Of a stretch of 64,000 nucleotides of DNA, positions 1 through 64,000 are shown in pieces. Source of the stretch: a bacterium (GTDB lineage Bacteria > Electryoneota > Electryoneia > Electryoneales > Electryoneaceae). The position numbers and the translations under genes are program-made. The stretch lies in NCBI GenBank assembly GCA_963669175.1, contig OY769902.1, positions 2,752,001-2,816,000 of the forward strand, in the 5' to 3' direction. The notes below the pieces were generated by a model that saw only the letters and a list, made by a program, of their open reading frames with translations, searched no databases and was not told where the DNA came from. The stretch's first letter is position 1; each line of letters starts with the position of its first letter.

Positions 1-6
1 GTCGCT

Positions 7-897
7 TTGGTGGAAATGGTCAGTCGCACAAAGTTGTTGAAAGAAGACGCTTCAATGGGAATTGTATTCCCGGTTCTTTTCAGCATCGGTGTTATCCTGA
101 TCAGCAGATACAGCGGCAATATTCACCTGGATACGGATTCGGTACTGCTTGGCGAGCTGGCGCTGGCTCCTTTTGATCGTCTGGTCATCGGCGGCCATGA
201 TATCGGTCCACTGGGGGCGTATACCATGGGCGGGGCAGTCCTGTTGAACCTGGCATTTATCATCCTTTTCTACAAGGAACTGAAGCTCTCAACATTTGAT
301 CCGGGGTTGGCCGCAGCCATTGGCTTTTCTCCGGCGTTGTTACATTATAGTCATATGGCGCTGGTTTCGGTTACAGCGGTTGGGGCGTTTGACGTAGTCG
401 GTTCCATTCTGGTTGTGGCACTAATGGTTGCGCCACCGGCATCGGCTTACCTGTTGACAGATCGATTGCCGGTCATGATTCTGCTGGCTTCGCTTTTTGG
501 AATCGCTTCAGCAATTCTTGGTTTCTGGACGGCGGTAGTACTGGATGCCTCGATTGCGGGCACAATGGCAAGCTGGACAGGGATAATCTTCCTGCTGGTT
601 TTCCTGTTTGCACCGGATCGTGGGATTGTTGCCATGGTTCTGAGACGACACAGACAGCGTGGCGATTTCGCACTCAGGATGCTGGTTGTACACCTGTTGC
701 AGCACGAGAACGAACCCAATGCGTTGGATGAATGCCGTATCGATCACCTTCAGGATCATTTCCGCTGGGACCAGGTTTTTGCCGGACGGATTATTAAACT
801 GGGGAAACGGCGCGGCGTGCTGAGTACGGCTGGCGACAAACTGGTTCTGCAACAGGATGGAAGAGTGCTGGCACAACGGGCGGTTTCGGAGAGTTAA
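7..897 (+). CDS. Mn/Zn/Fe ABC transporter permease (TroD/ZnuB family) with C-terminal DtxR-like domain; 5' end lies outside the window
   Basis: Hydrophobic ORF with family motifs KEDASMGIVFPVLFSIG, HLDTDSVLLGE, FYKELKLSTFDPGLAAAIG and VGSILVVALMVAPPASAYLLTDRL; soluble C-terminal tail. Confidence 0.88.
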   Translation: MVEMVSRTKLLKEDASMGIVFPVLFSIGVILISRYSGNIHLDTDSVLLGELALAPFDRLVIGGHDIGPLGAYTMGGAVLLNLAFIILFYKELKLSTFDPGLAAAIGFSPALLHYSHMALVSVTAVGAFDVVGSILVVALMVAPPASAYLLTDRLPVMILLASLFGIASAILGFWTAVVLDASIAGTMASWTGIIFLLVFLFAPDRGIVAMVLRRHRQRGDFALRMLVVHLLQHENEPNALDECRIDHLQDHFRWDQVFAGRIIKLGKRRGVLSTAGDKLVLQQDGRVLAQRAVSES

Positions 898-979
898 TGA
901 CTCTGATAGTGGTTATCAATGCTTAAAAGATGTATTTTGCCATTTGAAAAATTTTCATCATACAACGAGCGGGTAACAG

Positions 980-1486
980 ATGGGTTCACCGTTTGATGAT
1001 GGCAAAACACGGTATCTCGGGATAGGGGATTTCGCTGCATCCAATACCCCTGAAGAGGTGCTGCGGACCATGGGACTTGGGTCTTGTGTTGGCATTGTGC
1101 TGCTTGCGCCAAATCACAAGGCGATTGGCTTGGCGCATATAGCTTTGCCTTCATCCAGGACAAATCCGACCAGGGCCAGGACAAAACCAGGCGCATACGC
1201 GGATACCGCAATTCCCGCGCTGATTCGTGAGATGCAGAAGATAGGTGTGGTGTCTTCAACCCAGGTTGTGGCGAAGATTGCCGGGGGAGCAGCCGTGGTT
1301 GACCCGCACAATGTGTTCAATATCGGATCACGAAACCAGGAAATGGTCAAGCGTGTGCTGAATCATTACAACATTCGTATCGTTGCTACGGAATTGGGCG
1401 GATCGATCAGTAGAAATATTTCGGTTTTTGTTCACAATGGGAGGGTGATTATTTCATCAGCAGGCAAAGGAGAGTGGGATTTATGA
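980..1486 (+). CDS. cheD: chemoreceptor glutamine deamidase CheD
   Basis: LRTMGLGSCVG catalytic Cys motif, GLAHIALP, YADTAIP, AKIAGGA, NIGSRN. Confidence 0.92.
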   Translation: MGSPFDDGKTRYLGIGDFAASNTPEEVLRTMGLGSCVGIVLLAPNHKAIGLAHIALPSSRTNPTRARTKPGAYADTAIPALIREMQKIGVVSSTQVVAKIAGGAAVVDPHNVFNIGSRNQEMVKRVLNHYNIRIVATELGGSISRNISVFVHNGRVIISSAGKGEWDL

Positions 1487-2322
1487 AGTTGCCGGAAAAC
1501 TTGCTGAAAAAGGTGGAAAGTCTGCCTGTGCTGTCCAGCGTGGCCGGAAGGCTGATAGCGCTGGTGAACAGTTCGGACTATTCGCTGGAAGAAGTCGCCA
1601 AGCTGGTGTCGCAGGACGCTTTCTTGACCGGTAAGGTACTCAGACTGGCGAATTCTGCCGCGTATGCTCGTGGCAATACCTTTACCACAGTGCAGCGTGC
1701 TGTACCCCATATCGGTGGACGTGCTGTGATGGGGCTGGTTCTGGGCGACAGCGCCAAGGGATTGTACAATGATGGCCTGAATGGGTACGCTGCAGAACAT
1801 ATCGGGTTGTGGGAGCACTCTCTGCATACAGCGCTGGCAGCCAAGGAAATCGCTCAGTTCACCAAGGGCAAGGTTGTCCCGGATGAAGCGTTTACCGCTG
1901 GTCTGCTGCACGATATAGGAAAAGCGGTGCTGTCGGAGTTCCTGGCCATCGATGCCAAAACCGAAGATCGAAGGAATTACCTCAATACAGAACGAAAGCG
2001 TTCCGGATCGGACCATGCCACAGTCAGCCATGCTATTGTGCAGCATTGGGGACTGCCGCAGGCGATTGAACAGGTTACCCTCTTCCATCATGCGCCACAG
2101 AATGCAGATGAAGAGTACAAGGCGCTGGTTTTTACCGTTCATCTTGCCGACTTCGTTTCCATGATGCACGGCAAAGGGACAGGTGTGGATGCGCTTGCCT
2201 ATACCCTGGATGGATCCTATACAGAATATGTCACTATAACGGACATCCAGCTGGAAAACATTGTTCTAGTAATTGAGGACGAATTTCAGGCAATCTTTCA
2301 GGATATGAAACCAGGCACATGA
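1483..2322 (+). CDS. HDOD domain signalling protein
   Basis: LPVL...SQDAFLTGKVLRLANSA, LWEHS, AFTAGLLHDIGK, WGLP, FHH; start overlaps the cheD stop (ATGA). Confidence 0.9.
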   Translation: MKLPENLLKKVESLPVLSSVAGRLIALVNSSDYSLEEVAKLVSQDAFLTGKVLRLANSAAYARGNTFTTVQRAVPHIGGRAVMGLVLGDSAKGLYNDGLNGYAAEHIGLWEHSLHTALAAKEIAQFTKGKVVPDEAFTAGLLHDIGKAVLSEFLAIDAKTEDRRNYLNTERKRSGSDHATVSHAIVQHWGLPQAIEQVTLFHHAPQNADEEYKALVFTVHLADFVSMMHGKGTGVDALAYTLDGSYTEYVTITDIQLENIVLVIEDEFQAIFQDMKPGT

Positions 2323-2327
2323 TACTC

Positions 2328-2570
2328 AATTAAGAATTAAAAATTAAGAATTAATGCGAGAGAATCAAGAATGGAGGATTGATAACTAGAAATTAGGAAT
2401 TAGGAATTAGAAATTAGGAATTATTATATGATGTAAGCATTTGTTATGAGGTCGTGATTATTTTTAATTCAACAACTTTAAAACTTTAAAACTTTAAAAC
2501 TTTAAAACTTTACAACTTTGAAACTTTCAAACCTTTTTCACTTTCTTTACTTTTTCACTTTTTTCACTTC
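2328..2570. repeat. AT-rich intergenic tandem repeats: 7-mers AATTA(A/G)(G/A), 8-mers AACTTTAA, degenerate 9-mers
   Basis: aattaag-aattaaa-aattaag; aattagg-aattagg-aattaga-aattagg; aactttaa x4 followed by degenerate (a/c)acttt units. Confidence 0.85.
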
Positions 2571-2585
2571 CAAACGAGATCCAAC

Positions 2586-4031
2586 ATGAGCAAAGATCTA
2601 CAAAAAGACATAGAAGTATCAGCACCTCCTCTTGGACGTGGTATCTACTGCAACAGAACTTTAAACCTGAATGCCATTCGTGCGATCGGGTATGACATGG
2701 ACTATACGCTGGTTCATTACAATTCCGACGACTGGGAGCGAATTGCATACTATTACCTGAAACTGAAATTGCAGGAACAGGGCTTTCCGGTTGATGATCT
2801 TGAGTTCGATACAAGCCTGATCATGCGTGGCCTGTCGCTTGACATGGAGCTGGGCAACCTTGTAAAAGCCAATCGTTTCAATTTCATCAAGCAGGCCATG
2901 CACGGCACTCGTCCATTAAGCTTCGAAGAACAGAAGACAACCTATGCTCGAGTTCCGGCTGAATTGGGGAACTCCCGTTTTCGCTTCCTGAATACCCTGT
3001 TTTCGCTTTCTGAAGCATGTATGTATGCCCAGTTGGTGGGCAAGATGGATGCCGGGGAATTTCCTGAGGGAATGGGCTATACGGACCTGGCGCATATTAT
3101 ATCACGCAGCCTGGATGAAGCGCATACCGAGGGACAACTAAAAGCGGAAATCCTGGCTAATCCGGAGAAGTACATCGTTCTTGATCCGGAGATGCCGTTG
3201 GCATTGCTGGATCAACGTGCTGCCGGGAAAAAACTGCTCCTGATCACCAATTCGGATTGGGCCTATACTCTGAAGATCATGACCTATGCGATGGATCCCT
3301 TCCTTCCCGGGGGGATGACCTGGCGTGATCTGTTCCATATCATCATCGTCTCGGCCCGTAAACCGGCCTTTTTTGAACGTAATGAACCGGCCTTTGAGAT
3401 TATTAACGATGAAGGCCACATGAAGCCTGTCATCGGGACGCTCGAAGAAGGGAAATGTTATGTTGGCGCATGCGCGTCCCTGGTCGAGCGTTCGCTTGGC
3501 TGTTCCGGGGAAGAGCTGCTATATGTTGGCGATCATCTGTTCTCCGATGTTCATGTTACCAAAAGCCTGATGCGGTGGAGAACCGGATTGGTGGTGCGTG
3601 AAATCGAAGAAGAGCTGGCCGCGTTGGAAACATTCAGGGGCAACCAGTGTGAACTGGTGAAGCTGATGCAGGAGAAGGAAAAGCTTGAACATCAACTGAA
3701 CCAGGTGCGATTGTATCAGCAGAGAAAACGCGAGAAGTATGGCGCTGGAAGAGAAATAAAAGGCGATGTGTTGCGTGCTGCAAAGAATGAATTGTGGACC
3801 AAACTTAAAGCTCTGGATGAGAAAATCAGTCCATTAGCGCATGAATCCTCGCATCTGATGCACCCACGGTGGGGGCTGCTTATGCGTGCCGGGAATGATA
3901 AATCCCAGTTTGCCCGTCAACTGGAACAATATTCGGACATTTACCTGTCACGTGTTTCGAATTTCCTGTATGCATCGCCCTTTGCATATATCCGTTCGAC
4001 CTACAGCAGCTTGCCGCATGATAGAGGATAG
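2586..4031 (+). CDS. HAD-IG family (cN-II-like, IMP/GMP) 5'-nucleotidase
   Basis: IYCNRTLNL...AIGYDMDYTLVHY (HAD motif I), LLITNS, SARKPAFF, YVGDHLFSDV, WRTGLVVRE. Confidence 0.93.
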   Translation: MSKDLQKDIEVSAPPLGRGIYCNRTLNLNAIRAIGYDMDYTLVHYNSDDWERIAYYYLKLKLQEQGFPVDDLEFDTSLIMRGLSLDMELGNLVKANRFNFIKQAMHGTRPLSFEEQKTTYARVPAELGNSRFRFLNTLFSLSEACMYAQLVGKMDAGEFPEGMGYTDLAHIISRSLDEAHTEGQLKAEILANPEKYIVLDPEMPLALLDQRAAGKKLLLITNSDWAYTLKIMTYAMDPFLPGGMTWRDLFHIIIVSARKPAFFERNEPAFEIINDEGHMKPVIGTLEEGKCYVGACASLVERSLGCSGEELLYVGDHLFSDVHVTKSLMRWRTGLVVREIEEELAALETFRGNQCELVKLMQEKEKLEHQLNQVRLYQQRKREKYGAGREIKGDVLRAAKNELWTKLKALDEKISPLAHESSHLMHPRWGLLMRAGNDKSQFARQLEQYSDIYLSRVSNFLYASPFAYIRSTYSSLPHDRG

Positions 4032-4070
4032 CTACAGGGAAAAGGCAAGAGGTACTTGAAAGTCAGATAA

Positions 4071-4100
4071 ACACAAAAGCCCCGAAAGGGGCTTTTGTGT
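4071..4100. terminator. bidirectional intrinsic terminator
   Basis: acacaaaagcccc-gaaa-ggggcttttgtgt, a perfect hairpin between convergent genes. Confidence 0.88.
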
Positions 4101-4124
4101 CATACAGAAAACGGGATGCCGTCT

Positions 4125-4733
4125 CTAGTCTTCTTCGTACTCCTGACCAAGGATATCCGTAACCTTGCGCATCAGGTCATCGAGATCCGGTGGTTTGTCG
4201 ATATAAAAATCGACCCGGAGATCCTTGGTTGCATCCTTCACCAGCTCATCAATAAAGCCGGAAAGAATAATGATATGAGTGCCCTGCAGGTTGTTTTCCT
4301 GACGCAGCATGGAGGCGATACGAACGCCGTCGGTGCCGGGCAGGTGCAGATCGAGAATCACCAGGTCTGGCTGATGCTTGATCAATAACAATCCAGCTTT
4401 TGCAATGTCATGTGTCCCAAGCACAACACGATCATCACGTTTCAGAGTCTCAACCAGGGTATCTACAATCGCAGGCTCATCATCAATAATCAACACTGTG
4501 GGAGGACGTGAAGCCTTTTCCCACTGCGCTGGAACATCAAAACCGTGCTCACGACAAAAACGAACCATCTCATCAGCAGAAATCCGGTAGTGCCCACCGG
4601 GAGTAGATCCGGACTTCAACTGCCCCCGTTTGATCCAGTTTGCAACTGTTTCCGGGGTAACATGACAATGCCGGGCTATCTCGCCAGTCGTGAACCACAA
4701 TTTGCGTGGCTTTTTCTTTGAGGTTGACGCCAT
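4125..4733 (-). CDS. response regulator with N-terminal excisionase/MerR-like HTH and C-terminal receiver domain
   Basis: FTTGEIARHCHVTPETVANWIKRGQL...TPGGHYRI, then VLIIDDE, DLVILDLHLPGTDG, ILSG, KP. Confidence 0.9.
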   Translation of the reverse strand: MASTSKKKPRKLWFTTGEIARHCHVTPETVANWIKRGQLKSGSTPGGHYRISADEMVRFCREHGFDVPAQWEKASRPPTVLIIDDEPAIVDTLVETLKRDDRVVLGTHDIAKAGLLLIKHQPDLVILDLHLPGTDGVRIASMLRQENNLQGTHIIILSGFIDELVKDATKDLRVDFYIDKPPDLDDLMRKVTDILGQEYEED

Positions 4734-4987
4734 CTGGTCACCTTTCTACGCATGAGCGGTGAAACAACAGATCCGGGTAATAGGGTCACAATCCACCGAA
4801 ATCACATCAAAAGGTTAGAATTTCACAACCCACCTTCAGTAGCATCCCAATATACACTACTGGAGCGGGATTGGCAAAGTAGTAATTGCTAGAAAGCAAA
4901 GTAATACTGCCATTGATGATTTAGCTGATTATCAAGAATTTATCCCTGATGTGAAAACTATACGCCGAGACGTACTCGTAACTTTTT

Positions 4988-6541
4988 CTATGCGTTCATA
5001 TCTGACCATCTCTTTGCCATCTGTGCAAAAATGATCAGCGCGACGACTGCGACTGCACCGATAACGGCAAAAGGTGTCCAGACATTGTATTGTGGATTAT
5101 ACATATCCCACAGAAGACGAGTGGCGCCAAGCGCGTCCATTCCGGTGACTTCCTGCAACTTCAGGAAGGCTTCGGTTCTGGACACATTCAGCAAGTCAGT
5201 AAGTGCATTCGGATTGCCATTCCAGACCTTCCCAGCGCCCAGTGATGTGTACTCAAACAGGTATTTCTGAGCGAGGACTGCCTTTTCACCGAAGTTTCCG
5301 TAAAAGTATCCAGCCATCACAGAACCGGTATAACCGCCGATACCGACCGGAATATTAACATAACCAAGGTAGAGTCCCTTTTTCCCCGGCGGGGCAATCA
5401 GGCCCAGGTATTCATTCTTTTTCGGGCCGGTAAGCATTTCACCCGTGGAGAAAAAGATAACACCCAGCAGGAACATCCAGCCAACAGAAGTAAATCCTGC
5501 GACGATAATACCGCCCATGGCGATCATCATACCCAAGACCATGGCTTCCAGGGTACGCAGCTTACGTACTGCCCAGGAAATCGGGATCATGAAAGCAATA
5601 ATAAAACCGGCGTTCAGGTTCAACAGGTATTCCTGCGGAACTTGCGGCCCTCGATCCGTCATCACAACCCAGCTCTCGGGCAGGAAGGGGATGGAGGAGA
5701 TAAACGATGCCACTCCGCCACTGTTATTCCAGTCGGTCAGGAAGTTTGGATGCAGATCCCAAAGCTGGTACATCATCAGCCAGAAACAGCTCATGATCAG
5801 CAGCCAGGTAATCAGACGCGGTTCGAAGATATTCTTCAGGGTGCGTGCAAACACTTGCAACGGGTTTTCCGTCTTGTCCGCACCGGATGCATAGTCCTTA
5901 AAGGTGAACAGCATCAGGTAGTTCAACGATGTAATGATGGCCGATGCGATGAAAAGGTGACGCCAGGAATACTCGTGACGCAGGTGACCGGCAAGGAATG
6001 GACCGGCGAACGCGCCAATGTTGACGACCCAGTAAAAGATACCCCAGCCGACAGAACTGTTTTTCTTGGACAGGTTCTGTGCCAGTGAACCCTGCAACGA
6101 GGGTTTGAAAAACGCTGTACCTGTTGCGAGAATGATAATCCCGGCGAAGAATCCCCAATAGGTGCGCATATAGGCCATCATGACATAGCCAATGATGTTC
6201 AGCGTCACCGAAAAACCAAGGGTTTTCTTATATCCGTAACGATCAGCATAACCACCGGTGAACATGGGCAGGATTGACTGGAAAATGAACCACCAGCCGT
6301 AAATCTGTCCCTTCTGCATGGCGGTGAAATGCAGACCACCCGGATCATCTGCCTGCATGATGTAAATGGCTACGACACTTCGGACAGCAAAATAGGCCAT
6401 CCGTTCCCACATCTCGATTCCGTTCAGCATCCAGTAGCCGAAGGGGAAGCCAAATAAGCGAAATCCCTGCTTCTCTTCAGTTTTTGTGACGTCTGCCAAT
6501 GCACCATCCTCGTTCGTTGGGACCCTGATTTGAGAAACCAT
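4988..6541 (-). CDS. POT/PTR-type MFS peptide transporter
   Basis: ExxER motif (IEMWERMAYF), GGYADRYG, FFKP, FYWVVNIG, GEM; about 12 hydrophobic segments. Confidence 0.88.
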   Translation of the reverse strand: MVSQIRVPTNEDGALADVTKTEEKQGFRLFGFPFGYWMLNGIEMWERMAYFAVRSVVAIYIMQADDPGGLHFTAMQKGQIYGWWFIFQSILPMFTGGYADRYGYKKTLGFSVTLNIIGYVMMAYMRTYWGFFAGIIILATGTAFFKPSLQGSLAQNLSKKNSSVGWGIFYWVVNIGAFAGPFLAGHLRHEYSWRHLFIASAIITSLNYLMLFTFKDYASGADKTENPLQVFARTLKNIFEPRLITWLLIMSCFWLMMYQLWDLHPNFLTDWNNSGGVASFISSIPFLPESWVVMTDRGPQVPQEYLLNLNAGFIIAFMIPISWAVRKLRTLEAMVLGMMIAMGGIIVAGFTSVGWMFLLGVIFFSTGEMLTGPKKNEYLGLIAPPGKKGLYLGYVNIPVGIGGYTGSVMAGYFYGNFGEKAVLAQKYLFEYTSLGAGKVWNGNPNALTDLLNVSRTEAFLKLQEVTGMDALGATRLLWDMYNPQYNVWTPFAVIGAVAVVALIIFAQMAKRWSDMNA

Positions 6542-6692
6542 AAGGTAACGAAAGGGAGGCCATATCGCCAGTAATCATTCTGCAACACACCATCTTTCCT
6601 TCAAGGAGTCAATACTCTTGTCTCAACGCATGGCAACTGGCGATCATGTTTGTTATTTTTTGCTCATCATTCATCCAGGACAAAGGTCGAAT

Positions 6693-7754
6693 ATGCGCAT
6701 CAAACCTGTGCTGCATAGTGCTGTTGTTTTCACATTTCTTGTTCTTGCCCTGCTTGGCATCGCACAGGAAGGGGAACAGGGAAACGCCCAAAGGGTTCGT
6801 ATCGGATTTGTCGGCGACACATTCTTGGGTAACTGGGCAGTCGCTTATCTCGATACGCATGGAGTCAGTTATCCTTACCAGGGAACACGGCACCTGTTCG
6901 AAGAAATGGATCTTGTTGTAGCGAACCTTGAAAGTCCTATCACAACAAGCGATTCAGCGTTTGTCGAGAAAACATATTTACTGAAGTCGCCTCCGGGGAT
7001 TGAAAAAGGATTGTATGAGGCGAATATCCGTGCCGTAAACCTTGCCAACAATCACATTCTGGATCGTGGTGTTCATGCACTGCAGGAGACGATGAACTAT
7101 TTGGATCGTGCCAATGTGAAACATTTCGGCGGCGGGATGAACAAGGAAGAGGCTATCCGTGAAGCAGTCATGGATATTAACGGCGTAAAAGTGGCGCTCC
7201 TTGGTTTCGCTGCCATTTTTCCCGAAGAGTTCTGGGCGGGTATTGATCGTCCTGGAGTGCCGTTTCCTTACCGTGAGGACGTGATAGAAGCGGTGGAGAG
7301 ATGCGTCCGTGAAAATGACCTGGTGATTGTGTCATTTCACTGGAGCGCTGAACTGCGTCCGGACCCCAAGGACTACCAGGTTGAGCTTGCGGAGTTGTGT
7401 ATCGATCTGGGGGTGGATGCGGTTATCGGGCATCACCCGCATATTCCCCAAAGTGTGGCGGTTTACAAAGGGAAACCCATCTTTTACAGCGTAGGGAATT
7501 TTGCGTTTGCTTCCTACAGCACATCTGCGAAAGTGGGCTTGCTGGCTGATATCGTTTTTGAGGGTGAAGAAGTCATAAGCGCACGTGTTATTCCACTCAA
7601 TGTTTTTAACGAGGAAGTCAATTTTAATCCATATCCGCTGCCACAAGAAAAGGCGGCCAAGTTTTTCACGTACCTCGACAGCCTGTCGGTACCGTTTAAT
7701 GATAGTCTGAGTATTATCGACCAGAACGGTAATCTGGATCTGACAAAGCGCTGA
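6693..7754 (+). CDS. CapA/PgsA family exported metallophosphoesterase
   Basis: Signal peptide; GFVGD, ANLESP, LANNHILDRG, VSFHW, IGHHPH, YSVGNF. Confidence 0.9.
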   Translation: MRIKPVLHSAVVFTFLVLALLGIAQEGEQGNAQRVRIGFVGDTFLGNWAVAYLDTHGVSYPYQGTRHLFEEMDLVVANLESPITTSDSAFVEKTYLLKSPPGIEKGLYEANIRAVNLANNHILDRGVHALQETMNYLDRANVKHFGGGMNKEEAIREAVMDINGVKVALLGFAAIFPEEFWAGIDRPGVPFPYREDVIEAVERCVRENDLVIVSFHWSAELRPDPKDYQVELAELCIDLGVDAVIGHHPHIPQSVAVYKGKPIFYSVGNFAFASYSTSAKVGLLADIVFEGEEVISARVIPLNVFNEEVNFNPYPLPQEKAAKFFTYLDSLSVPFNDSLSIIDQNGNLDLTKR

Positions 7755-7760
7755 CTGCAG

Positions 7761-7780
7761 CCCGGACATGCTTGTCCGGG
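7761..7780. terminator. hairpin between convergent genes (possible terminator)
   Basis: cccggaca-tgct-tgtccggg; no clear U-tract. Confidence 0.45.
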
Positions 7781-7810
7781 AATTCAGATGTTCAATATTT
7801 CTGCAATCCG

Positions 7811-8797
7811 CTATTCTTCTGTTTTCAATCCCCAGAACCGGATCGTATTATCCCGAGCGCAACTGATTACCCATTGATTATCAGGCGTAACGATCACATT
7901 TGTAACCTGGTCCTGGTGTCCGATCAATGAGCCGGCGATCCGGCTGGTGAGCATATCCCACATCATGATAACCCGATCATCGCCGGCGCTGAACAGGATG
8001 TTGCCATCGCTTGAGAAGCAGACTGTTTTAACCCAACCGCTTGTATGGTCAAACCTGTTTCGAATAGTCCCTGTCTCAGCATTCCAGACCCACAGATCCG
8101 CGCCATCGGTTCCCGAGGCGATCTGTTTTCCGTTCGGATTATAAGCCAACGCTTTTGGCGCCAGGTTATCCTGGCTGAACGCGGAAATCTCTTCCCCGGT
8201 TTGCGCATCCCATATGACGATGCGGGAGTCATTGCCGCCGCTGGCCAGCCATTTCCCATCCGGACTGAATGCGAGGCCGTTCACATGACCAATCTGGTGT
8301 CCACGCAACATGTGATTCAGCGTAAACGATTCCGTTTCCCTGATATTGACTGTGGCGTCCCAGCTCCCCGTAGCCAGTAAAGTCCCATCCGGACTGAATT
8401 CCAGGGCTACCACATCATCAGTATGGTCACGCAACGTAGCGACAACGGAATGTTTCTTCATGTTATAGATAATTACTGTGTTGTCATCAGAGGCCGTAGC
8501 CAGCAGCGATCCATCATGATTGAACGCCAGTGACCTGACCCAATCCTTATGCGCCTGCCATATCCACTGTCGTTTGCCTTCCGGGAAAGAATAGAAGAGG
8601 ATGGAACCATCCGAACAACCTGCGGCAAGCAGTTTCCCGTCAGGACTGATTGCCAGGGACAGGGCAAACTTGGGGCTGAGATCAATCGTTTGTTCCCAAG
8701 CCAGATCTTTGGGATTGGTGGATATAGTCGGCTGTACCGAGCTGCATCCGACCAGAAGCAGCGCAGAAAACAATATGGTCAATGAATACCGTATCAC
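7811..8797 (-). CDS. WD40-repeat beta-propeller lipoprotein
   Basis: About 7 GH...FSPDG...LASG..D..WD repeats; lipobox LLVGC after the probable GTG start at 8797. Confidence 0.88.
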   Translation of the reverse strand: MIRYSLTILFSALLLVGCSSVQPTISTNPKDLAWEQTIDLSPKFALSLAISPDGKLLAAGCSDGSILFYSFPEGKRQWIWQAHKDWVRSLAFNHDGSLLATASDDNTVIIYNMKKHSVVATLRDHTDDVVALEFSPDGTLLATGSWDATVNIRETESFTLNHMLRGHQIGHVNGLAFSPDGKWLASGGNDSRIVIWDAQTGEEISAFSQDNLAPKALAYNPNGKQIASGTDGADLWVWNAETGTIRNRFDHTSGWVKTVCFSSDGNILFSAGDDRVIMMWDMLTSRIAGSLIGHQDQVTNVIVTPDNQWVISCARDNTIRFWGLKTEE

Positions 8798-8854
8798 GTA
8801 ATCCTCTTCTCTATCTTGGAGTTGCGTCAGATTCTTCACGAAAAATCAGAATAT

Positions 8855-9472
8855 TCAGGTCTTTTGATAAACGTTTTTCGCACGAAAAAGGTGATGTTGC
8901 CAGTCCGCAATGGTACAAATGTCATATTTGATATCCATCAGGTCAACCTGAAGATTCACAGCTTTGAGGGATTTTACAATCGCTTCGAGAGGACTCATTT
9001 GATCAGGATCAATTTCAGGGAAAAAGGCAGGATGAAATCGACGAGCGCCGAGCAGATACCAATTGCCGGAGATTGCCGGTCCGATCACAGCATCAGAAGA
9101 ATCAAGCCGCTTGAACGCATCAACAATAATTGCTGAAGTGACGGATGGCGTATGAACATCCAGAACAACAACATGGGATGCGCCGCGAAGAAATGCCCGC
9201 TCCAGCAGGCGTCCTGTTCTGGAAGAGAAATTATCACCCGATTGTATCCACGATTTCCGGCCGGGGAAAAAGGAGTTCTGCTCCGGTTGACTGGACCACG
9301 CAATGACTGTTTTTATCTCTTTTGGAATTTGCCAGAGCACTTCTGATATATTGGATAGCAGACCCTGATATACAGCGAGTGTCTGTTCCCACCCGGATTC
9401 TTCAGGGGGAAAATGGCTCAGCTTTCCAATGTCCGGAGGATCAGCCGTGACGATCAAATGGTAGTTTGGCAT
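8855..9472 (-). CDS. DUF2064/TIGR04282-like glycosyltransferase homologue (degenerate)
   Basis: QSGDNF, AFKRLDSSDAVIGPA...YLLG pattern typical of DUF2064; start uncertain (9472 or 9547). Confidence 0.65.
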   Translation of the reverse strand: MPNYHLIVTADPPDIGKLSHFPPEESGWEQTLAVYQGLLSNISEVLWQIPKEIKTVIAWSSQPEQNSFFPGRKSWIQSGDNFSSRTGRLLERAFLRGASHVVVLDVHTPSVTSAIIVDAFKRLDSSDAVIGPAISGNWYLLGARRFHPAFFPEIDPDQMSPLEAIVKSLKAVNLQVDLMDIKYDICTIADWQHHLFRAKNVYQKT

Positions 9473-9591
9473 GATGTTACAGTTGGTTTGGAGAATGATG
9501 AAAAAAAAGCTCAGCCAAGATAACGTCAAATGATGGTACATGTCCATGATAGTGGACCATACCTGGGAGGATGCAGAAGAAACAGGTTTCT

Positions 9592-12500
9592 TTATAAGTC
9601 TGATTTGCGCTTTCTGATCTTTGGATTTTCCGGCAGATAGACATCTACCCTGGTTCCTTCACCGGGTTTGCTTGCTATGGTAATATCACCATCATGATTT
9701 CGAATAATCCCGTATACAGCGGCCATTCCCATGCCACGTCCGGCAAACTTGGTGGAAAACATGGGCTCAAAGATTCGTTTCAGAACTTCAGGAGGCATGC
9801 CGCAACCGTCATCCATCACGGTCAGATGAACATAGCTGCCCGGATCAACATCTATTGTATCCACCAGGTCACTTGAACTGAAGGATTGGTTGGTGGTTGA
9901 CAATGTAATTGTGCCTGCAGAAGAGATCGCTTCAATGCTGTTTCGGATAATATGCATGAACGCCATATGGATTTGTGATGAATCAGCAATAATTTCGTGC
10001 AGCTTTGGATCCAGCTCCAGATCAAACCGGATGTCATTGGAAGTGGCTTTTGCCAGCGAACGGTAAACATTTTCTACAACATTGTTTACATTTACATTAT
10101 TCAGCATGTACTTGCCCTGACGGGAGAAGGCAAGCATTTCCTGTGCAAGTATTCCGGCACGTTCTGCGGATTCAACAATCTCTACCAATAATTCTGTATC
10201 TTCCGATGAGCCTCGTAAATCCATTCGTAGTAGTTCAGCATTGCCCATGACACCTACCATCAGGTTGTTGATATCATGAGCCACACCACCGGCCAGAGTT
10301 GCGGTTGCTTCCAGCCTGTTTCTTTCCAGCGCTTCCTGTTGGGCGCGTCGCTGGTCCGTTATTTCCATGGCAACTTCAACAACATTTTTTACTACCCCTC
10401 GTGTATCTTTCAAAGGGTATGCGGTAAGAAACCAGATACGGTTTTCCGATGTAGTAACCTCAGAAGTCTCAATAGCGCCCGTCCTGAAGGATTTCGCAAC
10501 AGGGCAGTCAGTACATGGCTTTTCCGTGTGATACCACATCTCATAACAGTGCTTTCCACCAAGATCTTCTACCGACACGTCCACAGAGTCCGCCGCTGCA
10601 CGATTGGCCCAAAGAATCTCCATGTCCGGATTATAGAGAGCAACCAGTTCAGAAAGTGAATCAAGTATTGCAGTCTTTTCACGCTCGCTCTGGTGAAGCG
10701 CCCGCTGGGCTTCTTTCAGATCTGTCACATCCTGAACGAAGATGATACCCCCGTAAATGTCCTTATCTCTACCATACAATGGGGAGCTGACCAGCATATA
10801 GTCTTTTGACTGGATGGATCCTTCCAGAACTTTCTGATTTCCCAGAAGAGCTTCTTCACACAGCGGGAAAACACGTTCCAGGATATCATCAGGCAAGATG
10901 TCCTGAATATTCTGGTTCTGTAAAGTGGTTTTATCGAAACCTGCAACCTCGATTCCAGGGCCTTCCGCCAGCAGAATTTCAAAATCATGATTGAACAGGA
11001 ATGCGGCCGAACCGGGAATATTTGCCGCGAGGGTTCTGTATTTCTGCTCACTTTGCTGCAATTCACTGGCAACCTGGTCTCGCAACAAAGCGGCGCCTAT
11101 GGCAGCGGCTGAAGCTTTCAGAGCATCCAATTCAGGCGCGGACCAGATATACTCGTTGTGGATCGTAACAAAGCTGATAAATCCCCACCACTCATTGGCC
11201 TTGAAAACAGGCACAATGGCAAGGGATTTCGCCCTTGTCGTTTCCAAGATTTTCCGCTGTTCGCCAGGAAAATCTGATATTGCTCCATGAATAGCTTTGC
11301 CTGAAGACAATCTTCCAATCCAATCCATGAAGTGTTCGGCATTTTTCTCCATTATTGCGGAATCAAAAAGATCAGATTCTGACAATTCGGGATGTGACCA
11401 TACGTGTACTATTTCCGACATATGCCCCGTTAGTAGCGGGTCTGTCATTCTAACAATATGTACTTGAGAAGCGTTTGTCGCTTTCCCCATGTTTTCGAGT
11501 ACATCACCTACACAAGCATCAAAAGCTCCATGGCGCAGGAAGCATGTCGTCGTGAAACTGACAGCTTCTAGAATGGCATCCTTTCTTTCCAGCGCTTCCC
11601 TGTTTCTTTTCTGTTCCGTAATGTCTACAGAAACGGACAGTATGCCACGTTGCCCAAGCTGAAGCAGGATGGGAGTCTTTGTTGTCTGATACCATTGAAT
11701 GGTTCCTGGCTCAACGACATAGGATTCCTCTAACGTCGTTGTCTGCCCGGAATGGTATACTTTATCGTATATCTCATCTTCCTGTTCCAGTCGTGCCTGG
11801 TCTGTGAACAAATCACTTATATGTTGTCCAATAATCTGCCTGGGAGTCTGATTAAACAAATTGGCAAACGCCTTGTTTGCCATCATGATGCGTCCACCGG
11901 CATTCTTTACGAAAATGAGATTGGGATCTGTGTCAATCGTGTCAAGAATGAAACGACGTTCTTTTTCGAGCTGTTCTTCAACAAGCACCTGCTCGGTGAT
12001 TTCACGTGCAATTGTGCCAATTCGAAAACCTGCATCGGTTTTGATCAGGTAGGATCTTTGCTCAATATAACGGTGAGTGCCGTCAGGGTGAACAATGTGC
12101 AGTTTTAGCGCTTCACGATCCCAATCCGCTTCACCAGTCTTCAGACTTCTCAGTATCCTCTTGTGAATAATCTCTGTTGGCATCCGTTGGCTTCCGGGAG
12201 TGTTCAACATTGCGTGCATTTCCCAGACAGGCTTGCCAATGACCTCGTGATAAGGAATCCCAGTAATCCTTTCCTGGGCGGTATTCCATTCGAAGATGAT
12301 TCCATTCTCATCGGCCATGACCACACCTTCGGCCGTATGGGCGATCAGATCTCGATATTTCTTTTCGCTGTCACGTATTTTTTCTTCGTAGGCTTTCCTC
12401 TCAGAAGTGTCCCTTGTTACGCCAATGATATATTTCAGATTGCCATTGTGGTCAAAGAATGATGTTGCACGAATTTCTGCTGGAATGATATAACCATCTT

Positions 12501-13707
12501 TGTGAATGAGCTCTGTTTCCTGTGTAGCGTCCGGTCTCTCAGGTGTGAGAGCAGCAATATTCCGTCTTGTTAAAAGCGCAGACTCTTCGGTCATGGTGTC
12601 AATAATTGATATGTTTAATCCCTCTTCAACAGAATATCCCATCATTCTCTTTATCGAAGGACTAACGTACGAGAAACGACCATCCGCTTCCATCTGCCAG
12701 ACAACATCAAGCACGTTGTCAGTAATCAGACGATATCGGCTTTCGCTCTCTTCCAAAGACTGCTGTGCCAGTTTGTGTTCTGTAATATCTTCGGCAGTTC
12801 CTTCATAATACAGGATGTTTCCGTCTTCATCATAAACACAATGGGCGTTTTCCCGTACATAGATAGTTTTACCATTTTCATGCCGCCAGGCAGATTCAAG
12901 TCCCTTTATCTCGCCTTCAGCTTCGAGTTTCTTCTTGAATTCTTCGCGTGAATAGTCAGGATGATAAAATTTGGGGTTGGAAAGATCACGGCCTTTCATC
13001 GCCTCCTCAGACTTAAAGCCAAGAATCTTCCTTAGTGCAGGATTCTGTAATAGTATTTTCCCGTCAGGCGAAGTTCTGTACAGACCAATCGAAACATTTT
13101 CATAAAGCGTCCTCATTTTTTCTTCATTTTCCTGCAATTGTTGCTGGAGACGTGTTGATTGAGTCACATCCTGGATTACGCCTACGATTTTTACTACAGT
13201 ATCATTCTGGTCACAAAGCACCTTGGCGCTTACCTCAACGAAGTACTCCTCGCCATTTTTACTGATTCGTATTACATGAACGAATGATTCGCGCGTCTCC
13301 AGAAGATGCAATACTGCTTTTTTGATGTCTGGCCAATCGGCAGGGTGGACCAGTTGTTGGAAATCTTCAAGCTTCTCTGGTGGGTGGCCAAACTCTTCGC
13401 CATATACCCTGGAAAGTCCTTTTGACCAGATTCTCTCACCTGAAGTTAAATCAAAACAAAAAGTTCCAACCTTTGCAACATGTAGGGCGTCTTCAAGCCA
13501 GCTCGGCGGAAGGGCGTTAAAGGAGGTAGGTGACGACGGAGTACGAACCGTACTGGTATCTAGTCTGGATTCCAGTTGCCTGATTCTATCCCTGGCAGCA
13601 AGAAGCTCTGCTTTCAGCTCCTGCTTGCTTTTTTTATCTGTGTTCAACCGCAACCTCTCCACAAAGGTTGTGGAATTGGCATCGCTTAATGAGTCCAGGA
13701 TCTGCAA
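9592..13707 (-). CDS. cytoplasmic multi-PAS/GAF sensor histidine kinase
   Basis: Repeated PAS/PAC ends (QDVTQ, EDITEHK, RDTSERK, REITEQ, VDITEQK, MEITDQR), a GAF-like segment, H-box AGGVAHDINN, DDGCGM, FSTKFAGRGMGM; start uncertain. Confidence 0.92.
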   Translation of the reverse strand: MQILDSLSDANSTTFVERLRLNTDKKSKQELKAELLAARDRIRQLESRLDTSTVRTPSSPTSFNALPPSWLEDALHVAKVGTFCFDLTSGERIWSKGLSRVYGEEFGHPPEKLEDFQQLVHPADWPDIKKAVLHLLETRESFVHVIRISKNGEEYFVEVSAKVLCDQNDTVVKIVGVIQDVTQSTRLQQQLQENEEKMRTLYENVSIGLYRTSPDGKILLQNPALRKILGFKSEEAMKGRDLSNPKFYHPDYSREEFKKKLEAEGEIKGLESAWRHENGKTIYVRENAHCVYDEDGNILYYEGTAEDITEHKLAQQSLEESESRYRLITDNVLDVVWQMEADGRFSYVSPSIKRMMGYSVEEGLNISIIDTMTEESALLTRRNIAALTPERPDATQETELIHKDGYIIPAEIRATSFFDHNGNLKYIIGVTRDTSERKAYEEKIRDSEKKYRDLIAHTAEGVVMADENGIIFEWNTAQERITGIPYHEVIGKPVWEMHAMLNTPGSQRMPTEIIHKRILRSLKTGEADWDREALKLHIVHPDGTHRYIEQRSYLIKTDAGFRIGTIAREITEQVLVEEQLEKERRFILDTIDTDPNLIFVKNAGGRIMMANKAFANLFNQTPRQIIGQHISDLFTDQARLEQEDEIYDKVYHSGQTTTLEESYVVEPGTIQWYQTTKTPILLQLGQRGILSVSVDITEQKRNREALERKDAILEAVSFTTTCFLRHGAFDACVGDVLENMGKATNASQVHIVRMTDPLLTGHMSEIVHVWSHPELSESDLFDSAIMEKNAEHFMDWIGRLSSGKAIHGAISDFPGEQRKILETTRAKSLAIVPVFKANEWWGFISFVTIHNEYIWSAPELDALKASAAAIGAALLRDQVASELQQSEQKYRTLAANIPGSAAFLFNHDFEILLAEGPGIEVAGFDKTTLQNQNIQDILPDDILERVFPLCEEALLGNQKVLEGSIQSKDYMLVSSPLYGRDKDIYGGIIFVQDVTDLKEAQRALHQSEREKTAILDSLSELVALYNPDMEILWANRAAADSVDVSVEDLGGKHCYEMWYHTEKPCTDCPVAKSFRTGAIETSEVTTSENRIWFLTAYPLKDTRGVVKNVVEVAMEITDQRRAQQEALERNRLEATATLAGGVAHDINNLMVGVMGNAELLRMDLRGSSEDTELLVEIVESAERAGILAQEMLAFSRQGKYMLNNVNVNNVVENVYRSLAKATSNDIRFDLELDPKLHEIIADSSQIHMAFMHIIRNSIEAISSAGTITLSTTNQSFSSSDLVDTIDVDPGSYVHLTVMDDGCGMPPEVLKRIFEPMFSTKFAGRGMGMAAVYGIIRNHDGDITIASKPGEGTRVDVYLPENPKIRKRKSDL

Positions 13708-13924
13708 AGAAAAAACGAAGAGTGACCTGGATCACACATATTTTAACCCTACCTACTAAACATAGATATAATTGCCGATAAATACAACATGTTGTCAGCG
13801 TAAAAAATTGGCATGAGTGGTATTAAAAATTGCAATTGTCATACTCGAATATCGTGCCTGTCTTCCTATTCTTTTGTTAGTCAAACTGCTGCTGGATAGT
13901 ACATGTCAAATTTTAATATTACAA

Positions 13925-13957
13925 AAAGACACACAACAAAATATGCCGTGTGTCTTT
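13925..13957 (-). terminator. probable terminator after the M16 peptidase gene
   Basis: aaagacacac...gtgtgtcttt inverted repeat; A-tract on the + strand reads as a U-tract on the - strand. Confidence 0.5.
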
Positions 13958-13981
13958 GAAATTACTCTTTTCGAGCAAGCG

Positions 13982-16621
13982 TCACATTCCGCCCATCCCA
14001 CGCATCATTCCGCCGGGCATCCCGCGAGAGGGTTGTTCACCCGGTTCTGGTTTCCCGAGTACCGTGACCCGGCTATTTGCAGACGCGAGGTATTGCCGGG
14101 CAACTTTGCGCACATCTTCAAGAGTGAGTTGTTGTGTTTGTTCATAGACGTTCCAGGTGTCCAACGGATTATTCCAGTAAAAAGCATCAACACCCAGCGC
14201 CATCGCCAGGTTTATACGGCTGGAATAGCGACGCAAGGTTTTCCCCAGGACTGACTGACGAGCGACTTCAAAGCGGTTCTCATCGAAATCACCGTCAGCG
14301 ATACGTTTCAGGTGTTCATACACAGCCGTTTCCGATTCTTGCAGATGTTCTTCCGGAAGTCCCATGGACACTGTCCAGGCGCCCCAGCCGGGACGCAGAT
14401 ACAGGCTGCTTCCGGCGCCATAGGCCCAACCTTTCTTCTCTCCAAGGTCACGATAGATCAGGTCTGAAACCATTGCGTTGGCAACAATCAGCGCGGCTCT
14501 GTCTTCTTCACGAATCTTGGGGATGAGAAATCCAGAGGCGAGATAACCCTGTCTTCCTGAACCGGTCACTTCGTACTGGCCGGGTTCAGATACCGGTGCA
14601 ACCTGATTCACGGCAACATCCGCTTCAGGCAGGTTTTTAAATGCTTTCGCTGTTGCTTCAAATACTTCTTCCGGGGACGCCGGGCTGACAACGCTTACGA
14701 TGAGGTTATTGCCGGCAAAATAGCGTTTGGCGAAAGTTTTAACCGATTTGGGAGACGCGCCTTCGAGTGCGGAAGTGTCGCCACCATAGACACCTGCCGC
14801 TAGTGGGGCAGGGCCGAACAGTTTATCCTTAAATAGCTGACCTGCTTCTGAGGAAAGCTTGCCTTTGCCTTGTTGGATAATGCCTTCGATTTCTGTAACC
14901 GTCGCAGTAATTGTATCCTCTGAAGGATCAAGTCGGGCAAACAATTTGCCCATCATTTCCAGCGCAGAACGCCATCGTTCGGCTACTACTTCTACACGAA
15001 TAAAGCTGTATTCCGGGGTTGTCCGGTAATTGTCGAACGGCACCCGTGGATCATCTACGGTTGAAACATCCATTCCAATATCATCGAACAGTTTTTTCAA
15101 GCTGTCAGCGCTGATATCATCATAGCTGTTCAACAGGAGACGATGCAGCAGGTCGGCCCAGCCCCTGTGTGAATCTTCAAGCAAGGCGCGATTTCGCGCA
15201 ACGATGTGAATCCCGGCTACCGGAGCGCCTTTCACCTGCCTGGCATAAACCGCGAGTCCATTGGACGGGAGGATGGAAGCTTCAACCGAGCCCATCATAA
15301 TCCCGGCGCTTTCCGACTCCTCGCTTCGAGGCAGGTAAACACTGGCAACAAAAAGCGGATCGGTAAACCAGCGCATGGCGATTGTACCGGCTTCATCGGG
15401 AGTGACATCTCCACGATGTGAGTCGATGATTTCCCAGTAAGGATAAGGCGCTACCGCAAGTTTGGGAACCAGCAGGAAAGAGCCATATTGTACCTGTTCT
15501 GAGAAGAACAACTCTTCACGCAACATGCTCTCATGAGTGCGGATCAGTTCCGCTTCACTGTAGTCAAGCTGGGATAATTCTTTTACCGCAGCGATGATAT
15601 CGTCAACAACGCTTTGCGCATCCGCACCCTGCATCAGGCCAGCCTGTATATCCAGTACGCTGAAACCGGGATCTACGGTTGTGGAAGAATAGACATAGGT
15701 GATACGGGGCATGCCCGGTCCGCGAAGTTTTTCTTCCAGGAGATTATCCAGGTAATTGCTGATGAGTTGGAATGCAGGATAGTCCGGCGATTCATAGGAG
15801 GGGGCAGGTATGGAGACAAAGACCGTACCACTGTTCACATCGCCATACGTATAGAATGTTCTGCCTGCGCGCCAGTTTTCAAAACCGACCGGCCAGCTTT
15901 CCGGACGTGCCGGGAGTTTTCGTGCCGGTTCACTTCCATAAATCTCACGGGCCAGGTTTTCCATTTCCGAATAGGTCAGGTCACCTTTCAGAACCAGCGT
16001 CATGTTGTTGGTAGTATACCAGTCATCATGGAATTGTTTTACAGCATCACGGGAAAGTGCGGTAATGCCACTGACAGAGCCGAGGGTCGGGAATCCGTAG
16101 GGAGTGTCACCGTAAACATGCTGAATATGCGCAATTTCTGCCGGATATGTTGCCCGGTTATGGCTTTGCTGGATTTCTGCGATCACACGTCCCTTTTCTA
16201 CAAGGTATGTATCTGCCGGAACGGTGGAATGGAGGATCATATCGGCCTGTATTGCCATGGCATTGGCAGCGTGTTCCTTTGGGACGACCAGGATGTAATT
16301 TGTGTAAGTCTTGCTGGTTTGGGCGTTGTAATACGCTCCCATCAGATCCATGCCATCATAGATTTCGCCCTGGGTGCGTGTTTCCGTACCGCGAAACATC
16401 ATATGCTCCAGCATATGAGTCGCACCGGCGGTCGATAAATCTTCGTAAGATGAACCGGTTTTTACGATCACCAGGCTGGAAAGCAGGGGGGAAGACGCAT
16501 CCGGCATCATAACGACATCCAGGCCGTTTTCAAGAGTGATGGTGCGTACTTCACCGGCCGACGCCAGAGAGAAGCTCAGAATCAGGATGGCCAGAACGAG
16601 CATGAATGAACGGGATTGCAT
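13982..16621 (-). CDS. M16 family (insulinase/PqqL-like) exported zinc peptidase
   Basis: Signal peptide, HxxEH (HMLEHMMFRGT), NAQTS, distal Glu (EKGRVIAEI), two-lobed architecture; RBS ggagaa before ATG 16621. Confidence 0.9.
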   Translation of the reverse strand: MQSRSFMLVLAILILSFSLASAGEVRTITLENGLDVVMMPDASSPLLSSLVIVKTGSSYEDLSTAGATHMLEHMMFRGTETRTQGEIYDGMDLMGAYYNAQTSKTYTNYILVVPKEHAANAMAIQADMILHSTVPADTYLVEKGRVIAEIQQSHNRATYPAEIAHIQHVYGDTPYGFPTLGSVSGITALSRDAVKQFHDDWYTTNNMTLVLKGDLTYSEMENLAREIYGSEPARKLPARPESWPVGFENWRAGRTFYTYGDVNSGTVFVSIPAPSYESPDYPAFQLISNYLDNLLEEKLRGPGMPRITYVYSSTTVDPGFSVLDIQAGLMQGADAQSVVDDIIAAVKELSQLDYSEAELIRTHESMLREELFFSEQVQYGSFLLVPKLAVAPYPYWEIIDSHRGDVTPDEAGTIAMRWFTDPLFVASVYLPRSEESESAGIMMGSVEASILPSNGLAVYARQVKGAPVAGIHIVARNRALLEDSHRGWADLLHRLLLNSYDDISADSLKKLFDDIGMDVSTVDDPRVPFDNYRTTPEYSFIRVEVVAERWRSALEMMGKLFARLDPSEDTITATVTEIEGIIQQGKGKLSSEAGQLFKDKLFGPAPLAAGVYGGDTSALEGASPKSVKTFAKRYFAGNNLIVSVVSPASPEEVFEATAKAFKNLPEADVAVNQVAPVSEPGQYEVTGSGRQGYLASGFLIPKIREEDRAALIVANAMVSDLIYRDLGEKKGWAYGAGSSLYLRPGWGAWTVSMGLPEEHLQESETAVYEHLKRIADGDFDENRFEVARQSVLGKTLRRYSSRINLAMALGVDAFYWNNPLDTWNVYEQTQQLTLEDVRKVARQYLASANSRVTVLGKPEPGEQPSRGMPGGMMRGMGGM

Positions 16622-16695
16622 GATGTTCTCCGTGTTTCTCGCTGTTGACATACAGGATAAATTAGATGCTGAATAAATTGTTTTGATGCTGCTTG

Positions 16696-17766
16696 TCAAT
16701 CGCTCATAATGTGGCGAATCAGGTTGTCGATATCATCACTGTTTCCCAGCAACAACACCCGATCATTTTCTTCAAACACAGAAGTGCCATCGGGTTGCAT
16801 GACAATGTCCCCATTTTCACGTTTGATTGCCATAATCTGCACCTTGGCCAGGTCTCTTCGCAGGTCGGCTTGCCGGATCGTTTGCCCGATCAAGCGTGCG
16901 TTTGGCGGGAGGTGCAGTTCCTGCATCTCATATTTGTTGCCAAAATGATTCATGAAGAGGTCGAAAAATTCAACCAGGCTCGGTTTCAAAGCGAGCGATA
17001 CCATGCGTTGAGCGCCCATGGAGAAGGGAAGCTCCACACGGTCGGCGCCAGCGCGTTTTAATCGGTCTTTACTCCTGGAATCAACACCTCGGGCAATAAT
17101 CGTGATGTTCGGATTCAGGCTGCGAGCTGTAATTGTGACCATGACATTTCCCGACTCACCGGTAAGGGCGGTAATCAGGGCGGCAGCTCGGTGAATCCCG
17201 GCTTCCTCGAGGGTCTCATCTTCTGCTGCATCTCCGCTCAGAATGAGGTAGTCCTTTGCCAGGGCGTGTTCCACCTGCGCGGGGTCACGTTCGATGATGC
17301 AAAAGTCAACATTGGATCTGGCCAGTTCTTCTGCCGCTTCGCTTCCAAGTTTACCGTACCCGGCCAGGATAACATGATCACGAAGTTTTTCGAGACGTTT
17401 CTGCATGCGTCGGCCCCGTAGTCTGGCTAAAAGTTCACCGCTGACAATATAGGAAGTGATCGTTGTTAGTGACATACCGCCAATTGTAATGCCTGAAATA
17501 ATAAGGAATACAGTCAGGATTCGACCACTGTCGTCCAGGGGGATAACTTCACCGTACCCAACCGTACTCAGGGTGATAATGGTCATGTAGAAGGAAGGGA
17601 GGAATTCGGCATCTTCAAAGTACATGTACCCGGCTGTTCCGATGACCATAACCATCGCAAGGGCGGATAGATGCGGGACAAGCTTACGGCGCAGGCTTCC
17701 GCCGGCGCCGGGCACATGCCGAAAATTCCTGGTTGAAAAGGTAAGGTAGTCCAGATGTAATTTCAT
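16696..17766 (-). CDS. potassium channel with RCK (TrkA-N/TrkA-C) domains
   Basis: Selectivity filter TLSTVGYG; GYGKLG Rossmann motif; GDAAEDETLEEAGI. Confidence 0.93.
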   Translation of the reverse strand: MKLHLDYLTFSTRNFRHVPGAGGSLRRKLVPHLSALAMVMVIGTAGYMYFEDAEFLPSFYMTIITLSTVGYGEVIPLDDSGRILTVFLIISGITIGGMSLTTITSYIVSGELLARLRGRRMQKRLEKLRDHVILAGYGKLGSEAAEELARSNVDFCIIERDPAQVEHALAKDYLILSGDAAEDETLEEAGIHRAAALITALTGESGNVMVTITARSLNPNITIIARGVDSRSKDRLKRAGADRVELPFSMGAQRMVSLALKPSLVEFFDLFMNHFGNKYEMQELHLPPNARLIGQTIRQADLRRDLAKVQIMAIKRENGDIVMQPDGTSVFEENDRVLLLGNSDDIDNLIRHIMSD

Positions 17767-17873
17767 GGATAACCACCACCCCGTGGCTGTTCAGTTTGAA
17801 TGCCGCATGTTTGCGTCAAATATAGAACAGCCCCGGGTTGGAATCCACCAAACAGAATAAAAAAGCGTGCAAA

Positions 17874-19787
17874 CTAGGCGAGCGCTTTCATCACGCGTTC
17901 GTGAACCACATGTCCATACTCACGCCCTGCCAGCTTGTCCATAGCATAACTCATGGACAGGATTTCGTGCAATTCCGGTTTCTGGGGCCGTTCTGTACGT
18001 GCATATTTTACTGCTTCTTCAACGATGGCGTCTATTTCCGGATCGGATATTTCGATCCAGCCATTGTTCGTCAACAAGGTATCAAAAGGCACTTCAGGGG
18101 CTTCACACCAGGCGCTGACAAGATCAAACCAGATTTCACGTTTGGCTGTCCCGTTTGCAACTGCCTGCAGGAGTTGTTCCCAGTGCGCTTCGGTCATCAG
18201 GTTGACATCGACATCTTCACGCTTCAGATATGTACGAAGCCGGGTCAACACTTCCGCAGCGCGCATGGGTGGCACCTTGTACTCGTTGACAGCTTTCTCG
18301 AACATCCCGGCAAAGGGACTGATCGACAGGGTGCGCGCCATGTCTTCTGCGATTTCCAGCTCGAGGTATCGCGCTTCACGATCCCACGGTAATTCAGGAA
18401 CACGTTTCGCGGCCCGCTCGATACGGTCAGGTGTGACTTCCTTGGGGGCAGAGTCGGTATCGGGATACATACGATCTGCGCCGGGTAGCACACGTTCAAA
18501 GTCAGTCGTATTATCGCGCATCGCCTGACGGGTTTCGTTCGGTACGCCGGAGATGGCTTCATCCCAACGGATGAGAATTTCATTTGCGGCAGTAATCGTA
18601 TCCTCGTCCGGTCCCCAGACTGCCAGCACACTGTCATCCGCTGTGCAACCGGTGAAGTTGCAGAGGGCGTCCATATCATGCTGGTCGAGACCGCCGGTTT
18701 CGCCATCGGTATGCAGGATGTTCGGAACCTGGTCCAGGCATGCAATCACGCGCACACGACCACCGAGATCGTCCACGAAACGACGATTGCCGGTCAATGT
18801 ATGAGAAACGAGATCCTTTGATTTTGGGAGCTTGATCAGGCGGACAGTGTCGCCTGCTGCCAGCGCGGCCTGGAGCATGGGATGGTTCAGGGAAGAACTG
18901 TCGCCCTGCCAGACAAATACATCACCGGGACGGTCGCCCGGTTGGAAGCCACGCTTCTGTAATTCTGCGGCTATCTTCAGCAGGGATTCCTGTCTGCGGG
19001 CTTCGTGAGCGGTCATTTCCGGGATGCGCGGGAAACGCGGGACACCCTTGATTTCTACACGGGTGGAGCCTTCGATGCTGACATTCACATCCTGACGTCC
19101 GGCGCCGATACCACGGCGAACCAGTCCGGTTGCACGAAGCAGGCGACTGATGCGTTCAACACCTTCGGCCGCTTCTTCGGGAGTCTCGAACTGCTTTTCG
19201 GTCACCACTTCGATAAGCGGCATGCCAAGACGGTCAGCGGCGAATATGATACGGTGGCCGACATCGGCGATTTCACGGCAGGCATCTTCTTCCAGACCGA
19301 TCTGGATAACACGAACTTCCTTGCCATTCGCGAGCGGCAGGACACCATCGACACCGATGATGCAGGTACGCTGGAAACCGGTCGGAATGGAACCATCCAG
19401 ATACTGCTTACGGATAATGTGAATTTCGCCGACGATCTTGCACTTGAAAGCGAGCGCGATGGTCAGGGCAATATCAACCGCTTCATCATCAATCGGGAAC
19501 GGCGGGTTATCATCCATCTCATAGGTGCAGACTACGTCGCGATGGAGACGGTAGATGATTTCCTTTTTGGTCTTGAACTCCATGAGCGCAGTACCGTCAT
19601 ACACCCCCAGTTCGCTCATGGTCGGGCGCATGTGACGCAATACTTCGGAATGCCAGGTGTCGTGGTATTGCCCAGCAGGACATCGGCAAAAGAGTTTTCT
19701 CTTGGTGTCGATCTGATGGTGAATTTCAACGCCGCACTTGAATCCAAGCGCTTTCCAGTCTTCTGCAGTGCCCAGGATGTTGCTCAT
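17874..19787 (-). CDS. gatE: Glu-tRNA(Gln) amidotransferase subunit GatE (archaeal type)
   Basis: GFKCGVEIHHQIDTKRKLFCRCP, RKQYLDGSIPTGFQRT, LEEDACR, DRLGMPLIEV, RGIGAGRQDVNVSI, RVEIKGV, VPNETRQA, RVLPGADRMYPDTD; 637 aa with the GatE-type insertion that GatB lacks. Confidence 0.92.
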   Translation of the reverse strand: MSNILGTAEDWKALGFKCGVEIHHQIDTKRKLFCRCPAGQYHDTWHSEVLRHMRPTMSELGVYDGTALMEFKTKKEIIYRLHRDVVCTYEMDDNPPFPIDDEAVDIALTIALAFKCKIVGEIHIIRKQYLDGSIPTGFQRTCIIGVDGVLPLANGKEVRVIQIGLEEDACREIADVGHRIIFAADRLGMPLIEVVTEKQFETPEEAAEGVERISRLLRATGLVRRGIGAGRQDVNVSIEGSTRVEIKGVPRFPRIPEMTAHEARRQESLLKIAAELQKRGFQPGDRPGDVFVWQGDSSSLNHPMLQAALAAGDTVRLIKLPKSKDLVSHTLTGNRRFVDDLGGRVRVIACLDQVPNILHTDGETGGLDQHDMDALCNFTGCTADDSVLAVWGPDEDTITAANEILIRWDEAISGVPNETRQAMRDNTTDFERVLPGADRMYPDTDSAPKEVTPDRIERAAKRVPELPWDREARYLELEIAEDMARTLSISPFAGMFEKAVNEYKVPPMRAAEVLTRLRTYLKREDVDVNLMTEAHWEQLLQAVANGTAKREIWFDLVSAWCEAPEVPFDTLLTNNGWIEISDPEIDAIVEEAVKYARTERPQKPELHEILSMSYAMDKLAGREYGHVVHERVMKALA

Positions 19788-19992
19788 GTTCGTTACCCAC
19801 TCGTTTTACTGCCAAACCTCAATAATAGAGGTTTTTGACCATTTAGGATTGGTAGACCGGAAGATATCGAAAAAAGGTAGCGGGACAACATAGTTAGTCT
19901 CGGTTACTCCCGGAGAGCGCAAAGGCATTTTTGTTTTATTGCAATTGGGTATCACGCTTGCTGTCCGGGAAAAGCTGGACTACTTTAATAAC

Positions 19993-20934
19993 ATGCGATG
20001 CGAAAAAGCGATTATCCTCACAATTATTCTGGTGGGCATTCTACTGATCATGAGCCCCGCTCATGCCCAACTGGAATCTCCGTCTTCTCCGGCCGGTTTT
20101 ATTCGTTATTCCTTTGAGGAAGGTTGGAACGCGATTTCCCTGCCATTCCTGCAAGAAGATGAAGACCTGGAAGATGTCTTCACGGATGACTTGAGCCTGG
20201 AATGTTTCCTGACCGGAGGCGCTACAGAAGAAGAGTCGGATCGTGTGCTGGTATTCGATCCTGAATTCGGTCAATGGATTTCAGCATGGATTGATGAGGA
20301 TGGCGATTGGCAGGGATCCCTGACGTCACGTGATCCACGATATGACTGGGTGTATTGGGTACAGATCCGTGAGGGCCATCAGAGGAACGATGAACTGCTG
20401 GTGCGTGGACTCGGATGTAATGAACCTATGATAGATCGTGGCGTATATCAGCCGGGTATGCATTTCATCAGCCCGATCTGGGCGGGAGAGTTTGAATTAA
20501 GGTTTTCTGGTCTTGAAGAGGCCGGTTATTCTTTTGACAGCATTTTGCCCCAGGATCCAGACGAATATACAGGCGAAGTTTCCAACTATATCCTTGAATT
20601 TGACGGGAATGGTTGGCACAGGGTGGCTTACTCCACAAGTTTGTTGAGGATCGATAAATGGGATGGAAATCTTAATGCCTTTACGCCAGGGAAAGCTTAT
20701 ATACTTGTTATTCATGAGCCAATCGACTGGTATTATTACCGGCGTCCCGATTTAGCAGGACCTACTGCAACGAACGCTACCCAATCGAACTCTGAAAGGC
20801 CAGTCAGGAAAGCAGTCAGCGTAACTTCATACCGTGTGTCTGATTTGCCGCCCTTGCCCGAAGTCCAGCGTCACCAGACAAGGAATGAATCTTCTTCACC
20901 AGCACAATCAATACGGGAGAGGAAGGAACAATGA
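19993..20934 (+). CDS. secreted acidic, Trp-rich hypothetical protein
   Basis: Signal peptide ending PAHA-Q; EGWNAISLP motif; two internally similar halves; stop overlaps the next gene; start uncertain. Confidence 0.6.
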   Translation: MRCEKAIILTIILVGILLIMSPAHAQLESPSSPAGFIRYSFEEGWNAISLPFLQEDEDLEDVFTDDLSLECFLTGGATEEESDRVLVFDPEFGQWISAWIDEDGDWQGSLTSRDPRYDWVYWVQIREGHQRNDELLVRGLGCNEPMIDRGVYQPGMHFISPIWAGEFELRFSGLEEAGYSFDSILPQDPDEYTGEVSNYILEFDGNGWHRVAYSTSLLRIDKWDGNLNAFTPGKAYILVIHEPIDWYYYRRPDLAGPTATNATQSNSERPVRKAVSVTSYRVSDLPPLPEVQRHQTRNESSSPAQSIRERKEQ

Positions 20935-22223
20935 GACGCTTTGTAAGGCTACTCCTGGTACTGGTGCTGTTATCTTTCTGCACATCGGTTAATGCGCAGC
21001 CGGACATCATTCCCCATTTCATCGCTGCGTATGATACGATTGACTTGGGGTATCTTTACGCCCCGGACCTGACGAACAGAGAGTGGCTGGAGGAGGAAAG
21101 CTGCTGGCAGATAATTGTATCCACGGAAGATGACCAATTAAACCCGGTCAGCGTTGATTCAGCAACCCTTGGACAGCCGACAGGGGACGATAAGGTTATC
21201 TATCAAAGTGTAGTAGGGTATACAGGTTCGAATGGATGCTCACTTATCGGAGCGGTGATATTAGATACTGACTACATTGGCAGACCTGTGTTTATTCGTG
21301 TTTTCAAGCAACTACACCCCACTTTTAATGGAGTTTTCACAGAAAGCTACAAACCGGGGTATCTGGAGAATCCTGAAGAATCCCACTTCAGTTTTGTACC
21401 GATTCTATCCAGAGGTCATGGTGGCTTCATGGATATGTGGCTTGATTCGACCGGGATTGCCCCGCGCGTCTATGTTGATTCGCTTGACCTTTCGCAAACT
21501 GAATATTCCCGAATATTTGGTGACACGGGTACCATTACGCTGTCAGCTTCTAATCCCTTATCCATACGTACAGTCTTGGTGCGAGTATTTGATGGAGCCC
21601 CCTCGGACTGGAATATGTCCGAACCACCCCTTGAACGAACAGTCGCAGTTTCGATGGAAAAGATAGAGTATGAAACGGGCAATGGTGAGTTTGCCCTGAA
21701 TTTAAAGTTCACTGAGGAAGAATTGGCTGCTCGCTATGGTGGTGAATATGAACCTGAAGATATGATTTTATACGAGTTCAATCCTCGAACAAGTCATGGG
21801 ATAACCTACAATTGGCATGAGTTGACTTCTTCCGTGAGTCAGGGGGAAGGAAGCACATGGATTGTTACAAGAACAAGATCCTCTTTGCCTATTGGAGGCC
21901 GGTTTACCATCGCTCCACGCAATCTGGTTGGCGTGGAAGAAGAGCCGGTCGCTACAATCACATCCTATCAACTGCATTCCGCGTACCCGAACCCGTTCAA
22001 TCCTACCACACGCTTGACACTGGACTTACCTCAACGTCAAACTGCCGTGCTCGAGGTGTACAACATGCTGGGCCGACGAGTCGCAACAGTTTACCAGGGT
22101 GACTTGCCAATGGGGCGTCATGAGTTTACGTTTGACGCTACAAGATTGGCCAGCGGAGTTTACTTTGCGGTTGCCCAGGCAGGGTCGTATCATGCCGTGA
22201 AGAAACTCGTGGTCCTCAAGTAA
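20931..22223 (+). CDS. secreted protein with T9SS/Por-type C-terminal sorting domain
   Basis: Signal peptide; C-terminus AYPNPFNPTT...VYNMLGRRVATV...LASGVYF...KKLVVLK. Confidence 0.85.
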   Translation: MRRFVRLLLVLVLLSFCTSVNAQPDIIPHFIAAYDTIDLGYLYAPDLTNREWLEEESCWQIIVSTEDDQLNPVSVDSATLGQPTGDDKVIYQSVVGYTGSNGCSLIGAVILDTDYIGRPVFIRVFKQLHPTFNGVFTESYKPGYLENPEESHFSFVPILSRGHGGFMDMWLDSTGIAPRVYVDSLDLSQTEYSRIFGDTGTITLSASNPLSIRTVLVRVFDGAPSDWNMSEPPLERTVAVSMEKIEYETGNGEFALNLKFTEEELAARYGGEYEPEDMILYEFNPRTSHGITYNWHELTSSVSQGEGSTWIVTRTRSSLPIGGRFTIAPRNLVGVEEEPVATITSYQLHSAYPNPFNPTTRLTLDLPQRQTAVLEVYNMLGRRVATVYQGDLPMGRHEFTFDATRLASGVYFAVAQAGSYHAVKKLVVLK

Positions 22224-22249
22224 TTCGATTTTTTCCTGGAGCGTAACCT

Positions 22250-23197
22250 ATGCGCAACTGGTTCATGGTGATCAGTCTTGCCCTGTTGATGTTGCTTCCT
22301 GTATTTGGCTGCAACCGTGGACTGGCAGAGGAACCGATTGAGATCGTCTATTCGGGGAATCTGATCGGATCTATCGGACCATGTAATTGCCCCAACAACA
22401 AGGCTGGCGGGCTCCCTCGCCGGGCATATACACAAGCGCGATTAAACAGTTCCATTACCCATCGCCTGGTCATCGATGCCGGGAACTTCACCGCGATTCA
22501 CCCGGATTACGGGCCTGCGAAAACCGAGCTGTTGCTGGCGGGGATGGTGCAGCTCGGGATTGATGCGATCAACATCGGCTACCGTGATCTCCGCAGTGGG
22601 CATGAATTCCTCGAGGAAATCCAGCAGGAATACCTGGTTCCCTTTGTTTCGGCAAATGTCTACGATATGAAAACCAAAACAAGACCTTTCGCGGGACATC
22701 GCATGATCCGCCTGGGCGCCAGCGTGTTCGATCCCGGTTTTCTTGTAGCGGTTATAGGCATAACAGATCAGAAACGACGCACTTTCCCAGGCCAGAATTA
22801 TCGTATCGAAGACCCAGCCGAATCGCTTCAGGCCGAACTTGACGAAATTGCTGGACAGGCGCAGCTTGTCATCCTGATGACAGATGCCGAGCGTGCGGAT
22901 ATCATCAACTGGACTCGCAACCTTGAAGGACGGCTGGACCTGATCGTATCCAGTAACAACCGTCTCGGTCATGGTCGCATGTTGAATGAGAACGGGTATC
23001 CGCTGGTCAGTACCGGAAGGCAGGGGAAATACTTCGATCGTCTGGTTGCTGCGCACGTGGGCTCGCATCAGTGGCAGTTTGAACGTCATTCCATTATGCT
23101 CGATTCCGAGGTGCCTTCCGATCCGGATCTGGTGAAGTATATCCGAAAACTCCAGAAAGAACTGAACCTGACGACCAGCCAGGTGGGGGATATTTAA
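22250..23197 (+). CDS. UshA-like metallophosphoesterase-fold lipoprotein with CxC motif (Cys form of the UshA-like selenoprotein families)
   Basis: Lipobox VFGC; GSIGPCNCP..KAGGLPRR, VIDAGNF, DAINIG, PFVSANV, GKYF. Confidence 0.7.
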   Translation: MRNWFMVISLALLMLLPVFGCNRGLAEEPIEIVYSGNLIGSIGPCNCPNNKAGGLPRRAYTQARLNSSITHRLVIDAGNFTAIHPDYGPAKTELLLAGMVQLGIDAINIGYRDLRSGHEFLEEIQQEYLVPFVSANVYDMKTKTRPFAGHRMIRLGASVFDPGFLVAVIGITDQKRRTFPGQNYRIEDPAESLQAELDEIAGQAQLVILMTDAERADIINWTRNLEGRLDLIVSSNNRLGHGRMLNENGYPLVSTGRQGKYFDRLVAAHVGSHQWQFERHSIMLDSEVPSDPDLVKYIRKLQKELNLTTSQVGDI

Positions 23198-23628
23198 TGG
23201 CAGCAGAAACAACCCTGAAGAAGTTGATTGATGCCGCTACTGAAGTACGCCTGCATGCACGCGCTGACTATTCCGGCTTTAAGGTTGGCGCAGCGCTGGA
23301 GGACAGCGAGGGACGCATCTGGACCGGGTGCAATGTGGAGTCCTCCAGTTACAGTATGACCATTTGCGCGGAACGGGTTGCTCTGGTAAAGGCAATCTCT
23401 GAAGGCGCTTCCGGGTTTACTCGTCTGGTTATCACCGCATCAGGAAAGTTGGGAGATGAACCCGTTACCCCTTGCGGAGCATGCCGGCAGTTATTATATG
23501 ACTATGCGAGAAATGTGGAGGTCTGGCTGATCAACCCGGAAACCGGGCAGCAGCGTTCATACCCGTTGAAAGACCTGTATCCATATCCGTTTGGTGGGGA
23601 GATGCTCAAGGAAGGGGAGAGTGCATGA
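23197..23628 (+). CDS. cdd: cytidine deaminase (homotetrameric type)
   Basis: YSGFKVGAAL, GCNVE, TICAERVAL, PCGACRQ. Confidence 0.95.
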   Translation: MAAETTLKKLIDAATEVRLHARADYSGFKVGAALEDSEGRIWTGCNVESSSYSMTICAERVALVKAISEGASGFTRLVITASGKLGDEPVTPCGACRQLLYDYARNVEVWLINPETGQQRSYPLKDLYPYPFGGEMLKEGESA

Positions 23629-24239
23629 AACCGAAGGCTTTTGTTGGCATTGCCGGAGGAACGTGCAGCGGGAAAACACTGGTAAGTAAACGGATTGCCG
23701 AGAATGTTGGATGCAAGCATGTCCTGATATGTAACCAGGACAGTTATTACGTGGACCTGAGAGATGTTCCTGCCGCAAAACGGGCGTCATGGAATTTTGA
23801 TCGCCCCACTGCGTTTGATTACAAGCTCCTGTTGAAGAATATGCGTGACCTGATGGACGGCAAATCCGTTGAGGAACCCGTCTATTCTTTTGTCGAACAT
23901 ATTCGTACCGGAGAATTTCACACGCTTGAACCCGCCCCGGTTGTGATTCTTGAGGGCATTCTGGCCTATGATGATCCCAAGCTCCGGGAGATGATGCAAT
24001 TCAAGATCTTCGTCGATGAAGATGCCGATATTCGTCTGGCCCGCAGATTAAAGCGGGATGTGGCGGAACGAGGACGCAGCAGCGAAAGTGTGATCGATCA
24101 ATATGTGAACACGGTTCGGCCTGCGCATCTTGCCTTCATTGCGCCGCTTAAACGGTTTGCGGATATCATCATCCCACGGGGTGGCGAGAATGTCGCGGCG
24201 ATAGAAATCCTGTCCAACCACATAAAAGCCCTGCTGTAG
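23625..24239 (+). CDS. udk: uridine kinase
   Basis: GIAGGTCSGKT, QDSYY, NFDRP, ILEGIL, RRLKRDVAERGR. Confidence 0.95.
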   Translation: MKPKAFVGIAGGTCSGKTLVSKRIAENVGCKHVLICNQDSYYVDLRDVPAAKRASWNFDRPTAFDYKLLLKNMRDLMDGKSVEEPVYSFVEHIRTGEFHTLEPAPVVILEGILAYDDPKLREMMQFKIFVDEDADIRLARRLKRDVAERGRSSESVIDQYVNTVRPAHLAFIAPLKRFADIIIPRGGENVAAIEILSNHIKALL

Positions 24240-24250
24240 GAGTCCGATTC

Positions 24251-24874
24251 ATGTTGCACGTTGTCCGCGGTGAAAGCGGATGGGTGGAAGTTGTCTGCGG
24301 TTGCATGTTTGCCGGAAAAACGGAAGAATTGATCCGACGCCTGGTGCGTGCGAAAATCGCACGGCTGGATACGGTTGTTTTCAAACCCCTGATCGATGAT
24401 CGCTATGACAAGGAAGATGTTGTTTCCCATAGCGAAATGCGAATCCCGTCGATCCCGGCACGGAATTCGCGTGAGATCGAAGAACTGGCCGGAAATGCGC
24501 AGGTGCTGGGCATAGATGAAGCTCAGTTCTTCGATGAGGGCCTGGTGCAGGTGGTGCGACGGCTGGCGAACAAGGGCAAACGTGTAATCGTCGCCGGATT
24601 GGACACAGACTATCGTGGTATTCCCTTTGATCCCATGCCGCAGATCATGTGCGAAGCGGAATATGTGACCAAGGTGATGGCAGTCTGCCACCGCTGCGGA
24701 GCGCCGGCGCATCGGACGCAACGCTTAGGCGGCGGCAAGGAGAGAATCGTTGTCGGCGGTGGAGCGATTTACGAGGCAAGGTGCCGGAATTGCTGGGAAC
24801 CGCCCTTGGAAGATGGTGAACCTACCGGACAGGCAAGACTGTTTAACGGAAATTCAAGCGACGAACAGGGATAA
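24251..24874 (+). CDS. tdk: thymidine kinase (TK1 type)
   Basis: GCMFAGKTEELIRR, IDEAQFF, VAGLDTDY, Zn-binding CHRC...ARCRNC. Confidence 0.95.
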   Translation: MLHVVRGESGWVEVVCGCMFAGKTEELIRRLVRAKIARLDTVVFKPLIDDRYDKEDVVSHSEMRIPSIPARNSREIEELAGNAQVLGIDEAQFFDEGLVQVVRRLANKGKRVIVAGLDTDYRGIPFDPMPQIMCEAEYVTKVMAVCHRCGAPAHRTQRLGGGKERIVVGGGAIYEARCRNCWEPPLEDGEPTGQARLFNGNSSDEQG

Positions 24875-24883
24875 GGGAGTTCT

Positions 24884-26437
24884 ATGCAACGTCAACGACC
24901 ATTAACCTGGATAATCGTTACCGGACTTCTGCTTTTGTTCTCCGGTCTTGGCTTCGCGCAGGAAGAACCCGCTGCCGAGCAGGGATTGTCGCTTGAAGCC
25001 ATTGACAGCATTGCGACTGCCGCTGAAACAGGCGACGAGATCGAAGCGGGGGAAGCGGCTATTGCGGAAGTTGCAGAAGAGACCGAACACCTGATTCAGA
25101 CTCATGATCTGGATACAAGCACTTCCTTTCTGCAACGTCTGACCGGGATTATCGGCGTCTTTGTCCTGATGGGGCTCGCCTTCCTGATGTCCCGCAACAA
25201 AAAGTCAATCAACTGGCGAACGATCCTGGTCGGTGTGGGGCTTCAATTCATTTTCGCGTTACTCGTACTGAAAACCCCGCCGGGACGCTGGATATTTGAG
25301 CAATCCCGTGAAGTCATAGTCCGGTTGCTGTCCTATGCGGATTATGGCGCTAAATTCATGTTCGGTGATTTTTATCTCAGTCATCCCGGTGTCGCCGCTT
25401 CGGTCGCGGATGACATCGCGCCGGGTGGTCTGATTCATGGTTTCCAGGTCTGGGATCCGGCCGGGCAATCCTTTGTCAGCCTCGGAACGATCTTCGCATT
25501 TCATGTATTGCCTACGATCATTTTCTTCGCCTCTCTGTTGGGAGTGTTGTATTACCTGGGAATCATGCAGCGTATTGTGCAGGTCTTTGCCTGGGTGATG
25601 AAACGGGCCATGGGGATCAGCGGTGCGGAATCCCTGTCGGCAGCGAGTAACATCTTTGTCGGGCAGACCGAAGCGCCGTTTGTGGTGAAGCCTTACCTGG
25701 GCAAGATGACCCTGAGCGAGATCATGGCGGTGATGACCGGCGGGTTCGCTACGGTCGCCGGGGGGGTGATGGCGGCGTATACACGCTTCGGCATGGACCC
25801 CGCTCACCTCATGGCGGCATCGGTTATGAGCGCGCCCGCAGCGATGGTCATGGCGAAAATGATTATCCCGGAAACGGAAACACCGGTCACTCGTGACGGC
25901 GCGAAAATTCATACCGAGAAAACGGCCTCGAATGTCATCGACGCTGCCGCATCAGGCGCTACGGACGGGCTCAAGCTGGCGGTGAATGTGGCGGCCATGC
26001 TGATTGCATTTATCGCTATCATCGCCCTGTTAAACGGTATCCTCGGCTGGGTGGGCGGCCTGTTCGGTTTCCCGCAGTTGTCGCTGAAGATGATCCTCGG
26101 CGTCGTCTTTTCACCAATCGCCTTGTCCATCGGCGTATCACCGAAGGATATGCTTGAAGTCGGTTACCTGTTGGGGACCAAAATCAGTTTAAACGAGTTT
26201 GTCGCGTTTATTGACCTGGCCGCACTGAAAGGCCAGATCAGCGACCGTAGCTTTGTCATCGCAACCTACGCCTTGTGCGGCTTCGCCAACCTGTCGTCCA
26301 TCGCAATCCAGATCGGAGGTATCGCCGCCCTGGTGCCGGAACGACGGAAAGACCTGGCCAAACTGGGCATGCGCGCCATGATCGCCGGCGCCCTGGCAAG
26401 CTGGCAAACCGCCGCTATCGCAGGGATTCTGCTCTGA
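24884..26437 (+). CDS. nupC: CNT family concentrative nucleoside transporter with N-terminal extension
   Basis: FAFHVLPTIIFF, GAESLSAASNIFVGQTEAP, GGFATVAG, NEFVAF, YALCGFANLSSIAIQIGG. Confidence 0.93.
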   Translation: MQRQRPLTWIIVTGLLLLFSGLGFAQEEPAAEQGLSLEAIDSIATAAETGDEIEAGEAAIAEVAEETEHLIQTHDLDTSTSFLQRLTGIIGVFVLMGLAFLMSRNKKSINWRTILVGVGLQFIFALLVLKTPPGRWIFEQSREVIVRLLSYADYGAKFMFGDFYLSHPGVAASVADDIAPGGLIHGFQVWDPAGQSFVSLGTIFAFHVLPTIIFFASLLGVLYYLGIMQRIVQVFAWVMKRAMGISGAESLSAASNIFVGQTEAPFVVKPYLGKMTLSEIMAVMTGGFATVAGGVMAAYTRFGMDPAHLMAASVMSAPAAMVMAKMIIPETETPVTRDGAKIHTEKTASNVIDAAASGATDGLKLAVNVAAMLIAFIAIIALLNGILGWVGGLFGFPQLSLKMILGVVFSPIALSIGVSPKDMLEVGYLLGTKISLNEFVAFIDLAALKGQISDRSFVIATYALCGFANLSSIAIQIGGIAALVPERRKDLAKLGMRAMIAGALASWQTAAIAGILL

Positions 26438-26590
26438 TTCACAAGATTCACAGGTATGATTCACAAGATGGACAGGATGAATTGATCAAGATGGACAGGA
26501 TGGGACGGATTGCTTGACTGGATGGGGGGATTTCTTAACAGGATAGGAATTTCCTGACAGGATGATAGGATAGAAGGATATCAAGGATAT
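26438..26590. repeat. purine-rich degenerate ~9-mer repeats (ACAGGAT/ACAAGAT core)
   Basis: ttcacaagat, caagatggacaggatg x2, aacaggatag, gacaggatgataggatagaaggat. Confidence 0.75.
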
Positions 26591-26602
26591 TCTTTCAGAT
26601 AG

Positions 26603-26640
26603 AACCGGAACTGACCGAAAGAGGTGGTTCCGGTTTATTA
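26603..26640 (+). terminator. probable terminator of the nucleoside salvage operon
   Basis: aaccggaac...gttccggtt stem followed by tatta. Confidence 0.55.
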
Positions 26641-26649
26641 TGGATGTAG

Positions 26650-26772
26650 AAAATGGGGACTGGCTCGCTTTTCCGTTGTGAAGGTTTAAGGCAAGCATTG
26701 AGGTCTACCTTCAAAACCAATAGCACTTGTTCTGACGAAAGCCCACGGGAAAAGGTGCCTGTCCCGCATTTT
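26650..26772. repeat. REP-like doublet, family 2 (GGGGAC/GTCCCC core)
   Basis: aaaatggggactggctcgcttttcc (26650-26674) is an imperfect inverted repeat of ggaaaaggtgcctgtcccgcatttt (26748-26772). Confidence 0.6.
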
Positions 26773-26901
26773 CGGGTGAGAATGTCATGTGTACCGGCCT
26801 CACCACACAGAAAAGGGTACAGCTTCCTTTTCCACTACCATCTTTACCAGTGTCATGCGTTAGCACGAGGAAAAGGATTCCGTCCCCTTTTCTTGATCCC
26901 C
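26755..26901 (+). repeat. 147-bp direct repeat, copy 1 (contains a family-2 REP-like doublet)
   Basis: Aligns without gaps to 28840-28986 with about 11 mismatches counted by eye; internal IR gaaaagggtacagcttccttttcc / ggaaaaggattccgtccccttttc. Confidence 0.9.
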
Positions 26902-26940
26902 CAGAGGTGTCATCCCCGTGTCACAGACTTTCGCAGAATG

Positions 26941-27099
26941 GAAAACACTCTCATCCCAGCGAAGCAAACTGTCTCAGAATCACTGATGCTCTCATCCCAG
27001 CGAAGCAAACTGTCTCAGATTAGAAAACACTCTCATCCCAGCGAAGCAGACTGTCTCAGAATCACTGATGCTCTCATCCCAGCGAAGGCTGGGATCCAG
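26941..27099 (+). repeat. tandem array of four ctctcatcccagcgaag units (REP half-arms); only the last is a complete REP
   Basis: ctctcatcccagcgaagca(a/g)actgtctcaga x3, then ctctcatcccagcgaaggctgggatccag; higher-order period about 82 bp. Confidence 0.88.
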
Positions 27100-27151
27100 G
27101 CAAGTGTCGACATAATAATAAGTTGGACTTTATTACGACTCTCAATGAACA

Positions 27152-28614
27152 CTCGGTTTTGTTGAATTACTCAGGTCTTGCAAAAAGTAAAAGGCATGGT
27201 TCATTTTACAACCAAGAAGATGTCCAAGTCTTTCAGGGTTGTAAAGGAGATAACCATGCCTGCCATAACATCGTCATTTTTTGAGTTACTTGCAAGTTTT
27301 CGTCCGGTGTTTCGGAAACCTGTTTATGAGAATTTTGTACTGTTGGCTATCGGCGCTGTATTGAATTTCGGTCGTCAGACAGTCTGTCAGTTATTACGTG
27401 TATTTCCCGGACCGGTTGAAAAGAGTTGGTCTTGTTATCACCATTTTCTTTCGTCTGCCAACTGGTCCGCCCTGAAACTGGCAAAGATTCTCTGCTCTTT
27501 GATACTTGATCAGATTGCCGAACGTGATCCGATCCTTCTGATCGTGGATGATACCCTGATCCGTCGTTGGGGAAAGCATGTTTACCAGATATCCGTTCAC
27601 CGCGATCCCGTCCGTTCGGGCAAAGCAGGGACAAAAGTCGTTTATGCTCGCGGTCTTCAATGGATGGTGATTTCGATTGGTTTGCGCACCCGTTATCGTT
27701 CGCAGATCTGGGCGCTTCCTGTATTCGTGTTTCCGGAGATCGCCAAAAAGCGTGTTCCGGAATCGAAGTACCGCAGTCCTGTACACCTGATCATTCTCGG
27801 GGCGCGTCTGCTGCTTCGATGGTTCCCGGACCGCCGTTTCCTTATCCTTGCCGACGGTACGTTGAACTCCCACGAACTTCACCGTTTCGTGGCGAAAGAG
27901 AACCGTCTTGCTATCATCGGGCATTCGCGTATGGATACGGTGCTGCATGATCCGCCGCCTCCACCGAACGGGAAACGTGGACGTCCGCGCAAAGTCGGTG
28001 ACCGTTTGCCCGCACCGGGACAAGAGGCGAAAAAGCCGGATGCTGCCTGGGAAAAAGCGTCTTGCCTCTGGTATGGGAACAAGACAAAAGACCTGTTGCT
28101 GCTTTCCGGTGTTGGCTGCTGGTACCGTTCCGGGGAAGATGTTGTCCTGATACGCTGGGTGGTGGCGCGTGATCCCGACGGCAAAAACAAGGACATTGTC
28201 TTATCTACATCCAAAACAGACTTAACCCCGGCCCAGGTTGTCAGCTCATATGTACGACGATGGGCGTTGGAAACCACGTTTGAAGAGTCACGGAAACATC
28301 TGCGTATCGAAACGACAGAAAACTGGTCAAAAAAATCGATTCAAAGAACAGTGCCCCTGCTGTTTGGCTTGTTCAGTCTGATGGTTGTTTGGTATAGTCA
28401 GCAGCCAGAGCAGAAAGCTGTTGCGCAAACAGAGTGGTACACAAAACTGGAACCCAGTTTCTCAGACGTGCATCAGGCATTGCGTGCTGAATTGTGGATG
28501 CAGGCGATTTTTCCCGAATGCAAGCAGCCACGCGGATTCTTAAAAAAGAAAAGCAATATCCTTAAATTCCTTATTCACAAAGCCGCTTGATCCGCTAAAA
28601 TGAGCAAAACCGAG
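27152..28614 (+). mobile_element. complete 1463-bp insertion sequence (DDE, IS701/IS4-like)
   Basis: TIRs ctcggttttg / caaaaccgag (10 bp perfect, 14/17 extended); 8-bp direct repeat aatgaaca at 27144-27151 and 28615-28622; single transposase ORF. Confidence 0.92.
27256..28590 (+). CDS. DDE transposase (IS701-like, DDE_5 type)
   Basis: LIVDDT (D1), ILADG (D2), YVRRWALETTFEESRKHL (YxxRWxxE), GKRGRPRKVG; RBS aaggag before ATG 27256. Confidence 0.88.
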   Translation: MPAITSSFFELLASFRPVFRKPVYENFVLLAIGAVLNFGRQTVCQLLRVFPGPVEKSWSCYHHFLSSANWSALKLAKILCSLILDQIAERDPILLIVDDTLIRRWGKHVYQISVHRDPVRSGKAGTKVVYARGLQWMVISIGLRTRYRSQIWALPVFVFPEIAKKRVPESKYRSPVHLIILGARLLLRWFPDRRFLILADGTLNSHELHRFVAKENRLAIIGHSRMDTVLHDPPPPPNGKRGRPRKVGDRLPAPGQEAKKPDAAWEKASCLWYGNKTKDLLLLSGVGCWYRSGEDVVLIRWVVARDPDGKNKDIVLSTSKTDLTPAQVVSSYVRRWALETTFEESRKHLRIETTENWSKKSIQRTVPLLFGLFSLMVVWYSQQPEQKAVAQTEWYTKLEPSFSDVHQALRAELWMQAIFPECKQPRGFLKKKSNILKFLIHKAA

Positions 28615-28718
28615 AATGAACAGCGTTTCTTGAGAATACTTAACCTCTTGTAATATCGCAATATGACTGGATCCCAGCCTTCGCTGGGATGAGAGTATGC
28701 CTATTTTACGACAGTCTG

Positions 28719-28780
28719 GAAGGCTGGGATCCAGGCAGGTAGCAACAAAATAACCAGTTGGATACTCATTGCGACTCTTC
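28719..28780 (+). repeat. truncated third copy of the family-1 REP doublet left end
   Basis: gaaggctgggatccaggcag...agttgga...cgactct parallels 27084-27142. Confidence 0.65.
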
Positions 28781-28839
28781 ATTTACCGTGCCTCTTGAAA
28801 GCACTCAAATGGTTATATTATCATAATATAACAGGTTTT

Positions 28840-28986
28840 GTGCCTGTCCCTCATTTTCGGGTGAGAATGCCATGTGTAACGGCCTCACCACACAGAAAAG
28901 GGTACAGCTTCCTTTTCCAATACCATCTTTTACAGTGTGAAACGTGAGCGCGAGGAAAAGGATTCCGTCCCCTTTTCTTGATCCCT
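28840..28986 (+). repeat. 147-bp direct repeat, copy 2
   Basis: Matches 26755-26901 at about 90% identity by eye. Confidence 0.9.
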
Positions 28987-29131
28987 TTTTCGCAGAAGAT
29001 GAGTCGCATTCACAAACACCGAATCACATGAAATTCGTGCTTTTACTACCACATGCTTATTGATCTGAGCCGTTACGATTTTATACCTTACCCAATCAGC
29101 TATCCTCCAACCCCAAATCGTGAGGAATCTT

Positions 29132-31951
29132 ATGGCAAGCGCCACCCTCATAGCGAAGAAGCCCATTTCCGCACTGAATCGTAAAGTGAACTTTGCTTAC
29201 GGAAAACTTTTTGCTGGTTTAACCGGTGCAATAGCAGGTTCAGCAACACAGAATTGGACTACTGCTGCTAAATCAACTATCGATGCCATTTTTTCGGTTT
29301 CTTTGGAAAAACTGAAGCTGGATGAAGTGGCGTGGTTGCTGATCCAACGTTCTATGGTACGCGCCACCTTTGACCTGCTCGAAGACAGCCGTCTGACTCT
29401 GGAAAAACAGAAACCGGAAAACGCGGAAAAAGAACTGGCGAAACTGGATTTCTCCTTTCAAGAAACAGAAATAGAATTGAATTCGGACTTCTTTGACTAC
29501 CCCGCACGTTTGCCTTACCTGAAAACCTTCCAGGATGTCCTGCTGCAATGGTTGGAACCCTACGGTGTGTCTGTTCCCGATAAAAAGGCGATTGTGGCAC
29601 GTTTGGGCAGCTATTTCGCCTTTGCTTTGGTTCGGGAATGGCGTGATAAACCAGATGTATATAATATCCTGAAGAGAATTGAGACACCTTTCACCAAGGC
29701 GGAAAACCGTGAGTTGGCATGGCGGTCGCACCGGGCCTACCTGCAACGCCAAGTCCAGGAAAACATGATGGATGAAGCCTTCGGGTTGGAGAAAGTCTAT
29801 ATCGATTTGCGTGCTTATTATTTCAAGAAAGAAAAACAATCGGAATACGATGAAGAAATGGAAGAAAGACACGTTAAAGATGCCGAGAAGCATGTGGTCA
29901 TGTTGCAGGATGAGCTTGAAAAATGGATGCGGAAATCAGATCGAAAAGATGCCTTGCGCGTGATCAGTGGCGGACCGGGCAGTGGTAAATCATCCTTCTG
30001 CAAAATGTTTGCCGCAACCATGTCAGGAAAACACCCGGACATCAACTTCCTTTACATCCCTTTGCACCATTTTAAATGCGAAGGCGAACTGATGTCATCT
30101 ATAGAGGAATATGCTCAGACACACAAATTCAGCCGTTTTGAACAGAATCCAGCAGACAAGCTCAAAGAAGATGAAAGAGTTTTTATCCTGTTTGATGGGT
30201 TGGATGAATTATCCGAAGCTGGTAAAGGTTCGCGAGAAGTTGCGCAACAATTTATGCAACAACTAGTCAATCAATTGTCAGATTGGAATGAATCCTACAT
30301 TAATGTGCAAGTGCTTGTATCTGGACGTGAAGTGGCAGTACAAGGTCAAGAGCAATTCTTCAAGAAAACCAGACAACTGTTTTTCCTGTTGCCCTATAAC
30401 TTGACAGAAAATGAGCAAAATGAATATCAAGGCAGAAAGGCTTTGATTACCAGGGACTTTCGCGATGATTGGTGGAAGAAGTATGGAGACGCCTTGGGAA
30501 AAGAGTATTCAACATGTCCGGATCGATTGAAGGAAAAAGATTTCGAAGAGATCACAACTCAACCTTTGCTAAATTACCTGGTCGCTGTTGCTTATGATCG
30601 TGGGCATCTGAAACTGGACGGTGATATCAATATCAACGATGTTTACCGTAGTCTGTTGGAATCAGTTCATAAGAGAGGTTACGAAGATTCACCTCATAAA
30701 GTGCTACAGGATATAGAGTTGAAAGACTTCAAAATCATCTTAGAAGAAATCGGACTTGCAACATGGTATGGTGATGGGCGAAAAACAACTGTGAAAGCTA
30801 TTGAACAAGTTTGTGAGCGCAATAACAGAAAACGCCTGTTGGATAAATTTAAAACTGGATCAGAATCAGGAGCATCGCGTTTGCTACTGGCATTTTTCTT
30901 CAGGAAAGAAGGGAATCAAGGTGGTGATGATGCCACTTTCGAATTTACGCACAAGAGCTTCGGGGAATACCTGGCTGCCAAACGTATAGTGCGAAATGTT
31001 ATCCAGATTGATCGTGATAGGACTAAAAAGCGGGATGACTATGACGATCTATACAACATCAAGGATAAACTGATCGAATGGACGAGGCTTTGCGGACCTG
31101 CCGAATTGGATATCTATATCCATGCATACGTATGCAATGAAATGAAGATTATCGGAAAGGAGAATTTGGAAATAGTCCAGTCGTTCCAAAACACTCTGCT
31201 GGAATTATTCAATGCAACGCTGCAAATGGGTGGAATGCCAATTGAGAAGGTCGTTGACGATAGACTGAAGACGCACCTGGAAGCACAAAAGTGGGTATGC
31301 CGTGCGGAAACAGCCTTGTTGGGTGTGTTAAATGCATGCGCAAGAACCACTGGAAATCCGGTTGAAATCCAGTGGCCCAAAAGAAACTCGATGAAAAATT
31401 GGTTGCATAAACTATCCTGTTTGAACGATAAAGAAGAGGATGAATCTCTGGTTGTTCATCAATACTTTTCCTATTGCCATATGGGAGATCACATCTTGAT
31501 AACAAGATGTGATCTCCCATATGGCAATTTCTACAAATCGGACCTTCGTGGCGCGTACCTTGTTGGCGCGGACCTTGTTGGCGCGGACCTTGTTGGCGCG
31601 GACCTTCGTGGCGCGCACCTTCGTGGCGCGCACCTTGAGCGCGCGTACCTTCGTGGCGCGTACCTTGAGCGCGCGGACCTTGTTGGCGCGTACCTTCGTG
31701 GCGCGTACCTTGAGCGCGCGTACCTTCGTGGCGCGTACCTTGAGCGCGCGAACCTTTATGGCGCGAACCTTCGTGGCGCGTACCTTGAGCGCGCGAACCT
31801 TTATGGCGCGAACCTTCGTGGCGCGAACCTTGAAGGCACTGATCTAACTGATGTTAAAAACTTCACCCAGGAACAATTCGATTCTGTCAAATCCTACGAT
31901 GAGAATACCAAAACTCCCCCCCACATTAAGCGCAAGAAACACAAGCCGTAG
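29132..31951 (+). CDS. NACHT (STAND) NTPase with C-terminal pentapeptide repeats
   Basis: Walker A GGPGSGKSSF, Walker B FILFDGLDEL, VLVSGR, QPLL, FEFTHKSFGEYLAA; C-terminal (D/Y/H/N)L(R/V/E/Y)(G/R)A repeats; looks more AT-rich than the flanking genes. Confidence 0.9.
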   Translation: MASATLIAKKPISALNRKVNFAYGKLFAGLTGAIAGSATQNWTTAAKSTIDAIFSVSLEKLKLDEVAWLLIQRSMVRATFDLLEDSRLTLEKQKPENAEKELAKLDFSFQETEIELNSDFFDYPARLPYLKTFQDVLLQWLEPYGVSVPDKKAIVARLGSYFAFALVREWRDKPDVYNILKRIETPFTKAENRELAWRSHRAYLQRQVQENMMDEAFGLEKVYIDLRAYYFKKEKQSEYDEEMEERHVKDAEKHVVMLQDELEKWMRKSDRKDALRVISGGPGSGKSSFCKMFAATMSGKHPDINFLYIPLHHFKCEGELMSSIEEYAQTHKFSRFEQNPADKLKEDERVFILFDGLDELSEAGKGSREVAQQFMQQLVNQLSDWNESYINVQVLVSGREVAVQGQEQFFKKTRQLFFLLPYNLTENEQNEYQGRKALITRDFRDDWWKKYGDALGKEYSTCPDRLKEKDFEEITTQPLLNYLVAVAYDRGHLKLDGDININDVYRSLLESVHKRGYEDSPHKVLQDIELKDFKIILEEIGLATWYGDGRKTTVKAIEQVCERNNRKRLLDKFKTGSESGASRLLLAFFFRKEGNQGGDDATFEFTHKSFGEYLAAKRIVRNVIQIDRDRTKKRDDYDDLYNIKDKLIEWTRLCGPAELDIYIHAYVCNEMKIIGKENLEIVQSFQNTLLELFNATLQMGGMPIEKVVDDRLKTHLEAQKWVCRAETALLGVLNACARTTGNPVEIQWPKRNSMKNWLHKLSCLNDKEEDESLVVHQYFSYCHMGDHILITRCDLPYGNFYKSDLRGAYLVGADLVGADLVGADLRGAHLRGAHLERAYLRGAYLERADLVGAYLRGAYLERAYLRGAYLERANLYGANLRGAYLERANLYGANLRGANLEGTDLTDVKNFTQEQFDSVKSYDENTKTPPHIKRKKHKP
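31473..31528. repeat. perfect 26-bp inverted repeat with 4-nt loop inside the NACHT CDS
   Basis: attgccatatgggagatcacatcttg-ataa-caagatgtgatctcccatatggcaat. Confidence 0.97.
31541..31840 (+). repeat. 20 x 15-bp tandem repeat encoding pentapeptide repeats
   Basis: Unit Nac-ctt-(cgt/gtt/gag/tat)-(ggc/cgc)-gcg with fixed synonymous codons; the last unit is degenerate. Confidence 0.97.
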
Positions 31952-32066
31952 AACTGAGAAGTCCTTGTCCCCGTCCCCTCCGGCAAGGCTTACCGGGGGG
32001 GAGGAAACTGCCGTTGGCTAGTCCTCTCTGGTTGTTGTAAACACATCACTTAGACGTATTCTCTCC

Positions 32067-32083
32067 TTGGCACATGGGTTGCA
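32067..32083 (+). promoter_or_regulatory. sigma-54 (-24/-12) promoter of flgB
   Basis: TTGGCAC-ATGGG-TTGCA matches the consensus, 34 bp before the flgB ATG. Confidence 0.85.
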
Positions 32084-32117
32084 CTTTGCAGGGCGTTGAC
32101 CATACAAAGGGCAGCGG

Positions 32118-32528
32118 ATGTTACGGGAAATTCTCTACGGCCAGACCAAAGAACCAGTGTTGAAGCGTGCGCTTGACGCCTTCGCGGATCGTCAACGGGC
32201 TATCGCGAACAACATCGCCAACGCGGAGTCGGAAGGCTACGTCCCGCGGGCGGTTGAGTTTGAGGAAAAGCTGAAGGAGACCATGGACCGTAACTCGAAA
32301 GGCATTGCCGCCACCAGCGAACGTCACATGCCGCAGCATCGGAATCTTGGCGATGTGCAGCATGAGTTCTATTTCCGTCCCACCGGGGAGCTTTCTGCCG
32401 GGAAGACGGATGTAGACATCGACAAGGAGATGACGGACCTGGCGACGAATATGCTGCACTACGAAGTGACAGCAAGGAAACTGGCCGACTATTTCTCCAA
32501 GATGCGCATGGCTGCCAAGGGTCAGTAA
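32118..32528 (+). CDS. flgB: flagellar basal-body rod protein FlgB
   Basis: RQRAIANNIANAESEGY, VDIDKEM. Confidence 0.93.
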   Translation: MLREILYGQTKEPVLKRALDAFADRQRAIANNIANAESEGYVPRAVEFEEKLKETMDRNSKGIAATSERHMPQHRNLGDVQHEFYFRPTGELSAGKTDVDIDKEMTDLATNMLHYEVTARKLADYFSKMRMAAKGQ

Positions 32529-32543
32529 GCAAGGAGTTGGATC

Positions 32544-33047
32544 ATGAATACTATACGTGGACTGTTTACCTCGATGGATATCAGCGCTTCCGGGCTGTCA
32601 GCCCAACGGCGCAGGATGAACGCCATCGCGGAGAACATCGCCAATGTCAATACAACACGCACTGAAGAGGGCGGCCCCTACCGTCGCAAGATCAGCTTCT
32701 TCAGCGAAGACCGGCAGGGGGTAGAGATCTACCGTGCCGAGCCGATACAGGGCAATGAGCTGGATGTTCAGTTCACTGACGGCAAGCACTTGTCAGGAGG
32801 CGGACAGCAGACGGTAGATCAGCGTTTCTCCGGGGTGAATTACCACCAGACACGGGACAATACGGAACCGGAACTGGTGTACGATCCGCAGCACCCGGAC
32901 GCGGACGACGAAGGCTATGTCGCCATGCCGAAGATTGATGTCGTGCAGGAGATGGTGGATATGATCGCGGCTTCACGCGCTTATGAGGCCAACGCCACCG
33001 CGATTGAATCGGCCAAGTCGATGGCCAAGAAGGCGATGACGATATAA
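32544..33047 (+). CDS. flgC: flagellar basal-body rod protein FlgC
   Basis: ISASGLSAQRRRMNAIAENIAN, PYRRK, YDPQHPDAD, EMVDMIAASRAYEAN. Confidence 0.96.
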   Translation: MNTIRGLFTSMDISASGLSAQRRRMNAIAENIANVNTTRTEEGGPYRRKISFFSEDRQGVEIYRAEPIQGNELDVQFTDGKHLSGGGQQTVDQRFSGVNYHQTRDNTEPELVYDPQHPDADDEGYVAMPKIDVVQEMVDMIAASRAYEANATAIESAKSMAKKAMTI

Positions 33048-33063
33048 TGAGGGTGGTATTTGC

Positions 33064-33219
33064 CTTTCATTCCCACGAAGGTGGGAATCCAGGCGAGTAT
33101 CGACATTATCAAATGCTGGTATTCAAAAAAAACCCCCTAATGAACAGTGCTTTTTAATAGTGTTGAATATCCACGGTTATGGCAACATGACTGGATCCCC
33201 ACCTTCGTGGGGATGAAAG
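33064..33219. repeat. intact family-1 REP doublet (REPIN/BIME-like, 156 bp)
   Basis: ctttcattcccacgaaggtgggaatccag ... ctggatccccaccttcgtggggatgaaag; single aatgaaca at 33139-33146. Confidence 0.9.
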
Positions 33220-33327
33220 TGTAGCTGGTTTTTCTTTTAGTGCGTGGCCCGGGTGCTGGCACCCGGGAGTAGATCAAGGGAAAGTAGATCCGTTGTAGAA
33301 CAAAGCCATTTTTATTGAGGATAAAGC

Positions 33328-33669
33328 GTGAACATTGATCCCAGACTGGAACGGTTGCAGAGCCTGATCGAGGAGAAGCGGTTGAGTAACACCGCGCTGA
33401 GCCGTACCACGACCACAAAGCGATCATTCACAAGTTATCAGCAGGTTACGGATGGATCGAATGAGCACAGGCTGAGTTCGCTGGTCCCGATGAAATCATC
33501 CATGCAGACGTCAATGGTGCGTGGATCACAGCGAGCGCAATCTGTAGAAGATGCCAATGGGGGGTTGTCGAAAAGCGCTAAACTTTCTAACCTTACTATT
33601 GGTGAGACGATCAGCCGCCAGGGACCGTCACAGAGTCACCTGGGGCAGTATATCGATTTGTACGCGTAG
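33328..33669 (+). CDS. hypothetical protein with YjfB-like C-terminal motif
   Basis: 113-aa Ser/Thr-rich ORF in the flagellar cluster ending HLGQYIDLYA; gagga before GTG. Confidence 0.55.
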   Translation: MNIDPRLERLQSLIEEKRLSNTALSRTTTTKRSFTSYQQVTDGSNEHRLSSLVPMKSSMQTSMVRGSQRAQSVEDANGGLSKSAKLSNLTIGETISRQGPSQSHLGQYIDLYA

Positions 33670-33715
33670 GATCTTGCAGAACGGATAGTCGTTCTGAACG
33701 AAGGAGAGAGGGCAG

Positions 33716-34129
33716 ATGGCAATCAACATCACATCCGGTATTGGCGGGTTGCGTGGACGTTTCCCCCAGGAGATGCGAGTGCTGGACAACCTGGACCCGG
33801 AGCAGCTCAAGCAGAAGATGGGTGGCCAGGATTTGCAGCGTCTTGATCCCGATGGCAACAACCTGCCGGATCGTTCCTCGACCATCCGTCCCGGGGACTC
33901 GAAAGGTGTAGAGAGTTTCAAGGACAGCCTGTCGAACTTGGTCAGTGATGTGGACCAGATGCAGAAAACCGCGGAAGAGGCTACACATCGCATGCTTACC
34001 GGTGAGTTGGAAGATGTTCACCAGGTGATGATAGCGATGGAAGAAGCGCAGACCTCATTCCAGCTCATGATGGAAATCCGGAACAAGATTCTGGAAGCGT
34101 ACAAAGAAGTCATCAGGATGCAGGTATAG
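33716..34129 (+). CDS. fliE: hook-basal body protein FliE (N-terminally extended)
   Basis: SFKDSL...DVHQVMIAMEEA...EIRNKILEAYKEVIRMQV. Confidence 0.93.
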   Translation: MAINITSGIGGLRGRFPQEMRVLDNLDPEQLKQKMGGQDLQRLDPDGNNLPDRSSTIRPGDSKGVESFKDSLSNLVSDVDQMQKTAEEATHRMLTGELEDVHQVMIAMEEAQTSFQLMMEIRNKILEAYKEVIRMQV

Positions 34130-34132
34130 CCC

Positions 34133-35740
34133 ATGAATCCGTTTTTGCAGATTCTCGAACACATCAAGTCGATCTGGAGTCGTCTCACCATGACCCAGCG
34201 GCTGGTCATCATCGGTGTGGTAACCGGTGCAGTGGTCATCATGGCCTCCGTGGTGCATTTCGCCGGACGTCCCGAGTATGTCACCCTGTTCAGCGGTTTG
34301 CCGGAAGAAGAGTCCGGCAAAGTAGTTGAATACCTTGAGGAACAAGGTGTCAACTATATTTTGGAGAATGGTGGTCATACGATTAAAGTCCAGCGTCAGG
34401 ACATGTACAAGTCCCGTATTCAGCTTGCCCAGGAAGGCATTCCCTCTGACGGTATTACCGGGTACGAAATCTTTGACCAGACCAACCTGGGGATGAGCGA
34501 ATTTGTACAGAAGCTCAACTTCCGCCGTGCGCTGGAAGGGGAGTTGGGGCGCACCATCGAGTCGTTGAGTGAAGTGGACAAGGCGCGGGTTCACATTGTG
34601 ATCCCGGAAGCAGCGTTGTTCCGTGAAGAACAGGAACCGACCACAGCGTCTGTTGCCTTACGTCTTCGCACCCATATCGACCAGAGCCAGGTGAACGGCA
34701 TCGCTCACCTGGTAGCGTCATCGGTACAGGGGTTGGATGTTGAGAACATCACGATTATCGATGGCAAGGGCAATGTCCTTTCCAATCTGCAAAGTCGTGA
34801 TGAAGTCATGGCCATGACCGCCAGCCAGCTTCAGTTGAAGCATACGGTTGAAGAGAATCTCGGCAAGAAAGTCGAGACCATGCTGGATGGCCTGCTGGGC
34901 AAGGATAAGGCGATTGTTCGAGTGGCGGTTGATCTGGATATGAGCCGCCAGGAGATCAACAGCGAATCCTTTGACCCGGACCGTGTGGCGATCCGTAGTG
35001 AAGAATCGGTTGAAGTACAGAGCAACACGACCGAACAGCGAACCTTTAATCCTGCCGACCCGAACCTTGCACCCCTGGGCGCGAATTCGAACTCCACCGA
35101 AAACAGCGTGATTACCAACTATGAAGTATCGCGTACCCAGAGCCATACGGTAAAGAACGGTGGCGGAATTCATCGTATCAGCGCTTCGGTGCTGGTTGAT
35201 GGTACGTATGCTGTGGTAACAGATGCTGATGGGAATTCGGTTGAGGAATATCGTCCACGCACCACCGAGGAAATGCAGCGCATTTCCCAGGCGGTTCGGA
35301 CAGCGTTGGGTATGGACGAAACTCGTGGCGATGAACTTTCTGTTGAAAATATCCAGTTCCAGATGGATGAACGTGAATTTGAAGAAGGCGGCATCCTGGA
35401 ATGGTTGAAAGAGAACTGGTATGATCTGGTACGTAACCTGGTGCTGGCGATTGCTGTGTTGGGGGCGTTGTTCTACGTGACCAACCTGTTGAAACGTTCC
35501 AGCAAGGCAGCGGCGGCGATGTACGAACGTCAGCTCGCAGCAATTCCTGAGACATCGGGACGGTTGGCTTTGCCGGAGGTGGAGGGTGTGCGTGCGCAAC
35601 GGCTAGCATTACCGGATATTGAAGATGATCTGCCGCCGGAAGTTGTGGAAGCCAACCAGCTCCAGCAGCAATTGGTAGACTTTGTGAATGAGAAGCCGGA
35701 TGTTGCAGCCCGGTTGATAAAAACCTGGCTGATCAACTAA
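34133..35740 (+). CDS. fliF: MS-ring protein FliF
   Basis: GYEIFDQ..LGMSEF, RRALEGELGRTI, ARVHIVIP, PTTASV, NYEVSR. Confidence 0.96.
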   Translation: MNPFLQILEHIKSIWSRLTMTQRLVIIGVVTGAVVIMASVVHFAGRPEYVTLFSGLPEEESGKVVEYLEEQGVNYILENGGHTIKVQRQDMYKSRIQLAQEGIPSDGITGYEIFDQTNLGMSEFVQKLNFRRALEGELGRTIESLSEVDKARVHIVIPEAALFREEQEPTTASVALRLRTHIDQSQVNGIAHLVASSVQGLDVENITIIDGKGNVLSNLQSRDEVMAMTASQLQLKHTVEENLGKKVETMLDGLLGKDKAIVRVAVDLDMSRQEINSESFDPDRVAIRSEESVEVQSNTTEQRTFNPADPNLAPLGANSNSTENSVITNYEVSRTQSHTVKNGGGIHRISASVLVDGTYAVVTDADGNSVEEYRPRTTEEMQRISQAVRTALGMDETRGDELSVENIQFQMDEREFEEGGILEWLKENWYDLVRNLVLAIAVLGALFYVTNLLKRSSKAAAAMYERQLAAIPETSGRLALPEVEGVRAQRLALPDIEDDLPPEVVEANQLQQQLVDFVNEKPDVAARLIKTWLIN

Positions 35741-35751
35741 GGAGAGCGATC

Positions 35752-36798
35752 ATGGCGAACAATACACCGGCAAAAGGGAAAAAGCAGGAATCGGAAGAGC
35801 TTAGCATTGCGACCATATCCGGTTTGAAGAAAGCTTCCATATTTCTGGTGGCTGTGGGCGCGACGCCCGCTGCTGAAGTGTATAAACACCTGACCGAAGG
35901 TGAGGTGGAACGGCTGACCAACGAGATTGCACGCCTGGAGAATATTCCCAGCTCACTGTTGAATGATGTGAACCAGGAATTCTACCAGATGGTTCTCGCG
36001 CAGCAGTATATCGCTGTGGGTGGGTTGGCTTATGCGCAGGAAGTACTGGAAGAATCTCTGGGTGAAGGCAAAGCGCTGGAGATTATCAAGCGTGTCCAGC
36101 AGGCATTGCAGGTCAAGGGCTTCAACGTGTTGCAGGAAGTGGACACCAACCAGCTCCTGGCCTTCCTCCAGAAAGAACACCCGCAGACCATCGCACTGGT
36201 ACTGACCCAGTTGAACCCGACCCAGGCGGCCAATGTGCTGACCGAACTGAGTCCGGCGATGCAGGTGGATGTCATGTACCGACTGGCGCAGATGGAACGT
36301 GTCAGCCCGGAAACAATCCAGGCGGTGGAACGAGTGCTGGAAAGCCGTATCGACTTCTCCAGCGGCGCGTCCAAGCTGGGCGGTGTGCAACAGGCTGCGG
36401 ATATCCTGAACATGGTCGGGCAACGGTTCGAGAAGAACATTCTCTCCGGTATCGCGAAGGAAAATCCGGATCTGGCCAGCGAAATCAAGAACCTGATGTT
36501 CGTATTCGAGGATATCATCAACCTCGACGACCGTTCGATCCAGAAGATCCTGCGCGAGGTGGACAACAAGGAACTGGCGATGGCGCTGAAGGCTTCCAGC
36601 GAAGAGCTGAAGACGAAGATCCTTGGCAATATGTCCAGTCGCGCCGCCGAGATGATCGAGGAAGAACTCGATTACATGGGCCCGGTTCGTTTGCGGGAAG
36701 TGGAAGAAGTACAACAGCGTATTATCGACATCATCCGCCGCCTGGAAGAAGAAGGCCAGATTGTTATTGCGGCCGGTGGCGAAGAGCAGATGGTGTAA
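35752..36798 (+). CDS. fliG: motor switch protein FliG
   Basis: EHPQTIALVL, GGVQQAADILN, MFVFEDI, NMSSRAA, MGPVRL. Confidence 0.97.
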   Translation: MANNTPAKGKKQESEELSIATISGLKKASIFLVAVGATPAAEVYKHLTEGEVERLTNEIARLENIPSSLLNDVNQEFYQMVLAQQYIAVGGLAYAQEVLEESLGEGKALEIIKRVQQALQVKGFNVLQEVDTNQLLAFLQKEHPQTIALVLTQLNPTQAANVLTELSPAMQVDVMYRLAQMERVSPETIQAVERVLESRIDFSSGASKLGGVQQAADILNMVGQRFEKNILSGIAKENPDLASEIKNLMFVFEDIINLDDRSIQKILREVDNKELAMALKASSEELKTKILGNMSSRAAEMIEEELDYMGPVRLREVEEVQQRIIDIIRRLEEEGQIVIAAGGEEQMV

Positions 36799-36871
36799 GG
36801 TTTTTTGTATGGCCCGACTGCTTGCTGTCGGGTTTCAGGTCGGATAAGAGTAGTGAACTTGAGGGACAGGG

Positions 36872-37726
36872 ATGCTGGAAGGCAGCAAACAGCAAGAGTT
36901 ACGTCGTTCACGAGCGCGGGTGATCTCCGGACCTTACCAAATCGTGGATGAGAATGGCGTAGCTCAGCATTCTTCAGAACAGATCGACAGTCTGCTTGAA
37001 GAAAAAAGCAAGAGCGGTCGGCTGGATGTATCCCTCAATCGTGAATCGTCGTCCGTGGCCTTAAATTATCACCATCACCGTTTCGGCAAGGGTAGGGTTG
37101 AGACTCTTGACGAGATCCGTACGCGACACAAGAATGAACTAGAATCTGCCTCAAAGGAAATGGAATCTCTGAAGCAGATGGCCGAGAAGCAGGTCGAAGA
37201 AGCGTATCAGAAAGGCTTGAAAGAAGGACACGCGAAAGGTCTTGAAGAAGGACGCCAGGAATATGCTGACAAGGCTCTGGACATGCAGCAGCGTGTTCAG
37301 GAATTGCTGGAAGCAACGGAAGCCGCAACGACAAGCTATTTCACTCAGATCGAGGATCGCCTGGTTGAATTCGCCATGAGCATTGCGCGTAAGGTGGTAG
37401 GGACAGCAGTTGAACAACATCGTGAAATTGCGGTCAAGCTGGCGAAAGACGCCATTGAGCAGGCTACCGAACGCAGTAAAATCCTCCTGATTGTCAATCC
37501 GGTTGACCTTGATATCCTGAAAGAGCACAAAGTTGAGCTGATGAGTGTTGCTACAGGGATTAAGAAGGTCGAGATCGAGACCAGCGAACGTGTGCATCCG
37601 GGCGGCGTGATCCTTGAGTCCGATGGCGGTTCAATTGATGCGACCATTCTGACCATGCTGGACGAAGCTTATAAGGCGGTGAAGCCCGGTTACGATGCCG
37701 GTGTGGCTGGGGAGGACAAGGTATGA
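36872..37726 (+). CDS. fliH: flagellar assembly protein FliH
   Basis: AYQKGLKEGHAKGLEEG GxxxG repeats, VNPVD, PGGVILESDGGSIDA; position between fliG and fliI. Confidence 0.88.
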   Translation: MLEGSKQQELRRSRARVISGPYQIVDENGVAQHSSEQIDSLLEEKSKSGRLDVSLNRESSSVALNYHHHRFGKGRVETLDEIRTRHKNELESASKEMESLKQMAEKQVEEAYQKGLKEGHAKGLEEGRQEYADKALDMQQRVQELLEATEAATTSYFTQIEDRLVEFAMSIARKVVGTAVEQHREIAVKLAKDAIEQATERSKILLIVNPVDLDILKEHKVELMSVATGIKKVEIETSERVHPGGVILESDGGSIDATILTMLDEAYKAVKPGYDAGVAGEDKV

Positions 37727-39060
37727 GTGTCCATCTTCCAGTCCCTGACGCAAAGGTAACGTTCAACCGTCATCTCGACCGGTTGGAAAAGCTGATCCCC
37801 ATGGTACCTCGTGGCAAGATCACCCGCGTTGTCGGATTGGTGCTGGAATCCAATGGCCCCGAGACTTCGGTCGGGGAAGTCTGTGAGATTCTTGACCGGA
37901 CCGGGCAGCGTGTCGGTTTGGCTGAAGTTGTCGGGTTTCGTGAAACGACAGTCCTGATGATGCCGTTGGGATCGATAGAAGGGATTCATCCGGGGAGTGT
38001 GGTTCGCAGCTTGCGTCGGCCCTTTGTTGTCGGTGTCGGGCAAGGTGTTCTAGGACGGGTTCTGGATGGACTGGGACGTCCGTTGGACGATAAAGGCGTA
38101 CTGGATATCGATTCGCATGTTCCGATTGTCGCGTCACCGCCGCATCCGTTGAAACGTGAGCGAATTTCAGAGCCACTGGAACTTGGCATCAGGGCGATTG
38201 ACGGCCTGTTGACCAGTGGTAAGGGACAGCGTTTTGGTGTCTTTGCCGGTTCTGGTGTGGGCAAGAGTGTTTTGATGGGGATGGTCTCACGCAACACCGA
38301 AGCCCAGGTGAATGTGATTGCGTTGGTCGGTGAACGTGGCCGTGAGGTCCGTGACTTTCTCGAGAAAGACCTTGGGGAAGAGGGACTGCGGCGGAGTGTG
38401 GTTGTTGCAGTAACATCCGATCAACCGGCGCTGATCCGTATCAAAGGAGCCATGCTGGCGACGGCTATTGCTGAGTGGTTCCGTGACCAGGGCAACGATG
38501 TGATGCTGATGATGGACTCGGTGACTCGTTTGGCAATGGCGCAACGTGAGATCGGGCTGGCAATCGGTGAACCACCAACAACTCGCGGCTATACGCCAAG
38601 CGTGTTTGCCATGCTGCCGCGACTTCTGGAACGAGCCGGACGCAGTGAAAAAGGTTCAATTACAGCGCTTTACACCGTATTGGTAGAAGGTGACGACATG
38701 AATGAGCCGGTCGCGGACGCGGTTCGTTCCATCTTGGATGGTCATATCGTGTTGTCACGAAAGCTGGCGGCGGAAGGCCATTATCCGGCTATTGATGTGC
38801 TGGGCAGTATCAGCCGTGTGATGGGGGATGTTGTTTCCGACGACCTGAAGAAAGCGGCAAAGACAGTCATTGCAGATATGGCGATTTATCGTGAGAACGA
38901 AGATCTGATCAATATCGGTGCGTATAAGGCCGGGTCAAATCCCAGGATTGACCGGGCTATTGCGAAACGTGACGCGATCGAGAACCTGCTGATCCAGGAT
39001 ATTGGAGATCCTGGTAACCTGCAGGAAGCCTGGCAGGAAGTGATTCAACTGGCGAAGTAA
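37723..39060 (+). CDS. fliI: flagellar export ATPase FliI
   Basis: GVFAGSGVGKS, GERGREV, MDSVTRLAMAQRE, GYTPSVF, LDGHIVLSR. Confidence 0.97.
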   Translation: MSVHLPVPDAKVTFNRHLDRLEKLIPMVPRGKITRVVGLVLESNGPETSVGEVCEILDRTGQRVGLAEVVGFRETTVLMMPLGSIEGIHPGSVVRSLRRPFVVGVGQGVLGRVLDGLGRPLDDKGVLDIDSHVPIVASPPHPLKRERISEPLELGIRAIDGLLTSGKGQRFGVFAGSGVGKSVLMGMVSRNTEAQVNVIALVGERGREVRDFLEKDLGEEGLRRSVVVAVTSDQPALIRIKGAMLATAIAEWFRDQGNDVMLMMDSVTRLAMAQREIGLAIGEPPTTRGYTPSVFAMLPRLLERAGRSEKGSITALYTVLVEGDDMNEPVADAVRSILDGHIVLSRKLAAEGHYPAIDVLGSISRVMGDVVSDDLKKAAKTVIADMAIYRENEDLINIGAYKAGSNPRIDRAIAKRDAIENLLIQDIGDPGNLQEAWQEVIQLAK

Positions 39061-39069
39061 GGAAGGCTG

Positions 39070-39525
39070 ATGAAGAAGTTTACGTTCAGGCTGCAAAGAG
39101 TTTTAGACGCCAAGGAGAGTGAAGAGCGTCAATGCCAGCGTGAACTCGGCGAAGCACAACATGAATTGCGACGCCAGGAAGCTTTGATGCGTCACCTGCA
39201 GGATGAAATGGAGCGTCAATTTCAGAAGCAGCGCGAGATGAGTACACAGACGGTTCGTGTTGCAGATCTACGCATTCAGGATCAATGGAAGGGTAATCTC
39301 AAGCGCGTAATCAAGCACCAGGAAAAGGAAATTGAAAAGGCGGAAAAGGAAGTAGAAATCAAACGGGTAAAATTGCTTGAAGTTACCCGCGAGAAGAAGG
39401 TGCTTGAAAAGCTGAAAGAGAAGCGCCTGGAAGAATACAGGCAAGAGTTTCAAACTGAGCAGCAAAACACGTTAGATGATATCGGCGGAAAGATGGCGGC
39501 TCGCGCCGCCGGGAGCAACGGGTAA
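39070..39525 (+). CDS. fliJ: flagellar export chaperone FliJ
   Basis: MKKFTFRLQRVL, coiled coil, EKLKEK...EQQNTLDD. Confidence 0.9.
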   Translation: MKKFTFRLQRVLDAKESEERQCQRELGEAQHELRRQEALMRHLQDEMERQFQKQREMSTQTVRVADLRIQDQWKGNLKRVIKHQEKEIEKAEKEVEIKRVKLLEVTREKKVLEKLKEKRLEEYRQEFQTEQQNTLDDIGGKMAARAAGSNG

Positions 39526-39561
39526 ACAAACCCGCAGGCGAACACTGCCGGGGACAGGACT

Positions 39562-40182
39562 ATGAACGTAAAAGTCATTGCTATTCTGGTTGTCGCGTTT
39601 GTCCTCAGTTTTGTGGGCAACTACTTCATTTTGAAGTCGACGACCACGTGGACGGAAGAAGACATCATCGCCGAGTACGGTGAACCGGAACTTGAAGAAG
39701 CGCCGAAAGAACTGGAGCTGTTCAGCGATTTGTCCGGTGATGAGCCGCCCATGACGGAAGAAGAGCAGGTTTCCGTAATTGACTCGCTGCAGAAACAGAC
39801 AGAAGTCAAGATGGAAGCTGCGGTCGATTCCGTTGTGGAAGCACGAACCCGTCCGATGCAGGTCGCCATGGACAGTACGCGGCAGGAACTACAGAACGCG
39901 CGCGAGTTGGCTGGTGAACTTGGTGATTTGCTGGCATCGATCACGGCAGTACAGGACAGCATTGACCAGAGTCGGGCGACACGGCTTGCCAAGATGCTGG
40001 AAAGCATGAAGCCGGATGCCGCTGCAACCATCCTCAATGGCCTGAGTAGCCAGGTTGCCGCACAATTGCTGATGAATATGCGTCAACGCAATGCGGCGAA
40101 GATCTTGGCTGAATTACCACGGGATCGTGCGGCCGCGGTGGCTCGTCACCTGTCACGTGCGTACTGGGAGTCCACCATATGA
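39562..40182 (+). CDS. MotE/FlbB/YlxF-like protein (MgtE_N-like domain)
   Basis: N-terminal TM, coiled coil, LAKMLESMKPDAAATIL...MRQRNAAKILAEL; position after fliJ. Confidence 0.75.
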   Translation: MNVKVIAILVVAFVLSFVGNYFILKSTTTWTEEDIIAEYGEPELEEAPKELELFSDLSGDEPPMTEEEQVSVIDSLQKQTEVKMEAAVDSVVEARTRPMQVAMDSTRQELQNARELAGELGDLLASITAVQDSIDQSRATRLAKMLESMKPDAAATILNGLSSQVAAQLLMNMRQRNAAKILAELPRDRAAAVARHLSRAYWESTI

Positions 40183-43094
40183 GCGCGGCGGCTAACATAT
40201 CACGATTCCTGCAATTGTTGAAAGGACAGCAGGATTCAACGCCGCAACGTAGAGCGGGCCGGCGTGGGTTCCGCCAGACACTTGAAACTGTGCAGGGACA
40301 ACGTACACAGCGTCCTTTAGCCCTGGTGGTAAAGGGAAGGGAAGTATCGTTCAAGAATGTGCCCTTCTTCGATACAGATGGTAACAAACTGCAAATTCAG
40401 TCCTATTCCGATGGCGGCAAAACAGTAGTTGACGTAAAAAAGTCCGGGAAGAATGCCAAGCGCAGCTTGTCCAAACCAACTACTCCCGGCATGAAGCTCG
40501 AAGCCAAACTCAGCGGTAACAGCCAGGTTGATCAGGCAATTCCGAATCTGCGGGATCATGTGCGTGAACACCTGAAGCAGACTCGCGAACTCAGGCATGG
40601 TATCCTGTCCGGAGAGTTGGAAACCCCCGGCACAAAAGGTACACGTCTGAAGAAAAAACTGGTCGAAGAAAACGGTTCCGAGTTGGATAAGCTTGTCGCC
40701 AAGTTGGAAAATGTACGCGGTGATAACCAGAACACTGCGGTTTCACTTGCGGCCCTGGGAATGCGGATATCACGCAACTCGGCTGCCGGAGATGATGGAA
40801 AGCTGGTCATGTCAGATAGTGTGAAGTCAGCATCAGGCAACGGGAAGGACGATGCCTGGGTGGGTAAAGTTATCGATGCTAATGATATTGATGCGATCAA
40901 GCAGCTCAAGAAAGAGCTTCCCAACCCGTTGGAAAGGCGAGTTTCTGCCTTTACGCCACGGCGAGTGGATAAGAACGGCAATGCTTTAAGCGATTCCAGA
41001 ACATCAGCAAAGAATGAAAACGGTACGGGTGAAAAGCAGGTCGCAAGCGTTTCGAAGCAGAGCAATGGCAAGGCAGAAAACATTGTTCCCTTGAAAGAAA
41101 CGGTTTCGAATAAAGCGGAAAGCGGAACAGCACAAGTTGAGCAGAAAAGCAGTGAAAAAAGCACCATAGCCGTTTCACTTCGCCAATCGCAGGGGAAGGT
41201 CAGCGCACAGACCGGAGACGATTCGCGCATTGTCAGCAAGATACAGGTGAAACAATCATTCCCTGAAGTCCCAGGTGATGATATTATCCGTCAGCGTGAA
41301 CAGCTCAAAGCCTTTACCCGTCATCTTACCCAGGGAAAGGCCAATGCCGCAAATGGGACTTCCGCTGGCGAAGGCACGACAAAAACGGCATCGCAACCAC
41401 GCAACGACATTGATGATTCTCAGATCAAACGCTTGGTAAAGGATGCGGTCAAGCAGGCCGATCGTGGAGCCGGGCAGGAAACGAAACAATCGCTCGAAGC
41501 GGAAGCCTACCTGAAGAAGCGTAATGGTCGTCCCAACCGGATAACCAGTGAACTGTCAACACAGCGAAACGCAGCTCCATCAAAAACAGCGCTTTCAGAT
41601 TCAGAATCCAGCAAGACCCAATCCACGCTGAGTGAGCTTGCCGATACAACTCAACGCAGGCCGTCACGATTGACACGCCAGGCTGTACAGCGTGCATTCC
41701 CGAGAAACGGTAACGGTAGCAACGACACTACAGCGAAAGCGGAAGCGAAGCAGGATACCGAAACTGTAAAATCGACAGTTAAAAATCAGGACAACACACA
41801 GGCAACAACGCCCGTGGTTTCGAAGCAGGCAAAACAGGGAAAAACCGTTGCCGAGAAGCCGGTACAGGGAAAATCGGAACATAATCCTGTCAGCCAGCAG
41901 GCGAAAAATGATGGCGCTTCGAAGTCCGATTTCATCACACCGGTAGAAGTGAATACCAAACCTGCATCCTCGAACGGGAATACTCCTATCCAGTCGAAGC
42001 CACAAGTGGCGCCACAACCGCAATCTCAGCCACAGGCTCAAGCACAGGTTGAACAGTCCAGGGCAGCTAAACCACAACCCCAGGCTGCACAACAACCGCA
42101 ATCTCAGCCTCAGAAAGTTCAGTCACAGGCTCAAGCACAGACTGAACAGTCCAATATGGCCAAATCGCAGCCACAAGTGCAGCAAGTCCAGCAGAATCAA
42201 ACCCAAGCCCAACAGACGGCTTCACCTACTTCACAGACTGCACCAGATAATGCGAAACCGGGGGAGCTTCTGTCGGACGCGTGGCGCGTGGGCAATTTGA
42301 AGGCAGATGACGCCAACTTGAAGACCGATAGTCGCCGTGGGTTGCGTGAAGTGATTACTGATACCTGGCAGAACGTCCGTGGACGCCTTTCGCGGAAATC
42401 CAATGGCAAAGAATCGCAGCAGGGGGAGAGCAACCGTGACAATTCCGGTCAGTCCTCAGATAATGCCAATGCGATGAAAACAGCACAGGCGGCGAAGAAT
42501 GAACAGGTGAATCAGGCTGCCTTCAAGGAAGCTGTCCAGGCGCAACAACAGCATTCAACCACGCAGACCACGACTGCTGCCACAACGGCAAAAACAGCAG
42601 AAGGCTGGCAGTCATCACTTTTGAACAACAATGCGGAATCCAATGCTGAAAGCGTCAAGAATCTGAATGATGTTTTGCAGAAGATTCAGGGACGCGCCGA
42701 GTTGTTGAAAGCCGGAGAATCGGCCAGTATTCGTATCCTGCTGAAACCGAATGACTTGGGAGCAGCGTCAGTCCTGATCAAGCGTAGCGACAAGAAGTAT
42801 GATATCGTTGTTACTACGGATAGCAAGGAAGCTGCGAAGCATATCGAAGCGCAGACTGCACAGTTCAAGGAACAGCTTTCCCAGTCCGGCATACAGCTTA
42901 ACAAGTTTGATGTGGATACCGGTGAACATCGTCAGCAGACTCGTGGTGAAGCTGCCGGCGATCAGGAAGGCCGGAATCGTGGCAACCGTGACCAGGGACA
43001 GAATGCACGTGCCGAAGAACAGCAGCAGGAAGTAGAACAGTATCATGCGCGTAGCCGTACCTTGGGCACCAATACGGTTGAGTACGTTGGATAA
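40179..43094 (+). CDS. fliK: flagellar hook-length control protein FliK (971 aa)
   Basis: Low-complexity Q/S/T/A-rich body; C-terminal T3S4 domain IRILLKPNDLG...LSQSGIQL; lies upstream of flgD. Confidence 0.85.
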   Translation: MSAAANISRFLQLLKGQQDSTPQRRAGRRGFRQTLETVQGQRTQRPLALVVKGREVSFKNVPFFDTDGNKLQIQSYSDGGKTVVDVKKSGKNAKRSLSKPTTPGMKLEAKLSGNSQVDQAIPNLRDHVREHLKQTRELRHGILSGELETPGTKGTRLKKKLVEENGSELDKLVAKLENVRGDNQNTAVSLAALGMRISRNSAAGDDGKLVMSDSVKSASGNGKDDAWVGKVIDANDIDAIKQLKKELPNPLERRVSAFTPRRVDKNGNALSDSRTSAKNENGTGEKQVASVSKQSNGKAENIVPLKETVSNKAESGTAQVEQKSSEKSTIAVSLRQSQGKVSAQTGDDSRIVSKIQVKQSFPEVPGDDIIRQREQLKAFTRHLTQGKANAANGTSAGEGTTKTASQPRNDIDDSQIKRLVKDAVKQADRGAGQETKQSLEAEAYLKKRNGRPNRITSELSTQRNAAPSKTALSDSESSKTQSTLSELADTTQRRPSRLTRQAVQRAFPRNGNGSNDTTAKAEAKQDTETVKSTVKNQDNTQATTPVVSKQAKQGKTVAEKPVQGKSEHNPVSQQAKNDGASKSDFITPVEVNTKPASSNGNTPIQSKPQVAPQPQSQPQAQAQVEQSRAAKPQPQAAQQPQSQPQKVQSQAQAQTEQSNMAKSQPQVQQVQQNQTQAQQTASPTSQTAPDNAKPGELLSDAWRVGNLKADDANLKTDSRRGLREVITDTWQNVRGRLSRKSNGKESQQGESNRDNSGQSSDNANAMKTAQAAKNEQVNQAAFKEAVQAQQQHSTTQTTTAATTAKTAEGWQSSLLNNNAESNAESVKNLNDVLQKIQGRAELLKAGESASIRILLKPNDLGAASVLIKRSDKKYDIVVTTDSKEAAKHIEAQTAQFKEQLSQSGIQLNKFDVDTGEHRQQTRGEAAGDQEGRNRGNRDQGQNARAEEQQQEVEQYHARSRTLGTNTVEYVG

Positions 43095-43267
43095 TATTGA
43101 CCATGTTTGAATAACATCAGCTAGGCAATTACAGACAGGATGAATCGAATAAAGGCAAGCTTTGCCCAAAACGAGATGGGTGAAGACCGTATGGATTGAC
43201 GAAAAGGATTTTCTAAATCCAGTATAATCAATATGTACAAAGACGATTCGTTTTGTTTTTATACAAG

Positions 43268-43283
43268 AGGCATATGCTTTGCC
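43268..43283 (+). promoter_or_regulatory. candidate sigma-54 promoter upstream of flgD
   Basis: aGGCAT-ATGCT-TTGCc (GG-N10-GC) in the ~350-bp fliK-flgD gap. Confidence 0.55.
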
Positions 43284-43445
43284 TTAAAGCTAAAGTGGAG
43301 GCTGAAGAATTGCTGGAGCTATTCTCGATACACTAGCAGGGGCATGCTGAACAATTCAGCAAAAAACAGGTTCCCCTCGAACGTCGGAGATAGTAAAGCA
43401 CATTCAGCCGTGTAACAGCATACCTCAGGAAAGGAGGTGATTTGG

Positions 43446-44177
43446 ATGACTGATTTTCAGTCTATCAATGGACTGATCAGCGATGTGTCATCGCTTACCA
43501 CCGAGACAGTCGGGAACAGTACGCTCGATAAGGATGCGTTTCTGCAACTCCTGGTTGCCCAGTTGAAAGTTCAGGATCCAACCAACCCGCAGGATGCGAC
43601 AGAGTTTACCTCGCAGATTGCCCAGTTCACAGAGCTGGAACAGTTGACGAACCTGAACGAAACGATGGTAACAGCGGCTCAGACGGATGCGATCCTTGCT
43701 CAATCCATCAACAACACTCTGGCTTCGACCATTATCGGGAAGGATGCCAAGGTTGAGGGTGGTGAAATCCAGCTCACGGATGGTGAGGCGAGCAAGGTTG
43801 GCTACGATCTGACGAATGCTGCCCAGACCCTGACACTCGAGATCACGGATTCGAGTGGGAATGTTGTCCGAACCATTACCGAAACCGACGTCAATGCCGG
43901 TGAAGGAACCATCGAGTGGGATGGCAAGGATGAAAAGGGCAACGATCTGGCAGACGGCAGCTATTCGGTTTCTGTGACCGCGACCAGCTATGATGGCACG
44001 GAGAGCGAAGTTTCGCCATTGTTGATCGGTACAATCGAAGCGGTCCGGTACACATCGGACGGCGCAGTGTTGATCGTTGATGGTGTTGAAGTAGCGTTTG
44101 GCGATGTCCTGGAGATTCGCGACCCTGATGATCCAACCAATGTTCTCTCCGATGCATTGACTTGGTTGGGAGGGTGA
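43446..44177 (+). CDS. flgD: hook capping protein FlgD
   Basis: LDKDAFLQLLVAQLKVQDPTNP, QIAQFTELEQ, WDGKD..G..LADGSY. Confidence 0.95.
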   Translation: MTDFQSINGLISDVSSLTTETVGNSTLDKDAFLQLLVAQLKVQDPTNPQDATEFTSQIAQFTELEQLTNLNETMVTAAQTDAILAQSINNTLASTIIGKDAKVEGGEIQLTDGEASKVGYDLTNAAQTLTLEITDSSGNVVRTITETDVNAGEGTIEWDGKDEKGNDLADGSYSVSVTATSYDGTESEVSPLLIGTIEAVRYTSDGAVLIVDGVEVAFGDVLEIRDPDDPTNVLSDALTWLGG

Positions 44178-44178
44178 G

Positions 44179-44580
44179 ATGAACTGGGATATCGACCGGA
44201 TTCAAGGCAGCCAGGGACCGCTTCCGGTTCAACCGGTAAAAAGTCCATCGGTCGATTCACGTAAAACCGGTACGAAAGAGTCGTTTCAGGATGTATTGAG
44301 CCGAACCGGGCAAAAAGTTTCACAACCGGATGTAACCATCTCTTCGCATGCTTCGCAGCGTCTGATGCAACGAGGGATTTCGCTTGACGCCAGCGATATG
44401 CAGAAGATTGATGAAGGGCTGAACCGAGCTGCTGAGAAAGGCGCAAAAGAATCGCTGTTCATGCTTCGGGACCTTGCCCTGGTAGTAAGTGTGGAAAACC
44501 GCACTGTAATTACCGCGTTGCAGGGTGACAGCGCAAAGAACAACGTGTTTACCAACATTGACAGTGCAGTAGTTTTGTAG
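44179..44580 (+). CDS. flagellar operon protein, TIGR02530 family
   Basis: ISSHASQRLMQRGI, KGAKESL, LVVSVENRTVITA, NVFTNIDSAV; position between flgD and flgE. Confidence 0.9.
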   Translation: MNWDIDRIQGSQGPLPVQPVKSPSVDSRKTGTKESFQDVLSRTGQKVSQPDVTISSHASQRLMQRGISLDASDMQKIDEGLNRAAEKGAKESLFMLRDLALVVSVENRTVITALQGDSAKNNVFTNIDSAVVL

Positions 44581-44590
44581 AGTATCAGGA

Positions 44591-44716
44591 AGGGCTGGAC
44601 CTCATCGAGGAAGCCCTCGGCTTCGCCGACCGATCGACGCGAAGCCACCGTAAACCGGGTGAGGAGGAAAACTCCCACCGGAACGGTCCGTAACACGGAA
44701 TCGCGTTGAATACGCG
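44591..44716 (+). ncRNA. candidate structured cis-regulatory RNA leader of flgE
   Basis: Five consecutive hairpins fill the intergenic region: agggct-gga-cctc-atc-gagg-a-agccct; ggcttcgc-cgaccgatcgac-gcgaagcc; a long accgt...acggt stem-loop; tccgt-aac-acgga; cgcgt-tgaat-acgcg. Confidence 0.55.
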
Positions 44717-44738
44717 TTTCATCAGGAGGAAAACGATT

Positions 44739-46661
44739 ATGATGCGGTCATTGATGTCCGGCGTATCCGGAATGGTTAACCATCAGCTCAAGATTGATGT
44801 CGTCGGGAATAACCTGGCAAACATCAACACAGTGGGATTTAAGAGCGACCGGATTAGTTTCGCCGATCAGATTTCACAACTTTTGAGCCCGGGAAGCGGC
44901 ACACGTAACAATTATGGTGGTGTCAATCCCGTACAGGTAGGTCTTGGCATGAAAGTTCAATCCATTGACACGAACTTTGCCCAGGGGTCACTCGAATCGA
45001 CGGGTTACGCCAACGACCTCGCTCTGCAAGGCAACGGGTTCTTCATCGTGCGCAATGGTGAGGATACCTACTTCACTCGTGCAGGCAACTTCAATATCGA
45101 CGCAGATGGGAACCTGACAGCCAATGACGGCTTGTCGATTATCCAGGGGTGGCTGGCGGATGAAACCGGTGAGTTGTCCCCCTCGAACAGTGTGACTGAT
45201 CTTGTTCTGCCGATTGATATGAAGATGTCGCCGAGGGCTACTGATAATGTGGTTCTGTACAGTAACCTCGATTCGACAGCCACTAATGCCGATGCAACGA
45301 TGACGGCTGTCGGTTCTTCCGGCGCAACATCCGTTTCCGGCACTGCCACCGATGGTATTGGTGGCACACACAGCATTGCTATCACGGGCGCTCAGGCAAC
45401 CCAGTCCACCGGCACCTCCGCTACCGGCGGTATGACGGTAAGCGATTCCCTGGCGGCGCTTGGTGTAACAGATGTATCCGATTTCACTGTCACCGTTGAC
45501 AATGGAACCTCGGACGCAGCTTCTTACACGATCACCGGGCTTTCAACCACCAGCACCGTTGGTGACCTGGTGAATGCGTTGAATGACCAGGTTCATGGCG
45601 CCACCTTTGAGCTTTCCGGCGGCAATATCGTCGTCACGCGTGACTATGCCGGTGATGGCGCTTCCTACAACGTACACATGGAAGATGCCGGTACTGGTGA
45701 TATCACAGCTTCCATCTTTGGCGCTGCGACATTTGACGCCAACAGCGGTACGGCTTCAACCTTGTCTGCTGTCGATACCTTTACTGATAACGCCACAGGC
45801 ACTGTTCGTACGGAACAGTTGTCCTTTGCAGCGGATGACCGTACCGGTCTGATGACTGAATTGAGCGGTCTGGGCGGCGGCGGTGTTACCATCCTTTCCG
45901 GGAATGGCTTCACCGCGACTGCAGGCGATCCGTTGCTCGTCACAACAGAAGATACCAGTCACACAACGTCCATTTCTGTCTACGATTCCATGGGCAAAAC
46001 CCATAACCTGTCCATGACGTTCACCAAGACAGGAACCGAGAACCAGTGGGCCTGGGAAGCGGAAGTTGGTGAACCGGCTGTCGCTATCAGCGGCAATACC
46101 GGCCTGGTCAGCTTCAACGAAGATGGCTCGCTTTCAACATTCTCATACGACAACAGCGCAACCGAGTTTTCATTCAATCCCGGCAACAATGCCGCTGATG
46201 TAAATATCGCTTTCAGCCCGGGGTCAACCGGCATGTTCGATGGTATTACCCAGACAGATTCCGCTTTCTCAACTCACGCAGTTGATCAGAATGGCTATGG
46301 AATGGGTGAGCTTGAAGACATCATGATTGACGAGAACGGTGTTATAGTGGGCAGCTTCACCAATGGTCAGAATCAGGATCTGGCTCAGATCGCAGTGGCT
46401 GATTTTGCCAATGAACAAGGGCTGAAGCGTGTGGGTGGCAACCTGTACGAACAGTCTGTATCATCCGGCGATCCCACCATCGGACAAGCGCAGACGAACT
46501 TCAATTCGTCGATTCAATCGGGTTATCTCGAGATGTCCAATGTGGATATCGTCGAGGAGTTTACCGAACTGATTACCGCCCAGCGTGGTTTCCAGGCGAA
46601 TGCTCGTATCGTCACAGTTTCTGACCAGGTACTTGCTGAAGCCACAGCATTGAAGCGGTAA
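44739..46661 (+). CDS. flgE: flagellar hook protein FlgE (long form, 640 aa)
   Basis: MMRSLMSGVSG, GNNLANINTVGFK, DLALQGNGFF, YFTRAGNF, VYDSMG, LEMSNVD, AQRGFQANAR. Confidence 0.96.
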   Translation: MMRSLMSGVSGMVNHQLKIDVVGNNLANINTVGFKSDRISFADQISQLLSPGSGTRNNYGGVNPVQVGLGMKVQSIDTNFAQGSLESTGYANDLALQGNGFFIVRNGEDTYFTRAGNFNIDADGNLTANDGLSIIQGWLADETGELSPSNSVTDLVLPIDMKMSPRATDNVVLYSNLDSTATNADATMTAVGSSGATSVSGTATDGIGGTHSIAITGAQATQSTGTSATGGMTVSDSLAALGVTDVSDFTVTVDNGTSDAASYTITGLSTTSTVGDLVNALNDQVHGATFELSGGNIVVTRDYAGDGASYNVHMEDAGTGDITASIFGAATFDANSGTASTLSAVDTFTDNATGTVRTEQLSFAADDRTGLMTELSGLGGGGVTILSGNGFTATAGDPLLVTTEDTSHTTSISVYDSMGKTHNLSMTFTKTGTENQWAWEAEVGEPAVAISGNTGLVSFNEDGSLSTFSYDNSATEFSFNPGNNAADVNIAFSPGSTGMFDGITQTDSAFSTHAVDQNGYGMGELEDIMIDENGVIVGSFTNGQNQDLAQIAVADFANEQGLKRVGGNLYEQSVSSGDPTIGQAQTNFNSSIQSGYLEMSNVDIVEEFTELITAQRGFQANARIVTVSDQVLAEATALKR

Positions 46662-46706
46662 ATTGATAGTCTAGCCAGAGCAGCGTAGGCCTGCCTGGTC
46701 AGTTGT

Positions 46707-46732
46707 CCCCGGGCCACAATTGTGGCCCGGGG
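46707..46732. other. perfect 26-bp GC-rich palindrome after flgE
   Basis: ccccgggccacaa|ttgtggcccgggg; no U-tract. Confidence 0.8.
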
Positions 46733-46749
46733 GATGATTGGAGAAGAGC

Positions 46750-46974
46750 ATGATATACGTTACTCGGCTTGATGGGTCAGAACTGGTTGTGAACAGCGAC
46801 ATGATTGAGTTCGTGGAAGCGACACCGGATACAATTCTGACGCTGACAGACGGCAAAAAAGTTCTGGTGCAGGAAAGTACAGATGAGATCCTGGAGCGAA
46901 TTATCCAGTTTCGCAACCGTGTACTGGCGCCGATGAACGGATCAGCCACTAATGCGGAGCACGAGGAGCGGTAA
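46750..46974 (+). CDS. flbD: flagellar protein FlbD/SwrD family
   Basis: MIYVTRLDG...VNSDMIEFVEATPDTILTLTDGKKVLVQES. Confidence 0.9.
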   Translation: MIYVTRLDGSELVVNSDMIEFVEATPDTILTLTDGKKVLVQESTDEILERIIQFRNRVLAPMNGSATNAEHEER

Positions 46975-46975
46975 C

Positions 46976-47749
46976 ATGGATATCGCGACTATCATAGGTC
47001 TCGTTGCAGCCGGAGCACTGATTTTCGTCCCGATCTTTACCGGGCCGGGTGTCGGATTCTTCTTCAGTTTTTCATCGTTTTTGATCGTTGTAGGTGGTAC
47101 GTTTGGTGCGACCCTGGTTGCATTTCCGCTGAATGAAGTGTTGGGAATAGTCGGGGTTATCAAGAAAGCTTTTACATTCCAGGCGATACCCTACTCGAAT
47201 ACGATTGACATGATTGTCAACATCGCTGAGAAAGCCCGCCGGGAAGGAATCCTGGCAATCGAGCGTGAAATTGACGGGCTCGATGATCAGTTTATGAAAT
47301 CTGGCGTACAATATGCTGTAGATGGCACAGAACCGGAGACGATCCGTTCTATCCTTGAATCGGAGATTGCCAGCATGGAGGATCGTCATAAAGCTGGTCA
47401 GGCACTCTTTGAAACGATGGGCACGTACGGACCTGCTTTCGGTATGATCGGTACGTTGATCGGATTGATCCAGATGCTTTCGGCGCTTTCAGATCCATCG
47501 CAGATCGGTGCAGGTATGGCAGTCGCGCTGGTGACCACGTTGTACGGGTCCATGCTGGCAAACGTCATCTTCCTGCCGATGAAGGATAAATTGGGCTTCA
47601 GGTCCAAAGAAGAAGTGAAGCGGAAAGAATTGATTGTTGAAGGTATTCTTGCGATTCAGTCGGGTGACAACCCGCGTATCGTACGTGAAAAACTGCTGAC
47701 CTTCCTGCCGCCGAAGGAACGGAGCCAGGAAGAAAGAATGCAGGCATAG
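46976..47749 (+). CDS. motA: stator A subunit (MotA/PomA)
   Basis: LIVVGGT, ARREGILAIE, PAFGMIGTLIGLI, MAVALVTTLYG, GDNPR. Confidence 0.95.
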   Translation: MDIATIIGLVAAGALIFVPIFTGPGVGFFFSFSSFLIVVGGTFGATLVAFPLNEVLGIVGVIKKAFTFQAIPYSNTIDMIVNIAEKARREGILAIEREIDGLDDQFMKSGVQYAVDGTEPETIRSILESEIASMEDRHKAGQALFETMGTYGPAFGMIGTLIGLIQMLSALSDPSQIGAGMAVALVTTLYGSMLANVIFLPMKDKLGFRSKEEVKRKELIVEGILAIQSGDNPRIVREKLLTFLPPKERSQEERMQA

Positions 47750-47768
47750 AAAAGACTGACAGGTAGAC

Positions 47769-48476
47769 ATGGCACGAAAGGCAAAACAGGAAGAATGTCC
47801 GGCCGGCGCTCCGGCATGGATGGTGACTTACGGGGATATGATGACCCTGTTGCTCACGTTCTTCGTGCTGATTGTGTCCATGTCGTCTATTGAACAGGTA
47901 AAATTTAAAGCGGCTATCAGCAGTATCCAGGATGGTATGGGAATGTGGCCCAACAGCCAGGGGATGATGCAAAAACTGCAGCTTGATGAGCAAATCAAAC
48001 AGGCGACTGAGACCCAGGAGATGATCGAAGACCTGGTAGAAACGCTTGAACAGTTGGGAATGGAACAGGCAGTTGAGATCTATAACACACCCAATGGGGT
48101 TCGGATGATTATTGCTGACCCCATGTTATTTGAAAGCGGAAGTGCAATCCTGCAGGATCGATTCAAAATTCTTTTAGGTAAAATCGCGGAAATCATTAAT
48201 CGGTTGAAATATGATGAAATTCGAGTCGAAGGGCATACGGACAATGTCCCGATTAATACACCGAAATATCCGAGTAACTGGGAATTAAGCGCTGGAAGAG
48301 CGTTGACTGTAACGCGGTACATGGCGTTTCAAGGTCATGTAAAGCCGGAGAACCTGAGTGCTGTAGGGTACGGTGAATTCCGACCACGAGAATCAAACGA
48401 CACTCCGGCAGGTCGAGCGAAAAACAGGCGCGTTGAGATTTTCCTTGAACGGAAACCCAAGACGGCCGAATTCTGA
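47769..48476 (+). CDS. motB: stator B subunit (MotB/PomB)
   Basis: WMVTYGDMMTLLLTFFVL; OmpA-like EGHTDN, SNWELS, NRRVEI. Confidence 0.95.
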   Translation: MARKAKQEECPAGAPAWMVTYGDMMTLLLTFFVLIVSMSSIEQVKFKAAISSIQDGMGMWPNSQGMMQKLQLDEQIKQATETQEMIEDLVETLEQLGMEQAVEIYNTPNGVRMIIADPMLFESGSAILQDRFKILLGKIAEIINRLKYDEIRVEGHTDNVPINTPKYPSNWELSAGRALTVTRYMAFQGHVKPENLSAVGYGEFRPRESNDTPAGRAKNRRVEIFLERKPKTAEF

Positions 48477-48486
48477 GAGTACGACC

Positions 48487-49014
48487 ATGAACGAGTTTGA
48501 CGATTCTGTAGGTGCAGAGGGGGTGGAGATCCCCGAAGGTGAATCCGGGGAAAGCACCGGGAAAAAGAAAAGTGCCATGCCACCGGCCATGATGGCGATC
48601 ATCGGTGTGATTGTCATTGTTATGGCGGTTGGCTCACATTTCCTGGTCAAGATGCTGTTCTTCTCCAAACCGCCTGCACCAAAAGTCGAGAAGACGACAG
48701 AAGGCCCGGCAGTTGGTGATGTTTACAAGCTGGAAAGCCTGATTGTTAATCCTCGCGATACAGGTGGAAGAAGGCATCTGCTGATTGAGATTGGGTTCGA
48801 AGTCAGTGATCCGGTTGCTATTACTGAACTTGAGACGATTGATCCATTATTGCGAGACAATTTGTTGACATTCTTTTCAGCGCAAAAAACTGAGACTTTA
48901 ACTGATATTCATTTGCGGGATAAAATAAAAGAAAAGGTAAAAGAAATTGCCAATTTCAACCTGACCACTGGTGAAGTAACCAAGGTCTATTTTATCAGGT
49001 ACGTATTCCAGTAA
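48487..49014 (+). CDS. fliL: basal-body associated protein FliL
   Basis: Single TM, LIVNP, LLRDNLL, VTKVYF; position between motB and fliM. Confidence 0.88.
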   Translation: MNEFDDSVGAEGVEIPEGESGESTGKKKSAMPPAMMAIIGVIVIVMAVGSHFLVKMLFFSKPPAPKVEKTTEGPAVGDVYKLESLIVNPRDTGGRRHLLIEIGFEVSDPVAITELETIDPLLRDNLLTFFSAQKTETLTDIHLRDKIKEKVKEIANFNLTTGEVTKVYFIRYVFQ

Positions 49015-49026
49015 ACCGGAGAGAGC

Positions 49027-50019
49027 ATGAACAGAATTCTGTCACAAGACGAGATTGATGCTCTCCTGTCGAGTGTATCGAAAGGGAAGACCTACGATAC
49101 GGTTGAGCAGGATTCCCACAAGAACGTCTCATTGTATGACTTCAAGCATCCGGATCGGATCAGCAAGGAACAGATCCGAACGATGCGAACCATACATGAA
49201 AACTTCGCGCGTCTGTTTGCCACGTTCCTGTCAACCAACTTGCGGGCGCTGGTGGATGTAAACGTCATTTCTATCGATCAGGTAACTTATTCAGAATACA
49301 CGATGTCGCTTTCCATGCCATCCAGCCTTTATTTGCTTGGCATGCCGGAACTGGAAGGCAAAGCAGTTGTCGAAATCAGTCCGCAATTCCTGTTGTTTAT
49401 CGTTGACAGGTTATTGGGCGGGACTGGTGAAACAGAGATTGAAATCAGGGAAATCACCCTGATTGAGCAGAATATCGTCATGCGGATTATCAACAACCTG
49501 ATTGTTACCCTGAACGAAGTCTGGCAACAGATTTACCCGTTGAATGCACGGTATGATTCATTTGAGACCGACCCGCAGTTTGTACAGATTGCACGATCCA
49601 GTGAAACCATTGCGATTATTTTCTTTGAAATCAAGGTACGTGGCGCCGTATTCCCTATGAATATTGGCTTCCCGTATTTCGTGCTAGAACCGATTCTGCA
49701 AAAGCTTTCCAGCCAGACCTTCTTTACCAATGTGAAGAAGGTTGGCGAAGAAGAGCGCAAATTACTTGAGAATCGTATACAGGCAACTCGTCTTGCTGTA
49801 AGAGGGTTATTTGCAGAGACAAGCCTGACAGTTCGTGAATTCCTGCGGTTAAAATCTGGCAACCTGATTCAATTGGACAAAGCGATTGATGATGAAATCA
49901 GGATTGTTGTGGGTAGTGAGTTGAAGTTTTTTGGCGTGCCGGGAAGGCGTGGTCGAAGAGTCGCTGTGCGAGTGACGCGGCCCGTAACTTTCGAGGAACG
50001 TCTGGCATTTGATAAGTGA
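49027..50019 (+). CDS. fliM: motor switch protein FliM
   Basis: ILSQDEIDALL, YDFKHPDRISKEQIR, IHENFAR, VDRLLGG, ETDPQF. Confidence 0.96.
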   Translation: MNRILSQDEIDALLSSVSKGKTYDTVEQDSHKNVSLYDFKHPDRISKEQIRTMRTIHENFARLFATFLSTNLRALVDVNVISIDQVTYSEYTMSLSMPSSLYLLGMPELEGKAVVEISPQFLLFIVDRLLGGTGETEIEIREITLIEQNIVMRIINNLIVTLNEVWQQIYPLNARYDSFETDPQFVQIARSSETIAIIFFEIKVRGAVFPMNIGFPYFVLEPILQKLSSQTFFTNVKKVGEEERKLLENRIQATRLAVRGLFAETSLTVREFLRLKSGNLIQLDKAIDDEIRIVVGSELKFFGVPGRRGRRVAVRVTRPVTFEERLAFDK

Positions 50020-50026
50020 GGCGATC

Positions 50027-50977
50027 ATGGCTGCTAATACCAGACTGGTCAAAGTAGAACAGGCTGTTCTGCCGATCATGCAGGATGTGCTGGGACCGAT
50101 TCTTAATCGTGAAGTCGATTTGACTCTTGCTGGCGTGGAAGAGCCGGAAGCACACATTCTTGAAGCGAATTTTATGGATGTGCCGGTTGTAGTGGAAGCT
50201 CCACTGGAGGGTTCACTACCAGGCACCATTTATTACATATTCAGTAAGAAACTGGCCGCTGCGGTTACTGACCTGATGGTCATGGGAGATGGGTCCGCCG
50301 AGTTTAACGAGCAGGAATCGCTGGACGGCATCTCGGAAGCGACCAACCAGATTGTCGGCGCGCTGGCAACCAACTGGAGCGATGAGCTTGGCTCTGATAT
50401 TCATCCCACTGGAGCAAAGGCAAAGGTTCAGGATTTAGATAGTTTAGCTGTTGACCTGACCCGTGTTTATATGGTAAGCTACCAGTTAAGTATTGATGAG
50501 TGGGGAACTGAAGTTTTTGTAAAGTTGGTGCCGAGGAATATCCTTGAAGGATTGACAGCCCTTGTGGAGGATGATGCGGGTGCAGCGCCTGCATCGGCAG
50601 GAGCTTCACCGTCCGGCGGCATGGGTGGTGGCATGGGAGGTGGCGCGGGCTTAACAGTCCGGAAAGCCGAATTCGGTGAGTTCGACGCCGGTGATATCCC
50701 CGCTGGAATTGAAGCGCCACGTAACCTGGATCTGTTGCTGGATATTTCTCTCCCGGTGACTATCGAGCTGGGACGTACCAGCATGTTGATCCGTGAAATC
50801 CTGGAGCTTGGACCGGGGTCTGTGATTGAATTGCAGAAGCTTTCCGGTGAGCCTGTGGATCTCTTTGTCAATGACAAGAAATTTGCCCTTGGTGAAGTTG
50901 TTGTAATTGATGAGAACTTCGGTGTTCGCATTACAGAGTTGTTAAGTGTAGAGGACAGGATAAAGGCGCTGAAATAG
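50027..50977 (+). CDS. fliN: FliY-like switch protein (CheC-like domain plus FliN/SpoA domain)
   Basis: ISEATNQIVG (ExxN), Gly/Met linker, LDLLLDISLPVTIELGRT, GEVVVIDENFGVRIT. Confidence 0.9.
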   Translation: MAANTRLVKVEQAVLPIMQDVLGPILNREVDLTLAGVEEPEAHILEANFMDVPVVVEAPLEGSLPGTIYYIFSKKLAAAVTDLMVMGDGSAEFNEQESLDGISEATNQIVGALATNWSDELGSDIHPTGAKAKVQDLDSLAVDLTRVYMVSYQLSIDEWGTEVFVKLVPRNILEGLTALVEDDAGAAPASAGASPSGGMGGGMGGGAGLTVRKAEFGEFDAGDIPAGIEAPRNLDLLLDISLPVTIELGRTSMLIREILELGPGSVIELQKLSGEPVDLFVNDKKFALGEVVVIDENFGVRITELLSVEDRIKALK

Positions 50978-50992
50978 CGGTGGGAAAAGCAC

Positions 50993-51412
50993 ATGACTGG
51001 CAAACGGATCTGGTGGCTGATCTTGGGAACCTTTTGGACGGGTTCTGTTTCTCTGGCGCAGGAAACTAACCAGGCCCCGCCATTTTCGGAAAGTATGGGG
51101 GCATCCCTTGCACGTGCCGGGTTTGCCCTGTTTCTTGTTATTGCATTGATTTTTCTGGCTGTATGGTTATTGAAAAGATACTTCCCACAATTTGCCGGCG
51201 CCGGAACCATGCACCCGAAATCGACATCACAATCTGAATTGGATGACAGAATTGAAATTCTGGATGTAAAAGGGATTGCCCCGAAGCGATTCCTTATCCT
51301 GGCAAAAGTGCATGATCGCGAAGTGCTTATCGGTTCAACCGAAGATGGTCTAACTGCGCTGGGCGACTGGAAAGCGGGCGAATCTCCGGAAGATCAGCTT
51401 GAAGAAAACTGA
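50993..51412 (+). CDS. fliO: flagellar biosynthesis protein FliO
   Basis: TM ending WLLKR, IEILDVKGIAPKRFLILAKV..LIG; position after fliN. Confidence 0.8.
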   Translation: MTGKRIWWLILGTFWTGSVSLAQETNQAPPFSESMGASLARAGFALFLVIALIFLAVWLLKRYFPQFAGAGTMHPKSTSQSELDDRIEILDVKGIAPKRFLILAKVHDREVLIGSTEDGLTALGDWKAGESPEDQLEEN

Positions 51413-51572
51413 GTATCACAAACTTCAAAGAAACAGGGATTTCTTTCATATCTGAATTTAGATTGCACGGTAGTAGTTTTTCATTACGTTTGAAGACCCG
51501 TACCTACAGAAAACATTGAACGGGACATGCGGGAGTTGAAGAGGAAATCCTTGATAAAGAGGAACAAACGAC

Positions 51573-53087
51573 ATGCCTGATGCCCCAAACGGAGACATGC
51601 CTTTTCAAGGTGAACAGTGGGATGCGGACAAGGGCGCGGAGTCATCCGAAGAGAATGGCGATTCCGGTATTCTTCGTGATGGCGTACGGTGTACGGTGAC
51701 GTTAAGTGACGACGCAACAGAAGCTTATGCCTTGATCGAAGGTGCAGATGAGGAAGAAGTTGAACTTCATATAATTCTTGATGCACTGGTTAAAGAACAT
51801 GTAAAAGTAGGTATTGATAAACGAGCGATTGCGCAACTGGCATCCAAAAATGGCGCACGTGGTCAATCAACCCTTGTTGCTGTTGGTACAAAACCTGTAC
51901 CCGGACAAGATGCTGAAATTGCCTACCATTTTGATCCCAATCCCAAACCAACGATGGAGCACCTCCCGAACGGGAAAGTTAATTACAAGGAAGCAGGCGT
52001 ATTGCAGGCTGTTGAGGCAGGTGATCTCATTGCGCAGAAGAAACCAGCTACATTGGGTGAGTCAGGGATTACGGTGACCGGTGTTAAAATCTCAGCGCGT
52101 GCCGGTACCGATGTTGTTATCAAAAAGGGTGAAAATACCAAATTCAGAGATGCCCTGCAGACTGAACTTGTTTCAACGATCAGTGGGTGTGTCGGGATTG
52201 GGGAAGGCAACACCATCAAAGTAAGCCCGGTATACATCGTCAATGGAGATGTAGATATGAAAACCGGGAATATCCGTTTTGATGGGGGAGTTACAGTAAA
52301 AGGGGATGTTAAAGCCGGTTTTACTGTTGAAGCTTGCGGTGATGTTGAAATAAAGGGTGTTGTCGAAGATGCCCATGTTCACTGTGGTGGAACGCTGACG
52401 ATACGGGGAGGCTTCATCGGCACCGGTGAAGGTTTGATACAGTGTTGTGGCGATGTACACCTGCTGTTCCTGGAAAACCAGAAGCTTATCGCCGGTGGAG
52501 ACATCTATATCGCAGAAGAGATTATTCACGGAGATGTAACGTCCGGCGGATCCATCTACGTAAAGTTTGGCAAAGGTGCGATTATCGGTGGCGAGATTCA
52601 TGCGCGCAATTCGGTAGAAGCAAAGATTTTTGGCAATATCAATTATCAGTCAACCAAGGTTTATGCGGCTGATAATCCTTATTTGGACAATATGCTTCAA
52701 CAATTGGATGAAGCTGTACTCCATGTTGATGATACAAAAGATATGATTCAACAGGGCATAGCCAAACTGCTTGCGAAAAAGTACAAGGGGGATGCTTTTA
52801 CGGATGAAATGGGTATGCACCTGCAAACTCTGTATGATGTTTCCTATTCTATGGATGCTGACATAAAAAAACTGAATGAAAAACACACTGAAGTCTCCAA
52901 CAAACGAGCGAAACTGACCAAAGACTCCTATGTGAAGATAATCCAGAAGGCCTATCCCAATGTCACCGTCATTATTGATGACGCCAGGAAAAAAATTGAT
53001 GAAGAGATGGAGAGGGTTAAACTGGTGAATCGTGACGCTGCAATTTGCAGGTTTGCTGATACGGGTGAACCGGCGCAACCGTTATAG
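51573..53087 (+). CDS. FapA/DUF342 family protein
   Basis: VAVGTKP..GQDA, GDVDMKTGNIRFDGGVTVKGDV, GAIIGG, AYPNV. Confidence 0.85.
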   Translation: MPDAPNGDMPFQGEQWDADKGAESSEENGDSGILRDGVRCTVTLSDDATEAYALIEGADEEEVELHIILDALVKEHVKVGIDKRAIAQLASKNGARGQSTLVAVGTKPVPGQDAEIAYHFDPNPKPTMEHLPNGKVNYKEAGVLQAVEAGDLIAQKKPATLGESGITVTGVKISARAGTDVVIKKGENTKFRDALQTELVSTISGCVGIGEGNTIKVSPVYIVNGDVDMKTGNIRFDGGVTVKGDVKAGFTVEACGDVEIKGVVEDAHVHCGGTLTIRGGFIGTGEGLIQCCGDVHLLFLENQKLIAGGDIYIAEEIIHGDVTSGGSIYVKFGKGAIIGGEIHARNSVEAKIFGNINYQSTKVYAADNPYLDNMLQQLDEAVLHVDDTKDMIQQGIAKLLAKKYKGDAFTDEMGMHLQTLYDVSYSMDADIKKLNEKHTEVSNKRAKLTKDSYVKIIQKAYPNVTVIIDDARKKIDEEMERVKLVNRDAAICRFADTGEPAQPL

Positions 53088-53110
53088 TCGATCAACTCAG
53101 CAGGCTAAAA

Positions 53111-53923
53111 GTGAACAGCCAAAGTAGACAACATACAGAATCCAAACCCGGGAAAAAGAACGGTTTCCGAATCAAACCGTTGATTGTCCTGGCCGTTGCT
53201 GCTGCGGGTGCGCTGATGTCTGGCGGTATTGCAGTGGCACAGCAACCGGCGTTACCGAAATTCACGATTGGAATGGAACCGGTCAACCAGCCGGCTGATC
53301 TGGCGGTAACGCTACAGGTTATCCTTTTGCTGACTGTCCTTACGCTGGCTCCATCCATCCTGATGATGACGACGAGTTTTGTCAGGATTGTTATTGCGTT
53401 TCACTTCGTCCGACAGGCGTTGGGAGTGCAGGGATTACCCCCGAACCAGGTTATTATCGGCCTATCGCTTTTCATGACGCTTTTCATTATGTCACCCGTA
53501 ATCACTGAAATCTACGACAACGCATGGAAGCCTTATGCAGAACAGAAAATTACCTTGCAGATGGGGTGGGAGAGAGCCCAGGATCCTTTACGTGAGTTCA
53601 TGTTGAAGCATACTCGCGAGAAGGATTTGCAGTTGTTTACTCGCCTGGCAAATGTTCGTCAGCCCGGTACCCAGGAAGAAGTACCGATGCGAATTGTCAT
53701 CCCGGCATTTATCACCAGTGAAATGCGTGTTGGCTTCCAGATCGGGTTCATGATATACATGCCCATGTTGATTATTGATATGGTTGTTGCATCTGTTCTG
53801 ATGTCCATGGGGATGATGATGCTACCCCCTGTGATGTTGAGTCTACCGTTTAAACTATTGATGTTTGTGCTGGTGGATGGTTGGTATCTCGTGGTTCAAT
53901 CCCTGGTGGAGAGTTTCCAGTGA
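53111..53923 (+). CDS. fliP: export apparatus protein FliP
   Basis: LTVLTLAPSILMMTTSFVRI, PPNQV, PAFITSE, GMMMLPP, LPFKL, DGW. Confidence 0.96.
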   Translation: MNSQSRQHTESKPGKKNGFRIKPLIVLAVAAAGALMSGGIAVAQQPALPKFTIGMEPVNQPADLAVTLQVILLLTVLTLAPSILMMTTSFVRIVIAFHFVRQALGVQGLPPNQVIIGLSLFMTLFIMSPVITEIYDNAWKPYAEQKITLQMGWERAQDPLREFMLKHTREKDLQLFTRLANVRQPGTQEEVPMRIVIPAFITSEMRVGFQIGFMIYMPMLIIDMVVASVLMSMGMMMLPPVMLSLPFKLLMFVLVDGWYLVVQSLVESFQ

Positions 53924-54189
53924 CACAGGAATTCGCCATATATATCGTTCGTGAGACCCTGTTTACGGCGTTGATGCTTGCTGCGCCGATGCTGCTGACC
54001 GGGTTGGCCGTGGGTGTGTTTATCAGCTTGATCCAGTCCGCCACCCAGATCCAGGAAATGACACTTACCTTTATCCCGAAAATTCTCTCCGTTGTAATCG
54101 TGATTATTCTTGCCGCCCCCTGGATGATTAACACGATGCTCAAATTTACCCATATGATCTTCGGTCACATCGGTTCCATGGCGCAATAG
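53920..54189 (+). CDS. fliQ: export apparatus protein FliQ
   Basis: QSATQIQEMTLTFIPKI; GTG start overlaps the fliP stop. Confidence 0.95.
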   Translation: MTQEFAIYIVRETLFTALMLAAPMLLTGLAVGVFISLIQSATQIQEMTLTFIPKILSVVIVIILAAPWMINTMLKFTHMIFGHIGSMAQ

Positions 54190-54198
54190 GGGACAACT

Positions 54199-55518
54199 GT
54201 GACCGATTCCTCCGAACAGAAGACACTGGTTCTCGTAATCGATGATGAAGAATGGCTTCGTGATGTGGTGGAAGAAGCCCTGACGCACTTTGGTATGAAG
54301 GTGTTTACTGCCGAAGATGGGGAACAGGGATTACAGATATTCAATGAGCACCCTGAGATTGAAGTTATTGTCACAGACTTGATGATGCCCCGGATGAACG
54401 GGCTTGAATTATTGGGGATCGTAAAAGAGCGAAATCAGCTTGTTGAAGTTATTTTTCTGACAGGGCATGGCAGTATTGACTCGGCCCTGGAAGCGATCAA
54501 AAAAGGCGCGTACGACTATCTTCAGAAACCGGTCAGCATGGAAGAACTGAGCCTGACCGTTGAACGCGCCCTGGAACGCAGAAGACTGTATTATGAGCAG
54601 GAACGTAGCGCTGAACAGCTACGTCTCCTCGTTGAACAATTGGACCGTCGCAATAAAGACCTGGAACGGACACTGTCAGAATTGCATGATACTCAAGTTC
54701 AACTTCTTCAATCAGAGAAAATGAGTTCCCTTGGGCAGTTGGCCGCAGGGGTAGCCCATGAAATCAATAATCCTACTGGTTATGTCCGGTCAAATTTGCA
54801 GACAATGCTTAAATATACGGAGCATTTTAAGCGATCTTATGAGTTTATTAATACTTCAATTAGAGAAGGGAAGACGACAAAGCTTGCGGAAGCTATCAAG
54901 GATAATCTGAAAAAGGAGAAAATTGACAGAATTCTTGATGATCTTGATAATGTGCTTGAGGAATCAATCGAAGGCACGGAAAGAGTTCAGCAAATCGTAA
55001 AAGATCTTGGCCAGTTCAGCAGAATCGATCCGGATATGGAACGAGAGTCTGATATCCTGGCTGGAATCAGATCTACCCTGAATATTGTCAGGGGTAAAGT
55101 TAAAAACGTAGCTTCAATTGTAAAAGAATGTGAACCTGTTCCGAAGGTAAAATGTAACCTTCAACAAATTAATCAGGTCATCATGAATCTTGTTATCAAT
55201 GCATCCCAGGCTATTGAAAATCCACCAGGAAAAATTATAATCAGGACCAGGCAGGAAGAAGATCAGGCAATTATTGAAGTGGAGGATAATGGCAAGGGAA
55301 TTGAAGCAGATGTTCTGGAAAGGATATTTGATCCGTTCTATACAACCAAAGAAGTGGGCGAGGGCACTGGCTTGGGGTTGTCGATCAGTTACCGGATCAT
55401 CAAGAATCACGGCGGGGAGATCGAAGCAGAAAGCACACCTGGAAAGGGGAGTCTTTTCAGGGTAAAACTGCCAATTAATGGCAGAAGCAAAGAAGCGGAG
55501 AAGGAAAACGATGGATGA
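54199..55518 (+). CDS. receiver-histidine kinase hybrid (REC-coiled coil-HisKA-HATPase, no sensor domain)
   Basis: LVIDDE, TDLMMPRMNG, KP; QSEKMSSLGQLAAGVAHEINNP; NLVINA, DNGKG, GEGTGLGL. Confidence 0.93.
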   Translation: MTDSSEQKTLVLVIDDEEWLRDVVEEALTHFGMKVFTAEDGEQGLQIFNEHPEIEVIVTDLMMPRMNGLELLGIVKERNQLVEVIFLTGHGSIDSALEAIKKGAYDYLQKPVSMEELSLTVERALERRRLYYEQERSAEQLRLLVEQLDRRNKDLERTLSELHDTQVQLLQSEKMSSLGQLAAGVAHEINNPTGYVRSNLQTMLKYTEHFKRSYEFINTSIREGKTTKLAEAIKDNLKKEKIDRILDDLDNVLEESIEGTERVQQIVKDLGQFSRIDPDMERESDILAGIRSTLNIVRGKVKNVASIVKECEPVPKVKCNLQQINQVIMNLVINASQAIENPPGKIIIRTRQEEDQAIIEVEDNGKGIEADVLERIFDPFYTTKEVGEGTGLGLSISYRIIKNHGGEIEAESTPGKGSLFRVKLPINGRSKEAEKENDG

Positions 55519-56815
55519 CAGGGACCGGATACTGGTGTTTGTTGATGATGAACCGAACATCCTAAGTGCATTGAAACGTAGTTTTTTTGAAGAAGACTAT
55601 ACGATAAAAACTTTCTCTGAGCCTTCTAAAGCTTTGGAATTTATAAAAAAGAATGATGTTCATCTCATTCTCAGCGATCAACGTATGCCGAAAATGGAAG
55701 GTACAGAATTCCTGACCAAATCGCTGGAAATCTCAGAGAAGCCGATCCGGATGTTGTTAACCGGCTATGCGGATATGGAAGCCGCGGTTGATGCAATCAA
55801 TCTTGCGAAGGTTCATCGTTTTATCTTCAAGCCGTGGAATGATGAAGATATTCGTATTACAGTCAAGCGCGCCCTTGATTTTTACGATCTTGAAGAAGAA
55901 AACAAACAACTGCTTGACGAATTAAAGGTAAAGAATGCAGAGCTGGAGGAATGGAATCTCACGCTGAATGAAAAAGTGAAAGACCGTACCAAGCTGATCG
56001 CAAAAAGGAACCTTGAGCTTGGTAAAATCACCAAGGTCCTGGAGCAGTCGATTGTAAATACAGTTAAAGTATTTCTGAAGTTAATGGAAAATATGGATCC
56101 GTTACTGACGGCCCATTCCAGAAGGATTGCCTACATCGCAACGTCAATTTCACGTGGATTGAGTTTCAATGATCAGCAGTCGTCCGATCTGGAGATTGCC
56201 TCACTCTTGCATGATATTGGAAAACTGGGTTTACCGAAGAATATCCTGGACCGTCCGATAGAGCAATTATCCGAAAAAGACCGGGCGCTGGTAATCAATC
56301 TTCCCGTTGTCGCTCAGAGTTATCTCAATGAAATTGAATGGTTTGACAATGCCGGGAAAATCATCCGGCACATGAATGAACGGTGGGACGGCAGGGGATT
56401 GCCGGACAACCTGGCAGGTAAGGACATTCCACTCGAGAGTCGTCTCCTGTCAGTCTGCAACCAGTACGATGAACTCGCCACCAAAAGCGGTCGCAGTGAA
56501 GCGTTTGTCCTGAAATACTTTAAGACCAATGCAGGCACCAAGTTTGACCCGGAAATGTGTGAAGCCTTGATGGGCTTTTTGCAGAGCCAGACGCAGACCA
56601 AGCATTCCATGCGCCGCCAGGTAGATGTCCTTTCTTCAGAACTGAAGCCGGGAATGGTACTGGTCAATGATCTGTTTACCGAAAACGGAATCTTCCTGCT
56701 TCCCAAGGGCCAGACGCTAGGCGACAAGAATATCACTTCCATCCGCGAGATCCATAAGGTTGATCCAATCCCGAACACAATTCGCGTGGTTATTCCAAGC
56801 GAAGTGGAGGGGTAG
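55511..56815 (+). CDS. response regulator with degenerate HD-GYP domain
   Basis: FVDDE, SDQRMP, KPW; AHSRR, LHDIGK, HMNERWDGRGLP, IPLESR. Confidence 0.88.
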   Translation: MDDRDRILVFVDDEPNILSALKRSFFEEDYTIKTFSEPSKALEFIKKNDVHLILSDQRMPKMEGTEFLTKSLEISEKPIRMLLTGYADMEAAVDAINLAKVHRFIFKPWNDEDIRITVKRALDFYDLEEENKQLLDELKVKNAELEEWNLTLNEKVKDRTKLIAKRNLELGKITKVLEQSIVNTVKVFLKLMENMDPLLTAHSRRIAYIATSISRGLSFNDQQSSDLEIASLLHDIGKLGLPKNILDRPIEQLSEKDRALVINLPVVAQSYLNEIEWFDNAGKIIRHMNERWDGRGLPDNLAGKDIPLESRLLSVCNQYDELATKSGRSEAFVLKYFKTNAGTKFDPEMCEALMGFLQSQTQTKHSMRRQVDVLSSELKPGMVLVNDLFTENGIFLLPKGQTLGDKNITSIREIHKVDPIPNTIRVVIPSEVEG

Positions 56816-57597
56816 TGGACGTACTGCAGTACAACCTGGATGAAATTGAACGATGGTTGCTGATGCTGTTCCGCATCAGCGCCATGTTTATGGCATTTCC
56901 TTTCTTCGGGCTTATGGCCTTCCCTAACCAGATTAAAGTCGCCCTGGCTGTTATGGTTACGGTCATTCTCTTTCCGCTTCATCCTGAAGTTGAAATGATG
57001 TACATCCCCGGTGTAATCGCCTTTTTCGGCTATGTCTTGAAAGAAATCCTTGTTGGTATCGCAGCGGCAATGGTCGGGCAATTCCTGTTTTACGGGGTTC
57101 AATTTGCGGGTTTTATCGTAGGACGCCAGGTAGGATTCGGGATTATCAATACCGTGGATCCCCTGATTGATATTCAAATGCCTATTATCTCACAGATATG
57201 GAACATGCTCGCCATTATGTTGTTCATCATTATCGGAGGGCATCATTTTCTCCTGATGGCGATAGATGAGTGTTTTCTCCGAATCCCGGTTGGCGGCGGC
57301 ACATTTTCCCCCTTCATGGTGGAAGGGTTTGCCCGATTGAGCGCAGATATTTTCATTATAGGGGTGAAATTATGCGCTCCCGTCTTTGTTGCGGTTCTGG
57401 TCACGGAATTTGCGTTGGGTATCCTCGCAAGGACAGTTCCCCAGATGAATGTCTGGCTGGTTGGCTTTCCATTGAAGATAGGAATCGGTGTTTTCACGAT
57501 GGGATTATCGCTTCCTTACTTCGTTTATGTTTTTGGTAAGCTGTACGCCGGTTGGCAGGGGGATCTGATAGATTTTATCCGGACTATGACAGGATGA
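56815..57597 (+). CDS. fliR: export apparatus protein FliR
   Basis: Hydrophobic; KEILVG, QVGFG, GGHH, LARTVPQMNV, FPLKI. Confidence 0.93.
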   Translation: MDVLQYNLDEIERWLLMLFRISAMFMAFPFFGLMAFPNQIKVALAVMVTVILFPLHPEVEMMYIPGVIAFFGYVLKEILVGIAAAMVGQFLFYGVQFAGFIVGRQVGFGIINTVDPLIDIQMPIISQIWNMLAIMLFIIIGGHHFLLMAIDECFLRIPVGGGTFSPFMVEGFARLSADIFIIGVKLCAPVFVAVLVTEFALGILARTVPQMNVWLVGFPLKIGIGVFTMGLSLPYFVYVFGKLYAGWQGDLIDFIRTMTG

Positions 57598-57603
57598 GGC
57601 GGG

Positions 57604-58695
57604 ATGCCCCGGGAAAACCAGGACGGCCAGGAAAAAACAGAAAAACCATCTGCGCGAAGAAAAAGTAAGGCGCGCAGTGAGGGTAATGTTGCCAAGTCAA
57701 AAGAACTGAACAGTTTTGCAGTTCTCTTTGGCGGCTTCATGACTCTAACTTTCTGGGGCCCCTGGATGATGAGCCGTATTATGGGACTTACCAGCGGGAT
57801 CTATAGAGAACTCTTTACATTTAAAATAGATGCGTATAATTTTAATGGCTATATGAACGGTGGGGTGATCTGGTTTATTATCACGCTGTTTCCCATTCTT
57901 GTCGTCGTTGTTTTCATGGCGATCCTCATCAACTACTTGCAGTTCGGCTGGATATTCTCCACCAAGAACATGAAGTTCAAACCCAGTAGAATGAATCCTT
58001 TTGCCAAAGGCCTCGCCGGATTTAAGAACATCCTGAATAAAAAATCCCTGTTTCAAATGGGTGTCAATATTGTAAAACTGCTCATCATCGGGTATACCGC
58101 TTATACTGTAGTTCGCCGCGCCTGGCCGAAGTTTGTACCGCTTATGGATGCAAGTGTTGGTCAGATCAGTCTTTTCCTGATTCATACCATTGGTGAAGTA
58201 GCGCTCTGGACGCTTTCTCTGCTTTTGATTCTTGCGATCCTGGACTTCATTTACCAGAAGTACAACCATTACCAGGATTTAAAAATGACAAAGCATGAGG
58301 TCAAGGATGAACGAAAGATGATGGATGGCGATCCGAAGATCAAAGCCAAGATTCGCCAGATGGGCCAGCAGATCGCTTTCAACGTCATGATCAAGGAGTT
58401 ACCCAAGGCGGATGTGGTTGTTACCAACCCGGTTCATGTCGCCGTAGCGCTGAAATACGATCCAGCGACCATGCAGGCGCCGGTAGTCCTGGGCAAGGGG
58501 CTTCGTCTACTGGCGGAACGCATCAAGCAGATTGCACGCGACAACGATATTCCTATCCTCGAAAACCCACCCCTGGCTCGTGCCCTGTATAAATCCTGCG
58601 CTGTCGGTGAAGAGATACCGGGGCAATTCTATCAGGATGTAGCGGAAATCATCGCCTACATTTACGAGCTGCGTAACAAAGAAATTCCCGTTTAA
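57604..58695 (+). CDS. flhB: export switch protein FlhB
   Basis: EKTEKPS, KMTKHEVKDE, GDPKIK, VTNPVH (NPTH-type cleavage site), PPLARAL. Confidence 0.96.
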   Translation: MPRENQDGQEKTEKPSARRKSKARSEGNVAKSKELNSFAVLFGGFMTLTFWGPWMMSRIMGLTSGIYRELFTFKIDAYNFNGYMNGGVIWFIITLFPILVVVVFMAILINYLQFGWIFSTKNMKFKPSRMNPFAKGLAGFKNILNKKSLFQMGVNIVKLLIIGYTAYTVVRRAWPKFVPLMDASVGQISLFLIHTIGEVALWTLSLLLILAILDFIYQKYNHYQDLKMTKHEVKDERKMMDGDPKIKAKIRQMGQQIAFNVMIKELPKADVVVTNPVHVAVALKYDPATMQAPVVLGKGLRLLAERIKQIARDNDIPILENPPLARALYKSCAVGEEIPGQFYQDVAEIIAYIYELRNKEIPV

Positions 58696-58709
58696 CAACA
58701 AGTTGGCTT

Positions 58710-58726
58710 TGGGCACACCGCTTGCT
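58710..58726 (+). promoter_or_regulatory. sigma-54 promoter upstream of flhA
   Basis: gGGCAC-ACCGC-TTGCT, 37 bp before the flhA ATG. Confidence 0.7.
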
Positions 58727-58763
58727 TTCCTATTTCCGGATAGTAGGATAGAAGGGAATACGA

Positions 58764-60923
58764 ATGCCTGAAGCTCAAAGCGTCTCATACCTCTCAACCG
58801 AGGATCGGCTGCAACGATCTCCCTGGTTGAACAAACTATTGTCGAGAAGTGATATCGGACTGGCTATCGCTGTTGTTGGCGTAGTCATTCTGATGATCAT
58901 CCCGATTCCTTCGGCGCTGCTTGACATCCTCATCGCGATCAATATCTGTATCGCCCTGATTGTGTTGATGGTGGCCATGTACACCGAACGATCCCTGGAC
59001 TTCAGCGTATTCCCCGGCATGTTGCTGGTTACCACCATGTTTCGCCTTGGTATCAACGTGGCTTCCACACGTATGATCCTGGGCAGCGCCTATGCAGGTG
59101 ATATCATCGAGGCGTTCGGTGGGTTTGTTATCAGCGGCAACTACATTGTCGGTATTGTCATCTTCCTGATTCTTGTCATCATTAACTTGCAGGTCATTAC
59201 GAAAGGTTCCGGACGTATCGCCGAAGTCGCGGCAAGGTTTACCCTGGACGCCATGCCCGGTAAACAATTGGCCGTTGACGCAGACTTGAACAACGGCATC
59301 ATTTCGGAAGATGAGGCCCGGAAGCGGCGTGACGATATCCGCCGTGAAGCAGACTTTTACGGCGCTATGGACGGCGCCGCGAAGTTCGTGCGTGGTGATG
59401 CAACCGCAGGCTTGATCATTACTGCAATCAACATTGTCGGTGGTATCGCAATCGGGATGTGGCAGTTGGATATGCCATTCCGTGATGCCTTGAACACGTA
59501 TACCATCCTGACGGTTGGTGACGGTCTGGTCAGCCAGATTCCAGCCCTGGTCATTTCTACAGCAGCAGGTATTATTGTCGCACGCGCCGCATCGGAAATG
59601 AACCTGGGGCGTGAATTTACCGGGCAATTGCTGGTAAGACCGCGGCCGGTGGCGATTGTGTCTGGCGTGCTGGCGTTCTTCGCTATCATTCCCGGACTTC
59701 CCACAATCCCATTCGCTCTTCTGTCCGCAACAACTGCTTTTATCGCCTGGAAAACAGCGGCAACTCAAAAAGCTGCATCCCAGGAAATTGCGAAAGTTGA
59801 AGCGGAGGCCAAACCGAAGGCCAAGGAAGCGGACAAGATTGAGGATTATCTTTATATCGATCCCATGGAGCTGGAGATCGGGTACACCCTGATCCCCCTG
59901 ATTGACAGCGATCAGGAAGGCGATCTGCTGAGTCGGATAACCATGATCCGCAAGCAACAGGCGATCCAGATGGGTATCGTGGTGCCGCCCATCCGTATTC
60001 GTGACAATATCCAGCTCAAACCGACAGAATACGTGGTAAAAATTCGCGGGAATGAAGTCGCTCGTGGTGAACTGAAGATGGGATCGCTGCTGGCGCTTAA
60101 TCCGGGCAACGCCACAGAAAAGATGGAAGGCATTCCAACACGTGAGCCGACCTATGGCCTGCCTGCGCTCTGGATCAAACAGAAGCAGCGTGACAGGGCG
60201 GAGGCCGCAGGGTATACTGTCGTTGAGCCTACGGCTGTGCTGGCGACACACCTTGTTGAAGTTGTCAAGGCGAATTCGCATAAACTGCTTAGTCGCAAAG
60301 ATGTGAACAATCTGATTGATAACCTCAAGCAGGACAATCCGACCGTGGTAGAGGAGTTGATTCCGAACCTGATGACCATTGGCGGAGTTCACAAAGCATT
60401 GCAGAAGCTCTTGAGAGAATCCATTCCTATCCGTGACCTTGGTACTATCATGGAAACGCTTTCTGATTATGCGCCGATGACCAAGGATACGGATATCCTG
60501 GTTGAATATGTGCGCTATGCCATGTCGCCGACCATTACCCAGAAATTCCTGGAAGACGATGGCAAGATATACGCGTTAACCCTGGACCCTGAAGTTGAAA
60601 ACTCATTAAGCGACGCTGCGCAACGGTCACAGGGGCGAGGGTTGCATCTTGGAGTTGTCGATTTGCCACCGCAGATTATCAACGGGATTTATACCAGCTT
60701 ATCCAGGCTTGTAGACCAGATGACCGCGTCCGGGAGACAGCCGATGGTGGTAACGTCTCCTGCTGTCAGACAAGTGTTCCGTCGTCTGATTGAGCCTGTT
60801 ATGCCGCAAGTGGTTGTACTATCTTACGGAGAATTGTTAGTTAATGTTCAGGTTGAGTCCCTTGGGACGGTTGCATTGCAGAAACCGGCGAAACCAGGGG
60901 AGGGGCAAAACAAACAGCGGTAA
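58764..60923 (+). CDS. flhA: export apparatus protein FlhA
   Basis: VITKGSGRIAEVAARFTLDAMPGKQ, FYGAMDGAAKFVRGD, GDGLVSQIP, VLATHL. Confidence 0.97.
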   Translation: MPEAQSVSYLSTEDRLQRSPWLNKLLSRSDIGLAIAVVGVVILMIIPIPSALLDILIAINICIALIVLMVAMYTERSLDFSVFPGMLLVTTMFRLGINVASTRMILGSAYAGDIIEAFGGFVISGNYIVGIVIFLILVIINLQVITKGSGRIAEVAARFTLDAMPGKQLAVDADLNNGIISEDEARKRRDDIRREADFYGAMDGAAKFVRGDATAGLIITAINIVGGIAIGMWQLDMPFRDALNTYTILTVGDGLVSQIPALVISTAAGIIVARAASEMNLGREFTGQLLVRPRPVAIVSGVLAFFAIIPGLPTIPFALLSATTAFIAWKTAATQKAASQEIAKVEAEAKPKAKEADKIEDYLYIDPMELEIGYTLIPLIDSDQEGDLLSRITMIRKQQAIQMGIVVPPIRIRDNIQLKPTEYVVKIRGNEVARGELKMGSLLALNPGNATEKMEGIPTREPTYGLPALWIKQKQRDRAEAAGYTVVEPTAVLATHLVEVVKANSHKLLSRKDVNNLIDNLKQDNPTVVEELIPNLMTIGGVHKALQKLLRESIPIRDLGTIMETLSDYAPMTKDTDILVEYVRYAMSPTITQKFLEDDGKIYALTLDPEVENSLSDAAQRSQGRGLHLGVVDLPPQIINGIYTSLSRLVDQMTASGRQPMVVTSPAVRQVFRRLIEPVMPQVVVLSYGELLVNVQVESLGTVALQKPAKPGEGQNKQR

Positions 60924-60996
60924 GCAGAAGAACGTGTAGCCGTCTACAGTTGTGGCAGCAACGGGACTTCTACCGCATGTGTCAGCGGAATAGACC

Positions 60997-62304
60997 ATGA
61001 TCATCAAAAAATTTGTTGCGGAAACCATGCCTGAAGCCCTGCAACAGGTAAAGCAGGAGCTGGGTGAAGATGCTGTGATTCTCCAGTCACGGAAGGTGGA
61101 GAAGGGTGGCCTGCTCAGCTTTATGGGCAAACAGATGATCGAGGTTACGGCAGCGACTCCAGATGAACATGTTCCACAGTCAATCCAGAACATGAAGCTC
61201 GACCCAAGGCGTAAAAAGACTCTGGAAAGAAGCAGTGTATCCAGAGATGCAGATACTGAAACGCCCGAGCAGTGGACTTCACAAAAAGCTTCTAATCCTG
61301 CGGAAAGACTGGTCAACGATACCGAGAGTTGGGTAAAAGATCGGAATAAAGCCAGCCAGCGTCCCGCGAAACATGATGTATCTGCGCAGGATGTGCAATC
61401 TGAGATCAGCGAATTGCGTCAATCCATACGCGATCTGGCGACTCATCTGAAATATAAAAATGCCCCCAGCTTACCGGAAAAACTGAAACAGCGATGGCTG
61501 AACCTGGTTGAGAATGGGGTTAGCGAGGAAAAAGCTCACGATATCACTCAAAAGCTGCATATTGATCTGAAGGGCGATGAGCTTGATAACGATGATGTAA
61601 TCGGTCCGGCGTTGTTGAAAATGCTGGCAGAACAGTTTAAAACCGGGCGAATTTCCTCACATCAGCATAGCGAAAGACCTTTGGTTGTGGCGCTCATCGG
61701 ACCTACAGGAGTGGGGAAGACTACCACGCTTGCGAAGATGGCGACCAACCGTAAGATATATGGTGGTAGAAATGTCGGGCTGATTTCCACAGACACATAC
61801 CGTGTCGCGGCGGTGGAGCAGTTGCAGACATTTGCCGGCATTGCCGGGGTTTCCATGGATGTAGTCTATCGACCGGAAGAGCTGCCCAAGGCGATCCGAA
61901 GGCAGCAGGGCAAAGAGGTTATTCTGATTGATACGGCCGGGCGTAGCCAGAACGATTCCGGAGCCTTACTGGAGTTAAAGGAATTCATGGATGCCGCCCA
62001 GCCGGATGAAGTTGTCCTGGTATTATCTGCCGGGACCAGGATAGAAGACCAGCGTGAAGTGGTACGTCGATTCGGAATTGTCCCCTGTTCCAGGGTGGTA
62101 TTGACCAAACTGGATGAAATCGTAACACCGGGGCACCTTTTGGATCTTGCTGGTGTACTTCCACGACAGTGGGTATTTCTGACAACCGGTCAGAATGTGC
62201 CGGACGATATAATCCCTGCCGACGAGGAATTGCTGGCAAAGATCGTTTCAAGCAAAAGCTTCTTCCAGGAATTGCGGCGGGATGAGTTCAGCTATGTGTC
62301 CTAG
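60997..62304 (+). CDS. flhF: SRP-family GTPase FlhF
   Basis: GPTGVGKTTTLAK, DTYR, DTAGRS, TKLDE, GQNVPDDI. Confidence 0.95.
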   Translation: MIIKKFVAETMPEALQQVKQELGEDAVILQSRKVEKGGLLSFMGKQMIEVTAATPDEHVPQSIQNMKLDPRRKKTLERSSVSRDADTETPEQWTSQKASNPAERLVNDTESWVKDRNKASQRPAKHDVSAQDVQSEISELRQSIRDLATHLKYKNAPSLPEKLKQRWLNLVENGVSEEKAHDITQKLHIDLKGDELDNDDVIGPALLKMLAEQFKTGRISSHQHSERPLVVALIGPTGVGKTTTLAKMATNRKIYGGRNVGLISTDTYRVAAVEQLQTFAGIAGVSMDVVYRPEELPKAIRRQQGKEVILIDTAGRSQNDSGALLELKEFMDAAQPDEVVLVLSAGTRIEDQREVVRRFGIVPCSRVVLTKLDEIVTPGHLLDLAGVLPRQWVFLTTGQNVPDDIIPADEELLAKIVSSKSFFQELRRDEFSYVS

Positions 62305-62459
62305 ATTTCTTTAAAGGATTCAAAACAGAGTTCAGATTGCTCAGCAAGACTATTTTTCGAACATTTCCACAATTGAATAAAACCTTGTTTTTTGTATATT
62401 TGAATGTGCGAACAGGAAATACAGGGATTGGTAGCTATACAGTGATAAGGAACAAATAG

Positions 62460-63350
62460 ATGCCTTCTGATCAGGCTGAACCACTTCGGCAACAGGCACG
62501 CAGGATGAGTTCGCCGCGACGGCAGGGGCCGGATTCTTCCGGGAAGCCCCGTGCGCGACGAATTGCAGTTACGTCAGGTAAAGGTGGGGTAGGCAAGTCC
62601 AACGTCAGCCTGAATATGGCAATTGCGTTTGGCAAGCTGGGGCAGAAGGTTCTCCTGGTAGATGCTGATACGAACCTCGCCAATCTGGACATCCTGCTGG
62701 GGCTGAAAATTCGTGCCACCCTGTATGATGTGGTTGCAGGTGACGCTTATTTCAGTGAAGTTCTTGTAAATGGACCTGAAGGGATTAAAATATTGCCGGG
62801 CAGCTCTGGTGTCGTGGATATGCTTGATCGCGACAGCGAAGTTCGTAACAAACTGATCGCAGCCTTTGAGGAATTTGAACGCTTGTACGATATCATCCTG
62901 ATTGATACCGGGGCGGGTCTGTCCGAGAATGTTATGCAGTTTGTCATAGGCGCGGACGATGTGATACTGGTTACCAATTCAGAACCTACTTCAATCACAG
63001 ACGCCTATGCTATGATAAAAGTAGCGATTACGCGAAATCCAGTATTGAAGATTCATGTTCTCATTAACTTGGCGCAACGGCAGCGCGATGCAATGGATAC
63101 ATTTGAAAAATTGCAACTTGCGGTAAGGAATTTTCTGCAAGTCCATGTCGATTTGATGGGATATCTTCCGGTTGATCCCAATGTGCCGGTGGCTGTAGCC
63201 AGGCAGGAACCATTTATCACGCTTTTCCCCCGCAGCCCGGCAACCACAGCCATGATGATGATGGCAAGGAAGTACATGAAGATGCCGGTTCAGCAGGGAG
63301 ATCGTGCGAATTTCCTGCAACGTATCTTCTCAAGCCGGGGTGAAGAGTGA
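62460..63350 (+). CDS. flhG: MinD-like ATPase FlhG/FleN
   Basis: DQAEPLR, SGKGGVGKS, DTGAG, EPTSITDAYA. Confidence 0.93.
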   Translation: MPSDQAEPLRQQARRMSSPRRQGPDSSGKPRARRIAVTSGKGGVGKSNVSLNMAIAFGKLGQKVLLVDADTNLANLDILLGLKIRATLYDVVAGDAYFSEVLVNGPEGIKILPGSSGVVDMLDRDSEVRNKLIAAFEEFERLYDIILIDTGAGLSENVMQFVIGADDVILVTNSEPTSITDAYAMIKVAITRNPVLKIHVLINLAQRQRDAMDTFEKLQLAVRNFLQVHVDLMGYLPVDPNVPVAVARQEPFITLFPRSPATTAMMMMARKYMKMPVQQGDRANFLQRIFSSRGEE

Positions 63351-63664
63351 ACAAAAGCGGATGGAGATACATCAGTCAAACGATAGGCTTTGCACTGCTG
63401 TTTGCGGTGACAGCCTGGAATCTTCATCTGGGAAAAGACATCCTGATGTCCTTTTTCTGGGGCGGAGTGGTATACTTCGTTTTCCAGATTATCAGTACGG
63501 TTACCTCAAGTGTCATTGCACGCTTATTACATGATTACGAAGTAAAGAGAATCCAGGATGAAGCTGTGGAAGCCGCAGCGCTGGAGGAAGAGGAGGAAGA
63601 GGAAGCCTATCGTCAATCCCAGGAAAGAAACAATACTGAAGCATCCGGAGCAGTGAAGTCATGA
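63347..63664 (+). CDS. small hypothetical membrane protein
   Basis: Two hydrophobic segments and an acidic tail; overlaps the flhG stop and the fliA start. Confidence 0.65.
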   Translation: MNKSGWRYISQTIGFALLFAVTAWNLHLGKDILMSFFWGGVVYFVFQIISTVTSSVIARLLHDYEVKRIQDEAVEAAALEEEEEEEAYRQSQERNNTEASGAVKS

Positions 63665-64000
63665 CAGTAGCCGAATTGGCAAAGATGGAGATCGAACAGC
63701 TTTGGAATCTGTACTCCACGGAAGGACAACAAACGATCAAAGATGAGTTGGTCGTTCGTTACATTCCTTTGGTGCAGCAGGTTGCCGGCCGTTTGAAGAT
63801 CGGTCTGCCCAATTCGGTCGAGTTGGATGAACTGGTGAATTCCGGGATTATCGGCCTGATAGCCTCAATAGACAACTTCGAACCGGATCGAGGATTCAAG
63901 TTCGAAACCTTCGCTGTGGCCCGCATTCGTGGGAGTATTCTCGACTCATTACGCGATTACGACTGGATGCCCCGTTCTATCCGGACAAAGGTAAAAACCC
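63661..64000 (+). CDS. fliA: RNA polymerase sigma-28 FliA/WhiG (partial, runs off the window)
   Basis: Manual translation MTVAELAK...YIPLVQQVAGRL...DELVNSGIIGL...FEPDRGFKFETFAVARIRGSILDSLRDYDWMPRS. Confidence 0.93.
   Translation, partial: MTVAELAKMEIEQLWNLYSTEGQQTIKDELVVRYIPLVQQVAGRLKIGLPNSVELDELVNSGIIGLIASIDNFEPDRGFKFETFAVARIRGSILDSLRDYDWMPRSIRTKVKT

Follow-up and report, generated by a model that had tools for sequence, protein, structure and literature searches.

The spacer between TIGR02530 and flgE in the window (the whole 64,000-nt stretch of DNA analyzed here) carries a two-hairpin RNA element, P1-P2 (44587-44650), which is a member of a widespread family of structured leaders, undescribed as far as we found. 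The explanation we prefer, to which we give about an even chance, is that the mRNAs of hook, rod and filament genes share this new kind of leader and that the TIGR02530 protein is its likely trans-acting binder or nuclease.

The flgD-TIGR02530-flgE locus and the fold of its spacer

The window has the gene order flgD, TIGR02530, flgE, with TIGR02530 between the other two (Table 1; the upstream position of flgD was checked in the window). The flgD reading frame opens at GTG 43437, and the sequence places ATG 43446 8 nt past an AGGAGG at 43432-43437. TIGR02530 ends with the TAG codon at 44578-44580, leaving a spacer of 158 nt (44581-44738) before the flgE ATG, which begins one base ahead of the end point given in the preliminary description. 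Neither a sigma-70-like promoter nor a terminator-like site was found between 43300 and 44900, and the flgE ribosome-binding site lies after the hairpins, as that description had said.

Table 1. Features of the flgD-flgE region, in window coordinates.
Feature	Position	Strand	Basis
flgD (hook cap or scaffold protein)	43446..44177	+	Pfam FlgD, FlgD_ig, FLgD_tudor
TIGR02530 / PF12611 'flagellar operon protein', 133 aa	44179..44580	+	NCBIfam and Pfam match
Conserved two-hairpin leader motif (P1 and P2, short flanks)	44587..44650	+	Covariance models
P1 hairpin	44591..44617	+	Minimum-free-energy fold and alignment
P2 hairpin	44619..44646	+	Minimum-free-energy fold and alignment
P3 (44648-44686), P4 (44687-44699), P5 (44702-44716)	44648..44716	+	Fold; lineage-specific hairpins
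flgE Shine-Dalgarno sequence AGGAGG	44724..44729	+	Sequence read
flgE (hook protein, 640 aa)	44739..46661	+	Pfam Flg_bb_rod, LlgE_F_G_D1, FlgE_D2, Flg_bbr_C

The minimum-free-energy fold of 44578-44745 consists of five hairpins, P1 to P5, at -67.3 kcal/mol compared to -50.0 ± 5.0 kcal/mol in 200 dinucleotide shuffles (z = -3.46), none of which folded as low. The coordinates and anatomy that had been claimed for the spacer hold. P1 is built of an outer helix and an inner CCUC/GAGG helix, separated by a 3 x 1 internal loop (GGA / A). P2 is an 8-bp helix of free sequence closed by a 12-nt loop with the consensus N-GA-NN-GA-NN-GA-N, which in the window reads CGACCGAUCGAC (44627-44638); both loops are present as first described. 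Within P3, CUCC pairs with GAGGAGGAAAAC (44661-44672), a decoy Shine-Dalgarno sequence.

P1 and P2 form a covarying RNA structure kept across phyla

Motif searches were carried out with two covariance models, R1 and R2, which scored the window motif at 73.7 and 67.1 bits, respectively. With R2, the window motif was the sole match at E ≤ 1 in the 5.4-Mb genome. R1 gave a second match in the same genome (23.9 bits, E = 0.025), which we took as chance; R2 did not recover it, and the sequence around it looks coding. The motif was found just 3' of TIGR02530 at all 30 loci in the window's phylum and at 78 of the 80 loci in other phyla, and at the remaining two it was seen with search filters off. 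flgE follows TIGR02530 at the same frequencies (30/30 and 78/80). A similar hairpin pair after TIGR02530 genes of Firmicutes had been mentioned in the preliminary description; this was correct, and the pattern extends far beyond Firmicutes. For the majority of the 80 loci outside the window's phylum, roughly 12-40 nt separate the end of the motif from the flgE start, so that P3-P5 have no room there. The conserved hairpins are P1 and P2 only, a motif of ~64 nt, and P3-P5 are lineage-specific; of the five-hairpin leader initially proposed, the fold stands in the window, but its conservation is confined to the first two hairpins.

Among the 30 sequences from the window's phylum, 92.8% of alignment cells were paired, compared to 75.1% in shuffles, and the covariation score was 0.513 compared to 0.192; for both measures none of 500 shuffles reached the observed value. 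Sliding the pairing partners by 1-3 columns brought pairing down to 35-52%. Across 92 sequences from many phyla, in an alignment fitted to the model, 92.6% were paired and 15 of 17 pairs showed changes on both sides; all eight P2 pairs have changed on both sides. The GG, CC and GG of P1 are invariant or nearly so in these 92 sequences. P1/P2 is a real covarying RNA structure, kept downstream of TIGR02530 genes across phyla, and the conservation and covariation anticipated for these loci were both found.

We consider it scarcely credible that the motif acts as DNA, as a promoter, operator or recombination site. The hairpins are inverted repeats, as such sites can be, but the helices carry compensatory substitutions, helix and loop lengths vary, and G-U pairs are restricted to the sense strand: in 22 of the 92 sequences a U-G takes the place of the P1 Y-R pair, which fits the sense strand alone. 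Also, neither a sigma-70-like nor a sigma-28-like site matches at the linked copies. We rejected sigma-54 and sigma-28 sites as readings of the conserved bases, since the distances between these bases change with the lengths of helices and loops and no sigma-28 pattern lies upstream of any of the 92 linked copies. Judged by eye, the loops do not seem to fit a kink-turn, a sarcin-ricin loop or a guanidine-II-like motif either.

Copies of the motif away from TIGR02530

A Bacillota sample of 151 genomes yielded 149 motif matches, 50 of which do not adjoin TIGR02530. For 42 of these 50, a FlgE/F/G-family match is listed downstream (adjacency judged by eye); four of the other eight lie before flgG-like genes, two before flagellin genes and two after flgF/G-like genes. 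Sporomusa has one copy between flgF and flgG and another between a second flgD and flgE, the latter pair without TIGR02530 between them. The motif is thus not merely an appendix of TIGR02530: unlinked copies precede flgG, flgF, flagellin and second flgE genes, a finding new here. The flgE-controlling module put forward in the preliminary description needs widening accordingly, as the element is confined neither to flgE nor to the surroundings of TIGR02530.

The pattern TAAA-N14-17-NCGATA, resembling a sigma-28 promoter, ends 8-33 nt upstream of 6 of the 15 unlinked copies examined, compared to 0.06 expected; it was found upstream of none of the 92 linked copies. In these six cases a sigma-28-type transcript is predicted to begin close to the motif, whose hairpins might simply stabilize the downstream message, as a 5' stem-loop at a sigma-28 start or, elsewhere, after processing, with no dedicated binder. 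flgE needs more product than its operon neighbors to satisfy hook stoichiometry, and this higher demand would also suit a stabilizer. We nevertheless find simple stabilization improbable, as GG, CC, GG and three GA dinucleotides stay the same from phylum to phylum in helices whose sequence is free to change.

Co-occurrence of the motif and TIGR02530 by genome

In the Bacillota sample, 99 genomes had both the motif and the protein, one had the motif only, six the protein only and 45 neither, so that 99 of 105 TIGR02530-positive genomes carried the motif. At all six protein-only loci the motif was seen with filters off, at three of them weakly (17-21 bits). Among 101 genomes of a second phylum the motif was found in four, TIGR02530 in the same four and FlgE_D2 in 50. 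The preliminary description had asked whether flagellated genomes lacking the gene also lack the motif. They do, almost without exception: only 1 of ~19 such genomes in the Bacillota sample and 0 of 49 in the second phylum carried it, and none of the 10 of the ~19 that were re-searched with laxer filters gave a match. The exception, G074, is a many-contig assembly with a motif copy and no TIGR02530 match. Of six TIGR02530-less relatives in the window's phylum, the five searched (G005, G016, G020, G022 and G031) also gave no flgE match and no motif and are therefore uninformative on dissociation.

Motif and TIGR02530 thus co-occur almost perfectly by genome, yet linkage confounds this co-occurrence: TIGR02530 and the flgE copy of the motif lie side by side on the chromosome, and joint inheritance is expected. 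The sampled genomes are also related, and the number of independent gains or losses of the pair may be small. The motif could accordingly be a cis-regulatory leader with another partner (a protein, an RNase or the 30S subunit), and TIGR02530 a hook-assembly or exported protein that accompanies it through linkage and shared descent. We rate this as possible, though on the unlikely side. Within P1, an anti-Shine-Dalgarno-like ACCUC pairs with a Shine-Dalgarno-like GAGGA, and the 3' strand of P1 reads GGARG, again Shine-Dalgarno-like, in nearly all of the 92 sequences, which would suit such a partner; the modest fold match of the TIGR02530 core and the low-confidence model of its N-terminus, described below, point the same way. 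Against it stand the 50 unlinked copies in TIGR02530-positive genomes, compared to one in a negative genome, and the near-absence of the motif from the flagellated TIGR02530-less genomes of two phyla. CsrA, the obvious GGA binder, also fits poorly: PF02599 had no match in the window's own genome (G000; 95.9% complete, one contig) or in G043, both of which bear the motif; PF02599 matches were present in G041, G042 and G044.

The TIGR02530 protein

The window protein scored 109.9 bits against NCBIfam TIGR02530 (cut-off 83.2) and 46.3 bits against PF12611 (cut-off 21.1), the latter through a C-terminal match. Residues 1-45 are modeled with low confidence, with pLDDT below 50 over most of residues 1-32. 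The core, residues 46-133, is predicted by AlphaFold2 at pLDDT 91.6 and pTM 0.82, with the element order strand-helix-helix-strand-strand-strand-(helix)-strand. DSSP assigned to this model a bridge at 8-9 (two residues, below the 3-residue strand cut-off), helices at 11-19 and 26-41, strands at 46-51, 54-59 and 64-70, a helix at 71-74 and a strand at 84-87. The predicted core thus has the arrangement that defines the RelE/ParE fold, strand-helix-helix followed by three antiparallel strands.

The preliminary description had likened this protein to RelE-fold and DUF4258 proteins, and the comparison holds in part. The best 12 VIA-align matches of the core were all of RelE/ParE type (63-76 residues aligned, rmsd ~3 Å), including PrpT, RelE1, ParE1, HigB2 and YafQ, but their Z of 4.5-5.8 is below the value of ~8 under which the tool warns that a match may be a mere common arrangement of elements; RegB of phage T4 gave Z 3.5, and a second structural comparison had a similar outcome. 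Foldseek searches of the PDB with both models returned nothing at E ≤ 0.001, and a PDB sequence profile search gave only weak unrelated matches (CHMP3, E ~0.09). The motifs quoted earlier, SHASQRLMQRGI and VVS..NRTVITA, are found in the translation, and an N-terminal HAxxRxxxRxI stretch is common to TIGR02530 protein and DUF4258. The DUF4258 (PF14076) gathering score of 25 bits was not reached by the window protein (13.6 bits, E = 0.086), which matched the first 16 model positions only. Weak DUF4258 matches occurred in 15 of 30 members, with a best E of 0.003, and when 30 TIGR02530 proteins were compared with 28 DUF4258 proteins in hhalign, the probability was 70% over only 23 columns, covering the first strand and first helix.

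Across 90 sequences H57, R61, R65, K87 and N107 show little or no variation. The median pI is 8.4 for the core and, in the window's phylum, a nearly neutral 6.65 for the full-length protein. The low-confidence N-terminal ~45 residues would also suit a flagellar export substrate or an assembly factor without an RNA role. A control search of 14 well-known genomes, which included E. coli but not Salmonella, found no TIGR02530. One tblastn match came from a phage record, an unannotated sequence from a faecal sample labeled 'Bacteriophage sp.'. A phage G homologue is reported in 10.1101/2024.12.16.628780. Our literature search found no paper on the function of TIGR02530, PF12611 or DUF3766.

Comparison with known RNA families and regulatory systems

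No Rfam name was known for the motif at the outset, and no Rfam 15 family matched it, whether in the window (E ≤ 10) or in 13 other, diverse loci (E ≤ 1). Two known motifs, Termite-flg and flg-Rhizobiales, also sit upstream of flagellar genes. Both are candidate cis-regulatory RNAs; Weinberg et al. 2010 (PMC2864571) lists them as RF01729 and RF01736, with narrow ranges of taxa. P1-P2 is likewise a candidate cis-regulatory RNA, but unlike them it corresponds to no Rfam family: in five motif-bearing genomes the best Termite-flg score was 19.7 bits compared to a gathering score of 40 bits, and no motif site was matched. Our literature search likewise gave no paper describing, for these lineages, an RNA element that precedes flgE or flgG. 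Neither 'flg' nor 'hook' occurs in the main texts of PMC5737381, PMC11109978, PMC8632094 and PMC6429828, and their sole 'flagell' mention is an aside on the raiA motif; their supplementary lists might name the element otherwise.

A riboswitch aptamer for a motility-state small molecule, controlling translation of flgE, flgG and flagellin, would share several features with the motif: invariant unpaired bases on two helices of free sequence, a Shine-Dalgarno sequence close by and, in the window's family, a downstream anti-Shine-Dalgarno segment paired with that of flgE, resembling an expression platform. But the motif is small and shows neither a junction of several helices nor a conserved pseudoknot; a conserved terminator is absent, as is, from compact versions, any conserved sequestering helix. 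The strict tie to one protein family suggests a protein ligand rather than a small molecule, and we regard a riboswitch as very improbable.

CsrA-FliW controls flagellin mRNA (hag in Bacillus subtilis, flaA in Campylobacter). The regulation we propose would resemble it in having a small protein, here TIGR02530, act on the structured 5' leader of a flagellar axial-protein mRNA, with GGA-containing loops near the Shine-Dalgarno sequence and synthesis possibly coupled to assembly. It differs in that the motif consensus has two defined hairpins and a GA-NN-GA-NN-GA loop, and in that the main target is the hook gene, not flagellin. Autoregulatory ribosomal-protein leaders offer another parallel, as the protein is encoded beside the structured mRNA site it is proposed to bind and the helices are free in sequence while the loops are conserved; here the motif precedes the next gene, flgE, and unlinked genes rather than the protein's own start. 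Work by Bonifield et al. from 2000 is said to describe post-transcriptional control of FlgE in Salmonella, which would be a precedent, in another lineage, for hook-protein control responding to the stage of assembly; to our knowledge, that case has not been tied to a defined RNA element or protein.

The TIGR02530 core shares the strand-helix-helix-strand-strand-strand order of RelE/ParE toxins (DUF4258 and BrnT included) and of RegB, an endoribonuclease that cuts GGAG in Shine-Dalgarno sequences; P1 carries GGARG on its 3' strand. Unlike these toxins, TIGR02530 has no adjacent antitoxin gene, its neighbors being flgD and flgE, and it is fixed in flagellar operons rather than part of a mobile toxin-antitoxin pair. 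It also has an extra C-terminal strand with an invariant T-x-IDSA.

Proposed mechanism and implications

In the mechanism we favor, the motif would act from the 5' untranslated or intercistronic region, always that of flgE and in some lineages also those of flgG, flgF and flagellin, the window copy being transcribed within the flgD-TIGR02530-flgE message. The unpaired invariant bases (GGA / A in P1, GA-NN-GA-NN-GA in P2) would form the surface by which a trans-acting factor recognizes the leader. The likeliest such factor is the small protein encoded just upstream, with its predicted core similar to RNA-interacting proteins of RelE/ParE type. By binding the leader, or by cutting it at a specific site, TIGR02530 would set the translation or stability of hook, rod and filament messages apart from the rest of their operon. 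What the analysis shows is the structure of the RNA, how widely it is conserved, which genes it accompanies and that it occurs in the same genomes as TIGR02530; we infer TIGR02530 as the partner of the motif, and translational or stability control as the outcome.

A more elaborate version, which we think unlikely, makes TIGR02530 a domesticated RelE/RegB-like RNA-recognizing protein that binds or cuts GGARG in P1 and governs a P1-P2 regulon (flgE, flgG, flgF and flagellin) in many phyla. Its low-confidence, possibly disordered N-terminus would let the flagellar export apparatus remove the protein once the basal body is competent, so that assembly would license hook and rod translation. Such a system would be a hook-stage counterpart of FlgM/sigma-28 and FliW/CsrA.

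The hook is built from about a hundred subunits, yet their gene sits deep within a long operon whose other products are needed in few copies; what is understood of the amount and timing of the subunit comes mainly from enterobacteria, where transcription and export are controlled. In several other phyla, and in many of the flagellated Bacillota, genes for hook, rod and filament are preceded by a strongly covarying RNA element, which together with TIGR02530 makes a directly testable candidate protein-RNA pair. If the proposed pairing is true, it would assign a function to TIGR02530 / PF12611 and enlarge the set of known cis-regulatory RNAs by a widespread family, and it may show how a toxin-type RNA-binding fold was recruited for the control of organelle assembly.

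A conserved RNA element downstream of the TIGR02530 gene

A flagellar cluster of the fla/che type lies on the window's + strand and includes the small TIGR02530 (PF12611) gene between flgD and flgE. The region given in the preliminary description ends one base past the first base of the flgE ATG. RNA folding of 44578–44745 placed five hairpins in the TIGR02530-flgE spacer at the positions described previously, with an energy of –67.3 kcal/mol (z = –3.46); 200 dinucleotide shuffles gave –50.0 ± 5.0 kcal/mol, and not one of them folded as well. Neither a sigma-70-like promoter nor a terminator-like site was found from flgD to flgE in the window. The FliK-like protein of the cluster (971 aa) has a C-terminal Flg_hook domain (residues 844–920) as its only recognised domain, and its remainder is long, low-complexity and rich in Q, A, S and K.

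Features of the flagellar cluster and of the flgE leader in the window
Feature	Position	Strand	Remark
FliK-like gene	40179–43094	+	
flgD	43446–44177	+	
TIGR02530 / PF12611 gene	44179–44580	+	133 aa
TIGR02530-flgE spacer	44581–44738	+	158 nt
flgE	44739–46661	+	ATG at 44739
flbD, motA, motB		+	same cluster
P1	44591–44617	+	RNA fold of 44578–44745
P2	44619–44646	+	RNA fold of 44578–44745
P3	44648–44686	+	RNA fold of 44578–44745
P4	44687–44699	+	RNA fold of 44578–44745
P5	44702–44716	+	RNA fold of 44578–44745

TIGR02530 was present in 35 of 41 genomes of the window's phylum, and in all 30 loci examined from this phylum flgE followed it after a spacer of 70–376 nt that contained both P1 and P2. We scored P1 (outer helix, GGA / A loop and inner helix, in the register given by RNAalifold) together with P2. 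Across the 30 loci, standard pairs filled 92.8% of cells compared to 75.1% in shuffles, and the covariation score was 0.513 compared to 0.192, with 0 of 500 shuffles reaching either value. Sliding the partners by 1–3 columns dropped pairing to 35–52%, and all eight P2 pairs showed changes on both sides.

For other phyla, a degenerate-peptide scan with one genome per species yielded 593 TIGR02530 relatives, from which 80 loci were kept; by record titles these came from Bacillota (including Paenibacillus, Sporomusa, Anaerovibrio and Pelotomaculum), Geobacteraceae, Eremiobacterota/Vulcanimicrobiota, Armatimonadia, Cloacimonadota, Actinomycetota, Chlorobiota and others. A covariance model trained on the window's phylum alone (R1) found the motif, P1 and P2 with short flanks, immediately downstream of TIGR02530 and in the sense orientation in 78 of these 80 loci, weakly or partially in four (L112, L043, L100 and L074). 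The two loci missed, L058 and L083, scored 26.4 and 30.7 bits with a broader model (R2) when filters were off. In 92 matches, 92.6% of cells were paired and 15 of 17 pairs changed on both sides, counts that lean towards the model because the alignment was fitted to it. P1 contained nearly fixed GG (91 and 92 of 92 sequences), CC (91 each) and GG (92 and 91), with a 3' strand of consensus GG-A-R-G, and the 12-nt P2 loop read N-GA-NN-GA-NN-GA-N, with every G and A present in 80–89 of about 89 sequences. In many lineages at most a few bases separated the stop codon of TIGR02530 from the start of P1. The Y-R pair between the fixed P1 bases was U-A in 38 sequences, U-G in 22 and C-G in 19, and since U-G pairing works on the sense strand alone, the motif is an RNA rather than a DNA element.

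Of the five-hairpin leader proposed earlier, P1 and P2 are thus conserved and covarying, but P3–P5 were not conserved in sequence, and tails in the window's family formed different hairpins. P3 in the window pairs a decoy, GAGGAGGAAAAC (44661–44672), with CUCC; the decoy is a near repeat of the real flgE Shine-Dalgarno context, AGGAGGAAAAC (44724–44734), and could keep an anti-Shine-Dalgarno segment occupied. In most window-family relatives the flgE Shine-Dalgarno has a predicted pairing partner, an (A)UCCC segment after P3, in an arrangement that resembles an expression platform. In the tails of L014, L015, L018, L021, L022, L023, L025 and L026, this predicted partner lies after P2, 3' of a small CCGG hairpin. 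In L014, L018, L021 and L025 the motif was separated from the TIGR02530 stop by 100–250 nt, a stretch rich in short tandem repeats of GTCGAAA-, GAGACTT- and GAGACGA-type units.

The RNA element is real and widespread. It is also undescribed within the literature and databases searched: no Rfam 15 family matched it in the window (E ≤ 10) or in 13 diverse loci (E ≤ 1), and Termite-flg (RF01729) matched no motif site in five motif-bearing genomes. A literature search covering main-text passages returned nothing on such an RNA or on the function of the TIGR02530 protein, and 120 homologues were named only "flagellar operon protein", "TIGR02530 family flagellar biosynthesis protein", "flagellar biosynthesis protein", "flagellar protein" or "hypothetical protein".

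Co-occurrence of the motif with TIGR02530

The preliminary description had proposed asking whether the motif is missing where TIGR02530 is missing, and the outcome supports a link between the two. In 151 genomes sampled from the phylum to which an Aneurinibacillus genome belongs (the Bacillota sample; FlgE/F/G-family genes in 126), 99 had both motif and protein, 1 the motif only, 6 the protein only and 45 neither, which places the motif in 99 of 105 TIGR02530-positive genomes and 1 of about 19 flagellated negatives. With filters off, the motif appeared in all six protein-only loci at 17–44 bits (three weak, 17–21 bits). The sole motif-only genome was a many-contig assembly (G074) in which the copy precedes a flgG-like gene. 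Laxer filters revealed no motif at E ≤ 0.1 in 10 flagellated TIGR02530-negative genomes of the sample, and the flgD-flgE gap was 0–30 nt in 4 of 6 flagellated negatives examined. Among 101 genomes from the phylum of a Citrifermentans genome, the four with the motif were the same four with TIGR02530, and 0 of 49 flagellated negatives had it. These counts come from related, non-independent genomes, many of them multi-contig and possibly incomplete, and physical linkage ties the flgE copy to TIGR02530.

Whole-genome searches with R2 found copies of the motif elsewhere. The Bacillota sample gave 149 matches in 100 genomes, 99 just 3' of TIGR02530 and 50 elsewhere (coordinates compared by eye). Among the matches listed, 42 of these 50 unlinked copies had a FlgE/F/G-family gene 25–400 nt downstream on the same strand, mostly of 260–300 aa, i.e. 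flgG- or flgF-like; of the other eight, four preceded flgG-like genes, two preceded flagellin and two came right after a flgF/G-like gene but before an unrelated one. These last two copies (L120 and L124) are followed by genes that, by eye, encode a membrane protein and a glycosyltransferase resembling WecB/TagA, and they may be relics or have other targets. Sporomusa malonica (L113 and L114) has a second flgD-flgE pair with a motif copy, but no TIGR02530, directly between the two genes, and a third copy between flgF-like and flgG-like genes. An Eremiobacterota genome had a copy upstream of flgF and flgG, and another genome one copy before a flgG-like gene and one after fliW-csrA. The L116 copy, after fliW-csrA and a sigma-28-like promoter, precedes an ORF starting MFRGLHT whose frame does not go on like a normal rod protein; faulty sequencing or decay of the gene may explain this. 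The window's genome has one real copy only.

A sigma-28-like site (TAAA-N14-17-NCGATA) ended 8–33 nt before the motif in 6 of 15 examined unlinked copies, compared to 0.06 expected from shuffles, and in 0 of 92 TIGR02530-linked copies. From the gene contexts and these sites, the element is a leader for mRNAs of axial proteins, located between cistrons in some cases and at the predicted start of sigma-28-type transcripts in others. The earlier reading as a flgE leader is partly supported but too narrow, and should be widened to hook, rod and filament genes. Unlinked copies numbered 50 in TIGR02530-positive genomes compared to 1 in a negative genome. Comparative genomics supports a putative motif-TIGR02530 tie, for which we consider the location of the unlinked copies more telling than the overall counts.

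The TIGR02530 protein as a candidate partner

The full-length protein model had a low-confidence N-terminus and a confident core. The core model (residues 46–133, from a 90-sequence alignment; pLDDT 91.6, pTM 0.82) had the order strand-helix-helix-strand-strand-strand-(helix)-strand. Foldseek returned nothing for the models at E ≤ 0.001. With VIA-align against 48,161 chains, the best 12 matches were all RelE/ParE-type (PrpT, RelE1, ParE1, a Helicobacter toxin, PfiT, the RelE-like domain of Cami1, HigB2, YafQ and ParE2 among the top ones; 63–76 residues aligned, rmsd mostly about 3 Å, 2.7–4.8), at Z 4.5–5.8, and T4 RegB scored 3.5; values below about 8 possibly reflect a common arrangement only. 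Pfam matches to DUF4258 stayed below threshold and occurred in 15 of 30 members, the best at E = 0.003; when profiles were compared, 28 DUF4258 proteins from related genomes matched with 70% probability across 23 columns that make up the HAxxRxxxRxI stretch. The DUF4258/BrnT/RelE resemblance noted earlier is, on these results, real but weak, and the modelled core likely belongs to the RelE/ParE-type fold class. S55, H57, A58, R61, R65, K87, G88, S92, N107, T112, T125, I127, D128 and S129 were invariant or nearly so in 90 sequences, and the median core pI was 8.4. A homologue with 47% identity also occurs in the phage-collection record MT835480.1 (37633–37881; labelled "Bacteriophage sp.", from faecal samples), and a preprint (10.1101/2024.12.16.628780) reports one in phage G.

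Judged from sequence comparisons, the chances are evenly poised that TIGR02530 is the trans-acting partner of the motif. A different partner seems less likely; CsrA, for one, is not an obligate partner, because its Pfam family (PF02599) had no match in two genomes that carry the motif, the Citrifermentans genome and that of the window (flagellated; a single contig, 95.9% complete). The remaining probability is spread over a riboswitch, a plain stabiliser and a DNA element.

The effect of the motif could be repression or activation, through binding or cleavage. In most of the 80 other-phylum loci the flgE Shine-Dalgarno adjoins the motif, whose end lies about 12–40 nt upstream of the flgE start, so that binding at the invariant loops could block the ribosome-binding site or open it up. 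Cleavage could also detach flgE from the message upstream, with a hairpin left at the new 5' end. A further layer in the window's family may come from the pairing of (A)UCCC with the flgE Shine-Dalgarno and, in the window itself, from P3 with its decoy.
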